A program made the position numbers and the translations under genes. A stretch of 64,000 nucleotides of DNA, taken from Eremomyces bilateralis CBS 781.70 (Eukaryota). Positions 1 to 64,000 of the stretch are shown here, piece after piece. Position 1 is the first letter of the stretch; the number at the start of each line of letters is the position of its first letter. The notes under the pieces are model-generated. The model ran no database searches. It saw only the letters and a program-made list of their open reading frames with translations, and was not told the origin of the DNA. The DNA lies in NCBI GenBank assembly GCA_010015585.1, contig ML975150.1; one strand, given 5' to 3'.

Positions 1-680
1 GCAGAGCGCTCGTCGTGGGGGTGGGTCCATCGGGTGAGCCAGACGCGGGCGAAGGTGCCGGTGCCGAGGGTCTTGATCTGGTCGAAATCGGCGGGGCGGA
101 GGTGCTTGAGGGAGTTGCCGATGGGGCGGGCGGAGGTGGGTTTGTCGAGGAGGCGGTTGGGGGAGAGGCTGCCCGAGGAGCGGTGGGAGGGAGGCCAATG
201 GGAGATGAGGAGCTGTTCGTGGTCGCGGGCGAGAGTCTCGGCGGAGCGGGAGGAGGAGCTGGAGGAGTAGGAGGGCCGGTAGGTGTAGGTGGAAGGGATG
301 CTGTCGTGGGAGTCCGGGTGGTATTGGAGGGGGGAGGGGTAGGACATGGGAGAGGCACCGCGGTGGGAGGACGGATGGTGGGGCGAGTGGGTGTGGGAGG
401 GAGGTTCATGGGGATGGCTGGACGGAGGACATGGATGCGAAATGTACTGCTGTGGCGAGGACGTATGACTATGTTGTGGGTGAGCCGGGTGGTGCGAATG
501 AAGCGATTGCTGCGGCTGAGGCGGTCGCTGTTGCGTATGTTGTGATTGTGGCTCCGGTCGAGAAGGGTTGGACGGCGCATCGGTCTCCGTCCTCTCGAGA
601 TCGCTGGATGAGTCCTTCGCGCCCTTCGCGCTCTTCCCGTGAATGCCGTGCGGCAAAAGGTGGTGCATTGCGGCGGCCAT
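1..680 (-). CDS. 5' part of an AGC/PKA catalytic-subunit-like kinase (PkaB/PKA-C2 type), running off the window start
   Basis: ATG at 680 opens a frame with no stop seen down to base 1: MAAAMHHLLPHG, then a His/Pro/Gln-rich linker, then LRPADFDQIKTLGTGTFARVWLTRW. This is kinase subdomain I (GxGxFxxV) in the GTGTFARVWL form typical of the second fungal PKA catalytic subunit. Confidence 0.75.
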   Translation of the reverse strand, partial: MAAAMHHLLPHGIHGKSAKGAKDSSSDLERTETDAPSNPSRPEPQSQHTQQRPPQPQQSLHSHHPAHPQHSHTSSPQQYISHPCPPSSHPHEPPSHTHSPHHPSSHRGASPMSYPSPLQYHPDSHDSIPSTYTYRPSYSSSSSSRSAETLARDHEQLLISHWPPSHRSSGSLSPNRLLDKPTSARPIGNSLKHLRPADFDQIKTLGTGTFARVWLTRWTHPHDERS

Positions 681-2185
681 GGGCTCCTCTAATTGCAAGC
701 GTATTAGGCGGACGTAAGGTCTCCGAGGTCAATGGTGCACTCCGTTGGCGTATCTAGTTCGGAGCAGGTGTCGAAATCGCAGGACACGCTGGAATCAGCC
801 CATTGCCGGATGCGCGGAGCGAATTGCGATGGAGAGAACGGAGGACGGATAGCAGAGAAGAAGGAGGAGGAGGGGCGATGTTGCTTTAGCGTTTTATTCC
901 GGTGCTGCGGCGTTTTGGTGGCGGAGAATGGTGTTGATGCAGGCTGGTTTCGGCGTTTCGGGGATGTCCAAAGGATGCGGATGCGGATGCGGGCTGCGGG
1001 CTCAGTCGGTAGATTGGTCTCGTCTCGTGTCGTCAGTCGTAATTGGATCCCAAGGGGAGTGCCGTGGATTAAGTCTAACCCAAACCTTCCAACGATTCGA
1101 GTAGCGCAAAATAGCATTTATGAAACGGGAAAGTGGACGAAGGTGTCAAAGAAATGGAAGTGTTGGAGGGGAGAACAATGGATGGAGTGCCATCGGGAAG
1201 TTAAAGACCAAATGAAAGGCCGTTAAACATGTGTGTGGAAGAATCCCTTTGTCAATTTGGCTACGACAGGAAATGGAACGGGTCGTCATCCCTTCCAACT
1301 GCCCAGTCATAAAAAGGCAATTCCTCCACTCAGACTCGAGATATTTAGCCATATAACCCGATTGCTGGTTCCGGCAGCCCGACGGCCCAGCGCAGGCATG
1401 GCAGGGCACTCTGATGGCAGTCTTGCATCCTCCTTGCATCGACGTGGGATGTCGATAGTCATAGAGGATTGGATCATTGGAGGGCCCGCCTTGGGGGGAT
1501 CTAATGTAGGGAATCCGGAATAGGTATTATTGAATTGTTGAATGTTATAGTACTTTATGCTACCACTCTATCGTACAGCCGAACATCCCACGCCGACCTG
1601 CAGGACACAGCATGAACACATTGGAATGGTGAATATCGATAGTCCGGGCGTTCCTCCTGGATGTCCAAGGCGGAATCATAATTCCAAGTCGTAAGATTCA
1701 CTTGTTCCTGGAGTTGGGCGGATTTCACTTCACTTTCTTATTAATACACGACGTCATAGCATCTACTATTATACGATCCATTTCCTGGTTTCCTTCCGGA
1801 CCCTGTCAACACCACAAGCACTCCTCTTCTGATGCCTAACATGAGAGATCTGCCCTCCCGTATTCCGTATTCCGTGACCAACCACCACATCACGCACCCG
1901 CGTCACCATGATCAGCCGCTGATGATGGATGAGCCAGGTCATATGTTCATTGTTGAATGCCATTTAGGGAGGTCATAGAAAACCGAGACGCCGGATATCT
2001 CGGGATACGAACCATTGTATACATAGGTGAACGAATACAACCACGGTCATCCGCTAAACTCCGAATCCATCGCGTTTCCCAGTCAGCGAACCTCATTGTC
2101 CCATGATAATCTTCACGGTACCTATACTATACTCCCCATCCCATAACCCCCCGCGTAAAGAANNNNNNNNNNNNNNNNNNNNCAA

Positions 2186-6105
<3,920 letters not shown>

Positions 6106-6454
6106 CTTGTCAGCTTGTTCTGCAATGCAGCACGCGTCAAAGTAAGAGTCTAGGCGACCTAGTTGCCCTGCATCATGTACAAAGGAAGATCATTAATGAG
6201 GTTGACGCGCTTGAACGATGAGCGCGTTCGCGGACATCGGAGAGCAGCCAAGTGCGGGATGACGGTCCACTTTTATTATGCCTCAGGCTTCAAGGCTGAA
6301 TCCGAGTTTCAAATCTACATGTATTATCAAGTCCCGGAGTTTTGTCGTAATCTGTCGCACGGGTAATTAGTGCTAAAATGGTTGGGAGTCAGGTGATTTG
6401 GTGACAGCAGCAAAGTAGTATTATTATTGTGTCAGTTATGTGTTCTATGTGAAT

Positions 6455-6621
6455 AATTTCCTATGTTAGAAGCAGATAATTAGAGAAGATAGAAGAAGGA
6501 GATAGAAAAATGGGGCACAAGGCCACAAGGCACCAACGCATGTAATTAGTCAGCTTAGGTAGTTCCCCACATGGGCCTCGCTGAGAGGCCTGACGGGCGT
6601 ATGAATCTCTCTCTCTCTCTC
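6455..6621 (+). mobile_element. 5'-truncated non-LTR retroposon (LINE/SINE) 3' end, copy 1
   Basis: Flanked by a perfect 14-bp direct repeat TGTTCTATGTGAAT (6441-6454 and 6622-6635). Ends in a GGCCTC-gctga-GAGGCC stem-loop, then TGACGGGCGTATGAAT and a (CT)n tail. The last ~50 bp recur at 10383-10432. Confidence 0.8.
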
Positions 6622-6903
6622 TGTTCTATGTGAATGCCCGGTTCCCTGGCCCTGCAGATACGAGACTCATGGCAAGATTATTAATGCAGTTTGTAGCCTT
6701 AAGTTAGTTAGGCTCCTAGATCTAATCCTTTGGCCTGTGACATAATCCCTACCCGGCTTAGTTACTAGTATTATTGTCTCTTAATTTAAATGGTCTCCAG
6801 TAACTAGTAACTACGTACCCGCCATATATGTATATAGATCCTGCGCAGCCCGCCCGCATAGGGAGCTCGACATCAAACATCCTAACTGAATGTAGGTGCT
6901 TAT

Positions 6904-7902
6904 ATGCTTGATGCTGACGAAGCGGTTCTAATCACCAAAGGTATTCATGTGAGTCAATCGGATATTTTGAAGCGTCTCGTCGGTTGCCTTTCACTTCTGT
7001 CTTCTCCGTATAATGAACAGCAAATCTGGAACTACGCCCACGTATCCGAGCTCTGGAAATTCCACGGCTGGATCAACGAAGAGGAATCCCAGCAAGCACG
7101 GCTGCACTACGGTGGCTATAGTATCAAAACCCATCTTAGCCTCCGCATCATCACACTCAAAACTGACCTCTGGTACCGCAACAACCTCTTCAACTTCATC
7201 AACTCCACCGACCATGACACCTCCGGAATGCTGCGATTCCTCATCGACGAGCTCCAAACGGCCGAGGATGCTAGCGAGCGCATCTGGATTCTAGGACACG
7301 TCGCCTCGGGATGGGATGCGAGGGGCAGCCTTCCAAAGCCCAGCGACCTGTTCTATCAGATCGTCGACCGCTTTTCTCCGCACGTCATTGCGGGGATCTT
7401 CTTCGGTCACACTCATGAGGACCAGGTCATGGTGTACTATTCAAACAATGGGACGGAGCAGACGAGCGAGCACGCGTTGATGACAGGTTGGATCGGCCCG
7501 AGTGTCACGCCGCTCACGCGTCTCAACTCGGGATTCCGGGTATACGAAGTCGATACGGGCGACTTCAGCATCTACGAGTCCTGGACTTTCTATACCGACG
7601 TCTCGACTTTCTCCGAGCTGCCAGAAACCGGGCCAACCTACCAGCTGGAGTATTCTGCGCGCGAAGAATATGGCTCCGTAGTTGGCTGGCCGGATGACGC
7701 GCCACTGCATGCTACGTTCTGGCATGCCGTGACGGAAGCCAGGGAGCGAGACCGTACGGTACTGGACAAGTTTATACGGTTCGAAGACAAGTCTAGTGGT
7801 CAGGGATTTGATCATTGCACGACGGATGAGTGCGCCCGTGCGAAGATTTGCTACATGCGGAGCGGGAGTACGGCATTGGGGGCGAGGTGCTCACGACTAT
7901 AA
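6904..7902 (+). pseudogene. C-terminal half of an acid sphingomyelinase-like metallophosphoesterase; N-terminus missing
   Basis: WNYAHVSELW, HYGGYS, LRIITLKTDLWY, WILGHV, FFGHTHEDQ, IGPSVTPLTRLNSGFRVYEVD and KICYMRSG match fungal ASM. No signal peptide or DxH/GD/GNHD motifs are recognisable upstream. Confidence 0.7.
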
Positions 7903-7936
7903 TGCGATTGACAAAATAGACCTACTTCTCGCGTGT

Positions 7937-9982
7937 TCATCCATAGAACGGGCTCGGATACAGTTCGGCCGCCTTCTCACTCACCACCTTGATGATATGC
8001 TCGAATGCATCATTCCTGGCCTGTTCGGTGTCGCCGCCGTTCACCAAGGCTTGCAAGGTCGCATATCTTTGGTAGAAGGCGCTGTACCGCTTGAAATACT
8101 CCACCGACCGACCAACATCTTCCTCGGAGATACTCGCGAGGGAATCCATTAGCATCCAAGCCGTCTCGTTTGCGGACGATCCGATCAAGGCCATTGGACC
8201 GCTTAAAAAACTCCCATGCTTGATTCCAAGCGTCACGTGCGCTGCCGCGATAAAATACGAACCCTGGTTAATGTCGTTGAACCAGGTAGTCGGAAGTTCC
8301 GATGAGTTGGCGTCGTAGATCTGCCGTTGCTGGCCGAGAATAGCCAACGAGCAGTCAAGAACCGCCCAGTATGATGTTTGGTAGTCTGGGTGCTTCTCAG
8401 GGTCCATGAAGTAATGACAGTGCAAGGCAAGCATCACTCCTCGGACAAACAACTGAAGCATCGACGATTGGATATGAGGACGATCCAGTGATTTGGGTCC
8501 GATTACTGGATTTCGCCGGCTTGAGACGCAAGCCAGCGATGCTTTCAACGATTGTCGGAGTTTGGCGTCGAATTCGAGGACATCTTTATATTTTAGATCG
8601 GGTGCGGCGGAATTGATGTTCGAGATAATTGCGCAGATGTCAGGTAATATCTCCGCCAACCGCGTCTGGAATGTGGATGTGGTATGCTCTGGGAAAGCGC
8701 CTTGTGGCGTATGTACCATGTCCACCGACAGTTGGTCCTCGTCGATATTTGCTGGTGGCCGAGTCGAATAGTCTTGAGGGCGGATAAGTGTCGGCATGCC
8801 GGATCCGATAGCGACATGCAAATCGAGAAACACGATCGTTGCCCATAGGCGTCTTCGCATCTCCTTCTCGAATGGGCTCATACCTTCCAGGGGCTCTGGA
8901 TCTCGATGGAGTGATAGGCCCATTGCAGTACGCTGAACGAAGCCCATGAAGTTCCATAGCGTATCGCTATCGTTATGCGACACCATGTCGAGGACCTTGG
9001 CCACAGCGACCAACGTCAATGTTCGGACCGTAGTTAGCGTGGGCTTGAGCATAAAAGGAGTCCTTTGAAGCGCCTCTTGCGCTCCTTGAAGTAGATAATA
9101 TAACCTCCTAGTTCGACAGGACGGTGGGACACACTCCATGTCGTTTGAAGCAAATGCTCCCAGCGCTAACATAATAAACAACTGGGAAAGCCAATCATCT
9201 CCCACCGTTTCACCATTGGCCATGAATCTGTCATAACGCTCCAAGAAGCTCTTCTCGTGCTCAACCGGGTAGATGACGTGGAATGTCCGGAAATATGTTT
9301 GCAGCAAAAATCGTACTTTGTCAGGATCCGGAAGGAATTCTAGAAGGTTGAGTTGGGTAGGACCTGCAAGGACAGTGGTACCGTTTCCAAAGGGATAGTT
9401 ATGGAAACGCTTCGGGGGAAATCGCATCTTTAACTCCTTCAAACGCCGTTTAATCGTCCGATCCTCCTCGCGACTTGACCAGCCTACGGGCAGTAAATCG
9501 GCACTCTACAATGAGTCAATAAGACTGCTCATCTCTCAAGAAAAAATGGAGAAACTCACCTCCTTCAGAAGTAGGCCATAATGACTCCGTCCACCATGCC
9601 TGACTCGGCCATTACAATAAGTGAACACGGCATCCGGTCGACCTGTGTCCATAGGCTCCGGGCCTTCCTCAGGGGTGGCACCCGTCGTTCTCAATGATGT
9701 TTCGTCTCCAGGTGATGATTGCGGTGGAGTACTATCGTATTGGCAACTGTCTGCTCGACCAGTCTGTTTGCATCGGCTACACGGCTTCTGGCGGTCACAA
9801 GACACTTTACTGCGATGACAGCGCGAGCAAGAGAGAACCGTCCGCCTCCTCTTCCGCCCTGTGGGCCGGACCGGTAGCGAACGGGAAGTCGTGGGGTGTG
9901 AATCTCTGACTTGACGGTCTTCAAAAGAGTCAGGGGTTAACGTCTTGATTTTTAAGGTTTGGGATTCGGATGGCGACGGCAT
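7937..9982 (-). CDS. Zn(II)2Cys6 transcription factor with a fungal-specific TF middle domain (2 exons: 9982-9560, 9505-7937)
   Basis: RRRTVLSCSRCHRSKVSCDRQKPCSRCKQTGRADSC binuclear cluster; AMGLSLHRDP...EMRRRLWATI motif. The GTGAGT..TAG intron at 9559-9506 joins the exons in frame. Confidence 0.92.
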
Positions 9983-10382
9983 GATGAATCCGTTAAGTGC
10001 TATTCGGCTGATCGATATCGTTTCATCGGCTGGTAGGAAAACAAGAGAATTCAATCCGCGATATCACTGTAGACCGCCTGTCTATCTATATAGATTCTCG
10101 TCATTAGATCGATAAACAGTTGTCCTCCACAACCTCTGGAGAAGACCACGCGTTAAGTCACAGGATTCTAGCCTTGCAAGCAATAACTAACTACGGAAAT
10201 AGTATTATTAATAACTAGTTACCGGAAATTGGTTACGTATGATGGCCGATGGGTCATGGATCATTGGATCAAGCACCTCATTAGTCATCCGCGGACTCAT
10301 CCCGTCTCGACCATGAGTCATGTGCCATTCGAGTTTCGACATCACGACTTTCTGTTCAGTTTACAATTTACATGTCATCCAC

Positions 10383-10436
10383 TGGGCCTCGCAGAGAGGC
10401 CTGACGGGCGTATGAATCTCTCTCTCTCTCTCACAC
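10383..10436 (+). mobile_element. 5'-truncated non-LTR retroposon 3' end, copy 2
   Basis: TGGGCCTC-gcaga-GAGGCCTGACGGGCGTATGAAT(CT)n, differing from copy 1 only in the loop. Flanked by a 13-bp direct repeat with one mismatch: ACATGTCATCCAC (10370-10382) and ACATATCATCCAC (10437-10449). Confidence 0.78.
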
Positions 10437-11064
10437 ACATATCATCCACCCGTGACCCAGGACAATTCTCTCAATACCGGTATCATGATGCGTTTGTCTC
10501 CCAAAGTTTGAAGGCGATTCTAAGACACAAACTCATCGGGTCCCTAGGTAGGTAAGTATCCCGAAACCGCAGTTTGTGGATATAGTCACCGCGTCAAACC
10601 GCAACAAGTATCTAGCACCCCTAACGGCTACCTCGGAACGGTCCTACCATCATACAAGCTGTTCAAGTCTCAGTGACCATTAGTGACGATTCTAAACGGC
10701 ATGTAAACGCGCCAGAAGCGCATAGCCACTTCCTACACCCACAAATTCCTACACCGAAAGCCATCCGACAGTTCTCCGCTTTCATGAGAGAACCCGCCCA
10801 TCAAGACATGAGCACAAGTGACAAGCAGACTAGTCGGCACAAGGCCTACCAAGGCCCCTCTATTACGCCTGGTCGTTACCGGTTTTCGGCGAGATACTTG
10901 TGGTCTCTTATTCCTGAGCGTTGCAAAATGTCATCAAAAAGACGCTTTATACGGCTTGATTTGCTTGTCCAGCTTTATTTCATTACTATTGTCACGAGAT
11001 CGAATATTCTTTCCCTGCAAATATCTGCCGTCCCATCTTCACTGCTTTCTTAACACCGAAGTGT

Positions 11065-11682
11065 TTACTCGTGTCCATGGGCATGTCCGTCGCCGCTAGG
11101 ACCTCCAGAGGGCTGGGGAATCTCAGGGGCTCCACTCGGGGTACCCTTTCCCTTACCCGGGAAGCCTTTCCCTTTCCCGGGGCCATCATCCTTCCCTTTG
11201 CCAGGGAATCCGCCCTTCCCCTTGCCAGGGAATCCGCCCTTCCCCTTGCCACCCTTCCCGTGCTCATGCCCCTTGCCCTTGCCCGGGAACCCGGCACCGT
11301 CGCCTTTTCCGGGGAACCCACCCTTCCCGGGGAACTTGCCCTTCCCCTTCCCCTTGCCGAAACCAGCGTCTTTGACATTGTCAGTATGTTGGTGTGTTGT
11401 AGGTAGGAGCAGGACCTTACCGGTGGCGGCCTCGGCGTCGGCATCAGTCTCGGCACCAGTCTCGGTATCGCGGGCAATCATGGCCGGACCAGCGACCTCT
11501 TCGATGGCAGCGCCATACGCTTCCACCTCGCGGGCCTCGACATCGACCGCGGCCATGGGAACGGCCATGGACAGAGCGCTAGGATGTGTGAGATTCAAGC
11601 ATAGCAATCATCAGAGGGTTGTGTGGGCTCACCTGAAGCCCATAATGGCGAAGAGCGCCAACTTGGAGGAGCTGAGCATCAT
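11065..11682 (-). CDS. Small secreted prepro-protein: signal peptide, acidic pro-region, Gly/Lys-rich (F)PGKGKG repeats, His-rich end (3 exons)
   Basis: MMLSSSKLALFAIMGFS|ALSMAVP, joined by a GTGAGC..CTAG intron at about 11632-11580; a second intron of 51 nt (GTAAGG..CTGAC..AAAG); then DAGFGKGKGKGKFPGKGGFPGKG...GHAHGHE*. Confidence 0.8.
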
Positions 11683-13676
11683 CTTGAATGAGTGAGTGCT
11701 TAAGGAGAGTCTTTGTTGGTCAAAGGCAGATGAAGAGCAAGGAATTGGTTTGCTTTAGTTTAGGTTTTGATTCTCGAAGCTGTGAGCGTAGGGAGTGCTT
11801 TATACAAGTTGTGCTCCTACGGAAATGCACTCTACATCGAGCGCATCCAAGGTATTCCCCATGATATCGAAATTGGCGCGATGCCTGGGAACTAGCACGC
11901 CATGGATTAACTCTCATCGACAATGAACAGTACAGATGCTCTGCTGTCAATTGCCGGATCACTGATCGCTAATTACATCGCGGATGTCATCATCCAGCAC
12001 ATGCGACACGCTGAATATGATACCAGATTGGCGTTTGTCCACCAATAGCCAACTTCTCCGCAGCCCGGTTAGATGGCTTTCGATTCTAGCCATGTTGATC
12101 TCACGATGATCCAATTTATAGCTTGACGGGTTGTCCCTGAGTTTCCACCTTAAAGAATGAATTATCCTATTCGTCTTGCCGACTGATTGGCCCCTGACTA
12201 GGGGGTGGAAACCTCCGTATATTGCGAAACCTGCCTCTTATCTATACAGAAAGCCAAGACTCATTCCCGCTGAAGATCAGGACATATGTGTCGTCTAGCC
12301 CGGCCTTTACACCTTTCCATATATGCCAAACAGGCCAATGGACGATCAAATTTCTATTACTTTACGGCTCACAAAAGCGTTGTAGCGGTTCGGGCGTTAG
12401 CAACTAAAGGCCTAATAAATGAACTTCTATTGCAAAGATGATGCAATTCCCGAGGACTTGGATGGCAAGAAAGGCACTGGTTCTGATATGGTACGACATT
12501 GTCTGGGCATTTCAATCTGAAACCGTCACCCTGAAACCTGCTAACTACAGCTTTGACATGTCCATTATTATGAAGATCACCAATTCACAATGCTCCGATT
12601 GCAGCTAAATCTGCGCTAAAAAGCTTGTATTCACTCAAATCTAGTATATTCCTCTCCACTTGCTTGTTTACCTGTTGGCGGCATCAGGCATGAGATAATG
12701 CCATACATTCACAGAGCGTCCACTTTAGGACCGGTAATGAGTGACTTCACATAAGCACATATATTGCTTGCAGTCCGAGCCTGTTTCGCATGTATAACTT
12801 TCCTACTGGCATCTATGGGTCTTCAATTCGCTATACCACATTTGACGCGGATTGACTTCTACAATAGCGAGAAAATCGCGAGTCGACTTGATCAACACAC
12901 AATCGACATTGCGTGACTTCATTGGTATCCGCTTCGGCAAAATCATATGGAAAGGCAGTCTGGATAGGGCTATGGGTGACGATCATTGTCAACAAAGACT
13001 GCGCGTATGCATTCTGCTCTGGCGAATTGGACGTCTAAGGAAATTCCTGAGATTTAGCCCCTTTAACCAAACTCCGCCCTCTAGCCAACTTGAAGAGTAA
13101 CGATCATACTCGACTCATTGAGCTTTCTTACTACAATTTTAGTCAATTAACTTGAAATATTTTGGCGTCCCGATAAGAATGACCTAATTATTTTCTAAAA
13201 TCACCGGTTTCTTTCTAGTCGTTGGCTTTGTTCTTTTGTCTCTGTCGAGATGCATTCCTCACCATCAAAAGGATGTACCATGGCATTCCGAAACTTGAGT
13301 CCAGATTCTGAACCGAGTGAAGCTCGAGATCAAGTCGCTTTCTCTTCCAGAATGAAACAAAGAGGACTCAAGAGCGTCTTCAGCGGCCTTTCATTGGAGT
13401 TTTTGTTGTGGCCGTTTGCGAACATGATGGCTCCATCGTAGCGTTCATTCACTACCCGAGGACATTATACATTCATTGTATCTTGTTATGTGTCGCCCCT
13501 TCCGAGCCAGATGCGCTTTCAATCCTGTTAATCAGCTCCACTAACATATGGGACTGATTTTTTATCAAATTATGGACAATCTTCATTATGACAGGTCTTA
13601 TTCTTGAAACGGTGTTGAGAAATTACCTCCACACCAATCAGCAGTACGAAGTAGCTCAGGACTGGACATAGCGGCC

Positions 13677-15125
13677 GTGGTTACCTGTGCGGTGTTGAAG
13701 GATGACGTCCATCGACTGGCTAACGTTACAGATGGTACAGCCGTCAATATGACCGGCATTCTGCGAGCTTTCCCGGGGTTCGGAGTAGAGGGACTGAGCC
13801 CGGAAAGTGCGCAGGAGTGCAGATGGATGAGGCAGAATTCATATGGTGGCAGGCCTGGTAGAAACTGCTCTTGGGAGGCCATCGCGGCGTTGATATATGG
13901 ATCGAAGACTCATTGGCAATGGGTCAAGACAGAACATATGGCCTTCGTGGAACGGGTGATGGGTGATTCTAATCACCTACGGTACATTGCATACAGCAGG
14001 CTTCTCCGAACACTGGCCACATCAATTACCACAACAGCAACCGGACCGACCAACCCTGCGATCTCGAATATACGGAGGCTCTTATTTCCCGGTTATTGGA
14101 CGTCCATCGAAATGTGTCCAATCACCTGCGATCGATATAAAATTCAATTAGTGATCTTTGTCCAAACAATAGATAAAACCGGGCTTACATCACGAGAGAT
14201 ATTTTCCGAAGGATCCAACAATGCAGCCCAGCGGGTATTATGGAAAACCAACAACCACTTTGAGCCTATATTCCCCCACTTCCAAGGTAATGATAATCCA
14301 GAAGGGCATAATTGGGCCGTTGGAGAACTCAGGATTGAGCTTCCAAAACTTCGAACGGACACCCATAGAGCTCCCGGGGATCCAAACCAGCCGAACACAC
14401 GTCCGCTACAGCGAAAGATATGGTCAAGTAAAGCCGCGGGTCAGGGTGCAAATCAAGGGCCAACGACCGCGGGAACGTCATGCCGGGTGTTGTCGTATAT
14501 CGTTTAGCCACCGGGGGGGTTTCCCGAGCCCCAAAGGAGGCATTTGTATTAAGTAGCACGCGCAATTCCACTGCCTATCGACAATGACCCTGGTAATAAC
14601 GGTGGAGGAGGCGGAGTCGGAGAGGGCGGAGGTGACGGGAGAGATGGAGGCGGAGGGAATGCAGGCGGAGAAAATGGAGGAGGGGGTTACGGAGGTGGGG
14701 GAGGCAAAGGGGGTCCCAAGGTTCGAAAAACCGCCCAATCGAGATCGAACTCGATCCCAAAAGAGGTGAAGACGGAGAGGCCCCTGGAAGGTTCGCAAAA
14801 TAACCCAATCCCGGTCGATGATAATTAAGCTGACTGCCAAGGGGGAAACGGCAAGAAAAGGCCACCACCAGATGGAGGGGATACGGATGGTCCGAAGAGC
14901 AAGAAGCCAAAACTAGGGGAGGGCGATTGGGATAGAGAGGGCTCCGCACCCCTCAAGGCCAATGCCAAGCCGCTGAGAACTTGGACAAGAGCGGAGCTCG
15001 AAGACGAGACGGCTAAGACTCTCCGGCCCATGGCCCATCAACATAACGTATACATTTACTCGAGGACCCGAAAGGCCATCACAGTTCTTACATTAACAGT
15101 GGCAAACTTGCCGAGAGGGAACTGA
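13677..15125 (+). pseudogene. OTU-like cysteine protease domain plus Gly-rich linker and short C-terminal helical module, interrupted by in-frame stops
   Basis: GRNCSWEAIAALIYGSKTHWQWVK / PGYWTSIEM...RYKIQLVIF / TNNHFEPI follow the OTU Cys-box, W-motif and His-box order. The same frame continues through TAG 14505, TAA 14550 and TAA 14826. The true start is uncertain. Confidence 0.55.
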
Positions 15126-16044
15126 AGTTCCGGCGGTGCTGCATAAAAAGAACCAGAAACAGTAAGCGAAATGAGTAAGACGAGGACTGCGGACAAGAAT
15201 GAATAGACGGTTTTTTAATTCTAATAGGACTCCGATATAAATGAAAGATGATAAGATATATGGTGTATGTCAAACTGAATGTGAGAATCTGATATCAAAT
15301 CTCCAATGGAATTGAAACAAGAACTTTCGCCTTGGCAAGGGGAGACAAACTTCTTCCGCAGTACAACTTCCTGGAGATGTGATATTTCTCGTTCGTGTTT
15401 TGTTTAAGTAAAGGTACTTCGAATCAAGACTCTACGAAGTCCGGATTTCATCATCTAATTACTGCTGTCAACTGGAGGTTACAACTTAGCAGAAATCCGT
15501 CGTTTTTATAAACGCAACTGTGTCACGTCTGCAATCCGGTCAACTCCTCAGCTACCACCACCTCCTCCACCACCACGACATCCCACCAGATCTTCTATCC
15601 TCGTTCCACTACTCCTTTCACCAATCTTCACTCCCCTCCACCCGGAAGTCTCCTATATCTTCCCAATTCTCGCCTTTTTAGGCGAGCCCACATTCGCTCA
15701 TCGTGGCGTCGTTAATCGAATCCCACCTAATTAACCCGCTCCGCGACCTTGGCAGCAGTCCCTTCATCTTTAAGCCGGACGGATCGCTCGCGTGGTCGAC
15801 GACGCTTCGATCTACAGTCCGGTCAGCACGCGAGATATCGGCCAATCTGGTGCGGAATATCCCCGACGAAGTCCTCGCCGTGTTACCGGAACAACTACGG
15901 GGCATATTGAAAGAACCGGCACAACCTCCAAGCACCCTCTCCCGGCTTCTCGAGTCCGTCTACGACCCCACGACCCTCATCAGCATCTTTCTCCTCTTCC
16001 TTACTATCGTCCTCCTCCACCGCCACCTCTTCCCTCACTCCAAA

Positions 16045-17067
16045 ATGTCGTGGTCGTCCCGCCTCCCCTCCTGGGGGAGTCGCTTTAGCCCCTTCAGTCG
16101 GAGCCCTGTATCCCCAGTATCCCCCGCCGAAGTCTCCGAATCCGACTACTCCTATATCACCGCGTCCGATATCGACCGGCCTACCACCCACACAACTAGT
16201 ACCCACACACACCATCACCACCACCACCACCACCACCGCTCTCCCCCCTTCGGCGACCCCCCTCAAGAGGTCCCCGGCGGCTCGCACACCGATGTCCTCC
16301 TCCTAAAACACCGCTCCGTCGCCTATCCCGTGCACTACCCCCGGGACACCATCGCCTCCGGGCATCTCCTCGTCGGCGACATCCGCTCCATGGCCGCCAA
16401 GAAGCTCTCCACCTCCCCCGCCGCCTCCACCGCCGCCTCCCCCATCGACCCCCGCCGCATCAACCTCCTCTACCGCGGCCAAAAGCTCACCAACGACGAC
16501 CTCCCCGCCCGCGACGCCGGCTTCCGCAGCGGCGTCGACCGCTCCAACGAGATCCTCGTCCTCCTCTCCGGCCGACCTGGCAACGACGGCGCCTCCGACG
16601 ACGACGCCTCCATCACCGCCTCCGACGCCGACGCGACGTCCGCCGCATCCAGCCCCAACGCCTCCAAGAAGAAACCCCGCAAAAAGCGCGGCAAGAAGGC
16701 CGCCGCCAAGGCCCGCCCATCGGACGCCGCCAGCGGCGCCTCCACCCCAGCGTCCAGCAGTTCCATCCCTCCCGCGCCGCCGTTCCCGCCCGCTAGCGAC
16801 CCGGCCGGGCAGCTCGCGGCACTCACGCAGCATTTCCGGCAGGCGCTAGTGCCGAGCGCGGAGCGGTTCCTGAGCGCGCCGCCGGCGGACGCGGCGGCGC
16901 GGCGGTTCGATCATAAGCGAATCACGGAGACGATCTTGCAGCAGGTGCTGTTGAAGCTGGATGCGGTGGAGGTGGATGGGCGGGAGGATTTGCGGGCGAT
17001 GCGAAAGGGGTTGGTGAAGGAGGTGCAGGGGTGGTTTGGGAGGCTGGATGATGTGGTGAAAGAGTGA
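16045..17067 (+). CDS. BAG-domain Hsp70 co-chaperone with a ubiquitin-like domain; possible GUG-initiated extension from 15703
   Basis: MSWSSRLPSW...; UBL-like RINLLYRGQKLTNDD; C-terminal BAG domain HKRITETILQQVLLKLDAVEVDGREDLRAMRKGLVKEVQGWFGRLD. Single exon. Confidence 0.88.
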   Translation: MSWSSRLPSWGSRFSPFSRSPVSPVSPAEVSESDYSYITASDIDRPTTHTTSTHTHHHHHHHHHRSPPFGDPPQEVPGGSHTDVLLLKHRSVAYPVHYPRDTIASGHLLVGDIRSMAAKKLSTSPAASTAASPIDPRRINLLYRGQKLTNDDLPARDAGFRSGVDRSNEILVLLSGRPGNDGASDDDASITASDADATSAASSPNASKKKPRKKRGKKAAAKARPSDAASGASTPASSSSIPPAPPFPPASDPAGQLAALTQHFRQALVPSAERFLSAPPADAAARRFDHKRITETILQQVLLKLDAVEVDGREDLRAMRKGLVKEVQGWFGRLDDVVKE

Positions 17068-17753
17068 AAGTGAAATGATTAGGAGCGGAAGGCCGGAGGT
17101 TTGCAGTGTCCGCCCTGTTTTGAACGGGGTTTCTCTACTCTTGGCTTTTGGATGTATGACGGACGTCGCTTGGGAATTTGGGTTGGATATGGCCCCCTGC
17201 AAGGCGTTCGCAGGGAGAATGATGCCGGTCTTTGGGCATTGTGCATAGCCTGTGTTACCCGGGAATATGGTAGGCATTGCACGGCTGCATTGAGCGGTAC
17301 CGTATGATATCAAAAGGAATAGACCCAAAAGATTTGTTTTCCATATTCAAAATTGCGCCAACCTCGTTGGTGTGCGCTTTACATATTCTTCGTTCTCCCT
17401 GGATATCTGCTGCGTAAGACCTCAAAAATGCACGCAACCAGCGATTTCAGCAAACGTTAATTTTTGACATAATTTAGCCTGCTTCAAGCTCCGTAGAACT
17501 GAGACCTTCATTGGACTTTCCCCACCCCATTTTATCCAGCCCGTCTAGAAAGTCCAAGGAAGTCCGTCCTGAGTATCCAGCCACCGATCCCGAATGGAAG
17601 TGTCCGGCATCGCAGCTCCACCCATCCATCGTCTAGGCATCCTGTCGCAAAAGAGAAATGTGATCTTCGTTATCGAGGATATGCCACGGAAAACGTAGCC
17701 AGAGGAACCGGAAGGGAAAGGGCGTAAGTTGACGTGAGCCGAAAAGCCGAAAG

Positions 17754-17778
17754 ATGAGGACGACGACGACGATGATGG

Positions 17779-17810
<32 letters not shown>

Positions 17811-17820
17811 CCCTTGATGA
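17754..17820 (+). repeat. (GAT/GAC)n trinucleotide microsatellite just downstream of the PAS kinase stop
   Basis: gatgaggacgacgacgacgatgatggtgatgatgat... read directly. Confidence 0.9.
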
Positions 17821-18000
17821 CCTAAAATGCAAACCTCGGGAAACGGAGAAGGGTGGGAAATTCCAGAGTGAGAATAAACGGCGATTGATCGGGATCTAAT
17901 AATGGTATATCCGCATCTATCAGTCCTGCGAGCGTTCAGGATCCTTCGACCTCCTCTTCTCGCCTCCTTTCCCTTTTCCTTGTCCTTTCCAATCCCATGC

Positions 18001-21000
18001 TCACGTCCACTTCCCTTCCTCTCCCCCCTCCGCCTCCCGACACCACCCACTCTCCATCACCTGCCCGATCGTCACCCGCTGCTCTACGTCGCGGTCCAGC
18101 ATGCGCCGCACCAGGTCGATGCTCTCGTCCGACATGACGTACGGCACGCGCAGGTCGTGGTCCATGATCTCGTCGATGGAGTAGAACGGGTTCTCCTTGT
18201 AGATGATCGTGTACAGCAGGATGCCGAGCGCCCACACATCCTGCTCTTTGCCGCGGTAGGAGCGGCCGGCGAGGACTTCGGGGGCGGCGTAGTCTGGGGG
18301 GAGGGATTAGCGGATGGGTTCGGGATGGTTGAAGAAGAAGGAACTAAGAAAATATAGGGGGGACATACCAATCGTCCCGACAAACACATCAAACGGCCCG
18401 TTCTTGAGATACGCCGCGCTCCCGAAATCGATCAACTTGATATTCCCTTCCCCATCCAAGATGACGTTCTCATCCTTGATGTCGCGATGCACCACCTTCG
18501 CCTTCGTATGCAGATGATGCACCGCGCTGGCCACCTGCACGAAGATCTTCCGACACTCCGCCTCCTCCATGTTCACCCGCAGCTCGATGTAGTCGAACAG
18601 GTCCATCCCGGGCAGCCCGTGCGGAACCATGCAAATGTAGTAGTTCACGTCGTCCTCGAAGAAGTCGGACATCTCCACGATGTTCGCGTGCCGCAGCCCG
18701 TCGCGCCGGAGGTAGTCCAACACGTGGATCTCGAGCGGGACGGTGCCGAGGCGACGGTCACGCGTCCACGTGTCCACGAGGATCCGCCGCTTCGTAACGT
18801 ACTTCACGACTACTTTGGAGTTAGTGCGCTTGAAGCGGCAGAGTTTCACCTGTCCGTAGGCGCCTTGGCCCATGTCCTCCAGGACGGCGAATTCCTCGAT
18901 GGACTTCTTGGGCTTCGAGGGGGTGGGGTCGGTGGGGGGCACGATGTGGTTCCGCGCCGTGGCGTCGAGGGACGGGTGATCGCGGGCGTTGGTGACTTCA
19001 GCGGTGGCATGCACGTCGCTGGTGACGGGGGGGCTGGCGGTCGAGCGGAGTTGTTGGGTGAGGAGGGATTTCGCGGGAGAGATGTCGTGATTGAGAGAGT
19101 CGGGAACGCGCTCGTGTGGGAGTCGAGGCGATTCCTCGCGTGGAAAGTCGGAGGAGGCGCGCTCGCTTCCGCTGTCTTCGTGCTTGAGTACGACGACCCC
19201 CTTTTGACCAGGGCTGGGCTGGTGGGGTGGAGTGCCTGGACGGGAGACTAGTGGGGTGAGGGGACCTTCGCCATGGCTTGCGGCGTGGAGTTGGCGGGAG
19301 TAGGTGATCCAGAGTGCGTAGACGAGCTGGGAGTTTGTGTCGGGCGGTTGGATGTTCGGGTCGGATTCATCGACGACGACGTCGCTGACGTGGGAGCTGT
19401 GTGAGGGATGTGGCGAGCGACTCTCTTTCGGAGACGAGCTCACGACGCGCATTTGGCAGTCGACCATGATGTCTGTCCCAACGCGGTGTTTGGCTTTCAA
19501 TCCGTGCGGTCGATTCCACGAGTCCTCGGCGAGTGATGCTGCGCTTGGGCCAAGGTGATCTCGTAAAGAGCGGAGTGCTCGAGCGCGTCGGAAGCTATGC
19601 TCGGGGACCACGATGCCGTCCGTCAATTCGACGGGCTCCTCTTCTTCGATGACCTCGAGGAGACGGCTAAACCCGGGAATGAGCTCGTCGATCGGCAACC
19701 CGGTGGGCGAAGGCTGGCCGAACAAGGCTGATGAGAAGACCGAATTGGCCGATGATACTGTCAGGTCTTCTGACGAGAGCACTACGATGCCGGCGATATG
19801 CGGGAATGATGAGATGCGGAAGAGCGTGTCGTAGGGACCGAGTTGAGGAGTGAGGGGAGTTTGTGGCCGTGAAGTGGCCGTCGCATCTGGCAAGTCTGCA
19901 GGTGAAGTGAATATCTGAACCGCTGACTCCGCGGAAACCGGCTCCATGGTGATGGGAATGTGAATGCCTGTGGTCATCTTCGCCGTGAAGTATGGCCACC
20001 GTTCAATTTGCTCCAGATCCAACGCCCCTGTGTTCGTTCCCTTTAATCGCGGAACGCCCTTCACCAACCGCAATAGGTCCTGTCCGCGCCGAATGCGTTC
20101 GACGCCCCAGATTTTGAGGACGTCGCCCCAGGCGCGTACAACGCATCCCGTTTCGTCCACGGCGACAAAGGCGGCGTCTTCGGCGATCTCTTCTAGCACC
20201 CAAATCAGGCTGCCACGCTTCTCTTTCACCCACAAGCTCGCGGACCCGACGGCACCATTCCGCTTGACGATCGGTACGACGTCACCGCACAACAGCACCC
20301 CTCTGCTATTCTCCTTCGAATGGCGACCATGCAACGGCGGATTCTCCTCTTGCGGCTTCGGTACTAGTTCTGGTGTAGACGAGTCCTTCCCATTGTTGCT
20401 GCGTCGTTTATTCGAGTATCGACTCGGTGGTTTCGACAACAATTTCGCAGTGACCCCGCTACCAAGTGAAGAGAGCAGCCCGCTCGCCGGGCTTTCCTGC
20501 CCTGATCCATTCCCTCCATTCCCTCCATTCCCAGGCGGACTCGCACCCCGACTTGACGCCGAGTCCTGACCCGGATCTTCCAGCTCCGCCATCAACTTCC
20601 CACGAAGCCAATCCCGACGCTCCTCTTTAACGACCTCGAGGATCCCAAGCTTCCGCACCTCGGCCCGCGTCACGCCGAAAACGAGACATGCAAGGTCGTT
20701 CGCCGCAGTGATGGTCCAGGGGCTCGCGGACTCGGTGGTGAAGATGGCTTGGGCGGCGGCGCGGAAGCGCGTTCCGTGGCCGTGGGGGGCGGTGGCGGCG
20801 GTGGCGCCGTGCGATCCGGCAAAGGAGCCGAGAGCTTGGAGGTTGGCGGTGGAGACGGCGGCGGCGGTGCGCGAGGGGGGGTGGACGGATTGGGGGTGCG
20901 TACCGGGTGGCTCGTTGACGTTGTATGGCTGGGCGAGGGCGTCGGCGAGGCGGGATTGGAGTTCGAGGGGGCCGACATCGGTGAGGGTTCGTTTGAGGGA

Positions 21001-22397
21001 AGCCCGGGGTGGGTTGAATTTCGAGACCTTGTGCTGTTCCATATTTGGCGGAGAGGCCTTCGGCGCGGACGAGGATATAGATCGCTCGTCTTCCTCCAGA
21101 ATTACATTGCTCACGGCGCTCATCCGAATCGGTTGGGGATCGTTCAATGCCCCCGAAGCCCCGTCCCACGGCTCCAACTTCTGCAATTCCGGATGTCCGT
21201 CAAGCGACGATGTGGGGCTCTCCGTCTGCATACCAAAGCTTTTCTCAAAGATATTCTCCCCGCTCACATCCGCCGGCCCCGTCAATGGCCCTTGTAGCCC
21301 CAACCCTTGCGCCTCGATCAAATTCGCTCGGGCCAACAGCTCCATCATACTCTGTACCTCCTGATCCCCACTCATCCGGGCCTGCGCGTTCGCAAGGCCC
21401 TGATTCGATGCCGCCCAGCCCATCTTTGCGCCCATGAAGTCGATAGAGCGGCGCAGGACATTCTGGCGGTTATGCAGCAGTTCCTCGGACTGCTGCGCGA
21501 AGGAGAAGGAGTGGAGGGACTCGGAGGGGAAGCGGTTGAGGTCTTCGCTGAAGTGGAGCGCTAGGGAGGCGTGGCCGGGGTCGTGGGCAAACTGATCCCG
21601 CGGCGGGGGGAAGGAGAGGGTCATGGAGGAGGAGCGGGTAGTGGAGCCCGGTGTGCGGGCGCCAACGGGAGTGCGGGCGGGGTGTTGGCGGATGCGGCGA
21701 AGGCCAGACGATCCCAGGCCATGTTCGTGCTCGGGAATGATGGGCGTTCTGGCAGGTAAGGGTACAGTTAGACATGTTATTCCGCGTTCGATTAGCGCCA
21801 TGACATCGTGGCACGGAGGCGATCGAAGTCCGGAGAGCTAGAGCCATTTGTCATACCTTGAAAGAAGGTCCAAACTATTCGCATCCAACGAAAATCGAGC
21901 TCTTGGAATGTCCAGCCCTGTCGCCCCGGCCTGCCTCAAGAGATTGCTGGTGCTTTTGTTCGTTCTGATTTTAATCTCGTCTTGTGATGTGAGGATATGG
22001 GTCGAGGGGGGGTTGGTTTCGCTGATACTCGGTTGTAAGGTGCCTAGAGTCACAAGATCGAAGTAAGCGGGAGGTTCGAATGAATGGTCCTGATGCTGAA
22101 GTATATGTTGCAATTGCTGGGGAAAACTAAGCACAACCAGATCTCATAATCTCGATCGAATCAGGAAACTGAGTACACATGCTCTATGCCACAGTGCCCC
22201 GGATTTGGTTACGAGGCACTAGATTATTCCCCATCTCGTCTGAGCCTATCTCCGCGGGAAGGTCGGATTACCCAGCCCACGGTGGCACCGAACCATCCAG
22301 GCCACGGAGCAAGGCGAGACGGGGATAACCGGTCCTTGGATCCCTCGGTGCATAGTATATAGACGCATCTTCCAAGAAAAGCCGCACGACTCACCAT
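18001..22397 (-). CDS. PAS-domain serine/threonine kinase (Psk1/Psk2/Ppk6 family)
   Basis: PAS-like AQAIFTTESASPWTITAANDLACLVFG. Kinase motifs MGQGAYGQV, RILVDTWTRDRRLGTVPLEIHVL, HRDIKDEN, DFGSA, GTI|DYAAPEV. Proposed exons 22397-22395, 22116-21857, 21748-18368, ~18292-18001; the 5' exons are less certain. Confidence 0.9.
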
Positions 22398-24287
22398 GAT
22401 CTTCTGGCGAGGTCATCACCCTCTGAAAAGCAAAGCCGGGCGTCTGTCACAGCCAGCAGCGCAGGGCACAGGTGAGACGAGACGGAACCGGCGTGGGAAA
22501 GGCGGGATCGATATCGGGGGAGGTGGATGGTAGAGGTACAGTAACTCGGGTAGATGTCACTAGTACGGCGGATATATACGATTGCAAGTCTTTTCGAAAT
22601 GGCTGGGTGATGGCGAGTCGAGAATTCGAGAGAACCGGAGGGGTCGAGCGGACTTGAGTCTTGGTACTTCGGGTCAGGTAGGGCAACTTGCGAGGATGAT
22701 CATATAGGCGTGGTACCTATATCGGTGTCCAGGACAGGTTCATGAGGAAGCCCATGGGGTGACGTTGGGATGGAATATGGATGCTTGGGGGAGAAGCAAG
22801 CGGGGCGGAAATCGGACACAGGAGGTAATGATCACCGGCAGGGTTTTGGATGAGGGTAGTTCGAGAAGGGCCAGATGGTGAAAAGATAGATGTTCGAGCA
22901 AGGTAGATATCAAAGCATTGAAGAGAGCAAAGAGGGGATATGGGAGAGATGGACGATGCAGCGGAGATGCACCAAGCTGATCTGATCTGGTGGCAGTGCG
23001 GGATGAATGACTGACGGATGCGATGGAACGGAATGAGATCGTCGTGTGCGGTGGAGCTGCAGCCACGAACCAACAAACAGGAGTATCTGCAATAAATGAC
23101 CTCCGTCAACCCTTAATCACCGTTACGGCGGATTATGTGACTAACTTTAACTATAGACGGTAATATGTCTGACCACTCATGTCTCCACGATGAACAGATG
23201 AGAAGTGTCGTGGAGGTGAAAAGGGAGAACCAGTGTCCCGCATCTGGCTTGTGATCAATTCCTGTCCACGCTGCAAGTCTCAAAACGATATTATATCGAT
23301 TTCGATTCAATCCCTCCCGCCTGAAACACTCCCCAGATCCGTGACTCGATTCGACTCAACTCGACCCCAAAGTCCCAGATGACCCGATCTCGCGGACTCC
23401 TCAGATCACCGGTACATCCCAATATTACCCCCCGTTGGCGCTATTTGTGTGCCCCGAAGACCCTGATTCTTCAACGCAGTAGGGACGCCATCTGTTGCCC
23501 AGCCACGGGGTGAATCGGTGGAACCGCGCCGGCTTGATCCCCATCGATCGGCCGGTGGGAATCAGGAACCGGTAGGGTGCTCCGTCGCGTCCCGTCGACA
23601 GGACATAAGGCGTAGATACATAAATGACCCGGTAATGGGTTAGGGAACGTACCTATCTATCGTACTTCTCGATGAACAATATAAATCCGGTACAACTCGG
23701 GCGACGCATCCGTTCTGCACCCGCGTATATTGCCGTGCTGAGTTCTGACATTCCTACCATCCCACGTCGACCAGCGCGTCGGGACGCCTACAGCGCCATC
23801 GAGGAGCGAGGAGCCGCGGTATGCGTTGGATCATAGATGTAAGGCGGTGGAATCTGATATCGGGGATGGACGACAGGGGACGAAGGCTCCGATGGGGAGG
23901 TTGCTGTGCGTAAGTGGGTAGGTTCGTGCCGGACAAGGGAAGTAGAAGTAGAGTCGACGGCAAGCAGAAGACGAGGACTAGGTAGTTATAGAATATTTTA
24001 GATTAGAGAGCACCGATACATAAACCCCTGGCAATGATGATCGCGACCGTTCGCCGTCCAACCCTCGAAACGCTCGATATGAGGATTACGTCACAGATGA
24101 TATTCAGGTCGCGACAGCTCTGCTTTTCTGTAGTACGACCACCAGCATCCACTCCGCAACGTTGAACTCTTGGTGCAACTTCGTCTCGGCCGGCAATAAC
24201 CCATATCCCCGATCCCATCTCTGATAGCAGTGCTACCCATCAATTTGACTTCCTTCGCCCCACGAACCACGATCCGATCTCCCTCCC

Positions 24288-26943
24288 TCACCATAACGGC
24301 ACTCCCCCATCCTCATNNNNNNNNNNNNNNNNNNNNNNNNNNNNNNNNNNNNNNNNNNNNNNNNNNNNNNNNNNNNNNNNNNNNNNNNNNNNNNNNNNNN
24401 NNNNNNNNNNNNNNNNNNNNNNNNNNNNNNNNNNNNNNNNNNNNNNNNNCTCAATCCCCCCACCCGCCTCCTGCCCCCTCATCTGCGCCTCCACTCGCAT
24501 CGAATGCAGCGTATATTCCCGCATCTCCTTCGGCCCCGCTTCCCCGCCATCCTTCGTCCCCGCCCCGTCATTCCACCCTTCCGCCTCCTCCTTCGCCCGC
24601 TCCACCAGCTCTGACATCTGCGACTCGAGCCGCGCCGCCGATCGTTCGCGCCGCCATTTGTCGAGCTGGGATTCGTTGAGCCCCAGGGGCTCTGCATCCT
24701 GCAGCGACACGGCGGCTAATGCATTGGATAGGCCGGACTGGTCGCGGGGTGCCTTGCCGCCGTCGGATGGGTCGTCGTCGACGATGGTGCGGACGGCCGG
24801 GTTGGATTTCCGGCCGGCGGCTTCGCGGACGGCCACGCCGAGGAAGAGCTGCAGGGTGTAGACGGCGTCGTTGCCAGCGTTATGGAGATGCCAGGCGGCG
24901 ATCTGGACTTCCACAAGGCAGCTAGCGAGGCCTTGGCCGCGGGGGTCGCGGGTGTGGGCCTTCCAGAGCGGGATGGTGTCCATGATCTCGAGGATCCGGT
25001 TGCCGAGATTGAGCGGGTTATAGCCGATACGCTGGAGGTATTCGAGGTCGTTCTTGATATCGTGTCCTAGGATAACGACTTTGGTATTCGGGCTACCCTC
25101 AGGGAGGGTTGGCTGGGACACGGGTGTGGATGCAGGCGCTTCATTTGCCTGATTTCGCAAGATCTTATCAACCCCGATGTTGATTCCAGCGGAGTACGGT
25201 TCCTTGAAGCACGACGCGATGGCTTTGGGTGCGTCGGCGAGGGAGATGACTTCGGTCTCACCGAAACGGAACTTGTCAGGGCAGCCACCGACGAACTCAT
25301 GGTTGACAAGATGCTTATGATCCTTGATCAGAAAATGTCGAGCTCGAATGTGGTTGCGCCAGTTTTGGCCTTCGGGGCCAGGAACCGCATTGCCAGGGAG
25401 AACCAGATCATAGGTATCTAGCGTGGCGATACCTATTTCGGTGATCTTACTGTGATCTCGCTCGTAGGATTCGATATCCACACAGACGATGATGATTCGT
25501 TGATCGAAACGGTAAGGAGCAGGCTTATCGGGATCGATAGGTCCCGGCGTGCTATCCACCTGTTGTAGGTAAGAAGGATGCAGTATGTCTTTGTTCATGT
25601 TAGCCTCAAGTTTGGTGAGGAGAAATCGGACTTTCAAAGCCTACCTTGCGGCTGGTTCCTGGGAAGAAGCCCCAAATAACATTGGGCTCGTTTCAGCTGA
25701 CTGCCCCAAAGGCTCTGCTGCTGAACACGTTCTGCTCGCTTCCTAGCCTTCTGCGCCTTGCTCTTATTCTTCCCCATTTCCACCGCGTCGTCATACATCC
25801 GCTTGAACTCTTCAAAGGTACCCTTGCCAGGGTCGGGGAGTTTCTTCTCCCCCGGGCCACGGTAGGTAGGAGGAGGTGCACCGGATTCCATGATATTGAG
25901 GTGGTCTTTCGATTTACACTTGCCAAGGTACCGTGGGAGACAGTTGTGGTTTGCAGGAAATTCGTAGAAGAGGCCGATCTCACGCCAGTACGCAACCGCA
26001 CCGATTTTGATCTCAGGAAAAGCTTTCTGAATTTCCTTCAGTAAAGCGATGAATTGCGTTGCAGGAATCAGCAAGAGAGCGTTGTACGTGTGGGGATGCC
26101 ACAGATAAAACCTAAGTGGATCGAGCAGTTAATAATGAGTGACAGAAGGGTCAATACGAACGACTCAGGCTGTGGCTGCCTGAGACCTGAAGGTACAATG
26201 AGAGTGAATTGGACAATCACTTACACTTCCCAAGGCCTCTCATGGAATTTCCCTGCATTAAAGAAGCGATCCGCAATCTTCTCCGAGTGCTCTTTGGGGG
26301 CAAACTTGTATGGAAACTTCGCTGCCGCGACAATCGGCACAAACTCCTCCCCTGGTGCAGAGAGGTCTCCACGAGTCCAAACTTTCTTTCCGGTTGCGTC
26401 CCTGATGGTGGCGTCAAGGGATTGATTTTCGTCCCCAGATTCCACGTTCATGTCCTGCAGGTCTTCGGACTTGGCGGACTGGATTTCGAACACGTAATCG
26501 TCCACGGAATCGTTTTCGTCTTTGGGGTGTTTGCCGATATCGTAGACGTCAGCCCCCGCCTTCACATCATCGATGAATTGTCTCTCTTCCTCTGGCGAAA
26601 TGACCGTTTCCCCTTGTTCGTCCTCCAGATTCGTCAGTGACGGTGCTACTCGGATAGGAAGAACGGTAGAATTGCCATCGGTGACATTGCTCGAAACTGC
26701 AGAATAGGTAGAGTCTCTAACGGTGCTCTTCACATGCTCACTTTCATCAGTAGCCAAGTCGTCATCAGCACGCGGAATCTTAGAGTTAGGGTAAGAATTG
26801 CCAGAATTAGCTCCAGACTCCAGGGCAGTTGTCGATGCGGCTCCCTCTTCAGTTTCGGAGGCGCTTTCGTCAGGTGGAAGATCCGGAACGGGCTCCACTT
26901 CTGTACGAAGCATTTGTTTGAGTCGTTCTGCTCGGGATGTCAT
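24288..26943 (-). CDS. qip: QDE-2-interacting protein (QIP)-like / Gfd2-YDR514C-family DEDDh exonuclease; 3' end crosses an N gap
   Basis: FVPIVAAAKFPYKF; VCVDIESYE...ITEIGIATLDT; ILGHDIKNDLEYL; WHLHNAGNDAVYTL. Exons 26943-26225, 26111-25645 and 25588 into the gap. The stop position is uncertain. Confidence 0.8.
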
Positions 26944-28094
26944 TTAGTGAGAGGATCAGGTGGTGAACTCGCTGGATCTGATAAGTTGGTGACGTCGCAA
27001 GAGATTGAGGGTGGTATATGTAAGAGAGAGAGGGGTGGAGACTGAGAGGTGGAATAGATGGTGAAGTATCAAATCTGATGAACGTCGTTTGATGAATGAG
27101 ACACAGCACCGGCAAATGCCTTTATGCAAATGCCATCTTAAGCTGAGCACAAGAAACCGGCTGTGACTTGTGGTGAAAAGTCGGTGGCATCAAGACACAA
27201 AGTAGATGGTCATGTGCAGACTTGGAGAGAGACAACGTCTAAAGCGCGAAACACCATACAACGCAAAGGAACCATCAAACTTCCGTCATCAAGGAAATCA
27301 TCGGTATTGGAATCTGAAGCACCGTCACTTCACTAGGTTGACGTGGTTCCCCTTCGTGTTCACTTCTCCAGCCTAACCGCATATTTGCACGCACCTAAAC
27401 ATCGTTCGTCGGGGGATGATGGAGATGATGAGATACGGAACGTCAGAGTGGAGAGGGACACACCGATACACTAAGAATTACCTACCCGCGTCGTGGAGGC
27501 CGGAGAGACGGGTGGAAGTCGGAATGGTCGCCTCTACTTGCCGTTTATATTCCAGGTTCCTGTTGCGGCGTTGATCCATTGCTCGATTCGTTGGAGACTC
27601 GTGGGGGCAAAGGGGTCTTCACTCGGCTGTGGAAGCATGGAGAATCACGGCCGGGGACCGGTAAAACACGGAATTGCTAATAGATGTACGTATGGCAATT
27701 GAATCGTTGGAATGATATTATTATGTACTTAGCTTCGAGGACAGCGAATCCTACGATATACGAGACGATCACTCGATATATGTATATGCGGCAAGTCGAG
27801 ACGAGAGACGCGCTAGCACGTGACTACATTTCAAAGGGGATAGCCAGATGGCAGAGGAGAGATTCTGTGATGAGGCACTGGCTGTGGAAAGCAAGAGTAG
27901 AAATGAGCAGGAAATGCATTATAAACTCTAATGTGCTGCGCGGGACTGTATCTACAATGCTCCGTACCAACTCCTAAAAGCCCACGACCAGAGAATGGTG
28001 GAATGCCTTTGGAAGAAAATGACCAGCATACACCATACTCTCGCCAATCCATAATGAAATATCAGGACATCAACATCACGCCTCCATCTCCACC

Positions 28095-31000
28095 TCACGC
28101 CTTCTGCAACATCTTCAGAATCTCCTCCCGCTCCCCCACCGGCAACATCCCCAACACCGTCCGCACCCCCTTCAACCCCGCCTCCATATCCCTCCGCATC
28201 AACCCCGCCACATCCCCCGCCACCGCCTCCCGCTTCGCCGCCTCGATCTTCGCGTGCACCTCTTTCCGATGCTCCTCGTACCACAGCGCCACCGCCATAT
28301 CGTCCTCCTCGAACCGCTCCACCCCGCTCCACGCTCGCAGCGTCTCCAGCTTTCGCCCCCGCGACGTCCCTGCTACCTCCTTCCCCTCCGCCGCTGCCAT
28401 CCGCTTGAGCACGTACTCCTCGTTCAGCCTGCGACGTAGACGCCAGTAGAAGTACCGCCGCGCCTGCGCCCACGACAGCTCGCTGCGGATGGTGTCCTTC
28501 GCCTTCATCCGCCCGGATCGGTCGTGCAGGTCTGCAAACTGTAGCGCGATCTGGTGGTAGATCGGGAGGAGAAGCGTCTCGCGCGCCGTCATCTGCTCCT
28601 TGATCTTCGCGGCGTCCTCGCGGCTGAGGTTCGGCGCGGCCGATTTGCGCTTCAGCTCCCCGTACGTGGGGTCGAGGCGCGCCATCGTCTCAAGTTGGCG
28701 GTCTTTGCGGAATTTGATGCCGACGATGCCCTCGGGCTCGAGGACGCCGCCGCGGGCATCGGTGTCGGCGTACATTTCCATGTACGCAGGGTTGATCGTA
28801 GGATCGACGACGACCTGAATCGAATGTTAGCACGGACCAGTCTAATAGAAGGAATCCAATAAGGAGCTTACCCAAGAGCCGCCTCGCAACTCCCCAAACG
28901 GTGGGATATACACGAACACCGGCTGCTCGTACTTGACGAGCGCATCTACGATATGGCTCCCGTACTTCAGCACCTCGTTGTACATGTCCCGCTGCCCGCC
29001 GCTGAACCCGCGCCAGTTGGCCAGGATCATCAGTGGCAGCTGCTCGCCGTGGTTGAAGTCCCGGATCGCCTGCGCCGTCTTGAACGCGCTGTTGGGATAC
29101 CACACCCCGCCCGCCTCCGACGTCACCTGTTCGATCGAGTCGGGGTTCGCCGGGTCTGCTGGCGTCACGTTCTCCACCGTCCGCGTCTCCACACCGATCA
29201 CCCCGATGGGGATGCCGCCAAGTCGTGCCCGGCCGATCACCACCGTGCGCGCCCATCCGCCGAGCGCTTCTTCGAATGACCCGCGGTCAAACAGACCGCC
29301 CAAGAAGCCGCCGTCCTCCTCTTTCCCGCCGATGAGCCATCGCACATCGTACGGAGCGCGCTGGGGCGGGAAGTAGGCGATCTCGCGGTCCCAGTCGTCG
29401 CTGGTGGGGGAGATGGGTACGGGGTTGTTTTTCTTGTCGGGGACGAAGGACATCCATTTGACGATGCGGCAGACGCCCTCGAAGTCGTCGTTCGCCGTCA
29501 TGTGCGACACGCCGTTCTTGTACATGATTTGTGTGCCGCCAAGCTGGAGGTTGGATGTGTACACTTCGCGGCCGAGCAGCTTGTTGAGCGCGCCGGCGCC
29601 GGTGAGGATGATGGGTTGGCCTTCGATTTGGATGGCGCGCTGGCCGAGGCGGACGAGGTAGGCTCCGATACCTGGGGAATGTTAATCACCGTACCACAAA
29701 TCAAGGTTAGGAAATGAAACTCACCAATGCTTCGGCACGTCACCAACGTGATCGTGAAGATATCCTCGTACGCCCTGCTCGTCTCTCCTGCAATCGTGCC
29801 CGACCCCTTCAAGCACTCTACCCCCAACCCATCCTCCGCACCCACCACCGTAACGACCTTATGCCTCACCTCCCCATCCTCCACGATCTTCTCCGTGGTC
29901 ACATCCTTCCGATTCCCATCCTCGAACCGCTGCTTCTTCTCCGGCGTCAAATACAAATACCGGAACCCCTTCTCGGGCCGGCTCGCGTCGTTCCACGCCA
30001 CGCTGAAATGGGGGATCAGCTCCTCCGCCATGCCAAGGCGCGCCCCGGAGTTAGCGGAGAGGTAGATCCGCGGGATGCCGAGCTTGCGCGCCAGCTCCGA
30101 GCACTTGTGGAAGAATTTGTCTTCCGCGGGGCCGAACGAGCCGATCTTGAACGTGATGTCGTTGGCGACGATGACAAAGCGGCGGCCGCGCGGGTATTCA
30201 GGCGTTTTGGCCGTGACGAGCCAGCCGACCATGCCGACGTGGTTGTTCCCCGGCTCGCGGTTCAGCTCGATCAGGTTGTCCGAGTCGTCCAGCACTAGCT
30301 CGCTGTACTCGATGCACTCGCCCTTGAGCGGCTGCTTGTCCTTCAGGTGCGCGTGGTGCTTGATCACCTCCACCCAGTCGTTCTCGATCGCCTGCCGGAA
30401 CAGCTCCGGGAAATCGTACACGTACTGCGTGCCCATGATGTGCGCCTTGTACCGCTTCGGCTGTAGCGCGCCCTTGGTCGGGTACGGCGCGTTGACCGGC
30501 TGCAGGTGCATCGGGCCGAGCTTGTTCGTCCCGCTGATTGACTGGAACACCCAGTCGGTGCCGCGGTCGGACTTGCGCTCCGCGTACAGGTCGACCTGGA
30601 CGATGTAGCCCGAGGTGTTGGACACGACGATGCGCAGCGGGTATGGCACACCGGTCTCGGCGTCCGTGCAGATGATGCGGATCTCCGCCTGCGTGCACCG
30701 CAGCCTCCAGAAGCGCAGCCCGAAGCGCTCAATGAACGGCGCGATGGCGTCCTGCACCTCCTCGGCGGACAGCGGAAACACGGTGCCGAAGTTGATGTAA
30801 ATATGGTTCATGTCCGAGTTGTTGTTGCCGATGATCTCGAGTGCGTCGAAGATGTCCCCGAACATGCGGTCCGCCTCGCTGGCGAGGTATTGTGCGGTCG
30901 GGATGTCTTCGCGCAGGCGCCCGGGTCGCACCACCGCACGGGTGAAGTACCGCTTGTCTTGCGGCGCGTCCTTGCCCACCGCTTCGTAGATGTGGATGTT

Positions 31001-34000
31001 TCGGTTCTCCGTGAACACGGGGCGGATGTGGAATTTGCTCAGACGGCCCAGCTCGAGCTGGAATGCCAACGCCGGCTCCACGTGGCGGATGGACGCGTCT
31101 TCCTCGTACTCGGGTCCACGGAAAGTGTAGTAGCCCGGATACGTTCCGTCTCCGTGACCGCAGATGAACGTCAGCCGACGGACGCTGCGCGCGAGCAGAT
31201 CCTCCTTGTAGTCCTTGACGATCGGATAGATGCGCTCGAGGATCTCCTTGTCGTCCAAGCTCTCTGCGTCCTTGATCGCGACGTTGCACACGGCGGTCAA
31301 GTCGTCCCGGGCGGACTTCTGGGGGGGGCTGGACGTCGGCTTCCTCTTGCTGCTGAGCGTCGCGATCAGCCCCTTCTCCACCCGCTTCCCGTCCGACTTG
31401 CCGGTCAGCGGGAAGCACTCCAGCGCGCGCGCCAGGTGTTCCTCCGCATCGTCGATGAACTCCACCGGCACGACCGCGCCCATTCGCGTGGGCTGCACCT
31501 CCGTCCGGTCGGTGAAGTACGTCATATCGCTGATGGAGTGGTGCTTCTTCATGAACCCCTCCAGCGGTGTCGCCGGCGTGCCGGGGGTGCTCGGGAACGC
31601 GCTCTCCAGCGGCAGCCCGAACTCGCCGCCGACTTTGCGCAGCGCGAACTCCCATGAGATCACGTACGGCGCTTCCCCGTCGAAGTGGTATTGGATCTCG
31701 TTGAGCTGATACGCGCGATAGGCGCGGCGGATATACACCTCCAGCGCAGCGAGCGCGACCCATGGATCCTGGTGCACGAAGAACTGCGGGATGACGTCGA
31801 ACACGGTGTACCGGCTGTCGATGACCTCCTTGATGGCGTCGAGGTCCGGCTTACGGTGATCCCAGTTGGTCTCACCGTATCGCGACTCGACGACGGAGGT
31901 GCGGAGGATATGTTCCATCTGGGCGGAGCGCTCCTCGAGGCTGGGCATGGCGCACTGGATCAGCACCTCGCGGGACTTCAGCGCGACCTTCGCGGTGCTG
32001 CGGTTTTCCAGTTCGGTGAGCTTCCGGAGGATGTCCTTGAAGTAGTTGGCGACGTTGCCGACGCCGGGGCGGTTGGGGCGGTACATGTCGAGGATGGCGA
32101 CGACCAGGTTGTTCTTCGCGGTGACACGGGAGTGGGAGAGGGCGATCTCCACCACGTTCAAGATGTTGGTCTTGTTCTCGTCGCGGAGCTTGAGGATCAC
32201 CTCTTCGTCGCGCGTGACACGCATGGCGAAGAGTTTCTCCACCTCGTAGTATTTCTCGAGAAGCCGGATCATGGACTCGTATTCGTGGACCTTCAGCCCC
32301 TCGGTGTAGTTGTTCATGATTTCAATGAGCGGTTCCAGTGCCGATGTCAGAACCCCGGTATCGGCCGCAGCGACGTTGTCGTCCAAGAACCGATTGTATG
32401 CCTTCTGCAGCTGCTTCGCCGGGAACTCACTGTTCCTGCTGTGCGCACGCTCTACGATCTGGTTGAGCTGCGCATCGAGCTTCTGCGGCATGCGGGAGTG
32501 CAGGGCGGACGCCTGCGCATTCCACTCGCCGTACGGCAGCTCTTGGTTCCGGAGCACTTCCACGAACTCCTTGAGCGTCGACTGCATGATCACCTGGTTG
32601 TCGTAGCCCATGAAGATGTTGTTGAGCACGCCCGAAAGGTAGGCGAACCGTTGAGGAGGCTTGTTGCCCAGGCGGACGGGCGGTCCAAGGTCCGGTAACT
32701 GGCCAACGAACGGCTGTGCGGACTTAACTTTCGTCGGGTCGTCGAGCGCGAGGATGCCCAGGATATCGCCGGCCTCCAGCGTCGCTCCGGGTTGCTTGAT
32801 GAGGTTGACCACACCGTCCTCCTGTGCGATCAACGGCATGTACATCTTCATGACCTCGACTTCCGCGAATGGCTGGCCCTTCTTGATGTGGTCACCGTTC
32901 TCAACGGTAAACTTGACGAGCTTCCCGGGGGACGGAGTACGGAGCTGCGTCGGGTCGTTCTCCTGCTCCAACAAGCAGGTCTTGGAGTCGACGCTGAGAC
33001 GCGTCGCCCCGACTTCCTCCTTCCAGTAGACGTTGTGGCTCTTCCCGTTCAGCAGGATCAGCAGGCCGCCGTCCACGAGCGCACGAACCCCCACGGCGCA
33101 TTTGGAGCCGTTGATGAACAGCGTGAAGCTGTCATGGCTCGATCGGGTGGATGTGAACTTGTACCGATAGTCCTCGTAGATGAAGTCGACCGGGAAAACG
33201 GTTTTCAGCACATCCTTGGACGGTACCTGCCCCTTCTCCAAGCTGGTGTGGTACTCCGTCATGCATGCCTCGCTCGCCGCATACGCTTTCGTGACCGCGC
33301 CGCAGATGACGGCAACCATCGGGTCCGGCCGCTCGGCGGTCAGTTTCTTCTGAATCAGCTCATCCAACCAGCCGGTCGTGATCGTGTTATCTTCGAATGC
33401 CGGCGTCTCGAGCAGCTTGATGAGGTACTCGACCGTAGTCCGGAAGTCGCCGCGAATGCTCAGTTCCTTGAGCGCGACGACCATGTGTTTCCGTGACGCC
33501 GTTCGGTTCTCGCCGTACGCGAAAATATGGCCGAACTGACTGTCGGAGAAACTGTGGATGCCGGAGCCGGAGCTGACGGAGAAGTAGCCCCAAACATTGG
33601 AGCTGGAGCGGAAGTTCAGATCGTGCATCGTTCCGCTGGATGGCTTGAAGCCCTCGCCGGGATCTTCAGATGTGATGCGGCATGCGGTGCAGTGGCCCTT
33701 TGGCTTCGGTTTGCGCTGGGCCTTGGAGGACTCCTCGGTGGAGAAATCGAAGTCGATCGGGGTGCTGTATTTGGGGTCGGCACCATAGAGGAGACGAATA
33801 TCTCGGATGCGGTGCAATGGGAGACCCATGGCGATCTGGAGCTGCGCGGCAGGAAGGTTGACGCCTGAAACCATCTCTGTGGTCGGATGCTCGACCTGCA
33901 ACCTCGGATTCAACTCGAGGAAGTAGAACTTGTCGTCGGAGTGCGAATAGAGATACTCCACGGTTCCTGCGGAGACATAACCGACCAGCTTGCCCAGCGA

Positions 34001-35301
34001 AACCGCCGACCTCTCCATCGCCTCGAACGTCGCCGAGTTCGCCACCGTCACCGGCGCCTCCTCAATGATCTTTTGATGCCGTCTCTGCACGGAACAATCA
34101 CGTCCGAAGATCGAGATATTGTTCCCGTACTGATCCGCCAACAACTGCACCTCCAGATGGCGCGCATTGCCCGCCAATTTCATGATGAAAATCGGGCTGC
34201 CAGGGATCTCCGCCGCGGCCGCCTTGTACAGCTGCACGAACTCCTCCTCGTCGTCGACTTTTCGGATCCCCTTCCCGCCGCCGCCCTCGGACGCTTTCAC
34301 CATGACGGGGAACCCGATCTTCTTCGCGGCTTCGAGCCCCTCTTCGGGCGAGGTGACGCAGCCCTTGTTGTAGATGTGCTCGTCGACGGTGACGATGCCG
34401 TTGTCGCCGACGTGCACTTGATCAACGCCGGTGCCGGACCACGGTATGCATGGGACTTTGGCATGTTGTGCGACGATGGTGGAAGAGATTTTATCGCCGA
34501 GGGAGCGCATGGCTGAGCCTGGAGGGCCGATGAAGACGATTTTGTGGGGGGAGGCGGCGAGAGATTCGGGGAGTTTGGGGTTCTCGGATGCGTGGCCCCT
34601 GAAATAGATACGTTAGCGATCGATGTTCCCGTTCCGATATCAATATCAATAGTCCAGCACCATTTTGCAATGGTGCATGATGGAGTTGCTTACCATCCAG
34701 CCCACACCGCATGAACACCCATTCGCTCCGCCACATCCACGATCAATTCGACGTTGGCATAATTGTTGTTATTTGTCCCACCCGGCACCTCGACGTACTG
34801 ATCCGCCATCCGGATGTAGTCCGCATTGGCCTGCAGATCCTCCGGCGTGGCCATGACGGTGAACTGAATGGCGCGCTCGTCGCCGAATGTTTCGTACGCC
34901 CATTTTCGTACCGATCGGATCTCCTTGACCGCTGCGATCCCGTTATTTGCGATGAGGACCTAGAGTAGGGGTCGTGTCAGCGATCTCGTCTCGCTGGTTC
35001 TCGTCTGTTGCACACAAAACTCGTTTCGGTGCTCAGTACCACCACCGGAGCTGATCGCCACGGAGTGCATGCAGCGCAGCTCGCCCGGAAGAGGCGGAAT
35101 GTTACTTACATTCGTGATGACGGTGTGGCCGTCGTGTGCGGCGACAAAGTCCTTGACCTTGCTGGAGGAGGCGGCGCCCAAGTGATTGCCTCCGATGAAG
35201 TGCGAGTGAAGGTTATGCTTTGCAGCATAGGACGACGGGAAGCCGTTCGCATAGCCGTTTTCTTTCGCCATGGTGTCGGAAGTGGTTGCGGGTAAGCCCA
35301 T
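28095..35301 (-). CDS. ACC1: Acetyl-CoA carboxylase, multi-exon
   Basis: Biotin carboxylase motifs ([38 protein letters not shown]); biotin attachment EVMKM; Snf1-type site HHSISDM; carboxyltransferase motifs ([25 protein letters not shown]). Confidence 0.98.
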
Positions 35302-37745
35302 TACGGGCGGTGTAGAGGATGGTGATGCTCAGGTCGGAGAAGGAGTGTAGACAAATTGGGGAAATCTGATATTCAGAGGATTGTAGGTGTGTATAGGTGA
35401 AGAGCAATGGAGAGATTGAGTGAGGGGATTGAAAGAAGGGTATGAATTAGGTTGAGGATGAGAATTGTAGGAAGAGGATTTGCGAATTGGAGAAAGAGGA
35501 ATGGTAATTCAATAGTGGTTCGGAGGATGGTTGGGGGAAGATGCGGAAGTACGGACTCGGGGGTAAAAAAAGTTGGTGGTAGCGTCTGGTTGCCAGCTCC
35601 GGATTCAAGGAGTGACGTTGTCTCTTCTAACAACTTTCTCAGTCTTCCTCAATTTCCCATGAATACCCGCTTCGATGCGAATGAGGCAGATTAATGAAGA
35701 ATTCAAAGCTGTGTCTTGTCGCTTCGGATTTTAAAGATTATTATTGGATTGGTGACGATTGCGAATACACACGGGGAGGTGTTGGAGGATCGGTCCCCGA
35801 GAGCCGGTGCGGTAATGTCTGCAAGGTACGGGAGATAGAATTCTCTAATGAGGATTAAGGTGGGGAGGGGATAATTAGGTCCGATCGATTCGCATGACCG
35901 TCCATCCAACGTTTTCTTTAGCAAAGGAATCGAATCCGAGAATCTTGAAGGACTACGGGGGCGCGGAAGATGGGGAGAGCCGATATTTGTAGGCCATTCA
36001 TCCCATCGTGCATTTATTCTACATTCATCACTTTACGGAGTACGGAGCGGAGGAGCAGTGACAGCAACGGAGCATGTCGTGGAAGAGCAGGCCCCAGTCC
36101 CACCGACATGGGAGCCCTGGAGCTGTGAGATCATGATCCATGGCTGCAATTGACTTCTGTCCATCGTCGACAGCAAATCAGTCACTGTCCAACATCTCTC
36201 AGGGACAGTGCAATAGTCGCCAAATATGTAACATTGGGGTTTCTCAGCCAGCGTCGGATATGCCACAGCAACACAGAACAGTCTGGCCTGAAAACTCCCC
36301 ATGCAGTTGTCGATCCCCGTCCACGGAACCCGTCTCGACAGCCTCCACAACCACTGGAACACCACCGCAGGAATTATCATAACTAACCTGGCAGATCGAT
36401 GACCAACTGTCTCTCGCCATTGGACATCGCCAGCGCTGCGAGTCGGAGAGTAAGGCGATCTCGCCTCCGTGGTACATCGGGTCGGGTTGTGGAGTGCTTA
36501 AAATAATCCGATATCCCAGACCAGCGAAGTTGGGTGCCCACTCTCTCTCTCTCTCCCTCTCTCGGCTCTCGAAATATTGAGGTTTTCGATTGGACCTGGG
36601 ATTGATCGTTAGCAGAATAATATCCTCTATTGATATCAAGACGTGACCATGACGGTCCATGTTTAAGTCGGGAGGCTCCTTCCTCTTTTCGCTCTGCTCT
36701 GTTCTGCACTCCGTTCCCCATCTCCACCAGGGACCGTTTCCCTAGCGCCACGATTTTCACCAGGATCTCGCCTCATAAAATGTCAACCGTCCCAACCACA
36801 AACCACGACCCCATTCGCATTCCCTCCGTTGAACTATAACCTCACAATAACACTAATCTCCAATCCTCAAGCCTCTACAGCAAATCTGCCTGGACCGCCA
36901 CCGAAAGCCCATCTCTAAAACTCCCGCAATAAACCAACCCCAGTAAGCACCCAGAACAAGGATCAAGAATAGAGATAGATGGATCCCAGCGATCGGCTCT
37001 CCGCTGCGGGATCCCGGCGCTGAACATCGGACTCCGCCTCCGTTAGGTGGACAGGGGGGGATGCCCGATGTGGGCTGGGTTGTTGGGGAGCGACCACGGA
37101 TAGGGTTGGACAATAGATGTGGTTATGACTTATAAATGTTCGAGTAGGTAATCGTTCGTAGGAGTTCTTCGTTGGATATATAATGGTGACGGACGAGGTC
37201 GAGATGAGAGGCTTGGAGAAGTTTGTAGAGTGTTGTCAACAGCGGTCACGTGCTCGGAATACTTGGTGTCACCGTGTCAATATCGGACTTTCTTCACATC
37301 TGGAATGGAAGGTCTGCCAGACAATATTCCTACTGTAGTCCTGAGTAGTACTATTGTTCCAGTAGATATATTCACATCTCAGGTTAACAAGAGTCTCAAA
37401 TCGCTGCTCCGGCTCTCCGACTCCCCACCGCCATCGTACCATCATGCAGTGCCTCTTTCATGAGTATCAGACCGAAATATGAGTATCATGATGTATTCTG
37501 AAATGGGTATCCTGGACCGGACCGAGCGGAACGTCCCGTCCGTGTAAGCCATAAGCCATAAGATGCGGGTATAGAATGTCCAAGCCATCAGATCAAACGC
37601 CAGTGCCAATCCATCCACGAACTCCATCCCGAGTAAAATCGACTTGACTTCCGTCCCATAATCATCCCAGAACACCCACCAATGCACCCCCCATCCAATC
37701 GAACGCCAATAAACTCACAATACCCCTATCCACCAAATCAATGGT

Positions 37746-39766
37746 TCAATACGTCTCCCCCACCCCACTCAACCGCCCCCTCCTCTCCGGCGGCCCCATC
37801 TCCCCCTCCACCCCACTCTGCCTCCTCCCCTCCCCTCCCTTACTCTGCCTCTTCAATCCCGCCGGCGTCGGAATCCCACTGCCGGCCGCGACCGCCCGGT
37901 CCAGCGTCGTGCGCCTTGCCACCGGCGTCACGAAGCTCGCATCCTCATCCTCCTCGTCGTCCTCGATATCTCCCACCCCCGCGCCGTTGACCGACCGACT
38001 CAGCGAATGGCTGACCGAGTGACTGTGACCGTGTCCATGCCCATGCCCATGCCCATGCTGGCCTGCATGCCCTGATAACGAACTACTCAGGCTCGGCGGC
38101 GCAAACGTCCCCGACACACTACTCCTCGGCCTCATTATCCCCGCCGCCCCCTGCGCACTTCCCCCGGAAAACCCCACCGGCGTCCTCGCCCCCGCCCGAA
38201 TATTACTCATACTCGCCCGACTGCTCGGCCGCACGAACCCCCCCGCATTGCTCGCAACGCTCGCCCGGCTGCTCGGCCGACTGCCGCTGATATACGTGCC
38301 GCCGGCGTCCGCGAACCCGCCGAGGAGGCTTGTTCGTTCGCCGCGCTCCCCGCCCACGGGTGTGCGCGCGCCGCCGAGGCTGCGGCGGCCGCTGACGCCG
38401 ATGTCGCTGTTGCGGCTACTAGCGGTGGAGGAGATGCGTTTTTTGGAGGAGCGGACGGTGACGGTGGCGGGGACGGAGGGGGTGGAGGCAGGGTGGTGGA
38501 GGGAGTCGGGTCGGGCAATTCCGGCGCGGGGACTAGCGCGGGGCGGGGTGGCGGTGGGGGCGGGGAGTTTGCTGCGGGCAGAGTGGACGCGGGCCTCGAG
38601 TTTTTCCATTTTGCCGCGGAGGGCGCGGATGTGGTGGAGGGAGCCGGAGCGGGGGAGGGTGGTGGAGGGGGCCGGGTGGGTGGTGAGTGCGGGGATAGAG
38701 GGGCGGGAGCGCGGGGTAGGGGCGGGTTTTTGGGTGACGGAGCGGCGGAAGGAGGGGGTGGCGGAGGTGGTGGAGGCGATGGAGGGGCCACGGATGTGGC
38801 TGGGGGTGCGGGTGGTGGGAAGGCCGGGTTTGCGGGAGACGGAGGCGCCGGTGGTGGCGCGGGTGCGCGGTTTGGATATCGCGGGGGTGACGGGGGCAGG
38901 GGCGTGCGCGAGTCCGGCGGATTCGGAGAGGGGAGGGGACGGAGGGGTTGCGGAGAGGGTGGATGGTTCTGATTTGGTGGCGGGAGGGGTGGAAACCGTG
39001 GGAGAGGATACGGTCGTCGCAGATGTTGATTCGGATATGGGTGACTGTGATCGGAGAGTCTCGACGGCTAATGTCCGAGATGGCTGTCGAAGGTGGCCTT
39101 GTGCGATGTTGGCCTCCGCTAACCTCAGCTTCTCCTGGATGATTTCTGCCTCGATCTTAAGGTCGGATAACTCGTCTCGGATGCGTTGGTTTTCGATGCG
39201 TAGGCCCTCGCGCTCTTGCTCGCCGATTTTGATCTCCTCTTCCAACATTACACCGTGCTCGATCGAGACGTTGTACTTGGATTCGAGATCCTCCAAAGAG
39301 GATGTCGTGTTCCGTGCTTGGCGCTCGTAGTCATCGTTTGCGACTTCGATATCCCTTAACTTGAACTGCATTGTTCGGTTGCTATCCCGTAGTGATGTGA
39401 TCTCCTTTTGCAGCGTGCTCTGTGCATTACCAGCTTCGTTCTTGGCTTGTTTGTACTTGGTCTACATCCGCTGTCAGTCACTATTCCTCAATCCACCGGT
39501 ATTACAGCGCAATAATAAGAAACGGAACCCACCTTCCATTCCTCGGCCTCAAATCCCAGATTCTCCACCTTCTCCTGAAGTTGTCGTTCCCTCTTCTCTG
39601 ATGCTTCGACATCTTTCTCGAGCTCTGTTTCTAGTTCGCGACTTGACGCCTGGAAATCTTGCAGTTCGAGTTCCAGTTGCTCATACTGCGATTTGTAGTA
39701 TGCCAACTCTTCCGTCGTCGTCGCGAATCCAGCCGGTGCTGGCGACGATGGGAGGTCATCTCCCAT
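37746..39766 (-). CDS. nudE: Nuclear distribution protein NudE/RO11 (dynein-LIS1 regulator), 2 exons
   Basis: [33 protein letters not shown]...[35 protein letters not shown]-like [18 protein letters not shown]. Intron at about 39530-39463. Confidence 0.95.
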
Positions 39767-40263
39767 GGTTTCGGTGGTCTTATGAAAGTCGATGATCTCA
39801 AGATTCCAATCCTACAAATAATATCGGGTTTCAAGCCTTATGAAAAATCTCCGAGGGTATTGGTCCTTGGGTCTTCTGTTGTGAAATGCGGCCGTGAGTC
39901 GTAATGTGGTGAGTCTGCCGTGGATGTCTCAGAGTGCATTCAAGGCGTGTTCCAAAATCTGAGGATATTCCTGGGGATCGTAATGGTCGTGAGTCGGAGT
40001 TCGGTCGGTCGTGTCGAATCGTGTCAATCGCAAGGCAAATACTATACCTTATTCGTGGTGGAGGGGATGCGCATCGGAAAGTTGCGACGGTCGGTTGAAT
40101 GTTCAATGTTGATGCCGAGAGGCCCATCTGTGTTTGTTGCGATCGGACTGGAGTCACTGGACTGTTGCCAGGACGCACCGACCAGTGGCTGTCACGTGCT
40201 GTTGTCTTTAATATCCCAGCCACAGTTTAATGTCCGGTGGCTGAAACTGACTAAGCTATAATA

Positions 40264-40368
40264 TATGCCTTGGTGCCTTTATGCCTTGGTGCCTTTATGC
40301 CTTGGTGCCACACCTGCACCTGCACTCATGACTCTCTAACTGGGAGGCTGTGGACTGGGAGGCTGTGG
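40264..40368 (+). repeat. Cluster of short tandem repeats in the divergent nudE / EXPERA intergenic region
   Basis: ATGCCTTGGTGCCTTT x ~2.8 (40265-40309), CACCTG x2, ACTGGGAGGCTGTGG x2 (40339-40368). Confidence 0.85.
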
Positions 40369-40679
40369 AAGCTTCAACCAGGAAACGCCGAACCTCCGAT
40401 GCGCTTCAAATCATCTACGAATACGTAACGTATTAGTAGTAGTACCCAGTACGCTCCTACGAATCGCGTGTCAAGCTGAACATCTGCAGCAACAACAACC
40501 GTCTTCCGTCCCTTGCGCGCCAGTCACGCTTATGGATCAGTGAGAGAGATACATAAACACCAACTCCCCATTCCCTACGGTATCAAACCTGTACTACAGA
40601 AAACAATAAATGAAATAATCCAACTTCAATACCCTAATTCATCACTCATTGTCCAGCCCATCGTCCCGTCTCCTCCATC

Positions 40680-41511
40680 ATGGTCTCCACGCGCAACCAC
40701 CCCCGCCAATTTCCCCCCCCCAACCTCTCCGCTTCCCCCACGTCCTCCCCCTCCAAATCCAACGCCCTCACCACCTCCTCCAAGGCGCGAAAATCCGGCG
40801 TCTGGGCGCACCAGCCGCCCTTCCTCGCCGTCCTCTGGCTGCTGGTCTCCGTGCCGATCGTCATCTGGGACACCGGGTACATGCTGGGGCGGCCGTACAC
40901 GATGCCTGGCGGCGCGTGGCACGCGCCCATCTGGTCCCCATACACGCTGTATGCGACGGTGGATTACATCTATGGGTTTCCGGCGTGGGAGGAGCACAAT
41001 GGGTTTTCGGGAGCGCAGAGCTCGATGAATGTGGTGGAGACGCTGGGGTATATCGTGTATCTGGTATATCTGTTTCGGTTGACGGAGTCGGCGGGGAGGT
41101 CGAGGAAGGGGGCGGTGGGGGTGCTGGAGCGGTTGCAGACGCTCAGGGTGGGGGGGAGAGCGGGAGGGGGGTTGGTGCTCTTGGCTCTCTGCACCAGCGT
41201 CATGACGTTGAGCAAGTCGGTGCTATATTGTACGCCCCCGACTCATTATGCATGGGGACCAATGCCTAACTAACCACCTGAAGGGCTGAACGAGTATTTT
41301 TCGGGCTACCGCAACGTCGGTCACAATGACACGGCCACCCTGTTCTTCATCTGGGCCATTCCAAAGTATGAAGCCCCTACATAGACGAGAGTGTGGATAG
41401 ATGCTGACCTCTCATAGTGGCCTTTGGCTGATTTTCCCAACGTACATGACCTACGTGTTCTCCGTTGAGGCGCTCCGGGCATTCGATGCGACATCACCAA
41501 AGAAAGATTAA
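40680..41511 (+). CDS. EXPERA/emopamil-binding-like multi-pass membrane protein (exons 40680-41229, 41284-41365, 41418-41511)
   Basis: WLLVSVPIVIWDTGYMLGRP...WSPYTLYATVDYIYG...GFSGAQSSMNVVE...TLSKSVLY|WLNEYFSG...IPN|GLWLIFP; canonical introns. Confidence 0.8.
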
Positions 41512-41895
41512 GATTCTCGTTGAACCGGATGAAGGGTGGTGGACTGTCAGGGGCCGAATTGACTGATTTCGTTCTGATAGATGATGTGATTCCCCGGGTT
41601 TGGGGTTATACGAATAGTAATGGCTTGTATGATTTCGTTTACGCGCTGTTATCATTGGGAGGTGTTTGGCTTAAAATCCGTGGATGGCATATGGGTGGTA
41701 TGCCTCGAACGCATGAAGCCTGGTTGCTGCATTCTGCGTCGTGTCTACTCCGGAATTATTGATATTCCAAGGGACGGCAACGCTCAGATACAAGAGATGG
41801 GACGTTTCGGGATGTTTCAGTGCGACGTCTCATCCAATTCATTAAATCAAGTCAACTTCCGTTCAATCTCATCACACCCTCGTCCCCCATCCTAA

Positions 41896-42453
41896 TTACT
41901 CCCTCTTCCCAACACTCCCATTCGCCCTCCGATAACAATAATCCACCTTCTCCGACGGATACTTGTCACTAAACCACCACCCCGCCCTCTCATCATAGTC
42001 CATATCCGCCGGAAACGGCACCACGTTCCCCTCCGCCTGCGCCATGTAGAACACGCAGTTCTGCCGCGCTTCCCCTAGCGTGAACGCGTACGATTGGCAC
42101 TGCGACACCGCGCGGCAGGCTGCCTGGCATTGCACGACGTCTTTCACGGGCGGGAGATCGGAGTTGAAGCGTCGGTCGGCGAGGAGGGAGGTCGGCGTGC
42201 CGTGGATGTTGCAGCGGGATGATTGGGTGACGGAGGCGACGCCAGGGAGGAGGGTGGGGTTGAAGGGGTCTTTGTCGTCGCGGGAGTCGCTGGGTCGTGA
42301 GGGGGTGCGTCGTGCTGAAGAGAGTTCAGCAGGATGCGTATGTAGGAGTGGCGGAAGGAGGTATATCTCACGTATTAAAGGGACTGCCATCACTTCAAGA
42401 CCGACAATTCCGCCCACAAACATCCAGCTACACCACGCACGCATAGAAACCAT
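41896..42453 (-). CDS. Small, probably secreted Cys-containing PAN/apple-like domain protein
   Basis: Hydrophobic N-terminus; CNIHG...QCQAACRAVSQCQSYAF...NCVFY...WFSDK pattern. Confidence 0.65.
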   Translation of the reverse strand: MVSMRAWCSWMFVGGIVGLEVMAVPLIREIYLLPPLLHTHPAELSSARRTPSRPSDSRDDKDPFNPTLLPGVASVTQSSRCNIHGTPTSLLADRRFNSDLPPVKDVVQCQAACRAVSQCQSYAFTLGEARQNCVFYMAQAEGNVVPFPADMDYDERAGWWFSDKYPSEKVDYCYRRANGSVGKRE

Positions 42454-43172
42454 GGCTTCTTAACAGTGCGTCTTAATTCCTAATATCAGGATGCCAAGAG
42501 AGAAACACCACTGCAGAATCTCAGATCCACAGCGCCATCGCAGATCGCTGAGGGGAAATCAAGCACTCGCAACCGTCAACGCGAAACTAGAAATCGACGG
42601 CCGACCAAGCCGCATGATCTATATAATATGGATAAATGGTATGGGCGTAGTCGGAGAGATGAATCCTTGTGGGGAATATGGCCGGGTTGCGAGGTAATAT
42701 ACAATTAATCTACGAGGATGATGCTTACTCTGCTACCTTGCGTCAGGAGGAGGGACTCCGCTGGCAAAGCGGCTGGAGGGATTCTAGACTTTTGTTATGC
42801 GGTTTGAAATCTATGTTGGTCCGGGTGATCAAGTCGTGGAGAGGAATCGTATGACAGCTCGTTAAGTCGTAAGTGATGTCAGCCTTGGGAGTTAAGGCAG
42901 CCCATCGACCCCTAACTCGGGAGGATCCGAACGATGGGTGGTGGAGCAGCAAAAGAATCGTATTCTCCGACTAGCGGAAAACGTCCGAAGGATGGGGATC
43001 CTTAGGAGGGTTGCATCCCCTAAGCAAAGTAGACCAATTCCAATTGTATATCACCAACGCCGGGCAGAAATGTATTTACACGAAGAGATTAGAGAAACCG
43101 TTCGCCGTCGTACGCCAGGAACCCTCGCTGCCGCTATTTCGCCAACAACGGAAACGTCGCATCGTCTACCGA

Positions 43173-44961
43173 TCACTCCGCGGTCGTGAAAAAGAAATTC
43201 GTTCCCAGACAGACCACCATGACCACTATCCCGTAGATCGCCAACGCCAAACTCATCCGCCGCAGCAACACCCGTCGCCACGTCTTCGTCTTGATCCTTA
43301 GGATCCCGCTCGCGCTCATGATGCCGGCGCCGCTCAGCTCGTCGTCCTCGGCGTCGTCGTACTCCTCGTCGTCGTTCCCTTTCAGCAGGCGCTGATGCTG
43401 GGGGCTATCGGGGCTGCTGATCTTATAGTAAAACAGCCCGGGTAGGATGAAGGAAATGCTGGTGGAGCCGGTGCTGCCGACGTAGGCGAGGACTTTCTCG
43501 AGCGAGGAGACGGTCATGGCGGCGATGTAGGAGAAGACGATGATGGTGGTGGTGAGGGCGGCGAAGCGGAGGTCGGATATAGGGTCGACTTTCGGTTGCG
43601 CGGCGTTGCGGTTGTTCATGATCAGGGTGCTGCGGGACGGGGAGTTTTCGTAGGTGGAGGTCTTGGAGGGGGTGAAGGGGCGCCAGCGAAGGACGGCGTC
43701 GAGGGAGGCGCGGCAGGGGTGGACCTGGAGGGGGTAGGAGAACATGACGAGGATGACGATGGCGGCGCGGCCGATGGTGGAGGAGATTGAAGGTGGATCT
43801 ACCGTTCATTAGGATTGAATAAGAGGCCTGTGAGGGTACTTACACATGCTGACAATGTTGCCGTTGACGTTGCTTCCATAAGACAGGTATCCAGTCAATG
43901 CAACGAGGATATACGTTGCACATGAACTGCCAGCGCTAGCAACAACAACACCCGCTGTTCGGAAGTGAGAGTTGTTCCCGATCTCATTCAGGATGGAGAA
44001 CATCTGGAAACATCAGCATCTCTTCTGGGAACATTGTCTTCTAGAACTTACGTTCTGGTGGCACGTATATGCGAATACGATGACTGGAAAGCTGGCCAGG
44101 GCATCAACCGGCCCACTCCACCCAAAATAATGAATCTCTCCCCGATCTTTAAAGGTATCGCCCTTGACAAAATGGGCTACCACCAAGATAACGAGATACC
44201 CGATGGATATTAAAGCGATAACGCTGGTATATTTCAACGAATCGAGTCGTCGGAGGAAGGATAGGGGTATAACAATCAACCTGTCATCGTCAGCCACATC
44301 CACATACAATAGAATACGATGTTGTTCATACATGAACGCAGTAATCCAAAAATGTCGATCGACGAGATATCCGATGTCTCCTGCACTGTCGCTAAACCCC
44401 TTCACCACACCAGGCATCAGATCTCCGATGATGATCAGATAGCTGACACCCACGCCAAAGCATTTGACCGCGATCGCCGCATCGAATATGACGGCGGCGT
44501 TCGGGTATGTGATCTGTGAGAGGGCGAAGAACGACGCGGCCCCACGGTCGAGATATTGTGCGCATCGTGTTTGGAGATAGAGTCCAAATCCGGCGGTCAG
44601 GGCCGACCATACTATCACGAATACGCCGAGTGTGACCCCTAGATGTGACATGGCGGATGGCATGGCGAGGACTCCGGCACCGACAACTGTAATCCGGTTA
44701 ACGATGTGTCTGGTTCCTGATCGAGTGGCCGTATCTTACTTGTGTTCACGAGGTTGATGACACTACTGGACCAGCTCGCAGACCCGGCAAAGCCCATCGA
44801 TTTGGTACTTCTTCTTGGTCTGTATTGAATTAGTCCTAACTGGTTCCGACAAGTCGTTCTTCGATGTCATCGCATTACCTTCGCCCTCGTGACGATGCCG
44901 CACTCCCTGGCCGCCCTTCCAATTCGTCCGGCATGGAATTGATGGCAGCGTAGCTCGCCAT
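43173..44961 (-). CDS. Vacuolar amino-acid transporter (AAAP/Aa_trans, Avt5/6/7-like), multi-exon
   Basis: ASWSSVINLVNT|IVGAGVLAMPSAM; AIAVKCFGVGVSYLIIIGDLMP; FAYTCHQN; GSTGSTSISFILPGLFY. Confidence 0.92.
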
Positions 44962-45869
44962 CTTATTACGACTTCTCAACCGTTTACCCAAGTGGGCGTG
45001 GTGTTAGGGATCCAATGGAGGCATACGGTATCTCTGGGTGACAGCCAGGCTGGGAATACGAACTCGACACGCAGCAGCGATCGAATCGAATGTAGGAAGG
45101 ATAGTGGCTTTCGTATCGCAGACAACTCTTCGTAGGGTCGAATTGGCGTTTCGATTTCGGCCGATTTCAAGTCTAGGGATATGAAAGTGTGGAAGTATGT
45201 CACACGATGGCTCAGTTCTCAAATCCGATGGCGCAACTTGTCGCAACTGACAGGAACGAGCGGAGGTCGATACCATGAGCCACAAATAGAGTACGTATGG
45301 CTGTACGGGGTTTACTATCGCTACACGCCCTCGGCCCGCTGTTTAGTACTTGAGGGGTACGGACTATTACGGAGACTACCGTACTAATAATAAACTCACC
45401 TTCCCTTCCCCTTATATTATCCAATCTCCCAGCTCATCGTCTCGTAATATTGTTTTCTTTTTGAACAATTGGACAGGATTTTTTCATTTTTGAGGTCTTC
45501 AATCTCGTAGGTTGGGTTCCGGAACAATGAAGGAGTTGAGCGACGATCTCCTGATAATTTCCCAAACATGACAGAATATGAATACTAACGGTTACAAATT
45601 TGGCTTTTGTTTAAGCAGTTTCTATAGGTTGAATCTTCTGACTGATTCTTTGCTGTCATTTTCTTTCCTAATTATCACGATGAAGAAGTTAAAGCAGCTT
45701 GTAAGGCGCTCCTGTCCAAGCAGATGAGATCGGAAGAGTTGCTCGGCTCGCCTTTACGCCGTCGTACCATAACGTTCTAGCGGAATCATATCATATGCAA
45801 GAGCAGGGCTACTGTTCATCAATCGGGACCTCCAGTACCTACTTCACAACTTTCACCGGCAATAGTGCA

Positions 45870-46645
45870 GAGCAACCAGTCTTGTTCGAATACACCCCTC
45901 TCCCGAGCCCCAACTACTTCCGCCTCCTGGTTCTGGATCTCTTAGGATGCGTACATCAGCGACTTGAGGTTAACCCGCCGCATTTTATCATCAGTGTGAG
46001 GGAGGTCAAAGGACTGTCGGGTGGAACTCAGTGCTAGTTTGTCTTCAACCCTGACGACCGCGGACTGAATGGTAAAGGCCGGAAATTCGGCCGCATCTGG
46101 GCAGTTTCTCGGCCATGGAAGGTGAACAGCACGACGAACATGCCAGGAGATTTGTGGAGGCAAATTGGAAAGTATGCTAGCAGTCTGGTCGAGTACATCG
46201 GCACCTGGTTCGATGTAGTGAAATCTCGAAGTGATGTACTGGCTCACCTCACAGCCGCCGCGTACGGGGACTAGAGAGTCGCTCCTGAACCCTTCGACAC
46301 CGCGGTCCGATGCCTTGGCGTGTTGTTGGACTGCGCTGCCGCACGCGATACAGTGCAGCGAACTATGTTGTTGGATCCTCAGGATGAGAGGATGGTCAGA
46401 CTTCGAGCTGGAGACTACTGCGTCAGCTCGACCATGAGGAGGACCATTGCAATGATCGGGAATTATATGACTTGGAATACCATAATTAGAACTACGAAGG
46501 ATGGGATCGGGATGGCAATATGTAGTCCAAGATTAGGGGATCAGGTAGGTAGTCGAGCTTCATGAGTGTGTTCGCGAGCTTGATTAGACCTTGTCCTGGG
46601 GGATATCACTATGTTGGGCCAGCGTTCATTAATGAGATAGACGGG
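45870..46645 (+). pseudogene. Degenerate HET-domain (heterokaryon incompatibility) gene relic
   Basis: LFEYTPLPSPNYFRLLVL resembles the HET N-terminal YxPL..RLLxL motif. RRTI...RTTKDGIGMAICSPRLGDQV resembles the HET-6-type C-terminal motif. The core is absent and the frames are broken. Confidence 0.5.
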
Positions 46646-47089
46646 CCATCGTTTAATGTGACTGTAAGGTATGGCGTATGGTTTATTTTGCATTAGTGTC
46701 AATATTTTTAAACCTCTTGCATCAATGGTCAGCGAACGGGTTCACGTCCCTTCTCATGTCCGCCTCATGATTGGAATCAGTCAATCAGATAGACGTTCAA
46801 GGACACGACCCATGGTGTCATATCTGCTTTCATTCATACCCTTGTGTAATCATCAACCTCAACTTGAACCGGAACCTTCCTTGTATTCATTTAAAACGCT
46901 TCTAGCTTGTCAATAACTTCTTCCAGCGGACAAACGACGTCGCTGTAAATTTTCCTCTGCAGCTCCGGTCCCCCCAAGATCGCTCCCGAGCAAAATCGCA
47001 ATGGATTAACTTTCGAACAATCTTACCATACCATCTCCCGAAAACCATCAAGCGGATAGATACACGTCTTAACGTGTCCATCGAATCGC

Positions 47090-48060
47090 CTTAGAAATCA
47101 CCTCAAAGTCCTGGAAGGGGCCCGTGCAGTGATTATCCCCTTCGGAAGTTCGGATTTAAATTCGTCCTTCCCTCCACTAGATCTTTGAAGTCGTCGTCCA
47201 AGTCAAACCATTTTCGAATCGGTGCTCTCGGGTGATCTTTCCCAAACCCATCCTGATGGATCTGGAAGACCTGGCCGTACGGATTGTCGGCATCGAGATG
47301 CTTTCCGATCAGCGCGTTGACACTATCCAGCTGGCCAAAGTATGACATTTGGCAGCCGATGATCGCGACCAGTCGCTCAATTTTGCCGCCGTCGAGCTCC
47401 GACTCGGGGACGTCGAAAATAACGTGCTTCATAACTGCGTAGATCATCTAACAGCTTTCATGAACTGGTCCTCCAGAATGGGAGGATGTGTGACAACTTA
47501 AGACAATCGCAAATGAGAAGACGTCGGACGGCTTGTGGATCGGGCCACAGGAATGGGCTTCAAGTCCCCGCTACAGTTAGTTTCCAGCTTGCTTTCCGAT
47601 GACCACCGTGTTCGGTGGAAGATGAGCGGCATCCTCCAAGTCGGCGAGCTGGACTTTTTCGATATTGATACCACCGTCGGGAAGCTCCGTCCAGTCGATG
47701 AACACGTTATCCACTTTGATATCTGAATCACTAGCTACCTATAATGAATATACGCGATAGAACATGCCTGTGTGAATGATCTCTTGATCGTGTAATTCCG
47801 CAATCCCAAGAAGTGCGTCTTTCAGGGTTTTCTTCGTGGTCGATATTGGTAGCCCTTTCTGGGCAAGCTGGAGGAGATGACCGGTAAAATATTCGAACAC
47901 GAACGTTGACTTTCCCGGAATGACGTCTTTGTAAAGTCGAAGAATTGAATGAGGTAGAGCAATGGTTCGGAGGACTTTGCCAGATGAGCACAAAACTTGG
48001 CCTCCGCGCATGATAAACAAAGAGTGGCCAGGAAGTATTTGCATCATTGACAGCTTGCGA
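47090..48060 (-). pseudogene. Fungal protein-kinase-like pseudogene
   Basis: FVFEYF...KDALLGIAELHDQEIIHT|DIKVDNVF...VQLADLEDA...AGN*L*RGLEAH...KPSDVFSFAIV; in-frame TAA (47579-47577) and TAG (47573-47571). Confidence 0.8.
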
Positions 48061-49112
48061 CCCCAGGTCGAAACGCTGAAGGTGAGGGTGGTGCGGGCAG
48101 CAAAGGAGGTCAAGAAGAACGGGAACATGAGAATGGGAATAAGGGGAGTCTAAGCGATCAATCCAACGTTGACACGAGATAAGATTGCGGAGAACATACT
48201 ACTATATGACTTGAAGAGAAAACGCACAATACGATATACAGGAGAATAGTAGCTAGACACCTTGCTATGACATTGATGTAGGAGAAGGGACGGAAAACTA
48301 ACGACTGTACTGAAAGTCAGGGGAACATGAACGGTGGACTTCAGGGGCGTAGGAGAGCAGAGTCAAAAGATCGCGAAGGATTGGTTGTAGATGGTGACAT
48401 ATATTTATCTGGGTAGAGCATCCAATTCCATGAAAGGGCCTTATGCTATCCTTTTAGTTTCGCAGGAGAATAAGGCGATAGCTATGAAATACTCTGCTTG
48501 TGTCTTTCGCATTAAGGTATCTTTGTCGTCGCTGAGTGAGCAACGACTCAAACGAGGTTGACTTTGTTGTCAAGAACGTGAAATAGGCGTAGACTTGCAT
48601 AGCAATTATGATTGGTTCATATATTACACAATCAATAAAATAGCGCGCTAAAAAACTTAGTAAGACACCAAGTGAGGGTTGGACAGGTTCGATTTAAAGG
48701 TAACGTGACCTGCAAAAATTTCATTCAGCCAATCAGAGGGAGTCGCATTGGAAAATCCACAGAAAGTGAAATAAAGAGATGCCTGAGGAAAAATTATAAA
48801 CGAGCTCTGATTGGCTTGTCACTTTCTCATTGTCTTACACGAGTCATTTTAAATACCGAATAGCGTACACATGAGTCGATTTTGATGTTTACTACCCCTT
48901 CATCGTCCGTCTCTGAATTGATATGACGAATATGCGAATGCTCAATCCCGATCGGAACGGAACATACGAACAGCCACGTACTGTCTTCGACCCCTCGAGC
49001 CATACACCCAACAAAAAACCTGTCGGAGAGGCCTACAGCTTGAGTCTCCCGCATCCAAAGCTCCACGACATCCATCCCACACCGACACGTTCACGAAGCA
49101 ATCTCACCGACA

Positions 49113-49803
49113 ATGGAGCCGTCACTAGAAGACATCGCGATCCACACACTCACCTCCCTCGAATCGCGTCTCCGGCGTCTTGAATTCCTCCTCTACGGAA
49201 GTATCCCCTCACCCGACTCAACCAGCGACGACGCTCCCTCTCCACCGCAATCCACGATCTCCCGACGGCTCAAGAAGCTAGAAGAAGGGACACAAAAACT
49301 CCACTCGAGCCATCCGGATATAGTGAAGATTATATGGTTGAGTATGTCCCTCCGCCGTAGCGAACTACCCAGACTAGTCAAACTAATATCTTCATTACAT
49401 AGAATCCCGCTTTCCCGACCTCTTCTCTCCGTCTCCTACCTCCGAAACCACCATCCCCCCCCTCCCCTCCCAACTTACCACTCTCCTTTCCCATGCCCCC
49501 CTAATTCACACCACCCGCTCCTCCCTACACTCCCTACACTCCCTCCTCCCGCTCCTCTCCTCCACCTCCCCCCTCACGCACCTCCTCGCCGCCTCCCCGC
49601 AGCTCTCCGCGACCCAGACAACCCTCATCGATCAGGCGGCGCAGGTTGCGGAGCTCCGGCGTGAGAGCGCGGAGGTGGTGTGGCGGTGGCAGGAGGCTTT
49701 TGTGATTGCGCAAGGGGGGTGCTGGGCGGAGTGGGAGGAGAGGGTTGGGGGGGTGGAGGGGTGGGTGAGAAGAGGTGAGAGGGAGAGGGAGGAGGAGGGG
49801 TGA
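49113..49803 (+). CDS. ro-10: Nuclear distribution protein RO10 / dynactin p24 (DCTN3)-like (exons 49113-49341, 49403-49803)
   Basis: IHTLTSLESRLRRLEFLLYG...LK|SRFPDLF...QAAQVAELRRESAEVVWRWQE...QGGCWAEWEERV. Confidence 0.8.
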
Positions 49804-51661
49804 GTGCTGGATTGGAAGAGTAAGATTTTTGAGACGATCGGGAAGGCGGATGGGTGAGATGGCGATTGAGAGATTGGGGGAGAGGGATAAATGTCGTTGC
49901 AAGCCATCCGATCCGATCCATCCGGCGGGCGAAGAGACGAGTCGGGGCTGTCCCAACTCCCAACCCAATATCAATGGGGCTGTGATTCGAAAGTATCATC
50001 TGCGTCATGCACCGTCGCGATTGCACCCCGGGTGAGTCACCGTGGTTGGAAACACCGCTGCGGGAGAACCGGACAGGTGATGCGCATTCGGCTGATCAGG
50101 ATTCAGGATGCGGCGGAAGAAAGTCACGATGAGATTTGGAGCAGGAAGTGTATGGTGGCCAGTTGATGTCGAACATGTCACGGAAGATCGGAATTGATTA
50201 CCTGTGGCGATATACTTCTTGGTCACGATGGTCGTTTTCCTGTCATACTATTTGTGGTTTCATCGAGCGACGTGGACGAAGGACATTAGGTCAAACAAAT
50301 ATCGATACAACATAGACGACGGTCCAGTGACGTTGAGCGAAACGAAACGCTTACCCACATCTCCTACAATGGATGTTGCTTGCTGTGCTTAGGCGTTTAC
50401 GTTCGCTGTGCCCTGTTTCACGTATTTCCAAACCAAACATCCTACGAGCCTACTAAAATCTGCTGTATTCATCTATATGGCTTGGCGACTAGTACTAGAC
50501 ATAGGATGTCCTTCACCAGTCACCATATGTACCTCACCGCCATCCAGTCAATGTCATGATCCCCAACCCACCCTGACGCAGCAATACGGTATTACCGAAG
50601 TATGCAATAATCCAAGTGACGTTGGAAGAATTAACAAAGCCCTAGCTCAGGCGGACCCAGGCGGACCCACGTCGCAAATCACGGCGTTTCAGGACTGTCG
50701 CAGGATCCTCGCGGTCGCACGGAGCTCGTGGCTGCCGTGCCCGGAGGCATAAAATAGATAGCGGCGTGGTGGAGCATAGAGCCGGGTCGTACATTGGCCT
50801 GTGGACCAGATTCAACCTCGAGTCTCGATGAGAAAGTCTGTCCTCATTCCCTCAAGCCGCTGGAACCTGGGATGAGGCTGGCTATGAGGTGCAGATCTGT
50901 CACACTCCAAGCGATACCGTTACAGATTCGTGCGTCATACACTCATACCCTATAAATGCAGTGGTGGAGTTTTGGAGGGAGACACGGATAGGTACCGACT
51001 GTATTACTTCGCTGTCAAGTGTCAAGGTGCCAGAGTCGCTGAGTGAGATGGTGAGGTCGGGTGGCTGCTTGGAAGCTGGAGAGGAGGACTCGAGGCAAGT
51101 GGCCGCCTGACGGCCGGGGAGATGATCCAATTAGCATGCATGTACGGAGCATGGTGGAATGTCTCAATTAATGAAATTCGTCCATGGAAGTCTGGATGAG
51201 GTTAGGAATACGGAATAGGATGTTCCTTCTCGTCGCTTCTAAGTTCTCATCGCCGATCAATATCGCTGGAATGAACTACCGCCGATCATCACTCTATGTT
51301 CCCGCGATGGGAGGTCCCTCCAAGGGCCGAGAGGTTCGACGCAAATGGAGTTCATACGCATAAATTGCAGCCAGCAAGCGCAACCCAGGATTCCGGTTGT
51401 GCCTGCATCCACGAGACGAGAGCCGTGAGGGGATGGTGGAGGGAGGAGGAAAGCGCAGATTGGAAAAGAGGAGCTTGGGGCGGTGTCTGCCAATCAGCGA
51501 GTGTTGACCCCGGCGGAGGCCTTTCTTAAGTTTTGTTGGTTGTCCAGGTTCCTGCGTTGGGGGGCTATTAACCGTTAAATATTAACGGAAGACCCTGCCG
51601 CTGCTTCCCTGCCTCAATTCCGGCGCCTCCTCAGTCTCTAGTCCTTCTCCCAGCAACAGAA

Positions 51662-51693
51662 GAGAACTCGAGAACTCGAGAACTCGAGAACTC
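51662..51693 (+). repeat. GAGAACTC x4 perfect tandem repeat upstream of SHO1
   Basis: Read directly, at the start of a ~900-nt pyrimidine-rich leader. Confidence 0.9.
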
Positions 51694-52570
51694 TAGGTTA
51701 CCCTCGATACGATACGACACTCTGCGCTAATCCACTCTACGCTCAGCCTCAGCTTACCACATTACCACATAGTACACTCTACCTTGTAGCTCTTCACTCA
51801 CTCTGCACTCACGCTGCACTCTCCCGTTCTACAACTCCTCTCTAGCCTCTCCTCTCCTCCAATCCATCCCTCACCGTCCACCCATTTCCTAATTCCTTTC
51901 ATCCCCAGCATTCCATACCGTTGCAACCACCTGCATCGCATCCCCCGTTCAGGTCGATCCGTCCAGTCGATCCGCCCAATTCTCTTCCATCCTTCTTCCA
52001 TCATCCATCGTCCATCCCGTCGGGCGCTTTTTTCTGTATTCCATTGACGTCCTTTGCTTTCTTTAACCCATCCACCCCATATCCCCGTTCTCCGCCTTGC
52101 GTCCGGTCTACCAACCATCCCATTGATTCGGTCCGGCTCCCCCTTCGATAAACGCCTGTGGTCGTCGCGCTTCGTCCAAGACTCGAGTCTATCGTTGGTC
52201 GACGCTTCACTTCTCTTCGCTTGGTCCCTTCTGGTTTCCAATCCATTCCGCCTGATCTTGGTTTGTTGTCGTTTGGAACGCAACAGTCGACGCGACGAAC
52301 GGCCACGACAACTCATCGCCTGATAACGAAGTATATACACGAACCAATTTGGATATCGAACCCAACTGGATCGCATGCATTGCTAGTTTATTCATCCGCC
52401 TACATCGAATAACCTAGCCGGCCCTATCGACCAGCTGACCGACACATCCTCGAGATTCGGTAAAAGAACGTCGTGTCACCATCCATCCACTACAACATCG
52501 TTTACTCCCTTGATCTTCCCTTTCTTCCTCAACCGATAGGAATTAAACGTCCCTTCAACTCCACCCATTG

Positions 52571-53793
52571 ATGCCACCTTACGGCGCACTTCAATCCCCA
52601 TCGTTGCGCAAAATGGAACGAGGATACGGTGATCACAGCCCACGAGGCCGTGGGTTCAGGATTGGATATATCGTTGGCGATCCGTTCGCTTTGTACACGA
52701 TTTCCATCTCAGTGGTAAGTTTGTTCTCATGACACGGTGCACCTTGCGTGCGACAAAGTATCTGTTATAAAGGACGTTTGTTGACAAGTCTTCAATCAAC
52801 AGCTCGCATGGATTATCTCCCTCATCGGCTCCATTGTCGCCGTCGCCGACCGAAGCAAAGCGGATCATGAGATCCCCAACTACACCTGGTGGTCGCTGTC
52901 CTTCAACTTGGTCCTGATTATTGGCATCACAATCATGGTCGGGACGGAGACAGAAATGGATTACTCTGTCGCGGTACGTTTGACCGCTCGGTCCCAAACT
53001 TTCCGATGCAACACATACTAACGCTGTTTAGGTCGTCGGCTTCCTTGGTGCCGCTCTTGTTTTCGATACCTCCTCTATCTCCTCCCTTGTCTATTCTAGC
53101 AATGGAGCCAAAGCCGCTTCCGCTGCTGGCTTCATGGTGCTTAGTATGGTTGCAGTACGTCTCCATGTTCCCCGTAGCCTTTCACCTAGTCCCTACTACG
53201 ACCCACACCCAGACCTTCATCACTAACCTATCTCACAGGTCATCTGGATGTTCTACTTCGGCTCCCACCCGTCTGCTAGCCTCCACGCCTGGGTTGACTC
53301 CCATGCCCTCCACAAGACCCCCGTCGACCGCCCGTCCATGCGTACCTCCCGCGGCATGTCCACCGGATACAAGACGCGCCCTGAAACCTCCATCACCGCG
53401 CAACCTCCCCTGCCGCAAATGTACACCTCCGCGCAACTCAACGGCTTCGAGACCTCCTCCCCCGTCTCTGGCTACGCTGGTGGCCCGGTCGGCGCCAACT
53501 CCGACAACCGCAACAGCACGGCCGCGCGATTCGGCGGTGCGTCCGGCCTGGGCGGTGGAGTAAATGGCACGATGACCGGCCCCGACGGCAACGAGGTCAC
53601 GGCACCGACCGAGTACCCGTACCGCGCGAAGGCCATCTACAGCTACGAGGCGAACCCGGATGACGCGAACGAGATCAGCTTCAGCAAGAACGACATCCTG
53701 GAAGTCAGCGATGTGAGCGGACGATGGTGGCAGGCAAAGAAGGAGACCGGGGAGACGGGGATTGCGCCGAGTAATTACTTGATCTTATTATAG
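52571..53793 (+). CDS. SHO1: High-osmolarity signalling protein Sho1 (4 TM + SH3), 4 exons
   Basis: [16 protein letters not shown]...[37 protein letters not shown]3 [26 protein letters not shown]...GRWWQA...[11 protein letters not shown]. Confidence 0.96.
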
Positions 53794-54789
53794 GGATCGA
53801 GTAATCATTCCGCTTGTTTCTTGTTTTCCGGGTTGGGTTTTTCTTGAACTGCTTGTGGGGAGGTTAAAAGAGGTGGAGGATCCACCAGGGGAAGTCAACT
53901 GGACGACACATATTTATGCCGTTGCTGAGTGTTTGGCTACGAATCCGAAGTGTCATGGACGATTTGCCGGTTTGAATTCCGCTCCCGACCGATGATCTGG
54001 ATCCCGTACCCATGATCTCAGCAGTGCTGTTTGTTGTTGATCCGGAAATACTAAGCTTCACTGGCACGACGGAACGTACATCCGGGGCGCATCTTTTCTT
54101 TCGATTCGATTTCTTTCCACACCCTCCAGGCCGGACTGGACTATTTTCGACCCGTGAGCGGCGACGTGTTCGATATCGGTCGTGCCCTTGCGGCCGCTCT
54201 TATGATACCAAAATGTGGATGTTGGGACCCCGGGGAGCAGAGTCGACGAAACAGATGTCTGTAAAAGTCGGCGGACGACACAAGCCGTCAATTCATGTGG
54301 GCGCTGCAATGTCGGTCGGTCTGTCTCTTGCTCTCTCAACCGGAGGATCCCAACCGGTGTTTCTCGTTCATTCATGTCCGGATCGGCGTTTCATGTGGGA
54401 AATCTCATGGGTCATGGGGAAACTTTATTTTCGTGTGCGAATACATCACAGCGTGCGCCGATTGCGTCGACCGCACTGTTTTTTTCTGAAATGGCGGGAG
54501 GCGATGGGCACGGATGTTGGAATCGGTGGTGTATTGAGTGAGAATGGTACTGGTATCTGCTGTTTGAGTCCCTGGATGGATGGAATGGAAGGAATGTGCA
54601 ATCGTGGCAGGGGAGTGTATGGGAGTAATCTCTGTAACCAGTAGATGGCACTGCGGTACCGTTCCAATGCATTCGAATTCAACTGTGTAATCGCTTCATT
54701 TGGTCTGGTGTGCGTGATCGACACATCTACCAGAAATTCCTTGAGCTATCGGAACGGCGAAGTCACGGCTTGCCCTCGGACAACCACTC

Positions 54790-56767
54790 TCATACCCCCG
54801 AGTTCCCTACAACCCCACGATCCTCCCCACCCCCAACACCGTCCAAAACGCCTCCTCTCTCCTCACCTTCTCCACCCGCTCCCTCTCCCCCTTTTTCCTC
54901 CTCTCCCCCAAATCCAAGCTCGCCAACCCCGTCGTCGTCTCCCCCNNNNNNNNNNNNNNNNNNNNNNNNNNNNNNNNNNNNNNNNNNNNNNNNNNNNNNN
55001 NNNNNNNNNNNNNNNNNNNNNNNNNNNNNNNNNNNNNNNNNNNNNNNNNNNNNNNNNNNNNNNNNNNNNNNNNNNNNNNNNNNNNNNNNNNNNNNNNNNN
55101 NNNNNNNNNNNNNNNNNNNNNNNNNNNNNNNNNNNNNNNNNNNNNNNNNNNNNNNNNNNNNNNNNNNNNNCTCCCCCCCCAACGCCTCATCCCAAACATC
55201 CGTGTTCGCCCCCACCTCGAACTGCGGACACAGGATCGTCACCCGCGACCCCGCGCCGTGCCGACCCCGGAGCGCGCTCGGCGCCGCGAGGTGCACGCGG
55301 ATGGAGTCGTAGAGTGGGTTGGTGAGGGTCAGGAGGTAGTGCGTTGTGGTGAGCGGGCGGAGGGCGAATGGGGAGGAGGGCGAGAGCGCGGGGAGCGCGA
55401 GCGTGGGCGAGGAGAAGGTGGTAAGCAGAGTGGATGTCGGGCGGCCGGCTGCGGACGTCCCTGGAGGCGGCATCGTCGAAGGGGAGGCCAGCGGCTTGAT
55501 CGACAGCTTCGGTAGGTTTTGTAGGGCCAGCAGCTTGATCTTCGATCGCACGCTCGTCACCTTCCCTTCCGGTTTCGCTAAGATCTGCCGGCACGCGCCG
55601 CAGCGCTTCGCGCGCTTGGTACGTAGCAGGGGGCTGATGGGGCGCAGATCGTCGACGGCGCGGGCGTGGCGGTTCGTGGCGTCGAGGCGCTGCGAGACGC
55701 TGGCGTGGGTGTCCCAGGCGGTGGTCTGCATCGCGCGGATGGTGGCATCGTCGGCAGCTTCGGCGGCGGCGTCGTAAATGAGGAGGCCTTCCTCAGGGGT
55801 GGCGGCTTCACGCATCGGGGAGGGGCCGGATTCGGGCGCGCGCGAGCGGATGGAGGAGCCGTACATGTGGAGGAGGCGGGCGATGGAGCTGGGGGAGCCG
55901 GGGCCAAGTTCGCTGGCGGATGTGGACGTGGTGCCGGGGAGGAGGGCGGCGTCGCTGGTGCTGAGTTGGTGTTTGTAGAAGGCGAGGAGGTGGTGATAGC
56001 GGTCTTGGGGGTCGGGGGTACGGGCGGAGGGGGGTTCGGGCGAAGAGGACGTGGAGGTGTCAGAGGTGGGAGAGGGGAGGTCGTCGAGGTGGTGCGTGGT
56101 AGGGGGGTCGGAGCGCTTGAGGGAGGAGGAGGGTTTGCGGTCGCGGGGCGGGCGGGGGAGGCCGCCGTTGAGGGTCTTGGCGAGTTGGCCGGTGATGTTG
56201 GAGGGCCGGGGGAAGGTGATGCCGATGTCAAGGGTGGACCAGGCGCAGTAGGGGCAGTGGAGGATGTAGGGGCCGCCGAACTTGTTGGCGGGTTTGTCGT
56301 CGGGAGGGGGGTCGGGTTGTTCGAGGGAGTTGACGGAGAGGGGGGAGGTGCAAATGGGGCAGTTGAAGCAGTTGCGGGAACATCTGTAGCGGTTAGGAGG
56401 CGGTTGATATGTGGGAGAGAAAAGACCTTGGGAGGAGAGGAGCGATGGGACGGTAGGAAGCTAACCATTACCTATGACCTTCTTGCTTGATAGTGCTGCT
56501 CGGGGCCTCGAAGAGACAGTTCGGGCAGTACCAGCAGATGACTTCTTCCGTCACGCATCGTGGGCACCGCATTTCATGACACTCTGTACAGTATAGCAAA
56601 TGCTCAATCGGATACAGCGAGAAATTGGATCGCCGCGAGCGCGGGTCGAAGGTTCGTTCATCTTCGTCCTGGGCGGATTGTGGCTCTTGTGAGACACGCT
56701 TTTCTTGGGTGGACGTGTTGTCGGCGCAGGAACACGCGTAGTACGTGTACGGGAAGGAGACGGACAT
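54790..56767 (-). CDS. Dynactin p62 subunit (DCTN4/RO2); 3' part crosses an N gap
   Basis: MSVSFPYTYYAC...FDPRSRRSNFSLYPIEHLLYCTECHEMRCPRC...CPNCLFE...R|CSRNCFNCPIC; LRTKRAKRCGACRQIL; VTILCPQFEVGANTDVWDEAL. Confidence 0.92.
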
Positions 56768-57056
56768 GTTTAATCAGGTATGGAGAGATTGAGGAAGAGG
56801 GGGGAAAGAGTAGCTGGTAAGTGATAAATGATAGTAAGGGCGAGATGAGACCTGATGGAGCTCTCCACGCCAAGAGATATAGGGCTGGACGACATTCAAT
56901 GGAGCTGGACAATATCATCAGGACTTCGGCGAATCGTCCGGTATTAATGATTGTTCATTGCCCATTATACCTTTCATGTACAATTGCAATATAATGCCTC
57001 AATCATGAACCGGTAACTCCGTAACACATCAAATCTTCCATATAAAAAGTGTCACT

Positions 57057-58175
57057 ATGATCAGGAAACCACCCCTCTTCCGCCTTCGACCTGCGGCTCT
57101 CCATGTGAGAGGATATGCCGTCCAAACCCCAGGGGCACCGACTCTCCAGGTCTTCGATCGACACACGAAATGGCAGCAAAAGGAGCGAGCAGCACAGGAC
57201 GTGGAAACGAGTCGGAAGGTCGACTACCTGAGAGATGAGGTTGCATTTCGTCTATGTGAGCGATTGCTGGTGAGTATATACGATTCTGAAGCTATGAGGA
57301 ACATCGGCTTATATTCCCTTCAGGATATCAACCGTAACTACGATAAAGTCCTCGATCTTGGAGCCAACGCCTGCCACATCGCCAAGGCCCTCACCCGTCC
57401 AAACCCCGATGCCGATTCACTCCGCCCCGTCTCCGAGCCGATCGCAGCGCGAATCAAACATCTCGTCGCAGCCGAATCATCAGCGTCGATGCTCTACCGG
57501 GACGACTCCCTCCCGTTCAACTCCGAAATCTCTATCACCCGCGACGTGCTCCAGGACGAAGAATCCCTCCCGTATCCCGCGAACACCTTCGACGCCGTGC
57601 TCAGCGCATCTAGCCTCCACTGGATCAACGACCTCCCCAGCGTCCTCACGCAAATCAACCACGTCCTGAAACCGGACGCCCCGTTCCTCGGCGTCATGTT
57701 CGGCGGCGACACGCTCTTCGAGCTGCGCACGTCGCTCCAGCTCGCCTCGCTGGACCGCCTGGGCGGCATCAGCACGCACACCTCCCCACTCGCGGACGTC
57801 CGCGACATCGGCGGGCTGCTGCAGCGCGCCGGGTTCCGGCTCCTAACCGTGGACGTGGATGATCTAGTCGTTGACTTTCCGGACGTGTACGCGCTCATGG
57901 AAGAGCTGCAGGCGATGGGCGAGCAGAACGCGGTGCGGATGCGGAGTGGGGGGCCACTGAGCCGGGACGTGCTGTTGGCGGCAGACGGGATTTATAAGGA
58001 GATGCATGGGAATGAAGACGGGAGTATCCCGGCGACGTTTCGGTTGATTTATATGATTGGGTGGAAGGAGGGGGAGGGGCAGCAGCGGCCGTTGGAGAGA
58101 GGGAGTGGGATGGTGAGTATTAAGGATGTGTTGGAGGGGAAGACAGCGGCGCCGAAGGGTGGGGAGCGGAAGTAG
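57057..58175 (+). CDS. NDUFAF5: Mitochondrial complex I assembly factor NDUFAF5 (SAM-dependent fold); intron 57270-57323
   Basis: Basic N-terminal presequence; VFDRHTKWQQKERAA...VDYLRDEVA; VLDLGA; SSLHWINDLP; GGDTLFELRTSLQLA; IPATFRLIYMIGWK. Confidence 0.93.
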   Translation: MIRKPPLFRLRPAALHVRGYAVQTPGAPTLQVFDRHTKWQQKERAAQDVETSRKVDYLRDEVAFRLCERLLVSIYDSEAMRNIGLYSLQDINRNYDKVLDLGANACHIAKALTRPNPDADSLRPVSEPIAARIKHLVAAESSASMLYRDDSLPFNSEISITRDVLQDEESLPYPANTFDAVLSASSLHWINDLPSVLTQINHVLKPDAPFLGVMFGGDTLFELRTSLQLASLDRLGGISTHTSPLADVRDIGGLLQRAGFRLLTVDVDDLVVDFPDVYALMEELQAMGEQNAVRMRSGGPLSRDVLLAADGIYKEMHGNEDGSIPATFRLIYMIGWKEGEGQQRPLERGSGMVSIKDVLEGKTAAPKGGERK

Positions 58176-58693
58176 TGAGAGCAATGGTTTGCTAAAGTCG
58201 AATGGTTCAAGAAGGAAGGCTTCTTTCATGATCTGGATGAGGGGTAGGAGGTTGACAAAGGAGTCCGCATGATCGGAACTTTGTTAACAGAGATCAGTAT
58301 CTATCCGACGGGAGAGGATGCGGCCTACGAAGCCATCTCTCGCACAGATCAAACAGTCTGGAAGACGAGGCAGGAAGGCATTAGAATCATTGCAGATCGG
58401 CGTCCAAAAAGAGCCTGGAAGTATGGCCCGTATTAGGACTAAAGAGAAGCTGTGGAAAAGAGATGAGTGAATCAAAGGCACCTAAAGGTATGGCCTTTGC
58501 TGGTTCAAATCATTCACTCCTCCACAGTCGTGAATTAATCCATCTGGACTGACTGCGTGGAGATCTCGTCTCATCTTCCATGTAGACAAACAATCAACAA
58601 CAACATTCCCCCTATCTTCAACTTTTCCTACAACACATCTTCAACCCACACTTCCTGTCTTATTTTCGAACATCATCTACACGAGAAGTCGAA

Positions 58694-59364
58694 ATGAAGC
58701 TCAATTTCATCCTGCGATTCTCCATCATGGCCATCAGGGCCCTCGCCCGCCTCCACGCCCCTCTAAGTCCCACCGGCTTCACCCCCTGGTTCCGGCTGAA
58801 CGTCTCTCAACCCACCAGCACCTCTACCCCATCGTTTCCCCCCTCTCCAACCCAACCCGGGACGGCGTTATTCTGTACGTACCAGCACCATATACCCTTC
58901 AGCTTCGACATCATCTCTAACCACATCCTAGGCTTTACCTACTACCGTGTCCAAACCGGCGACACGTGCGCTCTGATTGCCGCGAAGATGAACCATACCT
59001 TTACACTAGAGGAGTTCTACCGATTGAATCCGTAAGTAGACTGAGTGGCCTCCACGATGGAGCACGGAAAGGCTAATGCTGGAATTTTAGGACCGTGGGG
59101 TCGAATTGCGAGAGTCTTTGGCTTGGGTACTGGGTTTGCGTGAATGGGATCACCATGAAGGGGTTGGTTGCGTCGGCCGTGGACTCGACGATGACTCCGA
59201 AAGCGAGGGGATCGTTTACTAGATCTTCGCGCTTTGTCCCTACTGGCCATGTCTCGAGTGCTCAGCCGCGGGGGACTGCGGTCTCATTCGCGCCGCTTCG
59301 TTCGACGACAGAGACTGAGTTTGAGACGAGGACGACGACGCTTGTTACGGTTATTGTAGTCTGA
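58694..59364 (+). CDS. Small single-LysM protein, probably secreted (exons 58694-58874, 58932-59031, 59091-59364)
   Basis: PSPTQPG...C|FTYYRVQTGDTCALIA...TLEEFYRLNP|TVGSNCESLWLGYWVCV matches the Cys-containing fungal LysM; Ser/Thr-rich tail. Confidence 0.88.
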
Positions 59365-60131
59365 GCGTCGACTGCTGGGCTTGGATGATGAGAGTTCATG
59401 TAATTCAGCTGGTTTGGGACTAAAAGCTTGGGGGGTCGTGAACAGAATGAGACGAGGCAGATACATGTACATTAACCATTACCGGATTGTATCAATATGA
59501 AGTTGTACTTTTGACGGACAAGAAGAGGACTGGAATACCGCTTTCGAACGCTTATGGCAACGAACCGAGTAGTCCTAGACTTCGCAACCAGCCTTGATTG
59601 CACATCGTGCGTTACTATCATACCTATTGCACCAGTTGGGACTATATGCCGAATAGTATGTATCGTGCAGAAGGCAGGTCCTATCCCCTCTCTATTTCCT
59701 GGGCATTGGGAGAAGTAGAAGAATAAAATGCCCGTATCTGGAAAGAATATCCGCTGGAAAAATATCCCCATGATGATAGGAATAAGATCTGAATATTAGA
59801 TGTAAAAGGGGCGTTAATTACCGCATCAGGTAATGTGGACCGATCCTCACCCGATCCCGACAGGAAATCCCGCGGTCCGCTTCCGTTCCGCTTCGCTGAA
59901 TTCTGACATCCTGACCTCGAATTTATCGATTGTGGATTTGTGGTAAGCTTTCCTGAACCGCACCAGAACAAACATTGCGGCACCCCGGGCTCGGTCGGAC
60001 CGTCATCAAAGCATCAATCTGACTTCAACTTTCGTCATCCTCTATCCTCCCTTCATCCCAATCCCTCCACGGTCATTCAGGAGTCTTCCTATCACCACTG
60101 CGAGATCGCTGCCTCATAAATTCCGTGCACA

Positions 60132-61284
60132 ATGTCTGGTCCGCTCCCTAGCAACGTCCTCGCGACGCAGTACGTCCAGGGCGTGTATATCCCCTCCGCG
60201 CTCCTCATCGTTGGAACCGCCATTATGAAGAAGGAATGGGTGCCGTACGCAGTGGCCCTCGCCGTTGTTCTAGGCGGATGGAAGGTCTTCTCCAACAGTA
60301 AGAGTTACTTCCACATGTGAAAACCTACGAGACGAAAAATGCTGATGCGATTGGTGGCAGGGCAACGAAAAGTGCTGAAGCCCGCCGAGTTCCAGCGGTT
60401 CTCGCTAAAGGAAAAGACGATATTGTCGCATAACACCGCGATGTATGCTCCCCCTCAAATATCTTCCCGAGCAGTTCATTAACCATCCATAGCTACCGCT
60501 TCTCCCTCCCCAACCCCTCCGACATCCTCGGCCTCCCCATAGGCCAACACATCTCCCTCAACGCCACCATCGACGGCAAAGCCGTTACCCGCTCCTACAC
60601 CCCGATCTCCAGCGACTGGCAACCCGGCCACTTCGACCTGCTGATCAAATCCTACCCGACCGGCAACATCTCGAAGCACGTCGCAGGGCTCCGTATCGGC
60701 GATACCATGTCCGTACGCGGCCCCAAGGGCGCCATGGTCTACACGCCGAACATGGTGCGCGAGTTCGGTATGATCGCCGGCGGCACGGGGATCACGCCGA
60801 TGTTGCAGATTATCCGGGCGATCATTCGCGGGCGGCCGGCGAACGGGGGGGAGGATCGGACGAAGGTGAGCTTGGTGTTTGCGAATGTGAATCCGGAGGA
60901 TATTCTGCTGAAGGAGGATTTGGATGCGTTGGTGGCGGAGGATGAGGGGTTTAAGGTGTATTATGTGTTGAATAATCCGCCGGAGGGATGGAATGGGGGA
61001 GTTGGGTTCGTTACGCCGGAGATGATCAAGGTGAGTTTCAGTTCCTTATGCCCGACTCGCTAGAGTATATTGGCGGCCTATTTCCTACGGAAGATGTTGC
61101 TAGTTGGATTGCATTCGCTGACATTGTAAATCAGGCTCGCCTTCCTGCCCCTGCCCCGGACGTCAAGGTCCTCGTCTGCGGACCTCCTCCTATGGTTTCC
61201 GCCATGAAGAAGGCCACCGAGAGTCTGGGCTACCAGAAAGCCAAGCCCGTGAGCCGTCTGGAAGATCAGGTCTTCTGCTTCTGA
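60132..61284 (+). CDS. CBR1: NADH-cytochrome b5 reductase 1, 4 exons
   Basis: [59 protein letters not shown]. Confidence 0.96.
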
Positions 61285-63612
61285 TCGGCGGCGTTAAATA
61301 CAATAGACCATTCCTCCGGTCATACATGTACAGCGGTGGAAATTTAAGCGCACAGATCCGGAAATTGCATTGGCATGGTGGGAGATATGCTCTAATGACA
61401 TAGAGATTCTAAGCGTTGGGGTGTCATACACGATAAACGAGGGTATTCCTTCAAAATTCCCTGGATTCAGTCTAGAAGTCGTGCTTCGCAGCGAAGTTTT
61501 AGACGCCAATTTACGAAGTTCTAGATGTGGGATATGGCATCGATGAGTTGGACGTACGTTTTGGGCTTCATTGTTTCAGAGTCTCCATGCATGTCTCCAT
61601 GCCCATAAACTGGGTTGGGCATTCAGTCTTATTCGAGGTGTATGTGCCAATTTCCTTGTTGTCCGGAAACGTTGCGTATCATACTGGATTGACAACGTCC
61701 GCAAAAGGTCATGGTGTAAAACACATGCCTCCAATCCTAATGGTCAACATACTCCTAGGGTTTAGTTCGAAACGGAACAGTAGGCAGAGGGACAGTACTA
61801 TAGTATGTCTCCACTAACATTGGTTTCTGCGAGTGTTGAGGGCCCCTGCTCCACGGAGATATCGACAATGTATCTCGCGAAATCTCTCGCAGCATTCGAT
61901 GGCGAAACAAGCCAATACCTTGCACGCTACGGAGGCGTTTAAAGTAGTCGTCCTCGATACCGGTATTGTGCACTCTGCTTGCCTAATCGTTTGTTCTCGG
62001 TCTCGCCACAATGGCCATTGTTTGCTAATGCCAAAACCCACAGTCCGGTAATCCGGACATTTTCACCTGCGGTATCACTCACCCGTGCATATCGATTCTT
62101 TTCCACGTGTACTGGAATCCTGAGCCTCGGTTTCTTGGGAGTGACAGCAAACACCCCACCAGTGCATTGGAGTCGCCGAGTAGTCGATCCGGGATCGAAA
62201 GCTAGGAATAGAACATTTCTGCCGGCGAGAATTCTTGCAGGAGCAGCTGCCCAAGCGTCCAATCCTGTAAACGACCAGCACGGAGAAGAATGACGATCAT
62301 CGCATCAGCATTTCATAATTACCCAGGAAGATCGACAACATCGGGCACGATTGACGAGATCTAAGGCCCCAACTACCAATAGGCAACAGTCCAAGAGAAT
62401 GAGTAAAGGGGAAATCGCCACTTAAAAGGAATATCGACAACTGAAGTAAGTACTTGGGTTTGGTAATATAAGAACGCCACGCTCGAAAAACATAACCAGA
62501 CATTATCAATTGATGACTGGGTGGTGGCAAGGGAGCGCCCTGTGGGATTAGCGCACTCTCCAGTATATCAGGGCTGGGTAGATACGCGAACTGCCAACTA
62601 CCTGGGATAAAGCATAAAAATACGCTGATCGGGCATTGATTCTGTCCGAGTTCATGCCGATGCTTGCCCAAGCCTTGCCTGTTGGTCTGGTTGCTTGGCT
62701 CGAGGAGATGTTTCTGCCCATTGCAGGTGAATACAGTGTACATGCAACGTGGAATAAGTAATTCAGACCGAAACGCCGGATTTATACGATGATTAATTCC
62801 CTGGGCATCGACACCGGTTAAACACACAACGACGTGGTGGCGTTTATAAAGTCTCGGCCGGTCAAAGAGTCCAGCTTCGCCGTGGCGGGCCGTTTTCCAT
62901 GTCATCATCCGATTCTTCCCCAATTCTCCCCCACCCGCCGGTCAAGGAACTCAACTCTCTTCAAAACCTTTCCACCAGTCCACCACATAGTTATCCGACC
63001 TTGCATGAAAAAAGCATCGAGTTTCCATTCCTAGACAGCCTCATCCTTCCAATCTCCATCTTCGCTGCATTTTATCACAATATTTGGTACACCTTTCCGC
63101 TACACCCTCCCACCAGGTCCCTTCTCATTCGTCCCTTCGGTTCGCCCCTCTGCAAGGCTCTATTAGATCTTGGCCAACTTGGATTGACCCTGAGTTTGGT
63201 CCCTTACCTGCTCGCTATCGTCGTCATAGCCGGACATCAAACAGCACACTCGTGGTTGCAATTCGGGGTCTACTCCACTCACCGGGAGGCTCTGTTGACC
63301 AGTTGGCAGTTGACCGACCGACCTCATCGCAACCCTCCATTGTGGGATTGTGCACCCTCTCGACAGGTATGTATAGGCCGATATATCCCCTTCGTCGACC
63401 ATCTCCCCTCCCTCAGAATCTGCAGCTCAACCCCTCATGACATACCTACCACTTGGAGACGTCGTTCAACTGACGCATCCACCATGACTACCAGCGTGGT
63501 ACTACACGCCCGAGAGGGACTTTTTGGATATCCAGGCGGGAGGAATATATTCACTCCTGGCTGGGAGTTACCACCCCACACTTCCTGTCCGACGGTAAAG
63601 GGAACGCTCACA

Positions 63613-64000
63613 ATGGACTCTCGTTACTATCGACCGCCGTCACCGCGACGACTTGTCGCTCCAGGCCGTGCCACCACGGGCAACTTTGACAGTCACGATG
63701 GATACCATACGATCGCTCGAAGCCCTCGGGAGTACACCCCACGATCAAGCGCGGAAAGAGTTGGCGCAACTGGCGGTGTGACCCCTCTATCATCCGAAAC
63801 TTACGTCACGCCTTCCCATCGGTCAAGTGCTTATAACTATGCGGGACGTCCTCGACGAGACTCGGAGCAGACGCGAGGCAGTCGACCACAGGTGATTCAA
63901 TCGTCTCGCAACCGGCCCCCGAGCCCCATCCACGGTTCGTATGAACGGGACAGCTACAGCCAACCCGGGTCCACAGCTCCCAGGAGAGACCACTCGAGGC
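63613..64000 (+). CDS. 5' end of an unknown Arg/Ser/Pro-rich protein running off the window end (alternative in-frame ATG at 63484)
   Basis: MDSRYYRPPSPRRLVAPGRATTG... stays open to 64000; ATG context ACAATGG; pyrimidine-rich region upstream. Confidence 0.5.
   Translation, partial: MDSRYYRPPSPRRLVAPGRATTGNFDSHDGYHTIARSPREYTPRSSAERVGATGGVTPLSSETYVTPSHRSSAYNYAGRPRRDSEQTRGSRPQVIQSSRNRPPSPIHGSYERDSYSQPGSTAPRRDHSR

Follow-up and report, generated by a model that had tools for sequence, protein, structure and literature searches.

A BAG co-chaperone gene of Eremomyces bilateralis CBS 781.70 probably directs two proteins from a single reading frame, where, at a probability we put at roughly 60%, an isoform with a membrane anchor starts at a GUG at 15703-15705 and a soluble isoform arises when leaky scanning carries ribosomes on to the AUG at 16045-16047. 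Positions refer to the window, that is, the whole 64,000-nt stretch of contig ML975150.1 that was analyzed, and every feature described lies on its plus strand. In the proposed mechanism, ribosomes would scan an AUG-free leader and a fraction would initiate at the GUG, whose context supplies A at -3 and G at +4. The product would be a 454-aa protein with ~88 N-terminal residues and then one transmembrane helix (residues 89-109), with the ubiquitin-like (UBL) and BAG domains facing the cytosol or nucleus, as in fission-yeast Bag102. Ribosomes passing the GUG would find all three frames free of AUG over the next 342 nt and would begin instead at AUG 16045, which follows the helix by five codons, to yield a 340-aa soluble protein without the anchor. 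Initiation at the GUG, the existence of two isoforms and the choice of membrane are the parts of this mechanism that we infer.

From domain matches and structure prediction, the gene is assigned as a UBL+BAG Hsp70 co-chaperone, and it is 100% identical over 437 aa to the E. bilateralis protein P0001 (P152DRAFT_478681). The Pfam BAG domain (PF02179) at 16816-17052 clears its curated threshold of 23.4 bits with 67.6 bits (E 1.4e-18). AlphaFold2 models three helices here, at residues 367-391, 397-421 and 428-453 of the GTG-started protein, each with pLDDT >90, and a fold match in the PDB is to AtBAG1 in the structure of AtBAG1 with HSP70 (chain 4hwi_B, E 8.1e-4). Residues E409, D420, R434 and Q442 of the BAG region, candidates for the Glu, Asp, Arg and Gln by which helices 2 and 3 contact Hsp70, are invariant in 27/27 sequences of alignment A1; their spacing of 11, 14 and 8 resembles the 11, 13 and 8 that separate E357, D368, R381 and Q389 in Aspergillus nidulans BagA (PMC6013550), a protein described there as not cooperating with Hsp70s in its authors' assays. 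The ubiquitin-like domain at 16291-16566 is recognized from the beta-grasp fold that AlphaFold2 gives residues 197-288 (block pLDDT ~84-97) and from PDB fold matches to 2kan (E 2.4e-4) and 2dzi (TMt 0.79). A Pfam scan of the window protein found no ubiquitin family; PF00240 is assigned, as a precomputed annotation, in the relatives P0025 and P0036. The AUG-started part opens with a juxtamembrane motif, M-S-W-S-S-R ... G-S-R-F-S-P-F (16045-16095), which is conserved in alignment A1 with W117, S129 and P130 nearly invariant, and the frame closes at a TGA at 17065-17067.

The first-pass annotation had reported that the BAG frame lies open for about 121 codons 5' of ATG 16045, and inspection of the sequence confirms this observation with all of its positions correct. 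The open frame is bounded by a TAG at 15679-15681 and contains no ATG. The GTG at 15703-15705 does occupy a strong context (ctcATC GTG Gcg), and the 665 nt from 15380 to 16044 are free of ATG in all plus frames, with the last upstream ATG at 15377. GTG 15703 and ATG 16045 (context ccaaaATGt) share a frame 114 codons apart, with zero ATGs in any frame between them (15706-16044). Because the in-frame TAG stands eight codons 5' of GTG 15703, only two codons are possible as an unspliced start: the GTG itself, which is the first ATG, GTG or TTG after the TAG, or the ATC at 15700, the sole other near-cognate codon in that interval and a weak one with C at -3. Near-cognate initiation can be boosted by a stable downstream hairpin. 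None that is stable was found in the RNA 3' of GTG 15703, where folding reaches a minimum free energy of -26.6 kcal/mol versus a shuffle mean of -27.2 kcal/mol (z = 0.19).

Taken on their own, the open frame and the ATG-free run exceed chance only slightly. Of 5000 dinucleotide shuffles, 390 (7.8%) contain an in-frame run of 363 nt without a stop, the lack of any ATG in 665 nt has P = 0.026, and the same lack in the 323-nt leader alone (15380-15702) has P = 0.134 in dinucleotide shuffles. Given a Met-free peptide, avoidance of out-of-frame ATGs within the extension is not significant in two synonymous-codon resamplings (P(0) = 0.21 and 0.67), and open stretches lacking ATG, of 124 and 198 codons, also precede two other first-ATG ORFs of the window. 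It is homology that establishes the observation.

Homology to P0002 and codon usage together identify the 114 codons at 15703-16044 as real coding sequence. BLASTP of the extension against P0002, its closest relative, gives 63/120 identical residues (53%, E 1e-29), where the match starts exactly at GTG 15703 (V8 of the ORF), aligned with M1 of P0002. Identity between the window protein and P0002 is 72% over the first 18 residues, 53% over the whole extension and 66% over the remainder of the protein. With the extension as query, 1.84 billion representative proteins yielded four matches at E <=0.001, and P0002, at E 3e-20, was the only family member among them. P0028, a repeat protein matching a short N-P-L-R-D-L-G-like word, was rejected as a relative of the extension. 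P0029 and P0030 both align, in several stretches, to one and the same short piece of the extension. A word-indexed search with residues 1-125 recovered the window's own protein alone. Similarity of the extension at the sequence level is thus seen in P0002 only, and other relatives keep the architecture alone.

Codon usage marks the same boundary. The codon-usage log-likelihood ratio (LLR) of the extension is +0.28 per codon in its own frame versus -0.32 and -0.39 in the other two; it turns positive at 15703 and is +0.24 per codon over the opening third of the AUG-started part. The leader (15380-15702) scores -0.12 per codon, contains a C/T-rich tract at ~15530-15680 and reads as non-coding. 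GC3 of the extension is 0.69, and AlphaFold2 predicts helices within it at residues 33-51, 63-70 and 77-86.

These results bear on whether the extension is translated in this species at all. The transcription start could lie downstream of 15703, or the upstream start could have been lost, such that only the 340-aa AUG protein is made and the open frame is a relic. Several relatives are indeed predicted as ~298-aa proteins beginning at the internal Met, BcBAG1 of Botrytis cinerea has been studied as a protein of ~298 aa (as described in PMC6467101), and the annotated lengths in Table 1 of PMC6013550 are bimodal, at 297-305 versus 385-421 aa. A relic would decay, and for this reason we regard this account as very improbable: the extension retains its open frame, the codon bias of the species and 53% identity to P0002, for which the AUG-started remainder gives only 66%, and V at the start position recurs in other lineages. 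That recurrence likewise makes it unlikely that the GTG is a sequencing error or an ATG changed in this lineage alone.

The first-pass description of the extension as protein-like and ending in a hydrophobic helix also stands, as this is conserved coding sequence carrying a transmembrane helix found family-wide. The helix is predicted at 15967-16029 (residues 89-109), a call based on Kyte-Doolittle windows and on an AlphaFold2 helix with block pLDDT 76-87. A hydrophobic stretch, T-L-I-S-I-F-L-L-F-L-T-I-V-L-L, occupies 15973-16017 inside a 17-residue core at 15973-16023, for which the Kyte-Doolittle 17-mer score is 2.45. The N-side flank carries a charge of -1 and the C-side flank one of +3. 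By the positive-inside rule alone, the UBL and BAG domains are predicted to lie on the cytosolic/nuclear membrane face.

The family sample is a small one of 35 sequences, comprising the window protein and 34 relatives; a profile search with alignment A1, which scored the 8000 candidates with the most words in common, gave at least 12 proteins. An N-terminal extension is present in 23/35 sequences, and 11 further predicted proteins begin at the internal Met. Every extension-bearing sequence (23/23) contains a hydrophobic 17-mer, with Kyte-Doolittle scores of 1.56-2.57, and the charge pattern of the flanks recurs: net charge on the C side is +1 to +4 in 22/23, and that on the N side is 0 or negative in 22/23. 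A Met at the position of ATG 16045 is likewise found in 23/23, a count biased toward finding one since the rule for choosing the internal Met took the last one ahead of the conserved W/GRFSPF block. Measured in 19-mer windows, the distance from the end of the helix to this Met is 0-4 residues in 18/23 sequences and 10-31 residues in the other 5/23. Met is otherwise scarce upstream, at 3/2110 residues of the extensions versus 59/6398 residues downstream in 20 non-redundant sequences from which P0032, P0033 and P0036 were left out as close relatives (Fisher p = 4.7e-5, a test that overstates independence because the sequences are related). Leaky scanning is compatible with both the conserved Met behind the helix and the almost complete lack of Met in the extensions.

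The same pattern could arise if initiation at GUG 15703 or nearby supplied the only protein that matters, where the internal Met would be an ordinary residue and no soluble isoform would exist. A near-cognate codon in good context can be a sole start. Met is rare throughout the protein (0.9% downstream), and the depletion in the extension is therefore partly compositional. Against this account, the Met is present in every extension-bearing sequence and close behind the helix in most of them despite predicted disorder around it, and the next AUG after the 342 ATG-free nucleotides is in frame and in an A-rich context. Most ribosomes would also be expected to bypass a near-cognate codon. Leaky scanning is described in PMC6821271 and PMC7049704. 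We judge an exclusively anchored product improbable and favor initiation at both the GUG and the AUG.

Inspection of the N-termini reveals an [M/V]-A-S motif at or near the start of 14/23 extension-bearing sequences. V-A-S comes first in the window protein, P0003, P0013 and P0018; the V-first proteins derive from gene callers of the prokaryote style, which accept any GTG. M-A-S comes first in P0002, P0017 and P0026. In P0008, P0009, P0021, P0024, P0025, P0031 and P0036 the motif lies 3 to 54 residues in, with unrelated sequence before it. The two Sordariales proteins among these, P0025 and P0036, are nearly identical from K-V-A-S on, and their similarity falls off upstream. The residue preceding the V of V-A-S is K, T or I in 7/8 cases, which places A at -3, and the Ala that follows places G at +4. 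The start M of Logan- and ENA-derived proteins may be the gene caller's rendering of GTG; P0032 starts with V where P0033 starts with M at the same position. Among NCBI eukaryote gene models, 0/10 begin with M at the V-A-S motif: P0014 and P0023 begin at the internal Met, and the other 8/10, P0001 included, have unrelated N-termini.

The deposited model of this gene is one of those eight. It had been anticipated that standard annotation would miss the extension, which is partly wrong. The deposited 482-aa P0001 does have the helix, but it reaches it through an implausible far-upstream AUG exon. Joining an exon at 14584-14720 to 15756-17064 reproduces P0001 (P152DRAFT_478681) exactly; the intron is 1035 nt long, has a weak donor (ag/GTTCGA) and deletes 17 conserved codons of the extension. 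None of the relatives found carries the exon-1 peptide, which has no Pfam family, and a Pfam scan of six upstream ORFs from 13608 to 15122 found no family either. Because of the conservation of the extension, where the 17 codons removed come from its best-conserved stretch (72% identity over the first 18 residues), we reject the deposited 5' exon and judge it spurious.

A second spliced start had been named in advance as the finding that would overturn GUG initiation, namely use of the TTTTTAG at 15676-15681, whose AG falls within the in-frame TAG, as an acceptor for an AUG exon. Conservation contradicts the deposited exon; one other candidate remains, an 8-codon AUG mini-exon at 15241-15264, with a GTATGT donor at 15265 and an acceptor at 15681. 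An anchored protein starting at an upstream AUG exon spliced into frame, whether 15241-15264 to the 15681 acceptor or 14584-14720 to 15756, is in our view unlikely. The mini-exon version is the best of 33 in-frame ATG exon/intron combinations found, pairing its donor with a pyrimidine-rich acceptor (TTTTTAG/G), and it keeps every conserved codon, but such combinations are common by chance under relaxed rules. Its intron (15265-15681) would be 417 nt, and fungal introns are usually shorter than ~100 nt. No CTRAY branch motif was seen by eye in 15580-15681, the last 100 nt of that intron, and the ATG at 15241, which carries T at -3, lies partly within a TATAAA at 15236-15241. The far-upstream version exists as a deposited model that we reproduce exactly, and the codon LLR of its exon 1 is high, at +0.76 per codon; this value stems from a purine-rich low-complexity tract, and the donor, the intron length, the lost codons and the solitary exon-1 peptide all count against it. 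Both versions are further opposed by the eukaryote gene models of the relatives, which have no common N-terminal peptide upstream of V-A-S.

Initiation at the GUG and again at the AUG would combine features of several known BAG proteins. The extension of human BAG-1L directs nuclear localization, not membrane anchoring, and the anchor of Saccharomyces cerevisiae Snl1 is an N-terminal transmembrane segment. Human BAG-1 is like the proposed window gene in having UBL and BAG domains and in-frame alternative starts on one mRNA, the first of them non-AUG, where BAG-1L starts at a CUG and leaky scanning yields isoforms that differ in location (PMC6821271). The two differ in the start codon, CUG versus GUG, and in the extension, which in BAG-1L is non-homologous and in the window protein would be a membrane anchor. 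Snl1 resembles the proposed anchored form in carrying a BAG domain and being tethered to the ER membrane (as portrayed in PMC3962485 and PMC6467101); it is listed at 159 aa (PMC6013550, Table 1) and, unlike the window protein, is described as having no UBL domain (PMC3907333). No report of an alternative start for Snl1 was found in the literature looked at.

The nearest parallel in architecture comes from Schizosaccharomyces pombe, as described in PMC3907333. Bag102 has an N-terminal transmembrane segment, a UBL domain and a BAG domain in the same order as the window protein, a likeness by description, and sits in the nuclear/ER membrane with its C-terminus toward the cytosol or nucleus, the orientation predicted for the window protein and demonstrated for Bag102. 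Its soluble paralogue, Bag101, corresponds to the proposed AUG isoform (PMC3907333). In contrast to S. pombe, which uses two genes, E. bilateralis would make both forms from one. The Bag102 transmembrane segment is also reported to lie within the first 31 residues, in contrast to the window helix with its ~88 preceding residues.

Parallels for the start itself come from other fungal genes. The near-cognate-initiated extensions of Neurospora crassa cpc-1 are reported as conserved across Pezizomycotina, where A at -3 together with G at +4 forms the key context, and share with the window gene a conserved in-frame AUG-free extension beginning at a near-cognate codon (PMC5487733). Fungal aminoacyl-tRNA synthetases, as presented in PMC7049704, likewise place a targeting element between two starts, and a dual-start single gene in one lineage can correspond to duplicated paralogues in another. 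The extensions of cpc-1 and the synthetases add a regulatory or mitochondrial targeting sequence; that of the window gene would add a transmembrane anchor. Signal peptides with an alternative start behind them are reported in PMC7049704 as not enriched.

A full-text literature search found no paper on a fungal BAG domain with a non-AUG start and a transmembrane segment. In the mBio 2017 paper on non-AUG initiation in Neurospora, BAG and chaperone are absent from the main text, and BAG, chaperone and Hsp70 are absent from ten supplementary files. The text of PMC6013550 contains none of "transmembrane", "start codon" and "isoform", and the sole occurrence of "transmembrane" in PMC6467101 concerns IRE1.

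For filamentous ascomycetes, just one BAG co-chaperone gene is reported (PMC6013550, PMC6467101), and fission yeast has one soluble and one membrane-anchored BAG protein as set out in PMC3907333. We raise tentatively, as something short of an even chance, that a near-cognate start (GUG or other) at V-A-S is ancestral and widespread in the single Pezizomycotina BAG gene, giving Bag102-like and Bag101-like isoforms. A conserved non-AUG start, then a helix, then an AUG would explain how one gene fills both roles, and would also explain the unrelated N-termini among gene models of the BAG gene and the split in annotated length between ~300 and ~390-420 aa (as tabulated in PMC6013550, Table 1). If true, the isoform split would be set by start-codon stringency, and membrane-proximal Hsp70 nucleotide exchange would be tuned at translation. 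Fungal alternative-start dual localization, so far mostly mitochondrial in the cases covered by PMC7049704, would gain a membrane-anchor case.

The family alignment and published descriptions indicate that BcBAG1 and BagA are probably this same single-copy UBL+BAG gene of the filamentous ascomycetes, the former described as a soluble 298-aa protein and the latter as a 401-aa protein (PMC6467101, PMC6013550). If the two-start reading is true, ~298-aa fungal BAG1 proteins such as BcBAG1, with its ER-stress/UPR phenotype, have been studied without the anchored isoform, and knock-in, complementation and localization constructs built from the first AUG would omit that form.

Inspection of the plus strand reveals that the BAG-gene frame runs uninterrupted from 15682 as far as the TGA at 17065-17067 (461 codons), with an in-frame stop upstream (TAG, 15679-15681), a GTG at 15703 flanked by A at -3 and G at +4, and the first ATG at 16045, in frame and 114 codons 3' of the GTG. 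The first-pass annotation had placed the TAG, the GTG with its context and the ATG correctly. The hydrophobic stretch that it described directly before ATG 16045 is present, no ATG occurs in any plus frame between 15377 and 16045, and its call of a BAG protein agrees with a Pfam match to the Hsp70 co-chaperone domain (PF02179) at 16816-17052 (E 1.4e-18). An AlphaFold2 model made from the family alignment (mean pLDDT 71.7; residue 1 is the V of GTG 15703) predicts three N-terminal helices (residues 33-51, 63-70 and 77-86) and then a long one (89-109); two disordered linkers flank a beta-grasp domain (197-288), and a three-helix bundle (367-453) follows the second linker. Among solved structures, the model matches ubiquitin-like (UBL) domains and Arabidopsis BAG1 in its complex with HSP70. 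A histidine run (16204-16236, H-T then nine H) lies in the disordered linker between a conserved Y-S-Y-I-T motif and the UBL, where the related protein P0002 has only H-A-H-Q.

The 114-codon extension (15703-16044) was compared with P0002, a 427-aa protein from a read-assembly set and the closest among the relatives listed. The two are identical at 63 of 120 positions (E 1e-29), and residue 1 of P0002 aligns with the V of GTG 15703. When the 121-aa upstream translation alone was searched against 1.84 billion representative proteins, P0002 was recovered at E 3e-20 as the only family member of four matches. Identity to P0002 is 72% over the first 18 residues, 53% over the whole extension and 66% over the AUG-started remainder. 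Codon-usage log-likelihood ratios (LLR) were derived with eight long ORFs of the window as training set. Per codon, the extension's own frame scores +0.28 and its two alternative frames -0.32 and -0.39; the value is -0.12 upstream of the TAG, and the opening third of the AUG-started part, at +0.24, is similar to the extension. The proposal that the extension is protein-like is thus borne out by the P0002 match and the in-frame codon bias, and the alternative that it is untranslated in E. bilateralis is contradicted, because frame, codon bias and 53% identity are all retained. We consider translation of the extension very probable. Just two near-cognate codons, ATC 15700 (C at -3) and GTG 15703, stand between the in-frame TAG and the onset of conservation, and translation probably begins at the second. 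Separately, the matches to P0028-P0030 fall in several stretches and are confined to a short segment of the extension around the N-P-L-R-D-L-G word; P0028 consists of tandem repeats that contain S-P-I-R-D-L-G-G-H-P. All three look like chance or low-complexity matches, not relatives.

By itself, the raw observation is only a little beyond chance expectation. Of 5000 dinucleotide shuffles, 390 yield a stop-free 363 nt, an ATG-free 665 nt has P = 0.026, and avoidance of out-of-frame ATGs, with the Met-free peptide fixed, does not reach significance (P(0) = 0.21 and 0.67). Homology is the deciding evidence on whether chance is exceeded.

The deposited Eremomyces bilateralis CBS 781.70 protein P0001 (P152DRAFT_478681, 482 aa) matches the frame over 15754-17064 at 100% identity. 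Joining 14584-14720 to 15756-17064 gives P0001 exactly, so that the deposited annotation already includes the hydrophobic helix, partly at odds with the first-pass expectation that standard annotation would miss the anchor. The deposited intron (1035 nt, donor GTTCGA) deletes 17 codons (VAS...DLG) of the best-conserved stretch of the extension, and the exon-1 peptide showed no relative in the protein searches and no Pfam family. We regard this 5' exon as the gene predictor's way to an ATG. It lies within a purine-rich low-complexity tract (14553-14828) that reads Gly-rich in one plus frame, Glu/Ala-rich in the exon-1 frame and Pro-rich on the minus strand, with a high LLR (+0.76 per codon) and no Pfam family. 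A different spliced AUG exon is a candidate source of the start, and a scan found 33 in-frame AUG-exon/intron combinations. The best of these (ATG exon 15241-15264; GTATGT donor at 15265; TTTTTAG acceptor at 15681) is the sole one to combine a 4/4 donor match, a pyrimidine-rich acceptor and retention of all conserved codons. However, its intron (15265-15681) would be 417 nt, no CTRAY branch motif was seen by reading its last 100 nt, and ATG 15241, preceded by T at -3, overlaps a TATAAA.

At least 34 relatives were recovered by three word-indexed searches and one exhaustive search, and a set of 35 sequences (window plus 34 relatives) was compared as proteins. An N-terminal extension is carried by 23 of the 35, and all 23 contain a hydrophobic 17-mer (Kyte-Doolittle score 1.56-2.57). 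In 19-mer windows, the end of the segment lies 0-4 residues before a conserved Met in 18 sequences and 10-31 residues before it in the other five; the rule used to locate this internal Met itself searches for such a residue. The Met heads a nearly invariant block, M-[SA]..W..GRFSPF, and is the exact start of 11 more predicted proteins; P0016 starts further downstream. The flank after the helix is net positive in 22/23 and that before it neutral or acidic in 22/23, and the UBL and BAG domains are therefore predicted, by the positive-inside rule, on the cytosolic side of the membrane. In the sub-group P0004, P0032 and P0033, the conserved Met precedes the W by 7-14 residues, versus 1-4 in others, and K-L-A-S stands where other relatives have K-V-A-S; a CUG start there is conceivable.

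With residue 1 excluded, Met makes up 3 of 2110 extension residues versus 59 of 6398 downstream in 20 non-redundant sequences (Fisher p = 4.7e-5, a significance inflated by relatedness among the sequences left after three close relatives were dropped). Those extension Met residues are present only in far-upstream parts of the eukaryote gene models P0019, P0022 and P0038, as is also the case for P0036, which was dropped from the count. The motif [M/V]-A-S stands at or near the start in 14 of 23 extensions: V-A-S comes first in the window, P0003, P0013 and P0018, M-A-S comes first in P0002, P0017 and P0026, and the motif follows 3-54 residues of mutually unrelated sequence in P0008, P0009, P0021, P0024, P0025, P0031 and P0036. 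From K-V-A-S onward P0025 and P0036 show near-identity, and upstream their similarity is much lower. A K, T or I codon precedes the V in 7/8 cases, supplying A at -3, and the Ala codon that follows supplies G at +4; a study of Pezizomycotina cpc-1 singles out these two positions as the ones that matter most to near-cognate initiation (PMC5487733). At the V-A-S position, M is absent in all 10 NCBI eukaryote models. The V-first proteins are the output of prokaryote-style gene callers, and where such callers give an M first, the codon may be a GTG; at one and the same start position, P0032 has V and P0033 has M.

We infer that one mRNA would give two products by leaky scanning. GUG 15703 would initiate a 454-aa membrane-anchored protein, and AUG 16045, five codons past the helix in an A-rich context, would initiate a 340-aa soluble protein; no hairpin lies 3' of the GTG. 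A rival reading, in which only the long form is functional, would dispense with the second product. We assign the whole dual-isoform statement a probability of about 0.6, and comparative evidence largely supports the first-pass interpretation. Membrane-anchored BAG proteins, namely Snl1 and Bag102, are already known and resemble the proposed long form, and non-AUG N-terminal extensions and leaky-scanning dual isoforms are separately known; the new part is their combination, for which a full-text literature search gave no match. In human BAG-1, as proposed here, leaky scanning is described as giving isoforms from a single mRNA that has in-frame starts, of which the first is non-AUG (CUG there, GUG here; PMC6821271). 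S. pombe is described as having a cytosolic Bag101 and a membrane-anchored Bag102, the latter with an experimentally shown orientation that is the same as that predicted here (PMC3907333), and dual localisation in fungi is said often to use alternative starts where other lineages have duplicated genes (PMC7049704). The filamentous-fungal gene is described as UBL plus BAG, with 298 aa in Botrytis (PMC6467101) and 401 aa in A. nidulans (PMC6013550); term searches of the text of these two papers gave no transmembrane segment or alternative start of the BAG protein. Annotated lengths in Table 1 of the latter are bimodal (297-305 versus 385-421 aa), in agreement with an N-terminus that annotation pipelines cannot settle.

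Upstream of the gene, the TATAAA (15236-15241) and a long C/T-rich tract (about 15530-15680), 300 nt past it and directly before the TAG and GTG, resemble fungal core-promoter or leader features and could bear on the position of transcription start. Were transcription to start upstream of 15306, the leader would contain a 33-codon uORF (ATG 15306, 15306-15407) and a minimal ATG-TGA (15377-15382), whose ATGs are the last before the 665-nt ATG-free stretch. Further upstream, a 299-codon open frame on the plus strand (13608-14507), possibly a gene, has no Pfam family, and the 12-16 kb region around it has the lowest G+C of the window (0.455-0.508). The convergent neighbour on the minus strand (18307-21837) is a 1176-codon open frame whose C-terminal part, with H-R-D-I-K and D-F-G motifs in translation, resembles a Ser/Thr protein kinase.
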